NCBI RefSeq assembly: GCF_000150275.1
Contig: NW_002060953.1
Span: 2,181,670 to 2,245,669, forward strand
From: Trichoplax adhaerens
Taxonomy: Eukaryota; Animalia; Placozoa
Direction: 5' to 3'
DNA: 64,000 bases
Each line of letters opens with the position of its first letter. The stretch's first letter is position 1. The position numbers and the translations under genes are program-made. The notes under the pieces are model-generated. The model ran no database searches. It was not told the DNA's origin and saw only the letters and a list, made by a program, of their open reading frames with translations. This document shows, in pieces, positions 1 through 64,000 of the stretch.

Positions 1-3000
1 ATCTCCATCGCATGTACAGTGTGACCTTACTGATTTTACTCTTTCTACTCTTGGTAACAGTGATCACTGCTTGGCAATTTAAAGCAAGGCGTATGCGATT
101 TTTACATGAAACTGGACTAGCTATGATCTATGGTAAGTCTAATGGAAGGAATGAGGAATAACTTGACTCTCATTTCATCCGTAAATTACCATTTCCTACT
201 AGTTGTACCCAATTACTTTAAATCCTTGTACTTGCTAGCGAGGTAAACAATTAAATCTTCCCTAATACTTAGCATAGCCGTGGATTACTAGGCAGAGTAT
301 TTAGTAGTCCTTAGCACAACTTACTGTATAAACCTCGTTCATAAATAGTAGCAGTTGTGTTTAGCTCGAAATCCTAACGGTAAAACTGAACAAAGCCCAG
401 TATGTACAAACAATAATTACATAATTAATTCTCATCGTAAAACTAGATATCGCTATTGTTCTGCTGATTCAATGATAATGTGATCATTAAAAAACAATAT
501 TATCTGCATTTGCAGGAGTAATCATGGGAGCAATTATTAAATACTCTACACAACCTGATCAGCAGGATTATCCCATACAGTGCTCTTTGAATAAGACTAA
601 CGGTAGTCTTCCGTTGCTGCTGTCTGCAAGCCTTGAAAATGTCAGCTACTCCTATCAATTGCTGGCTATACATGACCGAGAAAGCCCTGCTACAGCAGAA
701 TCCCCATTAGTTGAAACGGTAAGGAAGATTGCAATATCAGCAATAATGGAATAGCAATCATTCAAACCATGATACAGTCAGCTCAGTAACTCTACTTCTA
801 TTCTATGTAAGATAGGATTTATGACAAGTAATTTCAGCAAGTAATTTTATCCGAATTAGTTAATGTTCGATCTAGAAATACTTCTTAATATTTTATTTCT
901 CGAGCTTTCTATATGAGATGTGATTTATGAGAAGTAGTATACAGCAGTTTAAGGCCGTTATTTTAATTGAAATAGTGTAATCTCCGACCTAGCGATCTTC
1001 TTCAATGTTTTACTTTCTCTACCATTATTCAATACCAAATATGACTTACTAAAAGTGAAATACAGTAATTATAACATGCTCTTTCTGTCCAAATAGATGA
1101 TTTTTGATCCAGAAATATTTTTCTATGTTTTGCTTCCTCCGGTTATCTTTTACGCTGGATACAATTTACGACATGTAAGTATTTAAACTCTACATTTTAT
1201 GGATATTATGATAATACTAGGTCTTTTAGCTACAGTGAATAATGAGAGCTATCATTTCTGCTATAGAAGCAAAAAATAGCAGCCTTAACCAGAGTTCTGT
1301 AGCAAAATTTTTTACTGCCCTTTATTATTATTAGAGGCATTTCTTTAGTAACTTTGCGTCAATCCTTTTATACGCAATGCTTGGAACCATTATTTCCTGT
1401 TTTACGATTGGGTAAGTTTTACTCTGTGCCTAAGTATAGAATTATGTGACTTGCCTAAATGCCTACCACCTTAAACTTACTATAAACTGGCTCAGAAGTA
1501 GATTTTTCGGTTTGTTGTTGAATTTAAGAATCAGAAAAAAACATATTTACTGCAATAATATCCCAGCACATAACTTCAGAATTTCGTTGTATTAGTGAAA
1601 GTTTATATGAACGATACATAAATCTATCTATCGAAAGTTTTGATATTCTAACATTAGTTTCCATTACTTTATGTGGCAAGTGCTATCATGTACCTATTTG
1701 TTTCAAACATTCAACCTATCGGCGACTTTGGTTTCATCGACTGTCTGATATTTGGAGCTATGATTTCTGCTACGGATCCTGGTATAGCACTAGCCTAGTG
1801 GATTTTAAAATTACAGGATTGAAATATAGTAAGTACCGTAATATCTAATCGTGATGTGCTTTAATTTTAGTAACTGTTTTGGCAATATTTCACGATTTAC
1901 ACGTTGATTCAAAACTCTACGCTCTGGTTTTTGGCGAAAGTGTCCTAAATGATGCCGTGGCTATTGTACTGTATAGGTATGTACAATAGCTTCTAGGAAA
2001 ATAGTAAACAAGAACTTCTTTGATTAATTAAGTACTGAAATGCCAGACCATAAGTAGCACTATAAGGCGAAATAAAGTTGTAAATTCCATTTTAGCTCGA
2101 TCTTGATTTATTCACCGTACTCGCTGCATAGTGAAAGTGGATTTCATGTTGGTGCCTTGTTTCGATCTATTGCTGGCTTTCTCGGCATATTCGCTGGCTC
2201 TTTTTCCTTGGGCTGCTTACTCGGATTAACGACAGCATTAATATCTTATTGATAGTAATATAAGACATAAAATACCTCTGCTAGACTATATAAGTGATAC
2301 AGTACTGTACGATGTACGATATTATCAATCACAAAGAAACTAACAAACCCTGCTCTTATTTCCTGATGAAAAATCGTTGATGCAATTTTTACCATTTAAT
2401 CAGTACCGTTTGTCACATTTTTGTTAAAAGTTTTATTTAACTCTGTATTAGAATTGTTGCAATATCGCAGCAAGATATTGCATAGCTGTAACAAACGTTC
2501 ATTCATAACGTATTTTACAAAATTATTTTATTATACATGTGAATAGTCTGGGATTGTAGTGATTAGATAAATATATTTCGTGAATCGCTCACGATAATGT
2601 TCTTTGTTTGATCCTTAATAACTCTGTAAATCTCTAAGTTGACAAGAATCCGAGAATTTCCATTATTAGAGACTGCGGTATTTATTATCTTCTCCTATTC
2701 GGCATTTCTCATCGCTGAAGCTCTCCGTTTAACGGGTATTGTATCCTATGCCGGCAGCATCTCCTTATATATTTATGTATATATATTCTATACATTATAG
2801 ATATTTTAAATCGAACCTTTTTACAATGTTCTCTATACTTTCTGCTTCTTTAGGTATTGTAACTATATTGTTTTGTGGAATAACTCAATCCCACTTTACT
2901 TATAAAAATTTATCCGATGAATCCCAGAAAAGAACAAAACAGGTTTATATTTGTTATTTTTACCTAAGAAGTGACCGTATCTATACTACCGATGAAACTA

Positions 3001-4206
3001 AATTTCAAAACATTGACGAAAACCACTTCTAGGCCTTTGAAATTATTAATTTCCTCGCAGAAAATTTCATATTCTCTTATATGGGCCTTTCATTTTTTGT
3101 TTTCCCATACCATCGTTGGTATTTTGGATTTATAGCTTTTTCATTTGTATCTTTATGAAGAATTTGATAATGCTTTTAAAACTAGTGTAAAAATATCTGT
3201 ATTTATCGGAACTATTCAAGCCCTCAACGTATTACCTAGATAGCCATTTTTGTAGGTCGGTTATGCAATATATATCCTCTCAGTTTCATCTTAAATCGGA
3301 CTCGTCGAAATAAGATCAGCTACAATATACAGCATATGATGGTTTTTGCAGGTATAATGGCATTTGGATCGTCTCCTGTTATAGCTATGATATCAATATG
3401 AAACATAATAAAATGTGACGAATTAATTATATTTGTGGTAGGTCTACGCGGTGCTATAGCATTCGCTTTGGCTATTCGTAATACCTCTAGCGAAAGCCGG
3501 CAATTAATGTTTACTACAACATTAATGATTGTATTTGTTACGGTTTTGTTTAATGGAGGTACAACAACTCTAATGCTGCGGTGGTTGAGAATAGAGTAAG
3601 TTTTGTAAATTGCAGTCTAGAAGATTCATTTATATCAATTACACTCTTCATTATTAACTCCTATTAGTCTTGCTGGATCTGAAGATGAAAGGGATCAGGT
3701 ATCAATAATGAATAAATCTAGAAAAGAATTTCAAGAATACTGTACTGAAATTATTACGCTAAACAGTATCTCTCGTAAGTTAAGCATAATGTAAATTGAT
3801 CATTATAGGCTGAAACTGCGCCAGAAACTGCGCCAGAAACTGAGAATCCCAATGCTTCAGTATCATCCAAAGATGGAAATCGCTCATTATTGGCTAGATC
3901 ATTTATAAATTTCGATAAAAAATATCCTAATTTTATTTCCTTGATATCGTGTTACGTAGCAATTGTTTATTAAAGCTCCATGGGAGAGATGATATTCGAA
4001 TTTTGCATTAAACTACTAACGCTCTTGCCAATCTTTTGATAAACTGAGTTGAATTCCTTAATCCATAGCTCAAGTATCTGTCTCCAATATTTGTTCATAG
4101 CTCTAAAAATCCTTTTGAAGGTACTCGATTTCAACGTTGGGGTAACTGTTTTAAGACAATGGATGAAGAAGATCGGGATAATTTGGTGGAAATGGCTAGT
4201 GCATAA
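1..4206 (+). CDS. SLC9A6: Organellar/endosomal Na+/H+ exchanger, NHE6/7/9-like (paralog A), multi-exon, 5' end outside the window
   Basis: Manual splicing gives exons <1-132, 516-718, 1097-1174, 1335-1411, 1681-1781, 1871-1976, 2096-2240, 2630-2735, 2854-2942, 3033-3146, 3240-3351, 3442-3595, 3668-3698, 3809-3921, 4074-4206. Motifs: [101 protein letters not shown]. The symbol denotes the SLC9A6/7/9 clade, not 1:1 orthology. Confidence 0.93.
860..933 (+). pseudogene. Decayed duplicate of the FDPEIFF exon (copy 1)
   Basis: Follows ccgaattag and reads [13 protein letters not shown], then a frameshift and stop; ends before gtagta. 74 nt versus 78 nt for the functional exon at 1097-1174. Confidence 0.6.
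977..1054 (+). pseudogene. Diverged duplicate of the FDPEIFF exon (copy 2)
   Basis: 78 nt, open: [26 protein letters not shown] versus [26 protein letters not shown]. Followed by GT (gtgaaa); the upstream AG (974-975) is 1 nt out of register. Confidence 0.6.
2241..2629 (+). other. U12-type intron, AT-AA termini (paralog A)
   Basis: 5' ATATCTTA; branch TCCTTAAT at 2612-2619; ends ...tgtAA. Restores TAL|[15 protein letters not shown]. Confidence 0.8.
3147..3239 (+). other. U12-type intron, GT-AG (paralog A)
   Basis: 5' GTATCTTT; branch-like CCCTCAAC at 3221-3228, about 11 nt before the acceptor; no polypyrimidine tract. Confidence 0.8.
3922..4073 (+). other. U12-type intron, AT-AA termini (paralog A, last intron)
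   Basis: 5' ATATCCTA; branch TTCCTTAAT at 4054-4062; ends ...ctcAA. Only this junction gives [12 protein letters not shown]. Confidence 0.82.
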
Positions 4207-4739
4207 TCATATTTAGCCCCAATTATAATCTTACTATCTACAACTGAGTTTTTAAGGCATTAAATTAAATTCATAAGCAGAATATATATTGTGCATCTTT
4301 TCAATGAAGTTGCTAAAAATTAAAAAGCTAAAATTTACAGGTAATGGAATTTTTGTGGCCAGGAGAAATAGCCAATAGCTGATATTACTGCAATAATTTA
4401 GTTGTAATTAAACATATTTATACATCTTAGATAGTAACTACTTTAACTTAATAATCGTAGTCGTATTAATTAAAGTTTGCAAAGTAAAGCTCCATAGATT
4501 CATTTATATTTTATTAAAATTGGATTTCATAATTTTTTATCTGAAATCCGTACCAGTACCATTTTGAATGTAACTTCTTGCGGATGTATAATCATCAATG
4601 CTTTAAGTGATGCAGTAAAATTACTATTAGAAAGAGCTCATTTACACTGTTGACTCAGTGCTTTACCTTTACCTATCGATAAAATAATACTTTAGATAAG
4701 CTTGGAGTCTATGCAGTATGCATGCTTTAATGGCAATCC

Positions 4740-5460
4740 TATTGTAATTATCAATTCTATATCACAGTATCAAGGCTCGACCATTCAGGATCGAAATTAC
4801 ATCAATGATGTGCTGTTGTTATATTCCATAGGATATTTGTAGCAAGTTTTCTGTACCAAGCCCGATAGATGAACAATTTAACTTGCTCATATAACTAACG
4901 TCCTAGCAGTTGCAAGTTTCGATTCAACATAGTAGCAAAGTGTTTTGAAGGTATAATAATGAAAGACGAACAAAATGGCCAGTAAAAACATTTCGTATTT
5001 GGCTAATATTCATATTCTATAAGGCATATGTGGGACGCTGTCCGCAGTGAATTCGATTGATTGTAATACTAACCTACTCATGTGACTAAAGTGCAATCTG
5101 AACGGAGCATGATATAACTATGTAGTGATTTATCTAATTATATTGGTAGAATATTTTGAAAGTATAGCAACAAAAAATTAATTAAAGGATGAAAAAAATG
5201 ACCGGAACTTGGCTAATAAATTAATTAAGATAGTTGTAATAATCATATCATAATCATCAATTCTATAAAATAACTCTGTACAGTGTTCGATGGATTAAAA
5301 TATTAATTTGCTCATGTAACTAACGTAAAAACTATTCTGAGTATGGCGTAACAGTGCAGTGATTAGAGCTAATTAGAGTAGTAAAGTACCTGAAAGTATA
5401 ATAATGAAATATTAATTAAACGGCCACCAAAAGGCTCCTATTTGGCTAATATATTGTGTA
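4740..5460. repeat. Degenerate local direct repeats between the NHE paralogs
   Basis: ttgctcat(a/g)taactaacg...gaa(g/a)gtataataatgaaa...tatttggctaatat occurs near 4880-5010 and again near 5305-5455, with a weaker third copy near 5155-5220. Confidence 0.5.
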
Positions 5461-6081
5461 TATTACAACGTATAACTTTCAATGATGTCGTATGGCACTC
5501 ATGTTGCATTAGTTTGGAAGGCAATAGTACTGCTGATGACAATTGATTATACAGTAATTAGATTGTCTCAGAATAACTAAAATGATTCAAGCTTAAATAA
5601 CGTAAATTTTAGAATACTTATACTGTAGAAAGCCCAATACCCCACCTTCTACAGTATTTCATAATACTAATGGCATGAAAGCTCATCTAATCCGCAACGC
5701 TGTGTGAATCATAAGATGTTCTGGACATAAGATATTTTAATGCAAGATCGTAGAGATAATAGTTGTACTTGCACTACTAAATAATTGTTTGAATATTCGT
5801 AAAATCTCCTTATTCACCATATGTTAATGAGTAAATCAAGAATAAAGCACTTGCCTTGCATATAGTACTGTATTGGCAGCTGAAACTGCTTTAATATGTA
5901 AATATTCTAATTATATGGCAGTAGATGATACACACGCCATTATGCAGGGCGTATGGTCATCATCAGTCTTAAGCCCCTGGAATATCGGTGTATTGAGTCT
6001 ATTTCACGGCCTGTACTCATCAGCTATCTCAGTAAACTAAACTTCAACTCCTCCAATTTAGGTGCAGAAATTGAGTACATC

Positions 6082-9000
6082 ATGACGCTATTTTCTTTTC
6101 GTCGTGCTTGGTGGATAGTATTCTTATTTATCTTGACCACGATACCTCCTTCCTTGCAGCATAATCGCGAAAGCATTACCGAAGAGGAAGTAGAACATCA
6201 CCATCATCTATTTCGAAATGTGCTCATCATTATGTTCGTTCTTCTCCTACTCAATATCTTGACAGCTTGGGTGCTGAGAATCTATCATATTGTTATCGTG
6301 CATGAGACGGGACTGGCGATGATATATGGTAAGGAATCTACAATACTTGCAAGAATATGTTTTTCTCTATTAGAACGCCATGTAATCCTATTATTATCAC
6401 GTGGAGATTTCTACCATGTTTTAATAATAAATATGCAATAAACAGACACTTCTTATTACTGTAATTCCAAGTTTGATTTCTGAAGTTATCTTTACATAGA
6501 TTGATCTTGATGATTGCAGCTATTATATTATACTTGATTTAAAATCTGTCGATTCAATCTCAAAACAGATTAAAACATAGCTGGTCGGTACACGATGTCC
6601 TTCGAGCTAAACATTTGTATTTAAATGCCCTACGTAATTGTAAGCCTAAAAGCTTTACTAAAATATAATTCCACAGGCCTGATAACTGGAGCAGTTGTTA
6701 AGTATTCTTTGCCACCTGAGGAGCAAGAAATCTCGAAGGCTTGTATGTTTACTGTGAAGAACGATAACATTCCGGCCATTCTTCATGCAACAATTGATAA
6801 TAAAACGTGTGCCTATGGATTATTAAATGTTTACGATACCGATAACCCTGATTTACCCCAACCACAACTGGTCGATATGGTAAGTTAAACACTACTACAA
6901 AATAAGGCACGTTTAATCTACGCCATGGACGAGAAAATGTTTATTCTTCCATGTATTTGTACTGATGCATGATAGCTTAGTTTGTAACTTGAAATCGGAT
7001 AAATACTAATAACGATAGTATTTCTGAAATCGAATTAGCTCATCTTCAATTCGGAAATCTTTTTCTATATTATGCTTCCTCCAATCATATTCTTTGCTGG
7101 ATACGATTTACGACGCGTAAGTAATACTACATTGACTGCAGATTTATAATATTTATAATAATTACGGCATTAATCAATGTTGAAACTTGTTGTTAAAATT
7201 TAACTCATACATTAGTTATAATCTTTAATGCTCAACAGAACTATAGAGCAGAGTTGCTTCGGCATAACCTATTTAATGGTAACCTTCAAAATATATCAAC
7301 TGCCGATATCTGATTTATAACCTAATGCTACATCTGCAAATAGAGGCATTTCTTTCGCAATTTTGGATCAATTCTTTTCTATGCCATTGTTGGAACCATT
7401 ATTTCCTGTTTTGTCATCAGGTAAGTTAAACATCCAAAGTGTACCTTAGTCTTCTTTTAAAGCCATTAATGAACTACAGTTTGTAGCTAATACATTTAAA
7501 CTCTTTGCTTCATTTTTTTCGAAAAGACGACGTTGAAACTAACGGAGTTCTATCTGTTTATGATCTTCCGTTGTATAAAAATATGGAGATATTACTGATA
7601 AAATTTTCGCAGCTTTAAGATTGTACCGTAAGAATCGAATTAGTTCTATATTTGAATTTACAGCTGGCAAATTAATTGATGAGGCATATTATCCATGACT
7701 AGAATGAACCATGTAGATTTCATATACGTACTCTAAGTATGTGACCATTGTATCAGCGCTTACTTAGTATATCGAATTCCACACGTTATCATACAAGCAA
7801 TATTATTTATGATATTTAAATGGTTTCTATCTATGTCCTAAATGAATCTTCGTAGTTTTTTTTTAAAGTAAATAAATGACAAACAAATTTTGCTAGCAAT
7901 TTGAGCTAAGATTACTAGTGCTGATTTGTTTTTTGAATATTTACAAGGTTTATAAGCTAGAATTGATCTATTGGATATTGTTGCTTGTTTACCATTTAGT
8001 GGCATAATGTATGGATATGTTACAAAAATTTATCCTATTCCTGGTTTTAAATTTGTCGACTGCCTATTATTTGGTGCTATGATTTCAGCAACAGATCCTG
8101 GTATGATCTAAATCTTTTAATTTCTATTACCTAGAATACCAGTTCTGAAGTAGCTAATACTTCTTCTAATTGAAAAATTTTTCATTATTAGTCACTGTCT
8201 TGGCTATTTTTCAACATTTACATGTCGATTCCAAATTGTATGCCTTGGTCTTTGGAGAAAGTGTTCTCAATGATGCAGTCTCTATCGTTTTATATAGGTA
8301 ATTAAGTTCCAAATCTATTAATATGGCTTAGGGGAAATTTGATCTTTATAATTGTAAATTGATCGATTAATAACCTAAAGAGGCATATCTAGATCCTGTC
8401 AACAGCTATGAAAAGGTTCCGTTATCCTATTTTAGTGCTATTTTAACTTATTCACCTGATATGAGCGAAAGCGAAAATGGTTTTGATGGTGCTGCATTCT
8501 TTGAATTACTGCTCAATTTCCTATGGATTTTTCTTGGTTCATTTGGTGTTGGTTGCTTAATGGGCTTATTAACAGCATTAATATCCTACCACGATCATTT
8601 TCATGATAAATATCTTTGTGAAATTAGCTACGACTTATTCACTCTATAATATTAGCTAATTCTTGAAATTATTCGAACAAAAATTCTTACTACTATTGCC
8701 TAATTTTGGATAGTTAAAGATTAGCATCTCACAAATAATTACAGTTGTAGTGCTATCAATTACTCTAAAAGAATCGGTGATTAGTTATCAGTCACGATAT
8801 ATCATAGAAAATTACTTACTTTCTTCCGGAATTCTTAGGAATGCGTAGCAATCGTTTGTTTTCCTAACACTATGCTTACTAATAGTAGGATTAAAAGAGC
8901 TAATTTTAGATAGTCAAGTTATCTTCAGCTAGTAATTATAACTTATTCGATATAATTTATTGAACGCTACTCTAGCAAATAATTTATGTGGATTTGTTCA

Positions 9001-11076
9001 TTTCTCTTTCGATATAGCGATTAATTGTTAATTTGCCTTTCCTTTTGTAGTTATAGTTCTAGCTGAGTTGATACCATTAATTTCATTAAGCTATCTTATG
9101 AGATCTACAACAGTAGTAAATATAGTAATACTAGCGTAAAAGTAGTTTCTTAAGAGTAAATGCTATCCTTATTACCTTCATACTGTCCTTACGGATAACG
9201 GTATGTATAGGATAGTGAGCATACTAGTACTAATATGATATGTGGTTTCGGTATTAATTTAAAGTATCATAAAGGATAACGGTTAACACAGCATTAAAAT
9301 TATAAATCCAACCATTCAAATGTTAATGCTATCCGCTTTTTATTATCCACGTAATATGGTTTCAATATATGCAAACTAATGATAGAATGATAAAACTTTT
9401 GTTCTAAACATCTTCTTTCGATCTCTATTCGGCCTTAATCATTTTGTAAATTACTAAGCTAACCAATATCAAGGAACATCCGATACTGGAAACAGCCATT
9501 TTCATCATCATTTCCTATTTAACTTTTCTCATTGCTGAAGCTTTTCATTTAACAGGTAATTTAGTTTATACAAATTGCTTTTTTGTCTATTCCAGAAGAG
9601 CTCGATTAATAACATGACTTTCTTTTCCACCAGGAATTGTAGCCATTCTATTCTGTGGTATTATCCAATCCCATTATACCTATAAAAATTTATCTGCTGA
9701 ATCTAGAACTAGAACAAAACAAGTTATTTGCCATAGTCGCAAATTTAGAATAAAACTTTCGTTAATTCGTATTATAGCCCCTTTCTTCTTATCATTTCCT
9801 TTATTTATTGTTACAGACTATTGAAATGATCAGCTTCCTAGCTGAAAATGCCGTATTCTCCTATATGGGACTTTCATGTTTCGTTTTCCCCTATCATAGA
9901 TTTTATATGGGATTTGTTGTATTTTCATTTGTATCTTTAAGTGTCTTTTTAGACCTTGTAGCCTATTTAGTGATAACTAACTATTGAAGAACATAAATCT
10001 AGTTCCGATTAATCTTGTTGAAAGTTTCTACAAGCCCTTAACCTTTGAATTAGATCGCAATTTTAACAGGTCGCCTATGCAATATATATCCAATCAGTTT
10101 CATCTTAAATAGAGCTCGTCAAAACAGGATTGGCTACAGGCTTCAGCACATGATGCTTTTTTCTGGTGAGCCGAGTATTGAATTATCTTACTATTTTAGT
10201 ATTTTAAAACAGCAGCATAAGTGATAAGGGTTATTTATTTTCGATTATAGGTCTACGAGGTGCTATCGCCTTCGCTCTGGCTATTCGCAATACATCTAGC
10301 AAAGTTCGTCAACTCATGTTTACAACAACGGTGGTAATTGTATTTATTACAGTCTTATTTAATGGAGGTACAACAACAATGATGTTGCGGTGGCTAAAAA
10401 TCAAGTTAGTATTAGATATTGAATGATATATAAGAATTTATTGCAAATTCATTATTCATTTTATTAATTTCTATCGTCATTGTTAGGGTTGGAATTACCC
10501 AAGATGAAGATGATGACAGCGAGGTGCTAATAACATTATTTATTAGCTGAACTGTTCAGTTTTAATGTAGAATAATATCGCATTAATGAAGCGAGCTTCT
10601 CATGGAAATAATCATTGCTATCATTATAGATTGACTACAGGCAAAATAATGTTTATGCTGCAACATCGTCGAACGCTGCAGATCGTTCACTACTCGCAAA
10701 AATGTGGTTTAGCTTGGATGAGAAATATCCTACTCTTAGCTCTAATTTTTATTTATAGTTGTTTATAACAGCCAACTTTACAAAATACAGCAATCATTTT
10801 ATTGAACCATCCACTTTATTAGATAGCCTTGTCCACGTATTTCGAGTAATTCAGAGTCATTGCCTTAACATCTGGTGTAAGTATTTATCACCAATATTTG
10901 TTCATAGAGGTACCAATCCTTTTGAAGGAACTCGATTCCATCAGTGTGGAGTCTGTTTCAAAACTAAGTATGATGAAGATACTGACCGCAATGAAGATAA
11001 TGATGAAGAAGTAATCTATAAGAATACAAATGATGAGACAAGGATTCGCTTGACCGACGCTGTGGTTAACGCATAA
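6082..11076 (+). CDS. SLC9A6: Organellar/endosomal Na+/H+ exchanger, NHE6/7/9-like (paralog B), 15 exons
   Basis: Signal-peptide-like start [16 protein letters not shown] at 6082 (an in-frame ATG also lies at 5953). Motifs [75 protein letters not shown]. Intron positions match paralog A; stop TAA at 11074-11076. The symbol denotes the clade. Confidence 0.92.
8581..9449 (+). other. U12-type intron, AT-AA termini (paralog B)
   Basis: 5' ATATCCTA; branch GCCTTAAT at 9432-9439; ends ...tgtAA. Restores TAL|[15 protein letters not shown]. Confidence 0.8.
9931..10053 (+). other. U12-type intron, GT-AG (paralog B)
   Basis: 5' GTATCTTT; canonical branch CCCTTAAC at 10035-10042; AG acceptor about 11 nt downstream. 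Confidence 0.85.
10725..10880 (+). other. U12-type intron, AT-AA termini (paralog B, last intron)
   Basis: 5' ATATCCTA; branch GCCTTAAC at 10862-10869; ends ...tgtAA. Gives [12 protein letters not shown]. Confidence 0.82.
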
Positions 11077-13622
11077 CTGTGGGATCTAATAGAGTAAGTA
11101 ACTGATAGTACCTTTTTAAAAATATTCAAATATTAAGAAAAAATGGCCCAACTATTGCCATTTTATTCACATTCTAGTATCAAGATATTAAGTAAAAGGC
11201 GAAATAGCTGGAAGCAAATTTATTTATAGATTGATTGAACTCGGTCAAGGTGAGGACTTCAAAAGTACCATTGGAAATTCGATAACTCGATTAGAGTATG
11301 ATTCAGGCATTATGCTTAAATTCCATTTCCTACTTCGTTCCTGTTTAAGATATTTGCTTTAATTTAATACTTGCCTATGCATAACCAGCTGAATGAGGTA
11401 TTTCTGAGTAAGTCTTGTAGTTTAATAATGACCAAGTCTCCTTGAATGATTGCTATTGCAATTCTTGTTTCTGACGAGATTATGACTACCTTCAGACCTC
11501 CTTGCCTTGCTAATAAAATCTATATGCATATTGCCATTAAATCGGAAAATGGTGTCATATGTTGCATTAGAAAAAATGGAATGGATTACTCAATTTGGCA
11601 GAAGTAATTTCGAAAGAAGGGATTGCTTGATAATGACCATGCCATTAATAGAACGTTATTATAATTGTTTCAATTTTAGATCTTTCCAATGATTAAATGC
11701 TTTCTGACGAATTATTCTTTATTAAATATCGTAACTAAACTAATAAATGGCTACAAAATATTCAGCAGTATACATAATGGATTTTCCTAAAAGATTAGTT
11801 CTCTTTCATGTAATTTACTAGAAAAAATTCCTCCTTAAGATATGCAACATAACGTGAAAAAAACATTATAGTAGGATTGATGAGCTAAAAGGCAGCCTAA
11901 ATCAATGATCTAACAGTAAGTTCTTTACTGAATTGCAGACCATTAAACACCTCTATACTAATTTGTAAGCATAAGTAAATGCTATACCATTGCATATTAG
12001 CTCCCTATAAGTTGGTCTGCTAGTTAAGTAACCATAATTGATTGCATCTATTGCATGATAGTTAAAAATACATGAAATTGAGCTTCAAGTTCACACTATG
12101 TAACTAGGGTGCAGATGTACAGTATAAGAAAGGTATACCATAAATTAGATGAATTCATCATCAATAATAATAATTTAATTTATTCCGAATAAAAAGGTCC
12201 CAAGTTGTTCTCTGAAGTCGCGTTATATGACGTATAAAAATAGTTTTAGTTATAGCCAAAAGTTTAGTCTCAATCTGATCTCATAAGACACGCAGAATTA
12301 TGAGGTAATTTCTATTATTTGGATATAGGGAGAAAAGAAGGTAAACTGTCATACATTAATATGTGCGGTAAATATTAGACCTGTACAATTCATTTCACGG
12401 ACTTAAAAGTGTTTGTCGTAGTTGATCAACACTATTGTACTACTATAGCTATTGAAATCGTACCTCTAATAAATTCATGTCAAATTTAGTTGGGGTGCGG
12501 ACATGATTTGCATGCCATAAATTCGATAATTCTTTCTTTTTAAACTAACATGGACCATTATGGAAAGGGTAAGATACATTGTTAGCCAAAGGCGACTAGT
12601 AAATTAGCATATGACATGATCTAATAGTCACAGCAGGATAGAAACACTTGAGCAAATGACTTATTCTGATTTTATTGATCGATCATATTTGAATCACTTC
12701 GGTAGAATATCCCATATTAAAATTTGTTTGAATACAACACAACATCACAAACATGGATTGTAAGATCATAAAAGTTATTATGTAGATATATTTTATATAA
12801 TTTTTATGCTACATAAAATTGGATTACAATTTGTCTTAACGTCAAGCCAGCAATCAATTGTAATTTTTATATCGTACTGTATTCGCCTGCGGCCATTTAG
12901 TGCATTTATAGACACCTTAATTAAAAAAATAAAGACTTTAAGTATAGTACTGATATCGATACGACTCAGATGATAGTTTCCTAGTGATCGTACCGTCGTA
13001 AACTTAAAAGTTATCAAGACAATATCACAGGATATTATTCAAGTTCCATAACTTTGAGAAAAACAACTGTAATCGCAAATGAAATAGCAAAATCAAGACA
13101 AAAATTGATAGCATCCATTGTATAATATAATTAATATTTACATATTCCAATCAAAATTTTTGTACTCTGAACACATTCTGCAAGTGATCGTTTAGTATAC
13201 AGTAAAATAAATTTAATGAATTACAAGTACAAATATAGTAATTAGGTCAAGTTTCCAAAAAAAAGATAGTATTCGCTTATCAATAAATTTAGGATGTCAT
13301 ATCCACCCCTCTATTTTATACCTATCAATACGATCAAAAAAGTATATTACATGCCTCGTTTGCTCTTCTTTTCTAACTCAATTAGCTTAGAGCATAATAG
13401 ACAATATGTTGCTCACACCGTAGTTGCCTCCATTAGCATATAAAACTGTATATTGGAAATTATGTACCAGTCCTCAAATCAATTTTAGTAAAGTAGTAAT
13501 CATTATACAAAATAGTGCACACGAGTGAGCGGTGAACTTTTGATAATTACAAGTTCAATTAGTTAGATATATTCCTGATGTAAAGTGAATTGGTAATCGG
13601 GACGAAAGGTATCAAGGTAGGC

Positions 13623-16600
13623 TTAAAATGTCGCTTCCTCAACCGATAGCTGGCCTTCTTGCTCCTTTTCTAGTAGTTTAATTTGAACCTTCAGATCTAT
13701 GCAAGCCTGACGTTGCTCATGAATTTTCGTAAATAGCTCGTCAAGATGTAGCTGTAAAGTTATTAGTAACAATAGTCAGTTTCATAAGATATCAAAACGC
13801 TACAATCAAAGCTTGATTACTTCCAATTCTTGATTCTCCTTTGATAATCGATCATGCAATTCTTGTTGTTCGGCTTCAGATAGCATTTCCTATGAAGAAG
13901 TCATAATTCAGAATCAGTTGTATAGAAATATTGACTATGTCTAATGATAGCATTAGATATATTACATCTCCATTCTCTACTGCAGCATCGGAATTCTCCT
14001 TTAACTGTTCCGTTAAGGTTGCAATTTCCTCCTGTGGAAGTTAAATACATGAAGTGAAAGAGGTACGGTACATTACGCTAACAATTACGGTATACGGCCG
14101 ACAAAAAGGCGAAAATATTGCACTTTAAAACAATGATAATCTGATTACATTAAAATCGTTAAAATGGTATGCTGAATAAGACATTTACGACACAGAAACT
14201 CTTCTACAGCAAGTACCTTTATATTCTCAATCAATTTCTTTTCAGCATCGATCATCTCTTGCAATTCGTCATGCAACAGTAACAATTCCTGCCAAGTTGA
14301 AAAAGCATGGATTGCTTACTGTTAGTATACGTATTTACGACAACTAATAATGTAAGCTTTCTGCTATAGCTGTTACAACCTGGTTTTCGAGCTTGCAAGA
14401 ATCTTCTGCGATAGGTACTGAATCTAAATCTTGTAAGGCAAATTAGATTCTATTAATCAATATACCTCTGCTAAAAGCTGACTAATTCTTTAATACCGTC
14501 TTCTAATTTTTCTTTATCAGTATCCAGTGGCATAGCTTGATCCAAAGATTTAGCTACTTTTGTTGCTAGACGACGCTACAGGCATATTATTGACAACATC
14601 ATGAACAAATTTTAATAGTGAAAATTCTTAAAATGGCTACAATAATAGCTTTGCAAAGTACCTGTCTAGAAAGTTCCGTAAGCTTTCTTTGAGCAGCCCA
14701 TAATAATTCTGATTTCTTCTTATGCTATTTATGATATATTTCATTGCATTAGCTGAAGTTCAAAAGCAGAAACTAAAACGTAGCAATAATTTGATTATGA
14801 ACATACTTCCTTTCCAGACTTTGGTAATTTGCGTAGACTATCATGAAGGCTATCCAACTGACTTTCTACCTCGGCGATGGTTTTATTTAATGACCTGTAC
14901 ATAAGGGCAATAGCTGGTTAACCGATTAGCAGCATTATTTGAAAAAGTTTTATTCGGTAACAATAAATCACACTTAATTATTTAATATCTCTCCTTCTAC
15001 AGTATTCAATGTTGATTCTTACTCGACAGTTTCTTCAGCAGACTTTTGTAGGCTTCTATCAATGTTTAAAGTACGTCATGCAACATTAAATAACAATAAT
15101 CAATTCATATAGAAACAATTTCATTATTTTTATCATCCTTTACAACAATCTATACGTACGCTTCAAATGGTATGTCACTAAATATTTCGTCGGCGTGGTT
15201 TAAAAAAGCTGTAATTACAGGGGTTGGCAAGTGCAAAGTTGGACCAAGAACGATCACCATATTTGGTAACGTCATCTTGTTGACACTTTCCTAAAGTTAG
15301 CATTGGTTTCATTCAAAAATTTCATTCGTTCTATAAACAAGGTAATATACTTGTTTATACCGTAAATGACTTACATTTTTGATAACATTGGCTACATGTT
15401 TAATAATCCAGCATATCAGTGTTCGATTAGGAAGGGGAAGTTGTTGTACTAAAGCTTTAATAGGCTCCCAACTGCCGTCTTTGAGTGATATAGCTGTAAT
15501 CAATGATCGTATAACAATGGTCAATTCTATTATTTAAACCTCTCGCAACACCGGTACGATGGAATAGAAAATTATTGTGGTTCTTTTATTACCCGACGCT
15601 TCCTCAAACTTGTCAGATAATTCACTTGTAAGTAGATTGCAAGGTAATTCTCTTAAATATAGTTTTAGTAAACCAGCTACACTATCAGGATCAGCGGTGG
15701 AAAAATCGATAGTCCCAACTAGAAAAATAAAGATTTGCAAGAAAGTAAATTAATACTTATACAGTACCATGAGGTTACAATTCCGAATAGCATGGAAAGC
15801 GGTAAGTAGTCGCGAATTTTTTTATTTACAAGTGGGATAGTGCAAAAATATTAGTCATCAAGTCTAACAACTGACATGGAAAGAAATTAGTGATAAAATG
15901 CAGTGACGAAATGGTTCTAATTACAAGTTATTGAACAAATTACCGCTGTCATACTGAGCTCTATAAGCCATAATTTTCGATTTGGTACCAGATACACGAT
16001 AGATACCTTCACTATGAATACCTAAAAAGCAATAGAGAAGAGTTAATACAATGTATATTGTGCTATTGACGGCTAACTTTACCATCATTTGAAGAAGCTA
16101 GGGTGAATTTGTTTATTAACTTAACAACGAAAATTATTAAGCAATTGGATAATACGCAGTTCATGTTGACCGTAAACAATTGAGAAGAAAATGTAGACAA
16201 TGTGATATCCTTTTAATTTTGCTATGAGCTACGGTAATCTAATTTAATAGGTGATTGTGATGAATACTGTAACTACATGAATAATATTTATTTATTATAC
16301 TGATCTACTATTGGACGTCAATTTACTGTCCGGCATATTATATATGATGATGCAAACAATAAAATGATAAGTACAGAAGGCGATTGATTTCGGCCAGTTT
16401 GCTATTGATAAGACAATACAACTTTTAAATTAGCTGATCATAATGAATTTTTAATTGGTTGTAATCACATTGTAAAAAAGAATAGTAAGTAGTTGAGAAT
16501 CAAGATATTAAATAAAATGACTAAGTATTATCGCATAGGGTAGTAGAATGTTCTGTCTTTACCTGTCCTTTCTAGGTATTGAATACATTCGTAAATAACT

Positions 16601-18594
16601 CGAGGCAGACAAATGTTATGGGTATTGCTACTTCGTTCTATAGCAACTTCTAGCGGTACGCCAAATACTGGTTGAGCATCTAAAAAATAAATAGATGATT
16701 AACAAACAGCGTCCATTACTACTGTAGCATCGTTATACTTTTACTACTGTAGTCATGAATACCCTAACATGTCGGTGTTAATTTCATTTATCAAGTCGTC
16801 TAATTTACATTATCGCCAGTCGATTACGGACGATTGGCTGATAGGGTAGTTTAATTATACCTTATTGAAGTGATTATTTAGCCAGTAAAAATGCGTCAAT
16901 TATACCATGACATAAAGTCTAGACTAGACAATATTTTTTTGTCTTGTCTATTTCTCGTATAGCTTGCAAAAAGTCAATCAACCGGTGATTTTGCAAGTGT
17001 TCACTTACAGCAATACGATCAGCATCTTAATTCTATACTATGACTCAAGATTAAGATATGGAGCCATGAATGACTGGATGATTGATTAAGAGAGTAATCT
17101 ACGCATGGAGAATGTTGCTACTAATACAAGGTTGTTGCTTTGTAAATAGTGCACGAACAAGAAAGCTTCTACTACAATTGCTTGTTTAATTGGATCACGG
17201 CAAAGCTTTACAATATAAATAGTGCTTATGAATAAATCAACATCATCGATCCTCCTCGTCGTTGGGGCTAGTAGTATCATTTTGAAATGGATTGGTAGTC
17301 CGCTGTATTAGTACTTGCAATTACTTGGTATAGCCAGGGACTCCTGTAAGGCCAATTCTTCAAGTCCCTGGTCTAGCTGTGGTTGATTTTGATATTTAGG
17401 CGTAAAATGATGTGATGGAAAATGACGTCAGCAATCAAAATGATGCATCGAATCGGCAATGAAACATAAACGGCGTATTGGGGATGTTGTAAACGCTTAA
17501 AATAGCGTCCATTTCCACTTGAAAAGTAGAAGAGTCTATATGCATGTCTTGGTCGGAAATAGTCTATGCTTGCATCTTATGATGACAAGTGGATTTGAAC
17601 TTAGAATAAGAGTACAGTACAGTAGTTGTGTTGATGCGATGTTTTTTTTTGGTCCTTTTATGGCCAAGGGCTAGTTGCTGGGTATTTCGATTACCGTTTA
17701 GACGTGAAGAATAACCTACCTGAATTTATTGCTTGAGCGGTTGTAGTATTAAGGCCAGCATCTCCAGGTTTCTTTACTTTAAAGCGGCCTCTCATTAAAT
17801 TTTTAACAAAAGAGCTGCTCTTCTTGACTTTAGCAGTCTTTTTCTTGCTTTTACCACCCCTATAAAAGATGCAAATGGCAATTAGCATCGATCACTACGC
17901 TGTCAGTGAATTGGTTATTATTATCTTATCCTATTTGTGACAAGGGAAATCAACCACAATCGATCCTTGGAAGAGATTCTGTCTCTTTTAGCATTATTTT
18001 GATCAACAGTATCGCTATCCATCGTCGCTTGGAAGACGAATGAATCACGACATTGTAGGCCGATGAAAATGGAAGGCATGAAAAAATGTTGACCGCAAGA
18101 TAAAAGCTGTTGATTTAACGTTAGTCCACCTAGACGATATGATCGACAATACCTCTACCATGATCTATCCATGATGGTTAAGCTAAAAAGAATTGATTTG
18201 GAACAATTTGAGTGTCCAAGATAGCGATCGCTGTTGAAAATATTCCTATTTTCAACAGTCGATAGGGGATGGTATCGAGGAAAGAGGAGTCTACCACCTC
18301 CCACTCGATCCCAATCTTCTATAGACAAGTATGTCTCTCATCGGGCAACATCGATACTGTATAGACATGGATCACCAACTACTGGGAGAAGCATAGCGCA
18401 AGTTTGGTAAAGCAAACGATCCATCGATCGATCATTTCTTACTTGGTGATGGTGTTGCCATCGTCTTCATCATCATCACGAAATTTCACTGCTTCCAATT
18501 TGCAGTCTTCATCATCGGAATCCATGGTTAACGTTTCTGTTTCCGCCATTGCATGAGTATGCAGTCTCGATGCACCTTTCCGATTGACAGCCAT
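13623..18594 (-). CDS. RALBP1: RalA-binding protein 1 (RLIP76)-like RhoGAP, multi-exon
   Basis: Acidic then Lys-rich N-terminus. RhoGAP motifs PVFGVPLEVAIERS, LPRVIYECIQYLE, EGIYRVSGTKSKI, SVAGLLKLYLRELPCNLLT, NKMTLPNMVIVLGPTL. Ral-binding-like LWAAQRKLTELSRQ and coiled-coil end IHEQRQACIDLKVQIKLL; stop at 13625-13623. The first exon (18594-18443) is less certain. Confidence 0.88.
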
Positions 18595-19134
18595 TTTGCT
18601 GCTTGTTGACTACTGGTCAAGTCGGCCTTGGGTATGTCAGTGGTCAGGCAGGTCGATCGACTTGTGCGTCAACCCACCAGCGTTACAGTCGATACTCTAC
18701 AGTACGCCAGTGGTGCACCGCTAAGGCATGTCGGCAGGGCCGCTGGCGCTGGACACCGTGTAGTCGCTCAAGGCGAGGTAAGATCAAGTAGTCTTATTAT
18801 GCAGGATGGAGTGAGTTTGTAAGCTTGTAGGGCAATCAAGCACAGTGGATTCAGTCTGCCCTTTCCAAGTGCTCATTGCACTGTAGGCCAAAACGACTGT
18901 CGCCTCCACTCTACTAGTCTTGCCATAGTCGTCCATGGCTCTCCTGCTGTGTACTGAGTGGTGCCATGATCCTGTGGTGATGCGTGTGCGTACAGTACAT
19001 ACTGTACTAAAGTACTGTAGAAAACCAGGGCTGTACTGTAGCCCAGGGAGGTCCGCAGTTGGGCTTAGCCTATCAAAACGCCTTTCTCTGCCAGACTATC
19101 CTCCATCGAGCAGACCTCTGCAGACAACGAGGTC

Positions 19135-20167
19135 GTGCGCTGATAGTGCATTGGAAAATGGACATCACATACTGTAGAACCCAACCAAAGTGCCTCAACG
19201 TTGCGGCAAATCACCACTCCACGTTCAAAGTGAAGAACCAAGGTGTAAAACATTTGCTTGGTGCAGTTAAGAAGGAGGTAGCAAAGCAAAACACGACGTG
19301 GTGCAATATTTTGCAACAGTTCGTGAAATGGGATTGATCGACGAACTGGCTGCTTCCATCAAAAATGATATTGTGCAATAGCATTGCAATCCAAATCGGA
19401 TACTGCATCAGTGAATGCGCTGACATTGCATTGGAAAATGGACATCACATACCGTAGTACCCAACCAAAGTGCCTCAACGTTGCGGCAAATCACTGCGTG
19501 GTGTAATATTTTGCAACAGTTCGTGAAATGGGATTGATCGACGAACTGGCTGCTTCCATCAAGATGATATTGTGCAATAGCATTGCAATCCAAATCGGAT
19601 ACTACATCAGTGAATGCGCTGACATTGCATTGGAAAATGGACATCACATACCGTAGTACCCAACCAAAGTGCCTCAACGTTGCGGCAAATCACCACTCCA
19701 CGTTCAAAGTGAAGAACCAAGGTGCAAAACATTTGCTTGGTGCAGTTAAGAAGGAGGTAGCAAAGCAAAACACTGACGTGGTGTAATATTTTGCAACAGT
19801 TCGTGAAATGGGATTGATCGACGAACTGGCTGCTTCCATCAAAATGATGTTGTGTAATAGCATTGGAATCCAAATCGGATACTGCATCAGTGAATGCGCT
19901 GACATTGCTTGGAAAATGGACATCACATACCGTACCAGAGTGCCTAAGTTGCGGCAAATCACCACTCTACGCCAAAGGTGAAGAAGTAAGGTGCAAACAT
20001 TTGAGTGGTGAGGTGAAGAAGCAGTCAAGAAGCAGGTTGCAAAGCAAAACACTGCGTGGTGCAGTATTTTGCTGCACTTCGTGAAATGGGATTGATCTAC
20101 AAACTGACTGCTTGCATCAAAATAATATTGTGCAACATCATTGGAATCCGAGTCGGATAGTACATCG
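19135..20167. repeat. Tandem array of a ~280-bp unit (4 copies, one internally deleted)
   Basis: Marker tgc(a/t)ttggaaaatggacatcacatac at ~19147, 19427, 19626 and 19906 (spacings 280, 199, 280). The last copy is the most diverged. Confidence 0.95.
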
Positions 20168-22166
20168 AATACTATGGCAATGAAACTTCCATACGTGAAA
20201 CACTTTAAACAAACGGATTAGTCATCAAGCGTTTTGATGGATGCTAAACCAGGAAGTTGCACTTCATGCTTCCACTTTGGCTTCCTTGTTTAGTTATAGT
20301 ATGCACCATTCAATTTTCAATTGAATCCAGATTATACCATGAACAGATACCTCCACCCAAGGCTGCAGCTTGAGTGGCATGATAACTGTCCATTTTTCCC
20401 ACAACTTACTAGAATTTCATTTTCAATTCAGGTCTGCATTCTGATAGGCTTGACGTTCTGTCAGCGAAACGGTAACCAATGAATTTATCCTCCATGAAGA
20501 GATTTTATGCTTGTATGAAAGATTCCGCATTAGCATTCATTTCTTCCTTGACTTCTATGCTGAACTCTTTTAACAGAATCTTTGTACGATACTAAAGTGT
20601 AGCACAGCAAATAGAAACTATTTTTTATACTACCATACTTCATGCAGCTTAATCTTGCACAGCATAAATGATCTCATTCTCAATTCTTAGGCATACAGCA
20701 CTAGACGGTAGTAATTGAAAGCTTCTTGTTATAACATCAAAAGCGAGTTAGAAAGTACCGTGTACCCGTATGCCTGTGCAACAATAGGCATGCTACAGTA
20801 CTGCTTGCTTTCGAATGAATCCATCTCAAATTGAGGATTTACAACGTTTGCATTGAACTATCCGAGAAGATAATGCATTCTTAACAACCTGTAAAACCTT
20901 GATGTCGCGAATAATAGTTCAACAGCTTCAAATCTTGGAATCATTTATGACCAAGATTTCAAAGTATTCATAGAGTGCATGATTTAGCACAGTTTATCTG
21001 TCAGATCATGGTGCTGACGAGTGATCGTTCAGCAGCTTCAAATCTTCAAATCAAGCTTTTAACCAAGATTTCAAAGCAGTGATGAATCCTAGACCATGGA
21101 CTACTAAAATTTTGAGTAGTCCATGCCTAGACTTCCACCAGTTCATGATTTAGTACAATTTCTGTACCATCTCATTATGTTACTAACGCGATCGAGTGCT
21201 AATACGATAAGTTTTGAAACTGTATAGATGTCATAGATAAACTACAAGACTCATTCTTCAGATAGGATAGCATAACCTCTACTCAAAAGTCAATCAAACT
21301 GAAGGATCCTCAATATCAGTAAAGCACCGTGGTCAGATTCATAGAACGACTAAAGTTTCTGCTACACACTTAGCCTAGAGGAGTAATTGTAGAAGGGAAC
21401 AAATGGGAATACGTTGCCCGCGTAAGATAAAGCGACACCATAATAAAGTTAAGTTAATCCAACTGTGATACCCAATGAATGATCCATCGCGCTATCATCT
21501 GTTTCCAAGAAAAAAGCCAAACGCTAGAGTAAACTTCAAAGCAACCGAGCCTATTGATCATCAGTATGCGAGCACTTTACTGCATTCATAGCTAATCAAA
21601 ATAGGGGCTTGCCCATTCCATCGGTGCTCCATTGAACAGATTAAATTGAAGTAACCCTAATTTTAACGAGTCCAAATAGGCTTGCAAGATTGCAATTATG
21701 CAAATGAGGAGAGTATGCTAGTAGGCATCCAATCAGATACTGCTCGAAGCAAACACAAACATATTGCCTTTTTTATTTCAAGGCCATCGTTTGCGGCCAA
21801 CTGTCTTGCAGACAATCTCTCTATTGTTGATCTCATGTTTACGACGTTGGGTAGAATCGTCGAATGGATAACGCATTATTCGAGGCATGAATCATTCGGT
21901 CAGCAATTAAAAAGATTCTTCCTGTTGTACAACTTAAACCATTTTCTACCATTACATAGGAAGCTGCTGGCCGATTGTTAAGGAGACAATTTCTGAGAGT
22001 TTACTGCAATTAGCTACATTAGACCATCAGTGGATCAAGACTACACGTAGTAACTTGATTGCTATCAATCCCTTTGAAGAATTACGTAACTATCAAAATA
22101 AAATAAAATAAAAATTAATTCCCTCATCGTTTGTAACCAGATCGCGACTGGCCTTTCTAGGATAGC

Positions 22167-25100
22167 ATGAAAGCCATCACGTTTAATTCTCTCCTGCTGC
22201 TGTTTGCCGCGGTTGTATTACTTCATTGTATGGCTGTCGTTCAATGCCAGAGTGAACATGGTAGCCAAGATACTCATCAGACCAGCCATGGATCCAATCA
22301 AACGGATCATTCAACCGATGAAGAAGGCCAAATCCGCGTTGCTGGATTTAACTTTGTCCATGTCCAGACACCGTTCATTATCTCAATATTTATAGCTGTG
22401 ATCATTATTTGCAAAATAGGTAAAGTGTGTTCATCGACCTAGCTAAGAGCGTAGATACTCTGCCATACTAGATTGACAACATGATTGGATGCGATGGTCC
22501 AATTCTAATCAGGAATGGACGATAGAGCCAACTGTGATTTATCGTAGCTATTTGTATGAGTAAACATAAACATTCTATGCGGTATATTTCTAACTACGCT
22601 ATTGAAGGTGAAGAAAATGCGACTTTTCAATCGAGTGAGAGTAAATTGACCTTGGTGCAGTAGAGTTAGTGTCAGTAATATACCGTGGCATAGAATGAAT
22701 TCTTCATCACTTGATAATCTACAGTATATCACAACCTGACTATCGTTCCCCATCTTAATTTTCATAAATTTCATACGACTATGAGTCATTCACGCCTTCA
22801 AAAACTTGAAAATATCGTATCCGTATATCACAGTTTTACTATATATATTTCCAAAGTGCTATCTTAAACATTCAAATGATGTTGAAATCATGCATTCGAA
22901 CAATTTTAATCCATCTTTCGATCGAATATTTCGCTAATGACTTCATATAGATTTATTGATACGCCCATCTCGAACATTCATATGGATGACATCATTTCAA
23001 ACTATAGTTGATGATGGCCCCTAACTCATTTTTAGACTATCTGCAGTATCGCCATTGTATCTGTTGTAAATTGAAGTGAATAGTATGATTCATTCCTTAG
23101 ATACACTTTGCTGCTTTCCGTTTCCCTAACCATTTTTTATTTTTATTCTTTTGCTAATTGGCTTGTAGTCTTCCATCGATCAGAGTTCCTAACTTCAACT
23201 ATTCCAGAATCTGTGTAAGTACCGGTAACTGTTTGACTGCCTATTGCATATATCAATGCATTTCAAGCTTTCTACTACCAATCTTGATACATCGATGGAC
23301 CTGGCTGCAGAATCTTTCATTTTGTATCAGCTACTAATGCACTACGACACCTTATACTATGATTATTATTGATTGTTGATAAATTAGACTACTAATCGTC
23401 GTTGGCATAGCTATGGGAGGATTCCTATCGTAAGTTACTATAGCCGCTTAATGGAGAGGATATTAAATGAAATGCAATAACTTCAATAGCTTAAATCACG
23501 ACATCGAGCAGTTTCTGCTAAAATAGAGACTGGCACACACCTAGATGGGGTTCATATCATAAATGGAATGCCAACACTACTATCTTCACAATCTACAAGT
23601 TAAATTTGTAACATTACGATTACCTTTGCTTGTTTGCAATGAGTATATCATCAGATGCGAAATAGAGACTTACAATGGAAAATATTGTCGCCATTGGTTG
23701 TAATATCTTCTGTGTTTGGGTAAATTCAAAATTCAACTAATTAATTGACTGATCTGATGCTTAAACAGAGCCTTCAATGTACAATATTCCTTGGAAACAA
23801 CTATTTTCTTTCAGTTCCTACTACCGCCGTAAGTATGGATTGATAGGTATTAGATATTGCTTAAAATGTAGCATCCATCAATACATGCGAGTATTATACT
23901 TAATTTATTTAATATTCGTAAATCAGAATTTCTCTACCCTAATTGACCTAATTTCAGTACGTTCTAGTACTAATCTATGGATTTACTGCAGTAATGACTC
24001 CGACTTAAAGTAGACGGTCTTTCAGAAATACACTCACTAATCTATCATATCTTCACATACTCAGCATCGTCTGTAGCATCTGTTAAAAGTACTTTTTTAA
24101 TTTTTGATGATGGATTGCTGCTGCAATAATTAATATTATTTCCAACTTGAATCCTACGACAAATAATTTTAAGGGCCAAATCATACTCACAAGATAGCTA
24201 CAGACTTGCCCTAATGTTTAAATTTTTTTATCTGACCAGAACAATTGTTTCTAACATTTTTCCAGTTTAACTAATACTACTTCTGTAGAACATTGCTTAG
24301 TACGAATTCACCTTCAGATGATAAAACCCTCATGGTGACCAATGTATATATATAACGACCGTAAACTGACATTTCTTTATTAATAAATCTAGAATCATGC
24401 TGGAATCTGGATATTTTCTATATAACAAAGTCTTCTTTAGCAATCTTGGCACTATCTTATTATTTGCATTTATTGTAAGTTATTGGTCATATTAAATCAG
24501 CAATAGTCAATGCTTATCACGTTGAGTTTGCTTACTATTTCTCGAAACTAAGTTCTATCATATGTTTGATCATATAGGGGACTTTATTTAATGCAATGGC
24601 AATCGGTTCGTCCGTTATTTTGAACTTATCGGTGCCATTATCTATTTTGTTTTTAATCTATTCTAAAATTACTCCCTAAAAAATAACTTAGTTCTTGGAA
24701 ATTAATATCGGATTACAGTTTATTTTTTTTGTGATTTATGTAATTCTTACCAATCTCGCAATTCTGTAACTTATTTTAAATTACAGGCAGTTCGCTATTT
24801 GGTTGTGTTGTTGGTGGCTTAACAGGAATTGCTCCTAGTAACATGACTTACCTGCACAGTCTGGTATTTGGCAGCTTAATTTCTGCTGTAGATCCAGTAG
24901 CAGTAAGTTCTCTGTTATGCATCATCGTTTCATCGCTTACATTGTACTCTAGCTATAGTTAAATTACTTATTGCATTCTTTCAATTCATTCCATTTTTAG
25001 GTAATTGCAGTATTTGATGACGTCCACGTCAATGAGCAGTTATACTTTTTAGTATTTGGGGAATCATTACTTAATGGTATTTTTTGTCTGAATTTTATTA

Positions 25101-28100
25101 GAGTAACACGTTAAAGCTTTTCAAATGGATCAAGTAATCTTATTGTCTGATACTATGTTATACGTCCATGTTAATTTATTCTTCTAGATGCTGTTACTGT
25201 GGTACTATATAAGTTAATGTACGCATTAAGCCTTTTGCCTACTATCGAAGGCGGGATGGTAAATACGTACCAAGAACTGATACCATTCTTACACCATTCT
25301 TACATTCTAATCTAACTATATTTCTTTCTACTAGGTTGCTCTCGGCATCTTTTCCATGTTTGTTGTCAGTATCGGTGGGATTGTTATTGGTTTGCTTTAT
25401 GGCATGCTGGCGGCATTTTTCACTAAATATACTCGCCATGTTGAAAGTATATTACAGTTTGCTTATTTGCATTATATAAGTCAAATGCATCTAAGTATTA
25501 AGTTCACTATTTCCTAACCAATCCTTCCGCTTGTGTGCTTTACTTTCAGTCTTGGAACCAATGCTTATCCTTGTGATTGCTTATATGTCTTACCTTACAG
25601 CAGAGATGCTTGAATGGTCCGGTATCATGAGGTAAAAAATATCTAAGCTCCTTGACTTCTCAATTGCAAAGACTCATGATAATTGTCTAACAAATTTCTC
25701 AATACGCATTATTTAATATCGTAGTATTGCAACGTGCGGGCTAGCTTTAAAACATTACGCTGAATCCAACATAACTAATGGGTCACTTATAACCTTAAAG
25801 TACTTTCTAAAGTCATTAAGGTAAAGTAAACGAATTGATCACCTGTTTATCTTAATTATTTACTAATGTAAAAAGCCCCTGTCTAGCGTAGTCAACAGAC
25901 ACAGTACTCTGATATAATTATTGTTTCCATTGTAAATACTTTCATTTAGCTCTAGCGCGGAATCTATTATTTTCTTGTTCCTTGGTCTATCATTATTTAA
26001 AGTTAAACATCATTGGGATATTGGCTTTATTCTTTGGACTCTATTGTTTTGCCTAGTATTCCGAATTTTGGGTAAGAAAACCTAGTATCTTATTCATAGA
26101 TACTTTTTTCCTGAATTCATTTCATCATATATAGGTGTTGTGATCTTTACGTTCCTGGTCAATAAATATAGACACCATAAAATTGATATCGTTGATCAAT
26201 TTATTATGGTAAGATTTATATAGAAGCATTGCTCTACATTATTTTGAATTCGAGCTAATAGAAAGGAATCTAAAATTGAATCTCTTTGACCGACGTTAGA
26301 GTTATGGCGGACTTCGAGGAGCTGTAGCATTTTCACTTGCTGTCTTGCTCAATCATGAGAAAGTGCCAGCTAAAGATCTAATGACTACGACGGCTTTAGT
26401 TGTCATTCTATTTACTGTTTTTATACAGGTAGAGTCCTTTAACTGAGTAATATCAACGAGATACCATCATCGATATCGTATTTATTGATATATCATGAAG
26501 TACTACTGTAATAACAAAGATAAATGGGGTTTGTGTAAAACAATTTCTTAATTGTAGGGTAGCACAATTAAACCTTTAGTTAACCTACTACACGTCAAGA
26601 GGAAAGTGACCAAGGATTTTACAATCAATGAACAAATCCAACTTGATGTAATTTTCATTCACATAATGAAGTATTGTATTAACGAAATTAACAGTATTTT
26701 TGTAAAGCGAAACTTGCTTGATGAGAAAACAATTCAAGCATAAAGTTATATTTCTTCTAGGTATTTAATCATATTAAGGCAGGGATAGAAGAAATTACTG
26801 GCCATTATTCTGACAGTTCCTTAAGGGTAAGAAATGAAAATACATCTATTTATTGTATTATCAAAATTTTGGAATGTTGGCATGCTAGATTGTAATCATT
26901 AAGTTACACGATCTAAAATTAGTTTTACTGTAACAGTAGAACAAACATGTAAGACAAGAACTTTACGAAATGAAATCTTTGATAATATAACTTATAATAC
27001 CATAAAATACCGATGGCGCTAGATTTTTATATTTATGCTTACGTATTTGGACTGTTTACCAAATTACAATAATATCATGGAAAGTAAATACATGACTTTA
27101 AAGGGAATATATATCCTATAAGCGTATCAAAGCCTGACGTAGCTTTGCATCAACAACCTCGGGCTTTCGCAGTTACAATTTCACAATTAAAAAGCAATCA
27201 CCTAACTATAAAGCATTTATTTCAATTTGATGAAATTATTACATGCAAGCCTAAAGCCAATCAAATTACATCTTGCATGACTGATGAATGCATAATTATG
27301 ACCATTTCCGTAATAATTATTTTTCTTGTTTATTATGAATGTCATGAACAATTAATTTACCTATTTTTTTTTTGGCTCTTCAATGGTCTACAGAACATAT
27401 GGAATTATTACGATGATAAATACTTTAAAAAGCTTTTGCAACGAAATCCTGAATGTGGAAATTTCGACATAGTCCACCACTACGAGAAATTGCTTTATCA
27501 GTGAGTTTGATTAGCAGAAACCTATTTAAATTAATCAATTAAGTATTGGGTATTATTTAATTCCAGTCTTTGCGCTTCTAAAATGTACTTAATTATAAAG
27601 TATGAGTTTCTAATGCAGAGACGCTGCTAAGAAATTAATGAAATCGGTCAGAAAGGGAGGAACTGAAGAGTAATTTTACCTGCATTTTTATATAATTATA
27701 TTTTCAGTCTATATTATTCCCTTACATCAATAAAATTATTCTTTCTATATTTAATCTCAAATTGAAAATGTTTAACGAATTTTTATATTTCTCTTACACT
27801 TCTCCAATTAACTGGCCTACACGATAAACAAAATGATAGTGAAGATGTTCAGATAGCATTAGTAAGTATTCAATTATTATTGAATTTCATTTGGTGTTGC
27901 GGATGGCAGCATGATTTCTATTACTGTGACTTTACAGATGAGTTTACAGAGTAATCCAGAGGAAGAGCCTCGGAAACATAAACCGGAGAGTACCATGGTG
28001 GCTAGTAAGCCTGAGCAAGCAAGTTCATCAACAGCTCCAGGACAGAGTTCTCATACGGCTGTGACTGTTGAACGGCAGCAATCAACAGGTGACGTATTAA

Positions 28101-28568
28101 GCGTTTAAGCGTGTTTTGAAGATATCAATTATTAGTTGGAAATACCTTACGACTTTCATGTATCGCTATCTTTTACAGGATCAGAGGTCAAATATAGAAT
28201 GAAAAGAAGAATATCTACAGAGGTTAGCAATCAAATTCAGTTAAATCTTATGATTGACCTCGTCTAACATTTTTACACTTAGAATTTATACAATGCTGTC
28301 CATATTGAATAAAAATTTAAGGAACAACCAACTTTACACTGAATCCTTAATTTAATTGTGACCTTTTTTGTTGCAAAAGTTTGAAGGTAGATACAACTAT
28401 GGCAGGAGTAAAAGTACTGAAGAAGCAGCTCAAAACCAACTGAAAGCTAGAGAACGCTGGAGTATGATCTATGCCAAAAAGATAGATATCGTAAATCAAG
28501 TAAAAACCTATGAAGTGTCTGTAACATCAGCAGCTCCCACGAAAACATCCCATGATACTTACGTTTAA
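22167..28568 (+). CDS. Plasma-membrane-type Na+/H+ exchanger (SLC9A1-5 clade), intron-rich
   Basis: Signal peptide; [113 protein letters not shown]. The introns examined are all GT-AG. C-terminal exons are less certain; the last exon (28380-28568) ends DTYV*. Confidence 0.9.
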
Positions 28569-31500
28569 TCAGAAGTATCCCTATTTACAACGACGATATA
28601 ATTATAGAATTTATGCCAATTAAAGGTATTGAACGCTGATATTGTTTAAGAGAACGTGGTTATAATTGTGATTTCTACCGTTAGCCTTGTGCATAGAGAC
28701 TGCATAATGCCAGGAAGATTGCAAATTATTTTCGAATATATTTACGGCGAGCTTGTCATAAATATATGGATTTGTTTTAAATAGCTTTAACATATGCATA
28801 CGTAGACATACGTAGATGTGGATTTGTGCTTTCTATTTAATGCAATAACTGAGATTAGGCTCCTTATTCAGAAAGCTAGCTTATTTTTACGAAAGGACTG
28901 CTTCACACTCATTGTTGGCAATACAAGTATGTACAGCTGCTATAAATGCATTTAGATATAAGATAATTGTAGCGTGCCTTTAAAGGATAAGTTATTGTTT
29001 TGATCAGTGTTGCTAATACTGGTTTTGATACCTAAAACTTGCTTAAATCAAGTTATTTGGTATGTATGTTAATTGTGATATCAAAATGATGTGCTTTATT
29101 TTCTACAAAAATTATAACGTGGAAGATACATGTCAGCTTGTAAGATACACGTATAAATTGAGAAAATTTAGAACTATACATAACCTTATTAGTCTTTCAC
29201 TCTAAAATTCTAGCGTAAATTGCGTTTCTAACAACCATTTAATATGGTATACTATAATAGTTTTTTTTCAACTTTAATTCGGCCTAGTTTAGAGTTATAC
29301 TAGTATCGCTATAATATCGTACCGACATGTGGTCAATTTTAAATCGACCATGTTGCATTAGAGACTGTGTGAAATGTTTTGAATAAAAGATTTCGTGAAA
29401 GATAGGTAACAAGATATATCATTGCTTGATGGAGATATTACATAGGTATACAAATCGCTTTTACCCATTTGAATAAACTACGACGTAAACAATAAACTTG
29501 AATCAGTCGTTTTAGTAGACAGTCGCATTCGAACGTACAATTGCATTGCTTATATAACGTATGATATTCTCACATACTAAGACTCGCAGTTTAAAAGGTA
29601 TAGGCCAAGAACCATTACGAGTTCGAAACCTGTTTTGTACCGACTAGTTTCTAAATGACGCTGTTTTATAAGGATGCTAGTATAGCAACAGTAACTGCCG
29701 ATACAAGATGTAATACTGCATATTCAATTTTAATATCGTAGCTTTTTATTATACTCGTATGGCTGTATCTCACGTCACATTTTCAAAGTAAAAAACGCAC
29801 TAGTACATAAGGTATGTGGCTTCAAAGCTGCAACGCCCTTGAACACTGTTGCAAATACTTTTTAATGTATGAGAAAATGAATTGTGAAATATCTTTGGGC
29901 TAAATATTGCCTATGTCGTAGTCATCATGATGGTCTCGCATAACATAAGCTATACACGTGTACAGTCGAATTTTTTGATGTTGCTTTTAAGAATTAAATG
30001 AGGAATCGAGGAAACTGTTGGTATATAAATCTAGGCAATAATTTGATATCATATCCGTCTTATACGCTATTTTAGCGACAAATATCATTATCAACTATTC
30101 TATTACGTCATTCTAAAAATGATGTTCAGTGTTACTTATAAATATAGAATTGAATGCTTAGTTAAATTTGCAATGAAAATTGGCCATTTAAATCGACCAT
30201 GTTGCAAGATGTATATCTAGGGAGGTAAGATTAGCAATGAATATTATTATTTCTACCACATCATGATTCTTGTCTCTTCCTGTAAAGATGAAATTATTTC
30301 GCTATGTATTTCACTATGTACACTGATTCAAATATACTAAATGATTGAACTAGTGCGATTCTCCTATTTTCAATTCAATCCTAATTACGGTTATAGTTTG
30401 GCGGTAGATATGACTATACAGCTAAGCAAAAAGCTGAAGGTCTAGAGCCGCGTCACACGAGAACATGCAAGTAATGGAACATGTTTTATCCGGCGCCGGT
30501 GGAGATGTCAAATCGGAGACTGTTGTACTAACATATGTATGCATCTTTTCGGGTCAATTTTTTAGTAGCAGCAACATGAGTTTGCTAGCTTTAAACTGTG
30601 ACATCATCCAGCTATTTTAGAAATTTAATAGTCTACAAAATTTTTAAACACGTATGATGCATACGTATCGTATCCATATACAAGGCCGTGCTTGTAAATA
30701 CTCCCACATTCGGTTAATTCTTAGTATGTAAGGCTCCTCTTTACTGACTACATATCTAATTAGTGCAGAACTGGAGCTACGACAACTGATTTTCTTTATC
30801 GAATGCTAGGCAGTTGTAGCTTAATAGTGTACACAACTAAGGTTGTCAAATCAAAATTGTGCGTTTTGGATCTAAAGCAGTCAAAGATGCAAGGTTAAAT
30901 ACTTTATAGCATCGTAATCATTTTGTGGCCGGTTTTAAATTGCATCTTAATGCATTGTGAACTGTCGTATGAGAAGTTAATGCAAACAACAGGCATTTTT
31001 GAAAGTTGGTATGGAATGATGCGTTGATAGTTCTGCTGCCATATGAACGTTGAGGATAATGGGATGTTATGCCAGGTATGATTGACAAAAACATGTACAC
31101 AACGACACGATCGGCAATTCGTACAGTACCTACGAGAAAGTTATGGTTTAAATTGATGATCAGAGGGTCAGAAAAATTTCTACCGTAGGCGTTTATCCAT
31201 TGAGAAGAATTTTTATTACTCATTCCTCGTATGCCATTCTTGACAGCCACTGTCATGATGCTATCACGGGATAAACCAATGCACGATCAAATTATGGGAA
31301 ATCATCATGAATAATTGTCAGCGTGCCAAGTGACGCAGATGGTCCGCCGCTACTAGATTAGCATGGCTCCAGCATCCGTTGTTCTACCAGCAATTTCCAT
31401 GATGGCGAGCTGATGAACGGAGATTCTACCGTACTGTGGATATGATATGATGGATAATGACTGCTATTTTAGTATCGTCAGCATGCTATTGCCCACTTTC

Positions 31501-32221
31501 CTCTCATCAACCTGATGGTATCCATTGATGGAAGGATAGATCTCGTCGAGAAAGTCATGTTGTGATCATATGGCGTACCGGTAAGTAAGCCACAGCTCTC
31601 ATGAGCTATGATTGGATAGCTGATGCAAAATTAATCCTAAATGAATTGAAAGGCTGCCATGCAAGTGTTTGAATAAGCGCTATTCTCCTGTCTGTCTGCG
31701 CTAGTTGTCGTCAAGGCGTTGGCTGATTCTATAGGCCTAGTACAGCCACAGTTAAGCAAATAAATTGATTTACGCATACTGTCCATGCATTCATCTTGAC
31801 TGACGTCAATGCATCCAACGGCTCCAGCAAGTCAATAAGGAAATGATGACTAACTGTACCGTTTGGAGCTTGGCCTATAGCCCCGATCATTTTGTGGTTA
31901 ACGATGGCTCAATCATATACCAAACAACACCAGCAAAGATTCATTTAAAGTATTTACGTAGACATTGCTGAAAATGCTTGCATTGCTTCCACAGTTGCTC
32001 TTTCAACATCCATTACCACCTCCATGAGCTGTAATCGACAGCATTGGTTAAGTGGATTTAGCCGTCGTGGAATTCTTCTCCGCGATGACAATACTTCTGC
32101 AAATGAATGCACACCAATGTATAGTATACACCGGCTATAGAGGCGATTGGAAGGAAAGCTTATGTCGGCATGGGTGCATTGCTAGAGTACAAGGACTACT
32201 ATGAATTTTGTCCAGGCTTCA

Positions 32222-32360
32222 CACTGTACAGTACAGTACACTGTACTGTACGTACAGTACGATTGATTCACTACAGTACAGTACATTGTACTGTACTGTA
32301 CAGATGGACAGTCTTGTGGACGTGTAGTGCAGTACAGTACATGACAGTACTGTACTATAC
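32222..32360. repeat. Cluster of TACAG/CTGTA pentamer repeats in inverted arrangement
   Basis: Includes the perfect inverted repeat tacagtacagtaca-t-tgtactgtactgta at 32272-32300. Confidence 0.85.
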
Positions 32361-33798
32361 TTGTCCTGTATCAAGTCAACCCCTACAGCTTATGCGCCAT
32401 CTTGATTTTGCCCACTTACCCATACTGTATTTTAGTTTGTATCATCCTACAAGCCGTCTAGCAATTTTGGTCATAGTGAAGAAAATCCACAGGCCATTGG
32501 TCACATTCATGTTCACCTAGCTTGTGCCTTCTTTTCTAGCTTTTCTTTCGTTTCCTATGTACAGTAGACTGTAGTTTAAAGTACTAACAGTACAGTACAT
32601 TTCGTGATTGTCATCATGATTTCAACTAATTAATGACTCTACTGTAGTTAACGGTATGTGTTTTGACTCAAACTACAATCGCAGATTACGACGGGCTCAT
32701 CAGCATCAAGACAAATGACCATGAAGCAAAATGGTCATCCAGTACTAGCCCCAATCCTTTATTTAGTTATACCCATAGAGCCCAGATCAACATTTCATCC
32801 TCTGCTTATCGACCATGAGAGACGAGTAGGCAGAGGGTAAAAATAGCGCCAATCAATTGATCGTTGACCGTAACACCAATCAACTAAACGATCCACGGTA
32901 GACAGTAAACGTTCCATCAATGGATGTGTTTAGACATCGCATCCATTTAACAAGCTCCAATTAGTCAATTGTTACACTATTGACTTAAGCTTATTGTTAT
33001 TCATGATGACCAAACAAGGTATAAACATTTTTGTCGTAGTCCGTCTTCGTACTGCCTTCCATCGTATAGGCAATTTAATTGACTGATTAATTATTATTAT
33101 CGTCTTGCTTGTTATCAGTATGAAATAGAGGGAAATCTTTTTCAACATAATGTTATCGCCTTATCATCATCTTGTTGATAACATGGATACCATCGATAAG
33201 AGAAACATCTTCCAGCAAAGCAATTGCATGCTGCTTACGGATAGTAATCCATCTTGTAGGCTATTCTTAATGAGGAAAACATCCATATCCAATTGAACAC
33301 TCGTGTCAATACAACACATGATTAATTCAACTTGGAAACAATAACATCCAATGATTGATTAAAATCGTTCCAAAATAAGTAACAGGACAAAATTGGAACA
33401 AGTCACGCCAAGGAATGTGCATGCGTAAGGCCATTTCCACTAGCGTGGGCCCAGACAACTTCGGTTAAGGCCAACAAGTTGGCGACGATGAGACAAAAGG
33501 GTGGAAAAGTACACAGTACTGTAGAAAGACGATATGAAGTAAATCCAATGGGTTGTTTATCTTGTCGCAGTCTTGTCCAAACGACGATAACATTGAGACA
33601 ATCTCTCGTGTAACTAAACTAACTTGGCTAATTATTCTGCATACCATTGATCGATTATGATAAGCTGATGTTGGACAGCAATGGCCACCCCATGCTAACC
33701 TTAATTGGCCATCATTGACGCTTTCAATCGACCAAAGCGATTCCAATCTCAACGATATTGTCTCATTGCCTAGCGTTAATGAGGAGGAAATTAACGCC

Positions 33799-36700
33799 AT
33801 GAGTAATAATCGTAAGAAGAAACCATTTATCATGGGTAAAAAAGTGAAAAATGATCATCAACAAGATCCCTCCAAGTTACAAGTTGTTGATCCATTCGAT
33901 TCTAGTTTACCTCTTCCATCTTTCAATACTTTTTATGCTTGTTGCTTGATAGCATGTCTTGCCATCGCTTGCTACATCAATAGCTTGCCCGGTGAATTTG
34001 TATTTGATGACGTGGAAGCCATTACTGGCAATCAAGATCTTTTACCCAATACATCCTTCTCCGCGCTATTTCAACATGATTTCTGGGGTACACCAATCGA
34101 TTCTATTCATAGTCATAAATCTTATCGTCCATTGACTGTCCTATCGTTTAAATTGAATTCGATGATGATGGGAAAATTAAATGCTCAAGCATTCCATTGG
34201 GTCAACATTATTTTACACGCTATCATTTGTATCCAATATTATTTTTTCGCACGAACGCTCTTTACCGCTTGTATCCATCCTTTTCCACACGGTCAGCAAA
34301 GTCATGATGGCCAAACGATTTCAACGCCTTTACGTGCTCCTTTCCTAGCAGCCTTAATATTTACGATTCATCCAATTCACACAGAATGTGTAAGTACAAC
34401 TATTTTCAACCTAGGATAGTAAAATAATAATTCCATCCTTGTTTTTTATTGATGACATTGCGCGATACTAATCCTTTTTCTATCTACCATTTTTCCTTCC
34501 GATGAATTGCTTTCTTTTCACTTCGACATCCTGCCTATGCCCTTAGGTGGCTAGTATCGTGGGTCGAGCAGAGTTATTAGCAGCCATCTTTTATTTTCTT
34601 GCTTTCTCGTCCTATCAACGTAGCCTACAAACAGAATTTGGTAAGACCATCTCTTTTTCTTTTCAATACTCCATTTGGACATGTTACATCATCTCCATTT
34701 CGCTTAGTAGTCAAGAGACATCACCATACGTTGTTTACATAATTCATGCAAGCATGATTGATTGATATTTGATTACTATCAATACGTAGATGAAGATGGC
34801 CGTCCACAACGTGTACAATGGAGTTATCAAATTTTAACGTTGATCTTTGCAGCAATCGCTATGCTGTGTAAAGAGCAAGGCATTACTATTATGGTAAGAC
34901 AAAGTGATTGATGACAACCTGAAAGAGGAGAAGGATTATTTAAATGCACTCTCTTTCTCTCGTTTAGGGATTTTGTCTAGTTTATGATCTACTTATTAAT
35001 TGCCGATTCCATCCTTTCCTAATCTTTCGGTCCTCTTCCAGCTACTCTTCCATGGTAAGTTCTATTATTGAAACTTGGTAAATTATATTATCGATTTGTC
35101 AAGGTTCTTCCTCATATAGCATTGTCCATCAAACACTGTACTTCTCATTGAATAATAACATTTCCATTATGGCAGAACGAGAAGCAAAACTCATGGGTTC
35201 GATCTTTACTCTATCGTGCACTATTCGTTCTATTGGGGACTAGTTCTGCTATATACTTTCGCTATTTAATTATGAAATCTGGACCACCCCAATTCCGTCC
35301 CAGTGATAATCCAGCATCCTTCGAAGAATCACGATTCATTCGTGTAAGTTCCACAATCATAAGTCATTATTTGAATACAAGATCGGCCATTTTTTGTAAT
35401 GCTTTAACTCGATGTTATTTAGATGCTTAATTACAACTATATCTACACCATTCATGCATGGCTGTTAATTAGCCCCAATTGGCTATGCTTTGACTGGTCT
35501 ATGGGTTGCATCCCATTAATCAAGACTGTTTTCGACTATCGTTGTCTATTTCCAGTCTTATTTTGGATTATCGTGGCGATTGTAATTTGCTCTAACTGCA
35601 GCTCTAATAAACCAAGTTCCAGGTAGGTCTATGTATGAACTTCCTCTATGTAAAGTACAAAAAGCTCGTCCAAACAGGTCCAATTGGTTGTCATTTCCTT
35701 TACCAATGTCAACATCGTCAATAAAATAGAAAAAGAAATTATGTATAGATCCTATTCTAACCTATACACTCGACCAAGAATTAGAAGTGGCATACAACAC
35801 TCTACAAGAAGATGTATGCATTCATTAGGGTTTAATAACAGTAGTTTTTGAGCCATATTGATGGAACTATGAAATTATTAAAGCCGTAGTGATATGATTG
35901 CTACGATACCTATTCTAAAAGGAGCTCATACAGTAGCCTTCAGCAAGGTTTATGGATTATTTCAATTTTATTATTACCTATATTAACCACGCTGATGGCA
36001 CAATGAAGCTTGTAAAACCGCGGCTATCTCGTAAGCGTATTCTAAAGGGAAATTTTACAGTAGTTTTCAAAATGATTTATTATGTAGATTATTTAAGTTT
36101 AATTATCATCTATCGTGTCCCTTATTAATGGCACGATTAAGTTTGCAAAGCTGTAGCTACATTATTGCGAGTAAGCATATTCGAAAGGGAAATTCAAGAA
36201 TTAGTCTTGAAGATGATTGATAGGGAAATTATACGGTAGTCTTCAATATATTGACTATTAAAGTTTAATTACTTTCTATATTCCACGATATAGATGTCAT
36301 GATAAAGAATGTAAAACTATTGCTTTTTTATTGTAAGGCATTCTTTTGCTATGGCCAAGTAAAACGGAAGTTTTTAAGTTAGAATGATCAATGGCTATTT
36401 TTAGATTTTAGAAGATTCGTTCTCTAACTAGTCTGATACTAAATTAAGGCATAATCGCTGACAATAAAAGAAAATACCACCCTGGAAATGATATTCAAGA
36501 ACATGCCATGCATGTAAAAGCGGCTCTAGCACCCTTTTTGTTAGAAAAAGATATTAATTATTACACCGAAGAAATAGCGTGAAAATCATCAAAACATGAT
36601 ACAAAGGCTTCCAAGACGGCCGATATTTAGGGCAAAGATTTTGACAAATCTTTGCGAATTTATGACAAAATTTTTTTTATTTAATTTTCTTTCTCTGACA

Positions 36701-39700
36701 ATGAAGTGGATTTTGTATTAAGAAAGTTTTCGTATTCGTTTTTCATTTTACACAATACCTTATGGTTAATTGTTAGCAAAAAATTTTCCATTTTTAGTCA
36801 TACTTGCCTGAAGGCGTTTCTTTCAATATTTTGTTCCACTGGTAACTTAGATCGTATACAATCCTTTTATCGTATTTGCTTATCATCTGGTATTTTTTCT
36901 TTGTTTGTTGGTATAGCGATAATCTATCTTGAAATGACTGACGATTTTCTTATTTACTATTATACCGATGCAAGGATCGTATTAATTTCCATCCCAACTG
37001 TTTACTACTAAAATTTTTATTTTTACTTTTCTAATTTGAAAAGTGAAATTGTTTCTCGGCATTCTTAAGAGCATTAAACAACTAACGATACAGTAGAAAT
37101 TTTATTTTTAAAACATCACCATTTTAATATATAAGGAATAACTTGCATAGCTTGAGTAACTGGCCATTCGTACACCGATTTTACTTAATGAATATTTTTC
37201 ATTATTACAAATTTTCAATTCAAGAATAAAATGCGGGTAAGAGTGATTTTCCACTCGTACAATCAATTTCATGCTAAAAAAATAGTTCAATTGTCACAAT
37301 TTTAAATTGAAAAGCAGAATGTGTAACAAGCGCGATTAACAACTGTCGTTACTGATTGTAAGCTAGAGAATATTTGTTTATTAGGCCTGGTGCCGATGAT
37401 ACAATATTAATTAATTAATGATAATTAATTGATCAGGCGCATAAATTCTCCATTACATCATAAACAAAGCTGCATCAAACGTTACCTGCAGTTTTAGCAT
37501 TAATTGTAGTCGGAAAATAATTTTAAAAGGGCGCCTACTGATTTTTGCAAAGTTGTTTAACTGAAGAAGAAATTGTATAGCAAAAGCGATTACGCTCCCA
37601 TACGTCTGCTTTTGACTAAATAATATTTAACGGAATATTCATATTTTTTCTACAGTAAGAAATAAGCTTGGTTCTTAAGCTCTTCTTGCCAATATGAGAA
37701 AAGATCTAACAATTAAGAGTTCTGTAGCGTAAAGAAAGCAAAAATTATGCATTGTCGCAGTTTGTGAGTCCCATGATGCCAACCAGGAAAATCGCTTTAA
37801 ATTATGAATTCTATTACGTAGTTTGTAACTCCCTCCGGTATTTTGCTTCACTTCACTAGCAGTATAGCATCATTTTAACAGCATAAATGCAATCAAATGA
37901 TCACGATCTCTCATTCTAGGATAGAACTAATAATGCAATTTGGCGTAGTACAGCATCATCCATTTTAACCTCTAATTTTATGCTACTGTGATAAGTATGC
38001 AAGATCGAATAGTATAGACGAATCTCAGGGTGCATAACATTACCCCACCCCCACTTTTACACTCTATTAAAATTTGAAAACTTTTTGTAGAGAATTGATA
38101 TCAATCCAATTCTCAAATTTATCACTGATTCGATTCATCGCTGTTATATCGCTGATATGTTCAAAACTATTTCTGATCGATACTTTACCTATGCTTTTTA
38201 TTTATCTTCAAGAGTACTTCTACTACTAAAGGATAATTAAAACTATTGATATTGAATCTAACAATAAATTCTTTTCATATCTATGTGCAAGACTGATCAA
38301 TATATCTCTGGCGTGTGCAATTATTCCATTTATTCCTGCGTCCAATATTCTATTTCGAGTTGGTTTTGTCATCGCTGAAAGAGTTTTGTATCTGCCCAGC
38401 GTTGGCTACTGTATTTTGCTAACTTACTCATTTTGTGTCTTAAGTCGGAGAGAAGGTTTAAATAAGGTAAACTTGCACTAGATTAACAAAGTTTCAAATG
38501 GTGATATTGCACAATAAAATGCGGTGTGAAATTCTTTCTTACAATTTTACGCTAATACACATTTTTGGGGTCAATTCTAATAGGCAATTTTGGCTGGAAT
38601 TGTTGTATTATTAATCGGATATACATGTAAAACTGTTAAGGTATTTCACTGTAGTAGATTTTTGTATAAGAGAAAGATTCTGATTATGAAATAACAATTA
38701 ATTATTAAGTAAAACTATTAATCTTATTTTGCAATTGGTAGAGAAATACGCAATGGCTGAATAGTGAAGCACTCTTTGTTTCTGCATTGGATATTTGTCC
38801 ACTTAATGCCAAGGTAAGGATATCCAATTTGCTCTGGTCATACTTTGCTTAATTTTTAACTTGTCAAAAGAGCATCAAAGTATTCATCAAGCTATCGTTG
38901 GGTGTTTTAATTGTACAAAGGTTCATTATAATATCGGCAAAGTATATAGCGATTCTGGTAAGGAACTACTGGCAGAAGAATATTATCGCAAAGCAATCAG
39001 GTAATGATTTTAATTGCAATCATTTGGATATATTAAGAGTCGCTATAAAACGTCCATGGATCTTTACAGTCTAGAGCCAAATTATGAACAAGCATTGAAT
39101 AATTTAGGAAATTTACTAAAGGTACAGTGCCACAGTAAAAATGATGATGTCTTCCTGATGATTTCACACTATCGAAATATTCTAATACATGAAGGGTATT
39201 TCACCGATTGACTCATTTTGATAGGATCGGAAAGCTTTCGATGAAGCGGAGCAATACCTAAAAAGAGCAGTCCAACTAAGGTTAAACTGAGCAATCATTG
39301 CTACTTTTACTATTTTCTTACCTAATCTAATCTAGTAGTGACATATTCAAGCTAATCAAGCAGAAAGTGATAAGATAGCTTAATCGGACATTTAAAATTA
39401 CTTGCGATACAGGAAAGACTTTGCAGCTGCATGGATGAATTTAGGCATCGTTCAATCAGATCTTGGAAAGTTCAAGGTATAGAGTGGCCCGGCATTTTAT
39501 AAACGGATCAGGAAACGTATATTTAATTATGACACCTAATCTGATCATTATTCCACATTAGGAAGCTGAAAATAGCCTTCGAACTGCCACCGTACATCGG
39601 TCATACTATCCCGATGCGTATTATAATTTGGGAAATTTGGTATGTCAGTCTTAAGTCCTCATCTTGCTAGTTAAATATTACGTGATTTGATTATTTTTTA

Positions 39701-40630
39701 ATTTTATATGTTCAGTATATAGCTACTAATGAATTGAGTAAATCAGAAGCCGCTTTTATTAAGGCCATTTCACAAACAGAGCATCATAAACTAGCTTGGA
39801 ATAATTTGGTTCTAATGCTATTCAACACCGGTAACGTGTAGATTTGGATTTTATAAAGTCAAAAAATATTCCTTCGGCATTATTAGCATATTATAATTCG
39901 CTATCAGTCAGCCCTGATACTACGGCACTAAGTATCGAAATATATTATCCGTAATCCATTCAAATCATTTGTTTACAGGCAATTTGGAAAGAGCTGAAAG
40001 ATATGCCAGAAGAGGAATCCAAGAAAATGCAAACTTTTCAGAAATGCACCATTTACTAGGCAATGTTTTAGGCAAGCAAAAGAAATACAAGGTAAGAGAA
40101 GGTATAATCGCTCCAAGTTAAAGTTAAGCCTGTAGATATTGATAATACATTTCTACTTACTACGATAGGAGGCAATCCATCATTTCGAACTGGCCATGTT
40201 GAGTCATCCTGATGATCCCGCATTATACGCTAATTTAGGTAAACATTATTTAGATGTAGTTATTGCAAGATTAAGAACCAAACAAACGTATAAATAATCT
40301 ATAGCAAAATATATAAAATGGTGTTTGCTAAAACCTATGATTTAATTCGGTGCATACTTATGGTAAAAAATGGAAATAAATCTGTTAAAATGATGCTACT
40401 AGCTTTCAATCCATTATGCAAAGTAATATTTTATGATTATTAACATGACATAGCATGAAGCTTAATTTCCACCTTACTAATATTTCCTAATAGGAGTTGT
40501 TTATCATTTAAACCAAAACCCTACGCAGGCGGAATTTTATTACAAGAAAGCACTTTCAATAGACCCAAATTTTAAAACTGCTCGTGACAATATCAGCAAA
40601 TTAAAGCGTGAAAAACCCAATGTAGGATAA
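33799..40630 (+). CDS. TMTC4: Protein O-mannosyltransferase TMTC4 (TM domain plus TPR repeats), multi-exon
   Basis: [144 protein letters not shown]; stop at 40628-40630. The start codon is tentative. Confidence 0.93.
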
Positions 40631-40736
40631 CTATAAAAGAACCATCAAAGCTATTAATGCTACAGCTATAGTTTTGTTTTTTTTATAACCTTGTAATGTA
40701 CTATTAAACTGTATTGTCTACTCTGGCCTAGGTCGG

Positions 40737-41050
40737 ATTTGATTTCAATTTAACAGAACTAAAATGAAGTTTATGAAAGCAATGATTCAATATTAAATCT
40801 CTAGTTAGCTTTGAGGAAAGTTTAGATAGTGTATGATATAATATGTTATACCTTGTTAGTCTTCTACAAGATCAACAATTTCGGCTGCATTTATTGATTT
40901 GATTTCGAGTAAGCAGGACTAAAGTGAAATGTATGAAAGCAGTGATGCTAAATCTGTATCAAGTTTTGAAGAATGATTAGATAGTGTACGATAAGCTATA
41001 TTATATCTTAGTCTCCCACAAAATCAACTGTTTCGGCTGCGTTTATTAAT
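40737..41050. repeat. Diverged ~160-bp tandem duplication downstream of TMTC4
   Basis: atttgatttc...tatgaaagca...ttagatagtgta...ttagtct...tttcggctgc(a/g)tttatt occurs twice. Confidence 0.8.
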
Positions 41051-43858
41051 TTATATCTAGATTTAAATTTTGCACCAATTCGACTTCGTATTTTTTTCTA
41101 TTTTATAACTCTTCTTCTGTAATGTAAAAATTTCTGCTCAAATTGTCGACTAATTGTACATTCAAATAATAATTTTAAGAGCTATAACTCTTTAAAAATT
41201 ATATTGCAATAGATATTACAACCAAATCAAAGTTAATTTCACGGTTCAATCCAATATTGGGTTGCACTTGATATTTAATAGATTAATATCATTTCTCAAT
41301 TTGACAAGAACAGTCATCGCCTTATTACGATATATGTGTATGTGTAATTATCTACTATAAATAAAATTTGACGATATTAAGATAAATCGAATACGTATTG
41401 CAGTTATATAGCGTACATTCATGCTACCTAGAACTCTTAGATTACTAAAGTATTAAATTTTCGTAGCAATCTTAGAGATTATGTAATCTCAAAATTAAAT
41501 TATTTGTACATTCTTGCATTAATAGAGAAAGCTAGTAGACATCAAATTGACCTTAACATAAATTTAGCATTAGTTGCAGAACCGTAGATGGCAATTTCAA
41601 GGCAATTATTGTTGCACACACTTTCTTAAAGTGCACGTATGCATAATACATATAGTCTTCATATATTACACTGCTGCTTATCACTCAATAAACTTTACTT
41701 CTGATTAAATTAAATATTACGTAGCATTGCTTAACTTTTTCAGCTCTCTCTGTAACTTAATCAAATAATAGCAATGACCTTCAAAGATTTTACTGATTTC
41801 CAATTTTTAACCAATTTTCTTATTCATCGTAAAAGTTAAAATTTATCAAAACTATAATCATTAAAACATTAATTATAAAAAAAACGAGCAATTTGTTCAT
41901 TTATTTTCATGCAATTTCAATTTCGATGAAATTTTAATGCTTATTCACTTTGCTAAGGTCATAAAATTTTTAGCAAGAATTTAATAAATGCTAATCACAA
42001 CATATGAAATAAAGAGTATAAAACGACTCTTCATGAAGTATTTGAAGACAGTATTTTGGAACAGATATATGGATTTAGTTTCAGTTTAGCTAGGCAGATC
42101 AAATATTTTCCTTTAGAGATTGACTTATTTTTGAAATTTTTTATTTTAGAAATAAAATATAGTCTGTAATAATAGATGCGCTCGTATTTTGCTAGAATTA
42201 TCTCAGCGATCAATATTAATAAACATTAATATTTAGTACCATACACTGTAGATGGATTTGTAAGGGAAAATCCTCTAAACTATAATGATCATATTGCTTT
42301 ACTAATTTAATATGGGAATTAGGAGTAGCTGATGATTATTGAACTTTCTTTCGGTACTTGCACAGTTTCTTAGTTTATTAGGATGAAACTTAAATTGCGA
42401 TTGAATAGCCATACCTCTAATGTACATTACGCGAAATTCAATCAGAAAATATAAGGAGAAATAGTAGTTAAATTTTTTTGATTTTGATTTACTCTTTTGT
42501 GAAGAATGAACTAGGAAATAGACATCCAGCTCGTAAGTTCTCTTTAACGCGTACACTAACGATTTTTGATGGCGACTGAAGCTAAGCGCTGTGTCTTAGC
42601 CCGTTCTATTATTCCTAATATTTTCTTGATGTTTAATAGTGGCTGAATCCAGGTGATGTGCTTTAGATAGACGGTATTCAAGTTACTGTCTTCTTCTAAA
42701 ACATAGCGGCTGAATAATGTACGGTTGATCGATTAAGTAATTTAATAAATATATTAATTGTCTCCTACAATTAAGTACTTTGTCGAATTTTACTCGAGAA
42801 TATTAAGTCGAAATACCATTGACAAAATACCTGACTTACATACTTATACTGTAGGGCATATAGGCATTAGTAAAGTACGATAACTTTTATCATTACATAT
42901 AATCAGCTGCATTATTGCAAAATGATATTTTATTTCTAATATAATCTTATAGAAGTGAACGATACTGAAATACTTTAAATAATTTCTTAAATATATGATT
43001 AACAAGGCAAAATATGCTATCAAGGGCAAGTGCTGTATCACCACTATAAAAAAAATCATTAAAAATACCAAAAATGTCAATAGATCAATATTGTAACATA
43101 TTTTACCTATTATTAGTAATTCTTATTTAATGATATTGCAAATGCACCCGAAAGTTTCTACTGTCAATAGTTACGGTAAGATAGCCTTAGTGCTATAATT
43201 TCCTGCAAAGTAATCAACATATTTCAATCTTTCAGCATCTCAATCAAGAAAACAAAATCGCTGTCCTGTTCGGTAAAGAAGTCTTGATTGTTTGCTGAAT
43301 TTAGCTAAATCTACGTATGTTATTATAAAACTAATGTTATGAAATTGAGCATGCTATCTAGTCGTTTAAGATTTTTTACTGTACCGCCGCAAAAAGAATT
43401 TCTTACGCTGAAAATGACAGTAAAAAAAGAATATCAATTTTACAGGAATTACTCTATTTTAAATTATTTTAAATTCGATACAGTAACTATACCAAGTTTA
43501 ATTATTTTATTCTAGTAAAGAAAATCCGTTAATTAGATCCTAAGAAGATAAGATGCCGGCATGTATTGAACCTACAATAAATGCATAGGGATAAAAATCA
43601 ACTGCTCATCTGGTAGAAATCAAACGAAGAAAATCATACAAACTAGGCTACAAGCTAATCAAAACAGATATTGTATTCGCATACATTTTTGGTTAAGTTT
43701 CATAGAAAACTTTTTTAGTCAGAAACAGTATTGCCGTAAGTGAAGTACTAAAGTGCTATCGCTAAATGAGCGTAAAAGCTAATTTGATGAACCTTGTTTT
43801 AATGAATAATTAGCCTTCTGATTTAATAGATTAGATACTTTACAATCAAGATCAACAG

Positions 43859-46739
43859 ATGGATCATAAGTTTAAATCTCTATTTTGGGCTGCAGTTATT
43901 TTGCATATCCTAGTTATTCAAGCTTCAAGCTTTCATGCAGCCGAAGACTGTGATAAATCTGATACAGATAACTGTACTTTGGATTGGCAAATTTCAGAAA
44001 TGCAGCAATTTTCCGATCAAATACGTCTTAATGGATACATTGTCGTCCATTTCGAAATACCTCATGATATTTCCTGGAATGATAATGTGACATATTATTG
44101 GGCAAAATCAGGCTTTGCTAATCTCGTACCTTCTGTAACATCAGCAGAAGCGGTTATTATGTCTGGTGGCTTATTACTATTATTCCATGGTACATTCCAT
44201 ATTAACATCAGCATTCCTTCTCATAGCTGCTGCCATACTCTCCCAGATAATTGCAAAGGCCAAGCTATAACTAGATCCTTGCTCAAGCTTGCTGATATGC
44301 ACGATAAGGAATCTTATGTATGCTCTTGCCCAGTTTCACGAAGAGGTCATCAAGCTATTACTGGAAATTGCCGATGCTGCAAAGCTTCCACCGACAGCGA
44401 CCAATTGATGTGTACATTGATTCCACGGATAGGACAACATTCGACAACCAAGGCTTATACTTGGCTGACCTTTATCTTAAGTTTTGCATCAGCTTTCCAT
44501 TTGATTCGAAAGTTGATTCTGGAAATTCACGATGATTTAGACTTTCGAATAGATCCCAAGTAAATATTAATATTAATCAACTTTTGTTACTGGGCTTGCA
44601 TATGCAAGATTGCTCTCGGCACTTTCGAATTTAACACTAAATACGAATATCCCAAATTCTATATCAGAAATCTAGAAATGTTAACTGTTAGCCAAGGCTC
44701 TGAGAATTAAAATCACAATTTGAACTAGCTTATTTGCATAATTATGCTTCTTATAAGATCAATTAGCAGTCTTATTTTCAGATAATTTCTAGTACTAAGT
44801 GCACGAAATGTGCATTCCACGGTCTTTCAACAGAAAATCCAGAAATACACATATCTCAATAAATTTACAAAAAATTAAAATGACGCAATAAAATTTAATA
44901 GTGAAAATTCAGTAATACTGACAATCATGTAAATTTATAAGAATAAGATTGTGCAATTAGTTTAATTAATTGATGATTGAATAGAGTAATGATCATTTTA
45001 TTTTTGGTTCTAGGTCAAAAGTGAAAAAATCTTCGTTAATCTTACTGACTATTCGTCAAGCAACAAAAATCTTTATTCAGGAAATTAAGAACAACATTAA
45101 ACAATTACTTGAAAGCCATCCAGGAATAATCTATCTTATACCTTTTATAATTGTCATGTTTTCCTTTCCTGCGGCTTTATTGCAATATCTCTGCTATGAT
45201 CTTTCTATTCAAGAGTTTGACAAGGACTTTCGAGAAAATTACATTACATTCATTATCATTACTGTTGCCTTTGTAGCCGGCTACTATGTGCTCATGATGT
45301 TATTGGTAGGACGTATAAAATATAAAACATTAAGTTTCCTTATGGCCTCATTTAATTCAGTCTTTTCTTCAAAAAGAAATCTTAATGTTAAGAAATATAT
45401 CGAAGCAAAAGAGCATATGCTTTGGAAATTTATATCTGGACAATTACAGTTAAGCCAGAAAATGCTAGATCTCTTAGCTTGGATACCAAGATTAATACTA
45501 GTGCCATTAGCGCATCTCCTAGCCAATTTTACTCCTTTTACTTATATTCTATCATTAAGGCAAAAGTTTTCTGAAGTTATTACTTCCACTTATAAGAATG
45601 ATGTCCTGAAGCAAGCTGTTTCCAAAGCTGGACACCGTTTTATTATCTTTCTATTTATAAATTTAATTTTCTTGGCTCCATTTCTACAATTTGCAGTACG
45701 TTTTTCGTTGACTGTTGGAACAATCTTAGCGTCGCAAGGAAGTTATTTCTTGTCCCTATTAGCACCTTTTATACCATTTTTGTTAATTCTACGTAAAGAA
45801 GCGAAGAAAGCGTATAAAGCATCTGTGTTGAAGTATAATCTAATCAAAAAATGTTATCAACACCTTCAGGAGCTACTCAAGAAAGACAACTTCTATAGAT
45901 GCTTAACTTTACAGTTTAAACAAGCGAAATCACTTAAGCAAAAAGATCTTGATAAATTTATCGAGATAGAGCAATCAGAGATAGACAACACAATAAAACC
46001 TTACTTAGAAAAGCTTTATAGCGAAAATAGAGAGAAGCCAGAAAATTTAGATAACAGCGACCTAGTTCAGATTTCCAAGCTCTGTATTTATCCATTCCTT
46101 TACATCGATGATCAAAAAATAGAGCAAAAGAATAAGACAGAATCAGATTGTAAATATGGTTTACATTTTATTGCTGTAATCAGCGGAGAAGAGGCGACTG
46201 CTAACAGTAATGACAAAATTATCAAACTTGATTCAATCTTTGATCGTATGGAGACTTCCACACAAGAAATTATCACCCATTCGTTATTAACGAAAGTCTT
46301 TGCAGGGTATGGCGGAGGTATTATGGCTATCACAAAGGACAGCTATCATGACATCGAAAAACTTTTTGGTGGAGAGTATCATCACCTATTGCAGTTTATT
46401 ATACAGCATTTACATATGATTGCTATTTCCCTCATTCATCTATTAGGCCTGTACTTGTATCATAAGGAAGCTGGCCAAAATCCTAGTCTAAGCTCAACTC
46501 TGTCTGTTTTACTAACTTCTCATACATTTATGCAAGGTGCTAAAGCATCGATTCAAGACGGTAAAACCTTGCTACATTCAGATGACATGTGCCAACAAAT
46601 TGAACACGAAATCATAAAATATATCTTTCACTTAGCTGAGAAAGTGGAGTCTTTATCTAGTAAGAAAGCATTAGAAACTACCACCCCAACAAGCCGGAAC
46701 AAACAATGTCATGACGATCAAGCCGCAAATAATGCTTAG
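43859..46739 (+). CDS. Uncharacterised multi-pass membrane protein with signal peptide and Cys-rich ectodomain (two exons, ~808 aa)
   Basis: Exon 43859-44559 (donor gtaaat, phase 2) splices in frame to 45014-46739 (acceptor ttttggttctag), joining the 234-aa and 572-aa ORFs as IDPK-SKVKK. Several hydrophobic segments; no family recognised. Confidence 0.75.
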
Positions 46740-48686
46740 TTTATATCATTAAATAGACTACTTTATACTAAAGTGATACAATAAATCTAGTAAACCTTAA
46801 GGATATATAATATATCTTATTAGTTGATTAATACATCTCTAAATAAAGATAACAAGCAATGATATTAATGTACGATCCAAGTAAAAATTATCTGAATGCA
46901 GGGAAGACAAACTCATACTTTCTTCTTATTAGCAAATAAAAATTTCAAGAAGGGAAATGAATTGAAACTGATTTTAATCAATTATTGTGAATAACGAAAT
47001 ATAAGTTTTCTTAATCACTCTAAACTGAAAATAATAGTCAAATATAAATGTAGCGCCATTAATCCTTGGAGTAGTTCAGAATTAGAGCATTGATGAAGAA
47101 AGATTTATCTAATAACTCTATCTGATTCATATCAAACGATTAGTAATTTTCGACTCGAGTTTACTGCAACTTAATTAGTAAATAAAGTTAGATAAATTAC
47201 ATGCTATTAAGATAGTAAAATACTGTTCTATCGATAGCTCATTTTATTTATGAGCCCGGTATGTGAGACAACTTCTATTCTCTTTCGAAATAGTACTTCT
47301 TTATTTTCACTTAAATTAGAAAAGAAAATAATGCTCTTTGGTTAAAATAAACCTCACTATATGCTACGTTAACTATCCAGGTAAAGAGGAACTCCTTACC
47401 GGTAAAAATCAATAAATAAATAGCCTACGCTCATACTTGTTACTTGTAGATGATGTACACAGCATTACATGAGAATGCGTTGATAATATTTTAGTGATCG
47501 CAGTATATATTGTATTAATTCTTTTAAGATTGTTTCATCACGGAATAAATTTAATAGATAAAATAAATATTACTGAAATAGCTAATAGTATCTAATTTCT
47601 TATATAAAGAATATAAGTACAGCTTTTTACTATTAATTTAAATCTGCACATTAGAATTACAGTCCCCGATCTTTTATGCATCATAATGCAAGGCGGATCA
47701 TGTGCAATCCATTAGTCAATTAAGTATAGTCCAAATAGGTTAACAATAATTATTCTAAGGCGTAGAAAGACCTATGATTGCAATTATTCTTCGAAAATAT
47801 AAATAATTATGAAATGTAGTTGTAATGCTGACGAGTTTAGTAAAAAGACTGCGTTTGTCTTTTGTAGTTAACGATTCTGTTTATTGCGATGGCACTGCGA
47901 CACGAAACGTTGGCAACAAATACTGCCCTTTGTACACGATTACACAGAGATATATTCTACATAACGCAGTGGTAATTATCGGGGCCTACGATAGAGTAAA
48001 ACTTGTTTAGAACTAGTCGCTTATCTAATGACGATAAAATACGTGTACTATTACAATAAACTAGCATTAATGTCGCGCCGATATACTCAGTGTACATCTA
48101 CAGTAGTCATATAAATAGTATTATAATCGAGTTTGTAGTCACTTTATTAAATCATCGATTTTATATAATAATGTTTTATATCATCCTGCTAGGAAACTAG
48201 CTACTGTATTAAAGGACTAAAAGCAAAGTCCTTCATAGCTTTTAGTATGTAACTATTTTAATTTAATATACAAAATACCTAGAAAGTCATAGTATCTTTT
48301 AGTTTTACCCTGCCAAATCTATATGTCGCCATCTTTTCTTCTTCATTGATTTACTAACTATTATATAGATTACTATAGGAATAACTTAAGAGCAATCACC
48401 TAATCTAAAGAAAGGGCGTTTCATAGTATACTAAGATTGTAGATAAATATGACTTAGCAACAAAACCCTATCCATAGAGAAAGGGATTTATAACGTGACA
48501 GTAAAGTAATGTAATGTTGGCTATAATCGTACAGTTACCGTACAACTTCTCGCTAAAACATCAACCGTTAATGCTAAAGTTAAAATAGTAGTCATAGTTG
48601 TCATATAAAATGTTTTGATAAGCGATTGCTGCGATCTTTACAAAATTCGAATTTTGGGGATTCGGATTCCAGATCCGGTCGGATTT

Positions 48687-50475
48687 ATTTTCCATATAAT
48701 TTCAATTAATTTTAATTTTTGAAAAAAGTTATAAGAGTAGGCTTTAGTTGAGAAAATAGAAAATAAGATGGCAAATGGCAGAGGTAGTGTTGATTGTTAA
48801 GTAGTTAGACTGTTATTGCTATGACTAAATCTTTAGGTTTAAAAGTTAATTTATAATTTTATAACTGGATATAATGGATATAATGATAACTGGATTTATA
48901 ACTGGATAGGATTCCTTTTCTTCCTCTATCCATCAAAGCAAAAGAGCCTGAGGCCTAGTGTAGTGTATTTAGAATATACTGTAACTATATTTTACTCTTA
49001 AATATAGACATGTTGTATTGCTCTTATATTTAGACAGACCTACAGTCCGCTTACTCTACATTCATATATAGACTACTGTTTTTAGTTATTACGGTACTCG
49101 CTGTTTTCTACAATCATCTGCTATTTTGTAACCTGTTATGGTATATGTTGTATCTAATTCCACAATCCTATTCTCTGCATGTGCTCTATCTTTAAAACTA
49201 TAAATACTGGCGATTTCTACCTCAGAGTTCATTAGCCTCTCAGTTAGTCTTCTAGTTAGTCTCTCACAGTCCAATACTTCTACTCGTTACTCACGACAGC
49301 TTGCACGCTGCTCTACCGTAACTACCTCACTGTACTTCACATTACTAACCTACAATAAAGCATAACTTTTATAAACCCTTTGTTTTAATAATTGTAAATG
49401 GCGACTAAATCTCAATCCTCTGAGATATCGAACCCTCCATCACACCTAGTAAAATAAGCCAAAGTCGTATTTCCTTATTGGTAGCTAATAAAAAGTTGAC
49501 GAAAGCAATTCATTGAAACTGATTTTTATAATTCGTTGTGAATAAAGTTATAGATCTGTTCTAAATAATAGAAGGTGGTTTAGTCATTAGCTGTGACTTT
49601 TAAAATTAAAGCTGGTCGTGTTCCATGCATATGGCGAAAAGCTTCCTTAGATTAGTCAGATATTTTTACGATATTAAATAATTTATGAGCCGCTAAGATA
49701 CAGTACCGTAAATACTTGTACTTGAAGTTTTGCATTTGGGCAGCATCTATTATAATTATCAACTGTCATTATTACTATGGCGTTGTTATGTGAGCACAGC
49801 GTAAAACCACTCATTAGTTAATTATCTGCATAAAATAATGTATAACAACTTTATTCTATATATCTATAACAATTTAAATTAATCCGTCCCTAATATTTTT
49901 ATACTGAGGTAATCTTATTGCAATTTCAAGATGCCAGTATTTTATGTATGATTGCTGTTCCCCTTATTCTTCTGTTAGGATTGCACTTGTATCCTAAGGA
50001 AGCTGGTCAAAATCTAAATTTAGCTCAACTCTGTCTGTTTTACTTATTTCTCACTTCTCATACATTTATGGAAGGTGCTATAAGGTCGATTCAAGACTAG
50101 AAAACTTTACCATATTGCGATAATTTGCGCCAATCAATCAAATATACAATCATGAAATATACCTTTAGTTTTAACAGCGAAAACGGAAGCTTCACCGAGT
50201 AGGAAAGAATCAGAAACTACCTATCTAGCTGGCGCTAGCAAACAATCACACCGTGATCAAACAGAAAATAATGCTTAGTCCAGTGAAGTAAAATACTGTA
50301 CAGAACATTGCAATATTGAATGACGAATGGCGACTTATGCAAAAATTCTATAAATCGGATAAATCTTAATGGCTAATCAGTCTACTTAGTCAAGATTTTT
50401 GAAGTTGAAAATTATAAGTAATGATATTGACCTAAGATCTACAACAAAACATGTCAGCGTCATTTCCCTATGACA
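48687..50475 (+). repeat. Segment near-identical to 62212-64000
   Basis: Colinear at an offset of ~13525 with only about three differences seen by eye. Confidence 0.95.
49914..50279 (+). pseudogene. Truncated, frameshifted copy of the 3' end of the 808-aa membrane protein gene
   Basis: MIAVPLILLLGLHLYPKEAGQN...LTSHTFMEGAIRSIQD* versus MIAISLIHLLGLYLYHKEAGQN...LTSHTFMQGAKASIQDG; both end aataatgcttagt (homologous to ~46385-46740). Confidence 0.85.
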
Positions 50476-51662
50476 TATCCAGAAATCCCGCTTATATCTT
50501 CCATATATTTTTCCAAACATATCTACCAGTTCTTATGGCAAGTTTGCTTGGACAAGTATAATGGAGGCTTATAAGAGCCGTTTGATCATTCAAGGACGTT
50601 TTTGGATATGTCGAGAGTAATATTTAGATTTAGCGTACGTATATACACGTAATACGTAGTGTGCAAAGCATAGTATATATGCAAGGTATTGCTCGGCATT
50701 TTTTCTCAGTTTGGTAAAATAATTAAAATAGAATAGTTGCTGTTTCTGTAGCCATGTAACATGCAAGCGCAGCCGAATCAGTATTGACAGTGCGGTACTA
50801 TAAACTGTCTTTTTCCTTCAGTTTACAACTACTTTATTAACGCATTACAAGTAATAGATCATACATTCACGTAATAGAAGTTAGGATTGCTAGTACAAAC
50901 TCACGTCGCTTTGCTGACGGTTTACGATAGTGTGCCCATTTGTTAATAATTAACAGATAGTATTACCATTCGACATTATATATATCCCGGTAATAACCAG
51001 GTACTACTATAATCACAGCTATGCTTCTAGAATACTACTTTTTAATAATGCATTCACGGATGAAATGCTTTGAAATGCTACATTAAGGTTAGTTAATGGT
51101 ACAAAGCACACTATGATAACTAATGTACGGTGATGGGCATACCAAGCTAAGATTAGCAGGTACTGTAAGATATCGACAGTGCGGTACAATGTCCTTAGTA
51201 CTATAGTCAATTCTATACCGATCATTATAATATGTCTAAGTATCGCTAGCGTATGCAAGCAAAGCTTGCTCTGTCGATAAAAACCGTTATAAGAAAATGT
51301 AACAATCATAATGGCTGTGTAGAAAACTCTATAAAGATTAGATGTTTATTCAATTTTCATCAGAGTATTACATCAAATCAAAATTGAAAGGCCTAGTGGC
51401 CACCCTTAGCGATATCACGAATATTATTTTAAAAATCAGTACCCTACAGAAATTACTACCTTAGAGGTATTCGTTTTACATGAAGAAATCTTGAGGTAAA
51501 AAGTACTGTAAGAATCTTATACGGACCTATTGAAATTAACCTATAATCGTTGAGAAATAAGTAGGTACTAATGCAATAGTATGTGAAATAAAAGCATTCA
51601 GCTACTACTGTACTTATCAAACTATCTTAATGACAACGCAAAACCGTGACACAGCCATGTTT

Positions 51663-53246
51663 TCAGATGGTAAAATTGAATAAATCATTGTATCGATCTC
51701 GAAGATTTCTGTCCATATCATTACGTACAAATTTTTTGGCAAAATCTAGTATTTTATCAATGCTATCAATTCTACACAAGGTTTCATCCAACTGAAAGCA
51801 ATCCTGAGTTTCAAAAGCTGGAGGATCCACCTTACTGTACGAACCTTGGCCTCTAGTAATCTCGTTAGAAAATATCAGGCTCGGTAGTCTGTAGCCACAT
51901 AGCTTTGTAGTTTCATCTTGATGGTAATCGATTAATCTTCCTAGAATTTTACCCACAATTCGTCTGACGGAAGAATCCTTTGAAGATGGAAAATAATAAG
52001 CCCCATTTTCGTTGTCCTTAACATAAACTCGATGAAGCAAATTGATAGTGTTGACGTTTCTATGATTCTTCTTCACTGGAAGGCATATATCTACGACATG
52101 GCCATGTACCCATTTTCGTATTTTCTTTACGTTAGGATTATGACAAAAGAACCCTTCCATGAAGTACTCTAATGATTTTTTGAATGTTTCAGGATTATCT
52201 GCATCATGCTCAAGATCAATCAGCAGTTTTGCTTGTGCTGCATAATCAGTCTCTTTTTTACGCGAAATCGCATCTTTAAGTCGGCTAATTAAGCCGAAGC
52301 GTCCCTGACGCTTATGGAGGTATCTGAATATACTTTCTACAATATCTCGTACGAAAGTCTTCATATAATAATAACATTTGGAGTCTTTGATTATTGATAT
52401 TTGCTGCTGCCGACAACGGCAAATATCGATAGCAATAGCAGCAAAGAAAATAGCTAATTGATCATGTTCGAGGTTATTTGGTATTAGCTTCTTTGATGTG
52501 TCAATAATTTTAGATGCTTTCCGACGCGAATAAAACTTAAGCATTAAATTATCCGCTAGATTTATCGAACGTTCCGGGTTACACTTCCTTACGCATTGAA
52601 ATAAAGTGTTAAAAAGCTCTGATATTGAGATCTTGTTATCTGTCATGTTTCCTTCTCTTATCAGGATTTTAACATATTTTTCCAATTTACGATAAAATTG
52701 GTCCAGGAACATGTTTAAAATCTGTTTGAACTTACTACTAAGTAATGAATGATTAATTGAAGGATTAGAGAAGATATTTTCTCTACATTCTTCATCTTCG
52801 GAATTGCTGTCATTTGCAAGATTGAAGTCGTTATTTGCAGTATTATCACCTGTAACTTCTTCCGTATGGATGCTATTGGGTGGAGTCAGATATTCCGACT
52901 TACTACTAGTGCTGCTACAAGCAGAAGTAGAACGGCGTTTATAAATTTTCTTAGCTTTATCAACGAAACCTTCTTGGATAGAATGTTCCATTGTATTATT
53001 GCTATCTGAAATGCTATCGTCATATTCTTGGGTAGTATCTTCAAAAGCAATATCATCTTTTGCAGGGCTACCATAATTATAGTCCATACTTATATTGGTA
53101 TTTTCATTGGAAAGATTTTCTGCGCGATTTCTGTCACATGTCAGATTCAAACGATCGCGTTCATCAGCAAAATCAGCACTGATACCGCTATCGTCTATTG
53201 ACGGCAAATCTTTTATAGCTTGATGGTGGTCGTTTTCAACTAACAT
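51663..53246 (-). CDS. Uncharacterised 527-aa protein (acidic/Ser/Asn-rich N-terminus, helical-looking C-terminal domain)
   Basis: Uninterrupted 1.58-kb ORF in AT-rich DNA. The frame stays open upstream to a possible acceptor at 53334, so the true start may lie upstream. Confidence 0.75.
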   Translation of the reverse strand: MLVENDHHQAIKDLPSIDDSGISADFADERDRLNLTCDRNRAENLSNENTNISMDYNYGSPAKDDIAFEDTTQEYDDSISDSNNTMEHSIQEGFVDKAKKIYKRRSTSACSSTSSKSEYLTPPNSIHTEEVTGDNTANNDFNLANDSNSEDEECRENIFSNPSINHSLLSSKFKQILNMFLDQFYRKLEKYVKILIREGNMTDNKISISELFNTLFQCVRKCNPERSINLADNLMLKFYSRRKASKIIDTSKKLIPNNLEHDQLAIFFAAIAIDICRCRQQQISIIKDSKCYYYMKTFVRDIVESIFRYLHKRQGRFGLISRLKDAISRKKETDYAAQAKLLIDLEHDADNPETFKKSLEYFMEGFFCHNPNVKKIRKWVHGHVVDICLPVKKNHRNVNTINLLHRVYVKDNENGAYYFPSSKDSSVRRIVGKILGRLIDYHQDETTKLCGYRLPSLIFSNEITRGQGSYSKVDPPAFETQDCFQLDETLCRIDSIDKILDFAKKFVRNDMDRNLRDRYNDLFNFTI

Positions 53247-54752
53247 AGGTTCGTCCGCTGTGTAAGAGATATTACTATCATTAGCGATACTCTTTCGTAT
53301 GCGATTAGGTGCTTTAGTTAATATGCTATCATCCTTTTTACAAATTAAACAATCATTATTTAATTGATTGGATAATAAATGACTGAGGTTGGTGCTAAAT
53401 AGGACAACAGTTGATTTTGCCTGTAAAGCTATATTGTATCGTAAATTATTGTCACCTTACCTAGTGTTCGACCAGATTTCTTTTTGTTATTTTTGGGGAA
53501 AATGGGTACAGTATATTTATCTATTATAATTATTTGAAGTAGTTTTTAGATGACGAAGAAATTCAAAACGAAAGCATTCTATCTTAGTATTATAAATATA
53601 GACAATTTAAAGTTAGGGTTAGGGTTAATTTAAAATAGAGATTAGTTTTAAGCAAATGGCATGGTTTAAGAATAATAATTCAGTCATAATATTTCGACTT
53701 TCATTGCCGTTGTTGATAGTGTAAATATTAACTGCGATATATGTTACATTAGCTATAAGATAGAGCGCCTAAGTACATAATTAGAATGTCATCTGTAAAA
53801 GTTCTTATAATATAATTATTGCATTGTAGTCTTATAGTACCGTACGTGATTATATTGTAAAGGCAAATTGATAATTCACTATGAAGAATATGGTATTGCA
53901 TTCGTAAGATTGAGTGCAGCTTGGAATCCAATCCCAGATTGTAACAATATGAATAACAAGTAAATGTGATGCATATTTTCGTATATACTGTATTATATTG
54001 ATAGTGTTAAGTCAGCTTTTCATAATGATAAAGAAGTAATAATCCCATTGCTAAATTATAGATAGACGTGTATAGATCAGATGATATAATTGAAAAATCT
54101 CCGATCGTTTAAATCTTACAATAGATAAGTCGTCAGGGAAACCGCCAAGCTGTAGATAACTGTAGCTAATGAACTATAGATTAAAAATCTTAATAAGTAA
54201 GATTTACATCTTTACCCGCAAATAAGCGTATTTTTTAATATAACTTTAAATTTATAATTTTATGATAGACGGTACAATATGACAAATTAATAAATACTGC
54301 GCCTGCTAAAAATCATGGATTATAACATGGTACTGTATATATTTGATAGAGTTTATGAGGAGTTCATTAAGCAGAATATACTATCAGCCATGTTACAAGA
54401 ATTACAAGTATTCCACGGATACATCGTTAGTAATCGCTAGCATGAAAACGTTTTAATTATTGGGGTCGTAGTACACTAGAAATGAAAACATACGTATATA
54501 TTAAAATATGTAAAAAGTAATTAGCATAGAAATCAATTCCAATACACAAATGAAACAAAGATTACTAAGGTGAAAAAGCAACTTAGCTATATCAACAAAT
54601 TACTATGGAAACTCTTTTCATGGCCGTGCTAATAATTTTCGAAGTTATTTAATCAGCACATTACACTGTCTCTTTTATACAGTAGATTTATAAATCGTAA
54701 GATCATCAGTCATGTGATACAAATCACGGTTACATAAACAGTGCAGTACGTT

Positions 54753-56950
54753 TACGATGACAGAGTTAACAATTTTCTCTTATAAGTTTACCATGAGGGT
54801 ATGAATAAAGATTGATAGTTTTACTTTAATTGTAAATTACGATTATATCAAAAGTATTCCCTATATGATTGTAAGCTATAAAAAAACATAATTGTACTGT
54901 ATATCAATAACAGAAATGTGATGTAATTGTAAGCTACAAGAAAACATAGATACCGGGTATATCATTAACAGAAATGCAATATGACTATAAGCTACAACAA
55001 TATATCAATTACCCAGTATATCATTAACAGAAATGCAATATGACTGTACAGTGTACACTGTACACGAAGCTACAACAATACATCAATTATCCTGTATATC
55101 ATTAACAGAAATGCAATGTGGTTTTAAGCTACAACAATACATCAATTACCCTGCATATCATTAAAAGAAATGCAATGTGGGTAATTATGTTGTGAATTTT
55201 CATTGTCTTGAATCTTTAGTATAGTGTGCACTGCATTGTACAATAGGCAACTCCAGCTAGAAAAAACTGCTACTATACATCGCTGAAACTGGTATAGAGC
55301 TTACTATAATACTGTACTAGAATGATATAGAAATTTTTTAAGAATAGGATGAATTGACTAGTTACTTTGCAGAGACTAGACTGGAAACAATCGTTGCTAT
55401 GGTGATATTATGGGGGCCAACTTTTTTATCGGTCATTTTAACTCAACTAAGTCTAGTACTGATCATGCCACCATGGTAGTGATAATCGTATGTTGTTTGT
55501 ATACGACTGCGCTCCAACTTTGCTGCTAGGTTGTTTTATACAGTACAGAAAGGTATATCGTTGCTTATATAATCGTTATTATCTTTTGAGTACTCAGTAC
55601 AGTAATATACAGCGTTGTGTTTTAGTTTACAATTAGCAGTAAAACTGACCCAATCAACAGTTGTCAATGGCATCATGCTAACAATCCTAAAATAAATGTG
55701 AGTTTCAGCAATTCATCAGAACACAGAACTTGTGTGAATATATTACGAACGTAATATCGCTTACTTTTTTGCTCCATGTTTCGTTGATGTTAATCTGCGG
55801 GAAGGTAAATGCAAATGAAGGCTTTTTTGATGTATCAAATGGTATTAATAATGTCAAATAGAATGAAGATTGCAATGCTATGTACGGTACGATCAGCATG
55901 CCAAAACAGTAAGCATGCCTTGTAGACATCAGTTTCGCTCATAATAATGAAATTACTTTTGCTTCGGCAATGATTGACCGCTATTGAGAAATATTGACAG
56001 CTACTTTCCAATCCTACTGAATTTTTAATGCACAAATAGTTAGTTGATCTACGGTTACTGCTACTTTAATAATCCCTTAAATGATTTAATGCACATTTTT
56101 CAGTTTTCAACGTTATCTTCTAGTCTTTAAATTGCCAAGACGTATAATTATCTTCAAGTCTTGACTACAATCAAGAACTTCTAAATGTAACTGTTGCCAT
56201 AGGGGAGTGCGAGTGCTAGTTTATTTATCGTAGAAGAGAAAAAGAGAGATTCTCGCTAAATTGAACGGATTCACAATAGCACTGATCTGATTGCACTTCG
56301 TTGTTTAAAATTAGTCGATTGATTACAAAAGTTTATAATTTTTATGATGTTATATATTACTATTAGATCCATCATTCGTCCTCCTACGTTCGCTTCTACT
56401 TTTTAATTTACTGTGCGCATAAAACGACACAACGTGTCCACGACTTTTTACAGGTACAGTAAGTTCTCATTTCACGACTCTTTACTCTAACGACATTTAA
56501 AAGTATAGCCTGTATTTTTCTGTAATGACGGCCTGCTTCGCTAAAGCGTCGCTTTAATTGGCTAATATTTACGGTAAGCCGTTTATCGCATTCTGTTTGG
56601 CTTAAAAAAAATTGCAGAGACTAGCTTACGACCGTATTGAAGCTGTGCCACTGTAAAGTCAATAAGTACGAGTATATTGTAACTTATTTTCTTATTAGCG
56701 AATTTCTTGAGTATACGTCTCTTTCCTAGTTATTTAACAAACTTAAAATAGTCCTTTATCAACTGCAAACAAACAATTTAGAAAGTACATACAGAGCAGG
56801 AAAACGCTTATCTTGTGACAGGCCCTTTTCTTTCTGTAGTCCGATTTAAGAGAAACGAGCAAAACGCTTATCTCACAGATAGGCGATTTGATGCGGGTAT
56901 GAATTTTAGATATTTTTCAAGAACCTTTCTCAAGGATTCGGTAACAATTA
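54753..56950 (+). repeat. Left arm of a long diverged inverted repeat
   Basis: Reverse-complement colinear with 59910-62136, e.g. tacgatgacagagttaacaatt versus aattgttaactttatcatcgta, and gagtgcgagtgctagttt versus aaactagcactcgcactc. Roughly 75-80% identity by eye. Confidence 0.9.
54865..55190. repeat. ~58-bp minisatellite inside the left arm (mirrored at ~61775-62025)
   Basis: Unit approximates aagctacaacaatacatcaattaccctgtatatcattaacagaaatgcaatgtg; about 5 copies. Confidence 0.85.
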
Positions 56951-57379
56951 AATTATACCTCGATATACTGTACTGTGCGTCATTTCGTTAAAAGACGCGT
57001 TTTTGATTTCCGGGTCTAAGCCGTATGTTATACTATAATGGCAATTCACATCTCTTTAAGATAATAAAAGTGAAGTTTTTTAATCTCTACAGCATGCAAG
57101 GTCGATGGAATATTTTACAGGTTTACAGTCAAGATATAATAATTATATAATTAATTAACGCGAAGCTAAAGTCGCTTTTAAGTTCAATGTTGGCAAAACT
57201 AACGTCATTATCAAAGGACCACAGAAATGCTTTACTTTACGGTGAATGTTTCATATTGCACTGTACAGTACAGTACAGCACAGTACTGTAGAGAGTCAAA
57301 GTTGAAAGTCCGAAATACTGTATTCTGTCAGTACAGTGCTTAAAATAGATTATCACGTGCCTCAGGGAGGGTCTCTATC

Positions 57380-58062
57380 TTAAAACTCAGCCTAACACTA
57401 GAAATTTTTTACTCTAGCAGAACTTTTCGCAGTACTGTACAGTATCCATACAGTATTGTACAACACAGTATGAAACATACCGTAAAGTACAGTACAGAGC
57501 ATTTCTATTACCCTTTTTAATTAATGCCATAGTATTAATAGAGTGACTTCATAAGAGTCTTAGATGCGCATGTACTCAAACATCATGCATATGCATTTAG
57601 AACCTTCTAGAATACTTATTCAGTGCATTTCTATTGCCCTTTTTAATTAATGCCATAGTATTAATAGAGTGACTTCATAAGAGTCGGTCTTCAGAAGTAC
57701 GGTACTGCACACTACATAACACGGTGTATCAGACCGCCCAGCTTTCTTAAAACTCAGCCTAACACTAGAAATTTTTTACTCGAGCAGAACTTTCGCAGTA
57801 CTGTATCCGCATGCTGTAAACTCTGTTCTGAATCTCAAAGGATGACGTCATACTAACATCATCGCTAGCCTATAAATAGAATCTAATCTATCCGATGGAA
57901 TATTTCCAAGTTTCAACTTGACTTCCCTACAGTATTGTACAACACAGTATGAAACATACCGTAAAGTACAGTACAGTGCTTTTCTATTGCCCTTCTTAAT
58001 TAATGCCATAGTATTAATAGAGTGACTTCATATGCATGTAGAACCTTGTAGAATACTAATTC
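57380..58062. repeat. Mosaic direct repeats in the spacer of the inverted repeat
   Basis: cttaaaactcagcctaacactagaaattttttact twice (~57380, ~57746); ttaattaatgccatagtattaatagagtgacttcata three times; tacagtattgtacaacacagtatgaaacataccgtaaagtacagtacag twice, with a diverged relative near 59540-59670. Confidence 0.85.
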
Positions 58063-58260
58063 TATGAATATTACAATAAGTACTAATAAATTCTAGAATA
58101 TTTCATGATAGATTATATATATAAACGTTACTGTCATATTTTATTAGTTCGCACTTATAAGTCTTAATAAAGTTTTATACTTTGCTAATACGCTGTCTCT
58201 ACATTTGCTCGAGAACTTAGTATTACGGTTAATATTTTTAAAGATGAAAATTATAGGCAA

Positions 58261-58917
58261 TGTTATTGATCTTAGATCGACAACAAAACATGTCAGTGTG
58301 CAGAAACAAGCTTTTCTCCCGTATTTTAAAAAGTAAAGCTTGATGGATGGAAATAAGTTGAAAGTAATTCGCACTAATTGTTACATCGTGAATTGAGGAA
58401 TGTTTAGGATCAATTTATTTTCAATAGTGTGGTAAAAGTCGATGACCAAACTTATACTATTTATTTGTTACTTCTTCATAAGTACTACCAAATTGATATT
58501 CTGAAATTCCTGCTAGCTCGTAATATAGAAGTACAAAATTGGCTTTTATTCTCATACCAGCTTCATATCATGTGCTATAGGATCAACTTACAGTAAGCCT
58601 AGTCATTTCCGTATGACATATCCAGAAATCTTGCTTATTTCTTTAGCGCATTTGTCCGAACATATCTGCTAGTTCTTATGGCAAATTTGCTCGGACGAGT
58701 ATAATATAATTGAGGCTTATAAGAGCTGTTTTAGAGATATTATCCAATACATCGAGAGAAATGTTTGGTTTTAATAATGTACGCATACGCGTATACGCGT
58801 ATAGTATAGTGTATTAAAGATACCGCTCGACGTTTTTTTTCTCAGTTTGGTAAAATAATAGAATAGTTGCTGTTTCTGTAGTTGTGTGACATGCAAGCCC
58901 AGCCGAATCAACATTGA
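58261..58917 (+). repeat. Dispersed repeat homologous to 50422-50787, interrupted by ~300 extra bp
   Basis: caacaaaacatgtcag|gtcatttcc(c/g)tatgacatatccagaaatc is contiguous at ~50443-50488 but split at 58297/58602. Confidence 0.8.
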
Positions 58918-59909
58918 GAATATAGTATCAAAGACATTTCGCTTGATGATTTTCTTAATTTTAATAACTCCAGATCAATTCGATCAAATATTTAATCCAA
59001 CTCATCTCTTATTTGAAGGGGATGGGACTGATATAAAATTGACGTCAAAATTGTTTAGCTTTTAGTTTTTAAATGTAAATGGCGCTTTCTTGAAATACTG
59101 CCTGATAAAACAGTATCACGAAATTTCTTATAACCATTATTTTGTGACTAGTTTGCTTTTGCAGTTTGTGAGTCGAATTATTGTGAGTTCAAGGTTTTAC
59201 ATTTGATCATTGATTAAAGTTAAAATGTCGCTACAGAACCGGATATACTGCATGATATTATTCGATTAAGTACTACAGGTGTTTTCGCCAGCAAAGTCGG
59301 TGGGAGTCCAAACCCTAAAATTAATTAATTAAGGATCACCTGTAATTATTACGCCGTGTATTCACGAAGGATCCATTAAAATTAATTAACAGCTAATAGA
59401 AAAAGGCTCAGATCGATTTTTTTAATTTTAAGCGAGAAAAATATATGAAAACGTAGCGCTGTCGGTCGGTCTGTATGCTCGGACCACAGAGTGGAAAATG
59501 TTTTCCTTTAACCCTGGTTTTGAGGCCTTGACCGCCTATCTGATGGAATGTTCTCGAAGTTTTAACTTGACTTTTCGACTGTACACTACAGTACAGTAGG
59601 AGAATTTATACCGTAAAGTACTATACTGTACAGTGTACAGTACAGTATGTGCAGTGCGAAGTATTTCTATGGCTCTTCATGGTGAAATCACTTTTACCAT
59701 TGATGAAGTTTTATGCGACATTAGTTTTGCGTTAATTATTAAAAACTGGTATAAGCGATTTCACCCATCTTGAATGTAAATCTGCAAAATATTCCATAGT
59801 TCATGCACGCTATAGAGATAAAATAACTTCCTCTTTTTATTATCTTCTCAAAAAGATGTGAATTGGCACAACAATATATTACAAGGAATCGTGCATGGAA
59901 AATGCTTTA

Positions 59910-62136
59910 TTTAACTGTAGTTTGCAACGAAACTTTGAGATACGCTCTTGACAATATCCAAAACTCATCCCTACATCAAAACGCCAACCTCTTCGAAATG
60001 CGTTTTCATCGTTCCTCTGAAATTGGATAACTACGGGATAGGGCGTATCTCAAGATAAGCGTTTCCTTACTTCTTATGTATTTTCCAAATTATCTGTTTA
60101 GTATAATAAAAAGATAAAGTACTATTTCAAATTTGCTAAATAACTAGAAAGGAGAGGTGTATTCAAAAAAAAATCGCTAAAAATTAACAGTTACAATATA
60201 GTGCACTTGTGAACTTTACATCAGCACAGCTACAATACGGTCATAACCTAGTCTCAGCATTTTTCTAAAGCGAAACAGACTGCTATAAATGGCTTACCGT
60301 ATGTAGTAGCCAATTAAAGTGACGTTTTAGTGAAGTAAGCTGTCATTACAGAAAAATACGAGCTATACTTTTGAGTATTGTTAGAGTGAAGCTTCGCGAA
60401 CTTAATGTACCTCTAAATGGTATAGGACACGTTTTGTGGTGTTTTATGCGTACAGTAAAGTAAAAGTAGTAGCGAACGAAGTAGAACGAATGACGGATCT
60501 ATTAGAAATATATAATAATCATAAAATTATAAACTTTTGTAACCATTCGGCTAATTATAAGCAATGAAGTGCAATCGGATCAACATCATTGTGAATCCGT
60601 TCGATATAGCGAGAATCTCTATTTCTCTTCTGCGTTATCTAAACTAGCACTCGCACTCCGTTATGGCAACAGTTACATTTATAAGTGCTTGATTGTAGTC
60701 AAGACTCATAGACCACTATACGTCTTGGTAATCGGAAGACTGGAAGATAACGTAGAAAAATGAAAAATGTGCGTTAAATCAGTTAAGGAATTATTAAAGT
60801 AGTAGCAATCGTAGATCAACTAACTATTCGTACATTAAAAATATAGTCTGATTGGAAGGTAGCTATCAATATTTCTCAATAATGGCCAATCATTGCCGAA
60901 GTAAAAATAATGTCACAATTAACGAGTAAAATTGCAAAATTGATGCCTACAGGACGTGTCAAATGTTAAGCTTATGGTTTATTGACCCTACCGTACATAC
61001 TATTGTAATCTTCACTTCGTCTGACATTACAAATACCTCCACATCGATAAAACGCCGTCATTTTCGATCGGCTTCTCGTGAAGTAACATCATCATTGCCC
61101 AGAAAAATGGAAAACTACGGTAAGCGGGCGATGCTACGTTCGTAATCTATTCATATAGATTCTATGTTCTAATGAATTGCTGACACTCATGTTCATTTCG
61201 GGATTGTTACTCAGAGTAACAGGCTCAATATACACCATGCAGTAAGTTTATTCCGAAAACCTTGCTCTTAGTACACTGACAACTGTTGATTGAGTCAGTT
61301 TTACTGCCATACTAAACACCATACTTGTATACTAACTATATTACCGAGTGGCAGCAAAGTTGGAGCGCGATCGTGTACAGCATACGATTATCATTGCCAT
61401 AGTGGCATGGACAATACAGTATTAGACACCGTTGAGTTAAAATGACCAACAAAAAAGTCGATCCCGACATCACTATAGCAACGATCGTTTCCAGTCCAGT
61501 CCTTATAACTAATCAATTCGTCCTATGCCCAAAATTTCGATATCATTCAAGTACGGTACAGTATTGGCTAGCACCGCAAGATGTCATAGGCGTGAATAAA
61601 TTATTATTTCCTAATTCTGTCTCATTTTTCTTACATAAGCAGAATAAATAAATAATCCTTACTACTATTATTCACAAACTAGTAAAGATTGACTGCAGAA
61701 TGATGTAGTACTGTATGTGCAGTTGTAATGTATAGCGTGCATTGTGCTTAAACTCGAGATAATAAAACTTGATGACGTAATTACCCACATTGCATTTCTG
61801 TAGTCGATATACTGTACGCTACAGGGTAATTATGTCTCATTGTATCTCACACATTGTATTTTTGTTAATGAAATACAGGGTAATTGATGTATTGTAGCTT
61901 ACAATCACATCGCATTTCTATCAATGATATATAGGGTAATTGATGTATTGCTGTAACTTACCGTCACATTGCATTTCTATTATTGTTGCGAAGGGTAATT
62001 ATGTTTCGTTGTAGCTTACAATTACATAGTGAATACTTCTGGTGTCATCGTAGCGTACAAGTAAAGCAAAACTGTCAATCTTTATTTATCATCATGGTAA
62101 ATTTATAAGAAAAAAATTGTTAACTTTATCATCGTA
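59910..62136 (-). repeat. Right arm of the long diverged inverted repeat
   Basis: Reverse complement of 54753-56950; ends 25 nt before the N gap. Confidence 0.9.
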
Positions 62137-62161
62137 CAACACAGTATATACAGTATATACT

Positions 62162-62211
62162 NNNNNNNNNNNNNNNNNNNNNNNNNNNNNNNNNNNNNNN
62201 NNNNNNNNNNN
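62162..62211. other. Assembly gap (50 N)
   Basis: Run of N. Confidence 1.
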
Positions 62212-64000
62212 TATTTTCATATAATTTCAATTAATTTTAATTTTTGAAAAAAGTTATAAGAGTAGGCTTTAGTTGAGAAAATAGAAAATAAGATGGCAAA
62301 TGGCAGAGGTAGTGTTGATTGTTAAGTAGTTAGACTGTTATTGCTATGACTAAATCTTTAGGTTTAAAAGTTAATTTATAATTTTATAACTGGATATAAT
62401 GGATATAATGATAACTGGATTTATAACTGGATAGGATTCCTTTTCTTCCTCTATCCATCAAAGCAAAAGAGCCTGAGGCCTAGTGTAGTGTATTTAGAAT
62501 ATACTGTAACTATATTTTACTCTTAAATATAGACATGTTGTATTGCTCTTATATTTAGACAGACCTACAGTCCGCTTACTCTACATTCATATATAGACTA
62601 CTGTTTTTAGTTATTACGGTACTCGCTGTTTTCTACAATCATCTGCTATTTTGTAACCTGTTATGGTATATGTTGTATCTAATTCCACAATCCTATTCTC
62701 TGCATGTGCTCTATCTTTAAAACTATAAATACTGGCGATTTCTACCTCAGAGTTCATTAGCCTCTCAGTTAGTCTTCTAGTTAGTCTCTCACAGTCTAAT
62801 ACTTCTACTCGTTACTCACGACAGCTTGCACGCTGCTCTACCGTAACTACCTCACTGTACTTCACATTACTAACCTACAATAAAGCATAACTTTTATAAA
62901 CCCTTTGTTTTAATAATTGTAAATGGCGACTAAATCTCAATCCTCTGAGATATCGAACCCTCCATCACACCTAGTAAAATAAGCCAAAGTCGTATTTCCT
63001 TATTGGTAGCTAATAAAAAGTTGACGAAAGCAATTCATTGAAACTGATTTTTATAATTCGTTGTGAATAAAGTTATAGATCTGTTCTAAATAATAGAAGG
63101 TGGTTTAGTCATTAGCTGTGACTTTTAAAATTAAAGCTGGTCGTGTTCCATGCATATGGCGAAAAGCTTCCTTAGATTAGTCAGATATTTTTACGATATT
63201 AAATAATTTATGAGCCGCTAAGATACAGTACCGTAAATACTTGTACTTGAAGTTTTGCATTTGGGCAGCATCTATTATAATTATCAACTGTCATTATTAC
63301 TATGGCGTTGTTATGTGAGCACAGCGTAAAACCACTCATTAGTTAATTATCTGCATAAAATAATGTATAACAACTTTATTCTATATATCTATAACAATTT
63401 AAATTAATCCGTCCCTAATATTTTTATACTGAGGTAATCTTATTGCAATTTCAAGATGCCAGTATTTTATGTATGATTGCTGTTCCCCTTATTCTTCTGT
63501 TAGGATTGCACTTGTATCCTAAGGAAGCTGGTCAAAATCTAAATTTAGCTCAACTCTGTCTGTTTTACTTATTTCTCACTTCTCATACATTTATGGAAGG
63601 TGCTATAAGGTCGATTCAAGACTAGAAAACTTTACCATATTGCGATAATTTGCGCCAATCAATCAAATATACAATCATGAAATATACCTTTAGTTTTAAC
63701 AGCGAAAACGGAAGCTTCACCGAGTAGGAAAGAATCAGAAACTACCTATCTAGCTGGCGCTAGCAAACAATCACACCGTGATCAAACAGAAAATAATGCT
63801 TAGTCCAGTGAAGTAAAATACTGTACAGAACATTGCAATATTGAATGACGAATGGCGACTTATGCAAAAATTCTATAAATCGGATAAATCTTAATGGCTA
63901 ATCAGTCTACTTAGTCAAGATTTTTTGAGTTGAAAATTATAAGTAATGATATTGACCTAAGATCTACAACAAAACATGTCAGCGTCATTTCCCTATGACA
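62212..64000 (+). repeat. Near-identical copy of 48687-50475 (includes the pseudogene fragment at ~63439-63804)
   Basis: Identical 60-aa ORF at 63443 and 49918; starts immediately after the gap and runs off the window. Confidence 0.95.

What the first reader, a model, noticed from the sequence alone, without database searches (positions are those of the whole stretch)
2241..10880. Four U12-type introns with rare AT-AA ends, conserved between two NHE paralogs
Seen: introns 2241-2629, 3922-4073, 8581-9449 and 10725-10880 start ATATC(C/T)T and carry a CCTTAA(T/C) branch box about 10-11 nt before the junction. The protein frame is restored when they end in AA (tgtAA three times, ctcAA once), and no in-frame AC is available. 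Established: minor introns are normally AT-AC or GT-AG, and the U12 3' site is set largely by distance from the branch point. Inference: AA at two independent intron positions, kept in both paralogs although the intron bodies have diverged, suggests AT-AA is a tolerated or preferred subtype in this lineage, or is selected as a rate-limiting control. Standard gene predictors would mis-model these genes. Caveat: for the first intron pair an in-frame AG lies 9 nt downstream, which would delete the conserved I-S/T-K.
Basis: partly seen in the sequence, partly recalled or inferred. Interest (0 to 1): 0.85.

Follow-up and report, generated by a model that had tools for sequence, protein, structure and literature searches.

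The report
AT-AA minor introns, Trichoplax NHE genes
Two neighbouring sodium/proton-exchanger genes of the simple animal Trichoplax each carry two real minor-spliceosome introns that end in AA instead of the usual AC. This is a known rare intron type, but in this genome it looks about as common as the usual type, and it breaks the public gene models.

Summary
The window (Trichoplax adhaerens) carries two tandem endosomal NHE6/7/9-like genes, 15 exons each, with identical intron positions. Introns 2241-2629, 3922-4073, 8581-9449 and 10725-10880 start ATATC(C/T)T and have a CCTTAAY branch box 11-12 nt before an AA end.

- **RNA evidence:** Spliced contigs from three studies show the junctions of 3922-4073 and 8581-9449 exactly as predicted. 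They exclude a TA-AG reading of the first and the in-frame AG 9 nt downstream of the second. The other two introns rest on frame, homologue colinearity and paralogy only.
- **Machinery:** U11, U12 and U6atac genes are present.
- **New context:** Two further paralogues lie just upstream. They end in AC at the first position and AA at the second, so AA arose at least twice. All four genes also hold a third, probably U12-type, GT-AG intron.
- **Genome sample:** A 3'-end-blind motif scan gave 5 AT-AA, 7 AT-AC and 1 AT-AG outside this family. The animal-wide AT-AA share is 4.9%.

AT-AA introns and U12 introns in NHE genes are already known, so the four introns are new members of a known kind. The lineage-wide enrichment is the interesting part. 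This scan had already flagged AT-AA introns elsewhere in this genome.

The parts
3..4206 (+). Gene A, an endosomal NHE6/7/9-like Na+/H+ exchanger. Exon 1 starts upstream of the window. Exons: 3-132, 516-718, 1097-1174, 1335-1411, 1681-1781, 1871-1976, 2096-2240, 2630-2735, 2854-2942, 3033-3146, 3240-3351, 3442-3595, 3668-3698, 3809-3921, 4074-4206 (stop).
   Evidence: Open frame through all exons. Best relatives are NHE6/7/9, Pfam PF00999. The last two exons and the 3' UTR are covered by RNA contigs.
6082..11076 (+). Gene B, the tandem paralogue, with the same 14 intron positions. Exons: 6082-6328, 6677-6879, 7039-7116, 7344-7420, 8000-8100, 8192-8297, 8436-8580, 9450-9555, 9634-9722, 9817-9930, 10054-10165, 10251-10404, 10487-10523, 10630-10724, 10881-11076 (stop).
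   Evidence: Open frame. Nine joints are seen in spliced contigs of X4, X5 and X6. P0154 (TRIADDRAFT_29621) is its faulty public model.
2241..2629 (+). Intron A7, a U12-type AT-AA intron of 389 nt. The 5' end is ATATCTT, the branch box CCTTAAT sits at 2613-2619, and the 3' end is tgtAA, 11 nt after the branch A.
   Evidence: Sequence. The frame is restored only with the AA end. All homologues keep the three residues that the downstream AG would delete. Not tested by RNA.
3922..4073 (+). Intron A14, a U12-type AT-AA intron of 152 nt. The 5' end is ATATCCT, the branch box TCCTTAAT sits at 4055-4062, and the 3' end is ctcAA, 12 nt after the branch A.
   Evidence: Joint 3919>4072 with 2 ambiguous letters in X4, X5 and X6. 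The mRNA reads five A then G, which fits AT-AA and excludes TA-AG shifted by one base.
8581..9449 (+). Intron B7, a U12-type AT-AA intron of 869 nt. The 5' end is ATATCCT, the branch box CCTTAAT sits at 9433-9439, and the 3' end is tgtAA, 11 nt after the branch A.
   Evidence: Joint 8579>9449 with 3 ambiguous letters in X4 and X5. The in-frame AG at 9457-9458 is not the site used in these contigs.
10725..10880 (+). Intron B14, a U12-type AT-AA intron of 156 nt. The 5' end is ATATCCT, the branch box CCTTAAC sits at 10863-10869, and the 3' end is tgtAA, 12 nt after the branch A.
   Evidence: Sequence and frame. Homologue spacing fits. It is the paralogue of the RNA-confirmed A14. Not tested by RNA.
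3147..3239 (+). Intron A10, probably a third U12-type intron of the GT-AG subtype. It starts GTATCTTT, has CCCTCAAC 11 nt before the AG, and has no pyrimidine tract.
   Evidence: The same position in paralogue C reads GTATCCTT with TCCTTAAC. Sheth 2006 reports SLC9 genes with three U12 introns. No RNA test.
9931..10053 (+). Intron B10, probably a third U12-type intron of the GT-AG subtype. It starts GTATCTTT and has CCCTTAAC 11 nt before the AG.
   Evidence: No RNA test, because it lies outside the laid stretch.

Best explanation
**What the introns are.** The four intervals are genuine A-type minor-spliceosome (U12-dependent) introns. They sit at two ancient intron positions of an endosomal Na+/H+ exchanger gene that was duplicated into four tandem copies in Trichoplax adhaerens. 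Copies D and C lie just upstream on the minus strand. Copies A and B lie in the window.

**How they are spliced (inferred from established knowledge of the minor spliceosome).**
- U11 reads the ATATCCT 5' end.
- U12 snRNA pairs with the CCTTAAY box. Its branch-pairing sequence is canonical in this genome.
- The 3' cut falls at the first suitable (T)A-N dinucleotide 11-12 nt past the branch A.
- For AT- introns the last base need not be C, so AA is used.

**How AA arose (inferred).** AA came from AC by a C-to-A change at least twice in this family. The first change happened at the C-terminal position before the four-way duplication. The second happened at the mid-gene position in the ancestor of A and B, while C and D still end gcAC there.

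**Why it persists (inferred).** In this AT-rich genome (34% G+C) the last base appears nearly free to be A or C, so AT-AA is about as frequent as AT-AC genome-wide.

**What is shown and what is not.** The borders are shown by RNA for 3922-4073 and 8581-9449. U12 dependence, the ancestral state and the neutrality of the change are inferred.
For: - **Motifs and distances:**
- **Frame:** Open frames across all 15 exons in both genes.
- **RNA:** Spliced contigs from three studies give the exact junctions for A14 and B7. The same contigs carry eight GT-AG joints.
- **Homologue colinearity:** Homologues from other animals keep [ILMF]-[ST]-K at the first junction and the same spacing at the second.
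- **snRNAs:** U12 (97 bits, canonical branch-pairing stretch), U6atac (105 bits) and U11 (99 bits) are present. A CENATAC homologue is present too.
- **Paralogues C and D:** AC at position 1 and AA at position 2. The identity matrix gives the split AB|CD.
- **Literature:** The 3' base of minor introns varies (AT-AN class). AT-AA is the commonest non-canonical minor type. NHX5/6 and NHE6/7 share two AT-AC introns. SLC9 genes hold up to three U12 introns.
- **Genome sample:** ATATCCTT...TCCTTAAY gave 83 hits against 66 control, and the SCCTTAAY variant 37 against 26. After classing by frame and G+C contrast, the tally outside the NHE family was 5 AT-AA, 7 AT-AC and 1 AT-AG.
- **Independent check on one call:** One AA call is colinear on the Pfam Ras profile. 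The upstream exon ends at position 59, the split codon is 60, and the downstream exon starts at 61.
- **Statistics:** The probability of at least 5 AA in 12 at the animal baseline of 4.9% is 1.6e-4.
Against: - Junctions A7 and B14 were not seen in RNA.
- Each joint is ambiguous by 2-3 letters. AT-AA is chosen over AA-TC, AA-CA, TA-AA or AT-AT only because it matches the U12 5' consensus.
- Contigs show the dominant form only. Minor use of the downstream AG, or intron retention, cannot be excluded.
- U12 dependence itself is not tested.
- The genome tally is small. It rests on my frame and homology calls, with no RNA check outside this window. Three candidates stayed unresolved (L055, L122, L123).
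- It covers only short introns with perfect motifs.
- AC as the ancestral state comes from a paper's statement about plants and humans. I could not compare intron positions myself.
Confidence: 0.85

Rival explanations
1. Placozoan 3' splice-site recognition itself has shifted, for example through a change in the ZRSR2-like 3' site factor, Prp8 or the U6atac region. Under this reading A is read as well as, or better than, C at the last intron base. The AT-AA excess would then be a machinery trait rather than drift under AT-biased mutation.
For: AA is about as frequent as AC, whereas AT-AT was not seen among the resolved calls and AT-AG once. That is not the pattern expected if any base were free in a 34% G+C genome. 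U6atac carries GCCGA where most species have AAGGA, a variant noted in PMC2396436.
Against: The U6atac variant is shared with cnidarians, sponges and others, so it is not specific to this lineage. The U12 branch-pairing stretch is canonical. AA and AC introns share the same preceding context and the same 10-12 nt distance, as simple C-to-A substitution predicts. No protein factor was examined.
Confidence: 0.25
2. The AA ends are kept by selection as a brake. Under this reading AT-AA introns splice slowly, and that sets the expression level of these exchangers.
For: [quoted passage not shown] AA is retained in all four paralogues at the second position.
Against: Nothing here measures rate. Intron-covering contigs in X4 are at background depth (about 3-7, against 43-102 for the spliced form), the same as intergenic DNA. 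The same AA end occurs in unrelated genes, and paralogues C and D use AC at the first position. Both points argue against a gene-specific design.
Confidence: 0.1
3. Intron A7 (2241-2629) is really AT-AG. It would be cut at the in-frame AG at 2637-2638, 20 nt from the branch box, which drops three residues.
For: The AG is in frame. No RNA was laid on this intron.
Against: Its paralogue B7 has the same arrangement and uses the AA site in contigs of two studies. All homologues inspected keep the three residues. A distance of 20 nt is outside the 10-12 nt seen for nearly all other introns here.
Confidence: 0.05
4. The borders are mis-assigned: the introns would be TA-AG or otherwise odd major-spliceosome introns shifted by one base, which gives the same protein for A14 and B14.
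For: Shifting A14 or B14 by +1 gives TA...AG and still encodes lysine.
Against: The A14 contigs read five A followed by G, not six A followed by T, and the joint allows only shifts of 0 to +2. There is no pyrimidine tract, and the U12 5' and branch motifs are perfect.
Confidence: 0.02

Closest known systems
AT-AA subtype of U12-type (minor) introns, part of the A-type or AT-AN class (Levine & Durbin 2001 and Dietrich 2005 as cited in PMC8280824; Sheth 2006 PMC1557818; Larue & Roy 2023 PMC10639083)
   Same: The 5' end is ATATCCT, a TCCTTAAC-like branch box lies 10-12 nt from the 3' end, there is no pyrimidine tract, and the last base is A instead of C.
   Different: Elsewhere AT-AA is about 1% of minor introns and 4.9% of AT-AA plus AT-AC in animals. 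Human has 3 and mouse has 4. In my sample of this genome it is about 40%.
The two AT-AC introns shared by Arabidopsis NHX5/NHX6 and human NHE6/NHE7, and the SLC9 genes with three U12 introns (Zhu & Brendel 2003 as cited in bioRxiv 10.1101/2020.10.19.345900; Sheth 2006)
   Same: The same protein clade (endosomal CPA1 exchangers), with two A-type minor introns per gene plus a third U12-type intron. Multiple minor introns sit in one gene.
   Different: Those introns are reported as AT-AC. Here six of eight end in AA.
Non-canonical U12 introns of Physarum polycephalum (bioRxiv 10.1101/2020.10.12.336362)
   Same: A lineage in which AT-AA and AT-AG minor introns are numerous and conserved between paralogues.
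   Different: Physarum has a vastly expanded minor-intron set with an altered branch motif and a matching U12 change. Here the U12 snRNA and the branch box are canonical, and only the last base differs.

Membership tests
U12-type (minor spliceosome) intron, A-type | Extended 5' splice-site consensus /ATATCCTT at the first intron base | tested here: met
   ATATCCT three times and ATATCTT once, exactly at the frame-restoring exon end.
U12-type (minor spliceosome) intron, A-type | TCCTTAAC-like branch box about 10-15 nt upstream of the 3' end, with no polypyrimidine tract | tested here: met
   CCTTAAT or CCTTAAC, with the intron end 11, 12, 11 and 12 nt after the second A.
U12-type (minor spliceosome) intron, A-type | The organism has the minor spliceosomal snRNAs | tested here: met
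   U12 97 bits, U6atac 105 bits and U11 99 bits, all above Rfam cut-offs. U4atac was not searched.
U12-type (minor spliceosome) intron, A-type | The interval is removed from mRNA at these borders | tested here: met
   Met for 3922-4073 (X4, X5, X6) and 8581-9449 (X4, X5). Not tested for 2241-2629 and 10725-10880.
U12-type (minor spliceosome) intron, A-type | Splicing depends on U11, U12 and U6atac | not testable with these tools
   Needs snRNA knock-down or blocking oligonucleotides in Trichoplax or a heterologous system.
AT-AA subtype | First two bases AT and last two bases AA | tested here: met
   Compatible with the joints. The alternative placements (AA-TC, AA-CA, TA-AA, AT-AT) give the same mRNA and are set aside only on the 5' consensus.
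Ancient NHE/NHX minor-intron positions (plants to humans) | Same codon position and phase as the AT-AC introns of NHX5/6 and NHE6/7 | not tested
   Known only from a statement in the literature. No genomic sequence of other eukaryotes could be fetched.
Endosomal Na+/H+ exchanger (CPA1, NHE6/7/9 clade) | Na_H_Exchanger domain, with closest relatives annotated NHE6/7/9 | tested here: met
   PF00999 is on record for P0001 and P0154. Top hits outside placozoans are NHE6/7/9 of cnidarians, echinoderms and vertebrates at 39-47% identity.

The most novel reading that the evidence does not exclude
In placozoans the minor spliceosome treats A and C as near-equivalent last bases of A-type introns. AT-AA would then be a major class, roughly 40-50% of AT- introns, instead of the roughly 5% seen across animals. 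The cause would be either relaxed constraint under AT-biased mutation or a lineage-specific change in 3' site recognition. Annotation-based surveys would have missed this, because every public placozoan gene model fails at these introns.
Probability: 0.6. Interest if true: 0.65.

Novelty: new member of a known kind. Interest (0 to 1): 0.5.

Why it matters
- **Annotation.** All public models of these four exchanger genes are wrong at the minor introns. The same will hold for every AT-AA host gene in placozoan genomes. Predictors need AT-AN minor introns switched on for this phylum.
- **Mechanism.** If AT-AA really rivals AT-AC here, Trichoplax is a natural experiment on what the last intron base does in minor splicing. 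It has the same U12 snRNA and the same branch box but a different end. This makes the question of how the minor 3' site is chosen (by distance or by base identity) testable with ordinary RNA-seq and minigenes.
- **Evolution.** The four paralogues catch an AC-to-AA switch between gene copies.

Tried and rejected
- **Rfam scan of the window:** Nothing found.
- **RNA for all four junctions:** Read laying allows one call of at most 6,000 letters. I chose 3760-9740, which covers one intron of each position and both genes, so A7 and B14 stayed untested. The 'goes back 9722>4072' joint is gene B's last exon aligning to gene A's. It cannot tell spliced from unspliced B14, so I do not use it.
- **Transcript-derived proteins:** I looked for proteins spanning the junctions in the large protein sets. 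Only faulty genomic models turned up.
- **Joined proteins:** Spliced proteins were never assembled for a search. All searches were exon by exon, by reference, or used database proteins.
- I redid it from coordinates.
- **Other U12-like motif pairs in the window:** The pairs at 51173-51088, 40004-39764 and 38823-38641 on the minus strand have no coding flanks.
- **Motif hits rejected as introns:** L014, L037, L059 and L080 (open frame runs through), L056 (tandem repeat), L012 and L021 (repeat), and L026 and L085 (motif upstream of an ordinary exon or start codon).
- **Pfam on most short exon peptides:** No hit.
- **Supplement of PMC10639083:** It holds no per-species Trichoplax data.
Full report
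**Where this is.** The window is G000:C1404:2181670-2245669 of a 105.6-Mb, 34% G+C genome. Database proteins encoded here are named Trichoplax adhaerens: P0154 is TRIADDRAFT_29621. Positions 1-11100 hold two tandem plus-strand genes for endosomal Na+/H+ exchangers of the NHE6/7/9 clade (Pfam PF00999). I built both models by hand. Each has 15 exons with identical intron positions and phases, and both read open through every exon. Gene A's first exon starts upstream of the window.

**The observation.**
- Eleven introns per gene are plain GT-AG.
- One more is GT-AG with U12-like signals (described below).
- Those intervals start ATATCTT (2241) or ATATCCT (3922, 8581, 10725).
- Each carries CCTTAAT or CCTTAAC, so that the intron ends 11, 12, 11 and 12 nt after the second A of the box.
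- They end tgtAA, ctcAA, tgtAA and tgtAA.
- No in-frame AC is within reach.

**RNA evidence.** One read-laying run was allowed, so I laid 3760-9740. That stretch holds one intron of each position and parts of both genes.
- Contigs of X4, X5 and X6 (three studies) join 3919 to 4072, with 2 letters fitting both sides.
- X4 and X5 join 8579 to 9449, with 3 letters fitting both sides.
- For 3922-4073 the mRNA reads five A then G. This excludes the one-base-shifted TA-AG reading, which would encode the same protein.
- For 8581-9449 the AA site is used, not the AG at 9458.
- The same contigs carry eight GT-AG joints of gene B, so they come from spliced RNA.
- Intron-covering contigs in X4 are at the same low depth as intergenic ones, so there is no sign of marked retention. 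Contigs cannot quantify this, however.

**Homology.** I searched exon by exon.
- One exon and then the public model P0001 brought in exchangers from cnidarians, echinoderms, hemichordates and vertebrates.
- All homologues inspected keep three residues of the form [ILMF]-[ST]-K where the first junction falls, and the same spacing around the second. The AA borders are therefore colinear, and the downstream AG would delete conserved residues.
- The public models fail exactly at these introns. P0001 skips four exons.
- P0154 reads into intron B7 and stops early.
- P0152, P0153 and P0155 also misread the introns.

**Machinery.** The genome has U12 (97 bits), U6atac (105 bits) and U11 (99 bits). The U12 branch-pairing stretch is canonical. 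U6atac carries GCCGA instead of AAGGA, a variant already described for Trichoplax, cnidarians and others (PMC2396436). A CENATAC homologue is present.

**Two more paralogues.** A search of the genome with P0152 found genes D (C1404:2165334-2169382) and C (2173425-2177629) on the minus strand, just upstream of gene A. I fetched them as L008 and L009.

| Intron position | Gene A | Gene B | Gene C | Gene D |
|---|---|---|---|---|
| First position (mid-gene) | AA | AA | AC (gcAC) | AC (gcAC) |
| Second position (C-terminal) | AA | AA | AA | AA |

- At the first position, C and D have perfect ATATCCTT starts and the same 11-nt distance.
- At the second position, gene C's 5' end is ATATCCA.
- Exon-wise identities give the four-point split AB|CD.
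- The four AA introns of the finding therefore stem from two events. One is older than the family. The other lies in the stem of A and B.
- A paper states that Arabidopsis NHX5/6 and human NHE6/7 share two AT-AC introns. If these are the same positions, AC is ancestral.

**A third minor intron.** The intron between exons 10 and 11 starts GTATCTTT (A, B), GTATCCTT (C) or GTATCCTC (D). It has CCCTCAAC, CCCTTAAC, TCCTTAAC or TCCTTTAC 11-12 nt before its AG, with no pyrimidine tract. It is probably a U12-type GT-AG intron. This matches the report that SLC9 genes are the only human and mouse genes with three U12 introns.

**Is AT-AA special in this lineage?** Notes of this scan list many AT-AA candidates elsewhere in this genome. 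I took that as a lead and tested it with a sample that is blind to the 3' end.

*Scans.*

| Pattern | Hits | Reversed control |
|---|---|---|
| ATATCCTT, gap 40-220, TCCTTAAY | 83 | 66 |
| ATATCCTT, gap 50-130, SCCTTAAY | 37 | 26 |
| ATATCCTT, gap 50-130, ACCTTAAY | 26 | 27 |

The third scan showed no excess beyond NHE genes C and D.

*Method.* I fetched all hits of the first two scans. I classed them by G+C contrast, flanking open frames and the in-frame 3' options.

*Tally outside the NHE family.*

| End | Count | Loci |
|---|---|---|
| AT-AC | 7 | L081, L068, L078, L031, L024, L119, L100 |
| AT-AA | 5 | L033, L065, L035, L028, L054 |
| AT-AG | 1 | L057, in a PLC gene |
| Doubtful | 1 | L061 |
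| Unresolved | 3 | L055, L122, L123 |

*Support for the AA calls.*
- Four of the AA ends lie 10-12 nt from the branch A, like the AC ends, and follow the same preceding bases.
- The L054 call (Rab-like GTPase) lies 20 nt from the box. It is colinear on the Pfam Ras profile: position 59, then the split codon, then position 61.
- The L028 call splits the conserved phosphatase motif of PP6. That motif comes from my own knowledge of the family, not from a tool.

*Baseline and significance.* In animals, 823 AT-AA stand against 16,044 AT-AC, a share of 4.9%. Five or more AA in 12 then has probability 1.6e-4. Even 3 of 10 gives 0.011.

*Limits.* The sample is small and has no RNA check. It covers only short introns with perfect motifs.

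**What is known.** The 3' base of minor introns varies (AT-AN class). AT-AA is the commonest non-canonical minor type in animals and plants. Human has 3 such introns, mouse 4 and Arabidopsis 1. In Physarum, AT-AA makes up 27% of non-canonical introns, most of which are U12-type. I found no paper on minor-intron ends in Trichoplax.

**Verdict.** The four introns are real A-type minor introns with AA ends. They are new members of a known, rare subtype, sitting in a gene family long known for multiple U12 introns. The rate-control reading is untested.

Noticed in passing
window 3147-3239 and 9931-10053; L009 and L008 (reverse strand) at the same exon 10/11 position: A third intron in all four NHE paralogues has U12-type signals of the GT-AG subtype: GTATCYTT at the start and a CCTTAAC-like box 11-12 nt before the AG.
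   Followed up: partly
G000:C1404:2165334-2169382 (gene D) and 2173425-2177629 (gene C), minus strand, upstream of the window (L008, L009): Two more NHE paralogues lie head-to-head with gene A. They keep AC at the first minor-intron position and AA at the second.
   Followed up: yes
window about 24771-26428, plus strand: A more divergent Na+/H+ exchanger-like gene (27-73% identity per exon hit to NHE proteins) lies 14 kb downstream of gene B.
   Followed up: no
L002 = G000:C1402:437964-441092 (U6atac at 439464-439592, minus strand): The full-length U6atac gene is followed within 1.1 kb by five truncated copies of its 3' part. The full copy has GCCGA where most species have AAGGA.
   Followed up: partly
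P0001, P0154 (TRIADDRAFT_29621), P0153 (TRIADDRAFT_11431), P0155 (TRIADDRAFT_11627), P0152 (Trichoplax sp. H2): Every public protein model of these four genes is wrong at the minor introns. The faults are skipped exons, read-through into introns and premature ends.
   Followed up: yes
L028, L033, L035, L054, L065 (AT-AA) and L057 (AT-AG): Probable non-canonical minor introns in unrelated genes: PP6-type phosphatase, an ion-channel-like gene, an unnamed gene, a Rab-like GTPase, a DEAD-box helicase, and a phospholipase C.
   Followed up: partly
L056 = G000:C1411:3642954-3645007: A tandem repeat in which five successive units each contain ATATCCTT and TCCTTAAC about 170 nt apart. These mimic minor-intron signals but have no coding flanks.
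   Followed up: no
window 4548-6035, run X7 (organism B): Run X7 covers intergenic DNA and shows no spliced joints, so it behaves like genomic DNA of a close strain. It has scattered single-base differences and a 5-base deletion at 4806.
   Followed up: no
window 62162-62211: A run of 50 N, which is an assembly gap.
   Followed up: no
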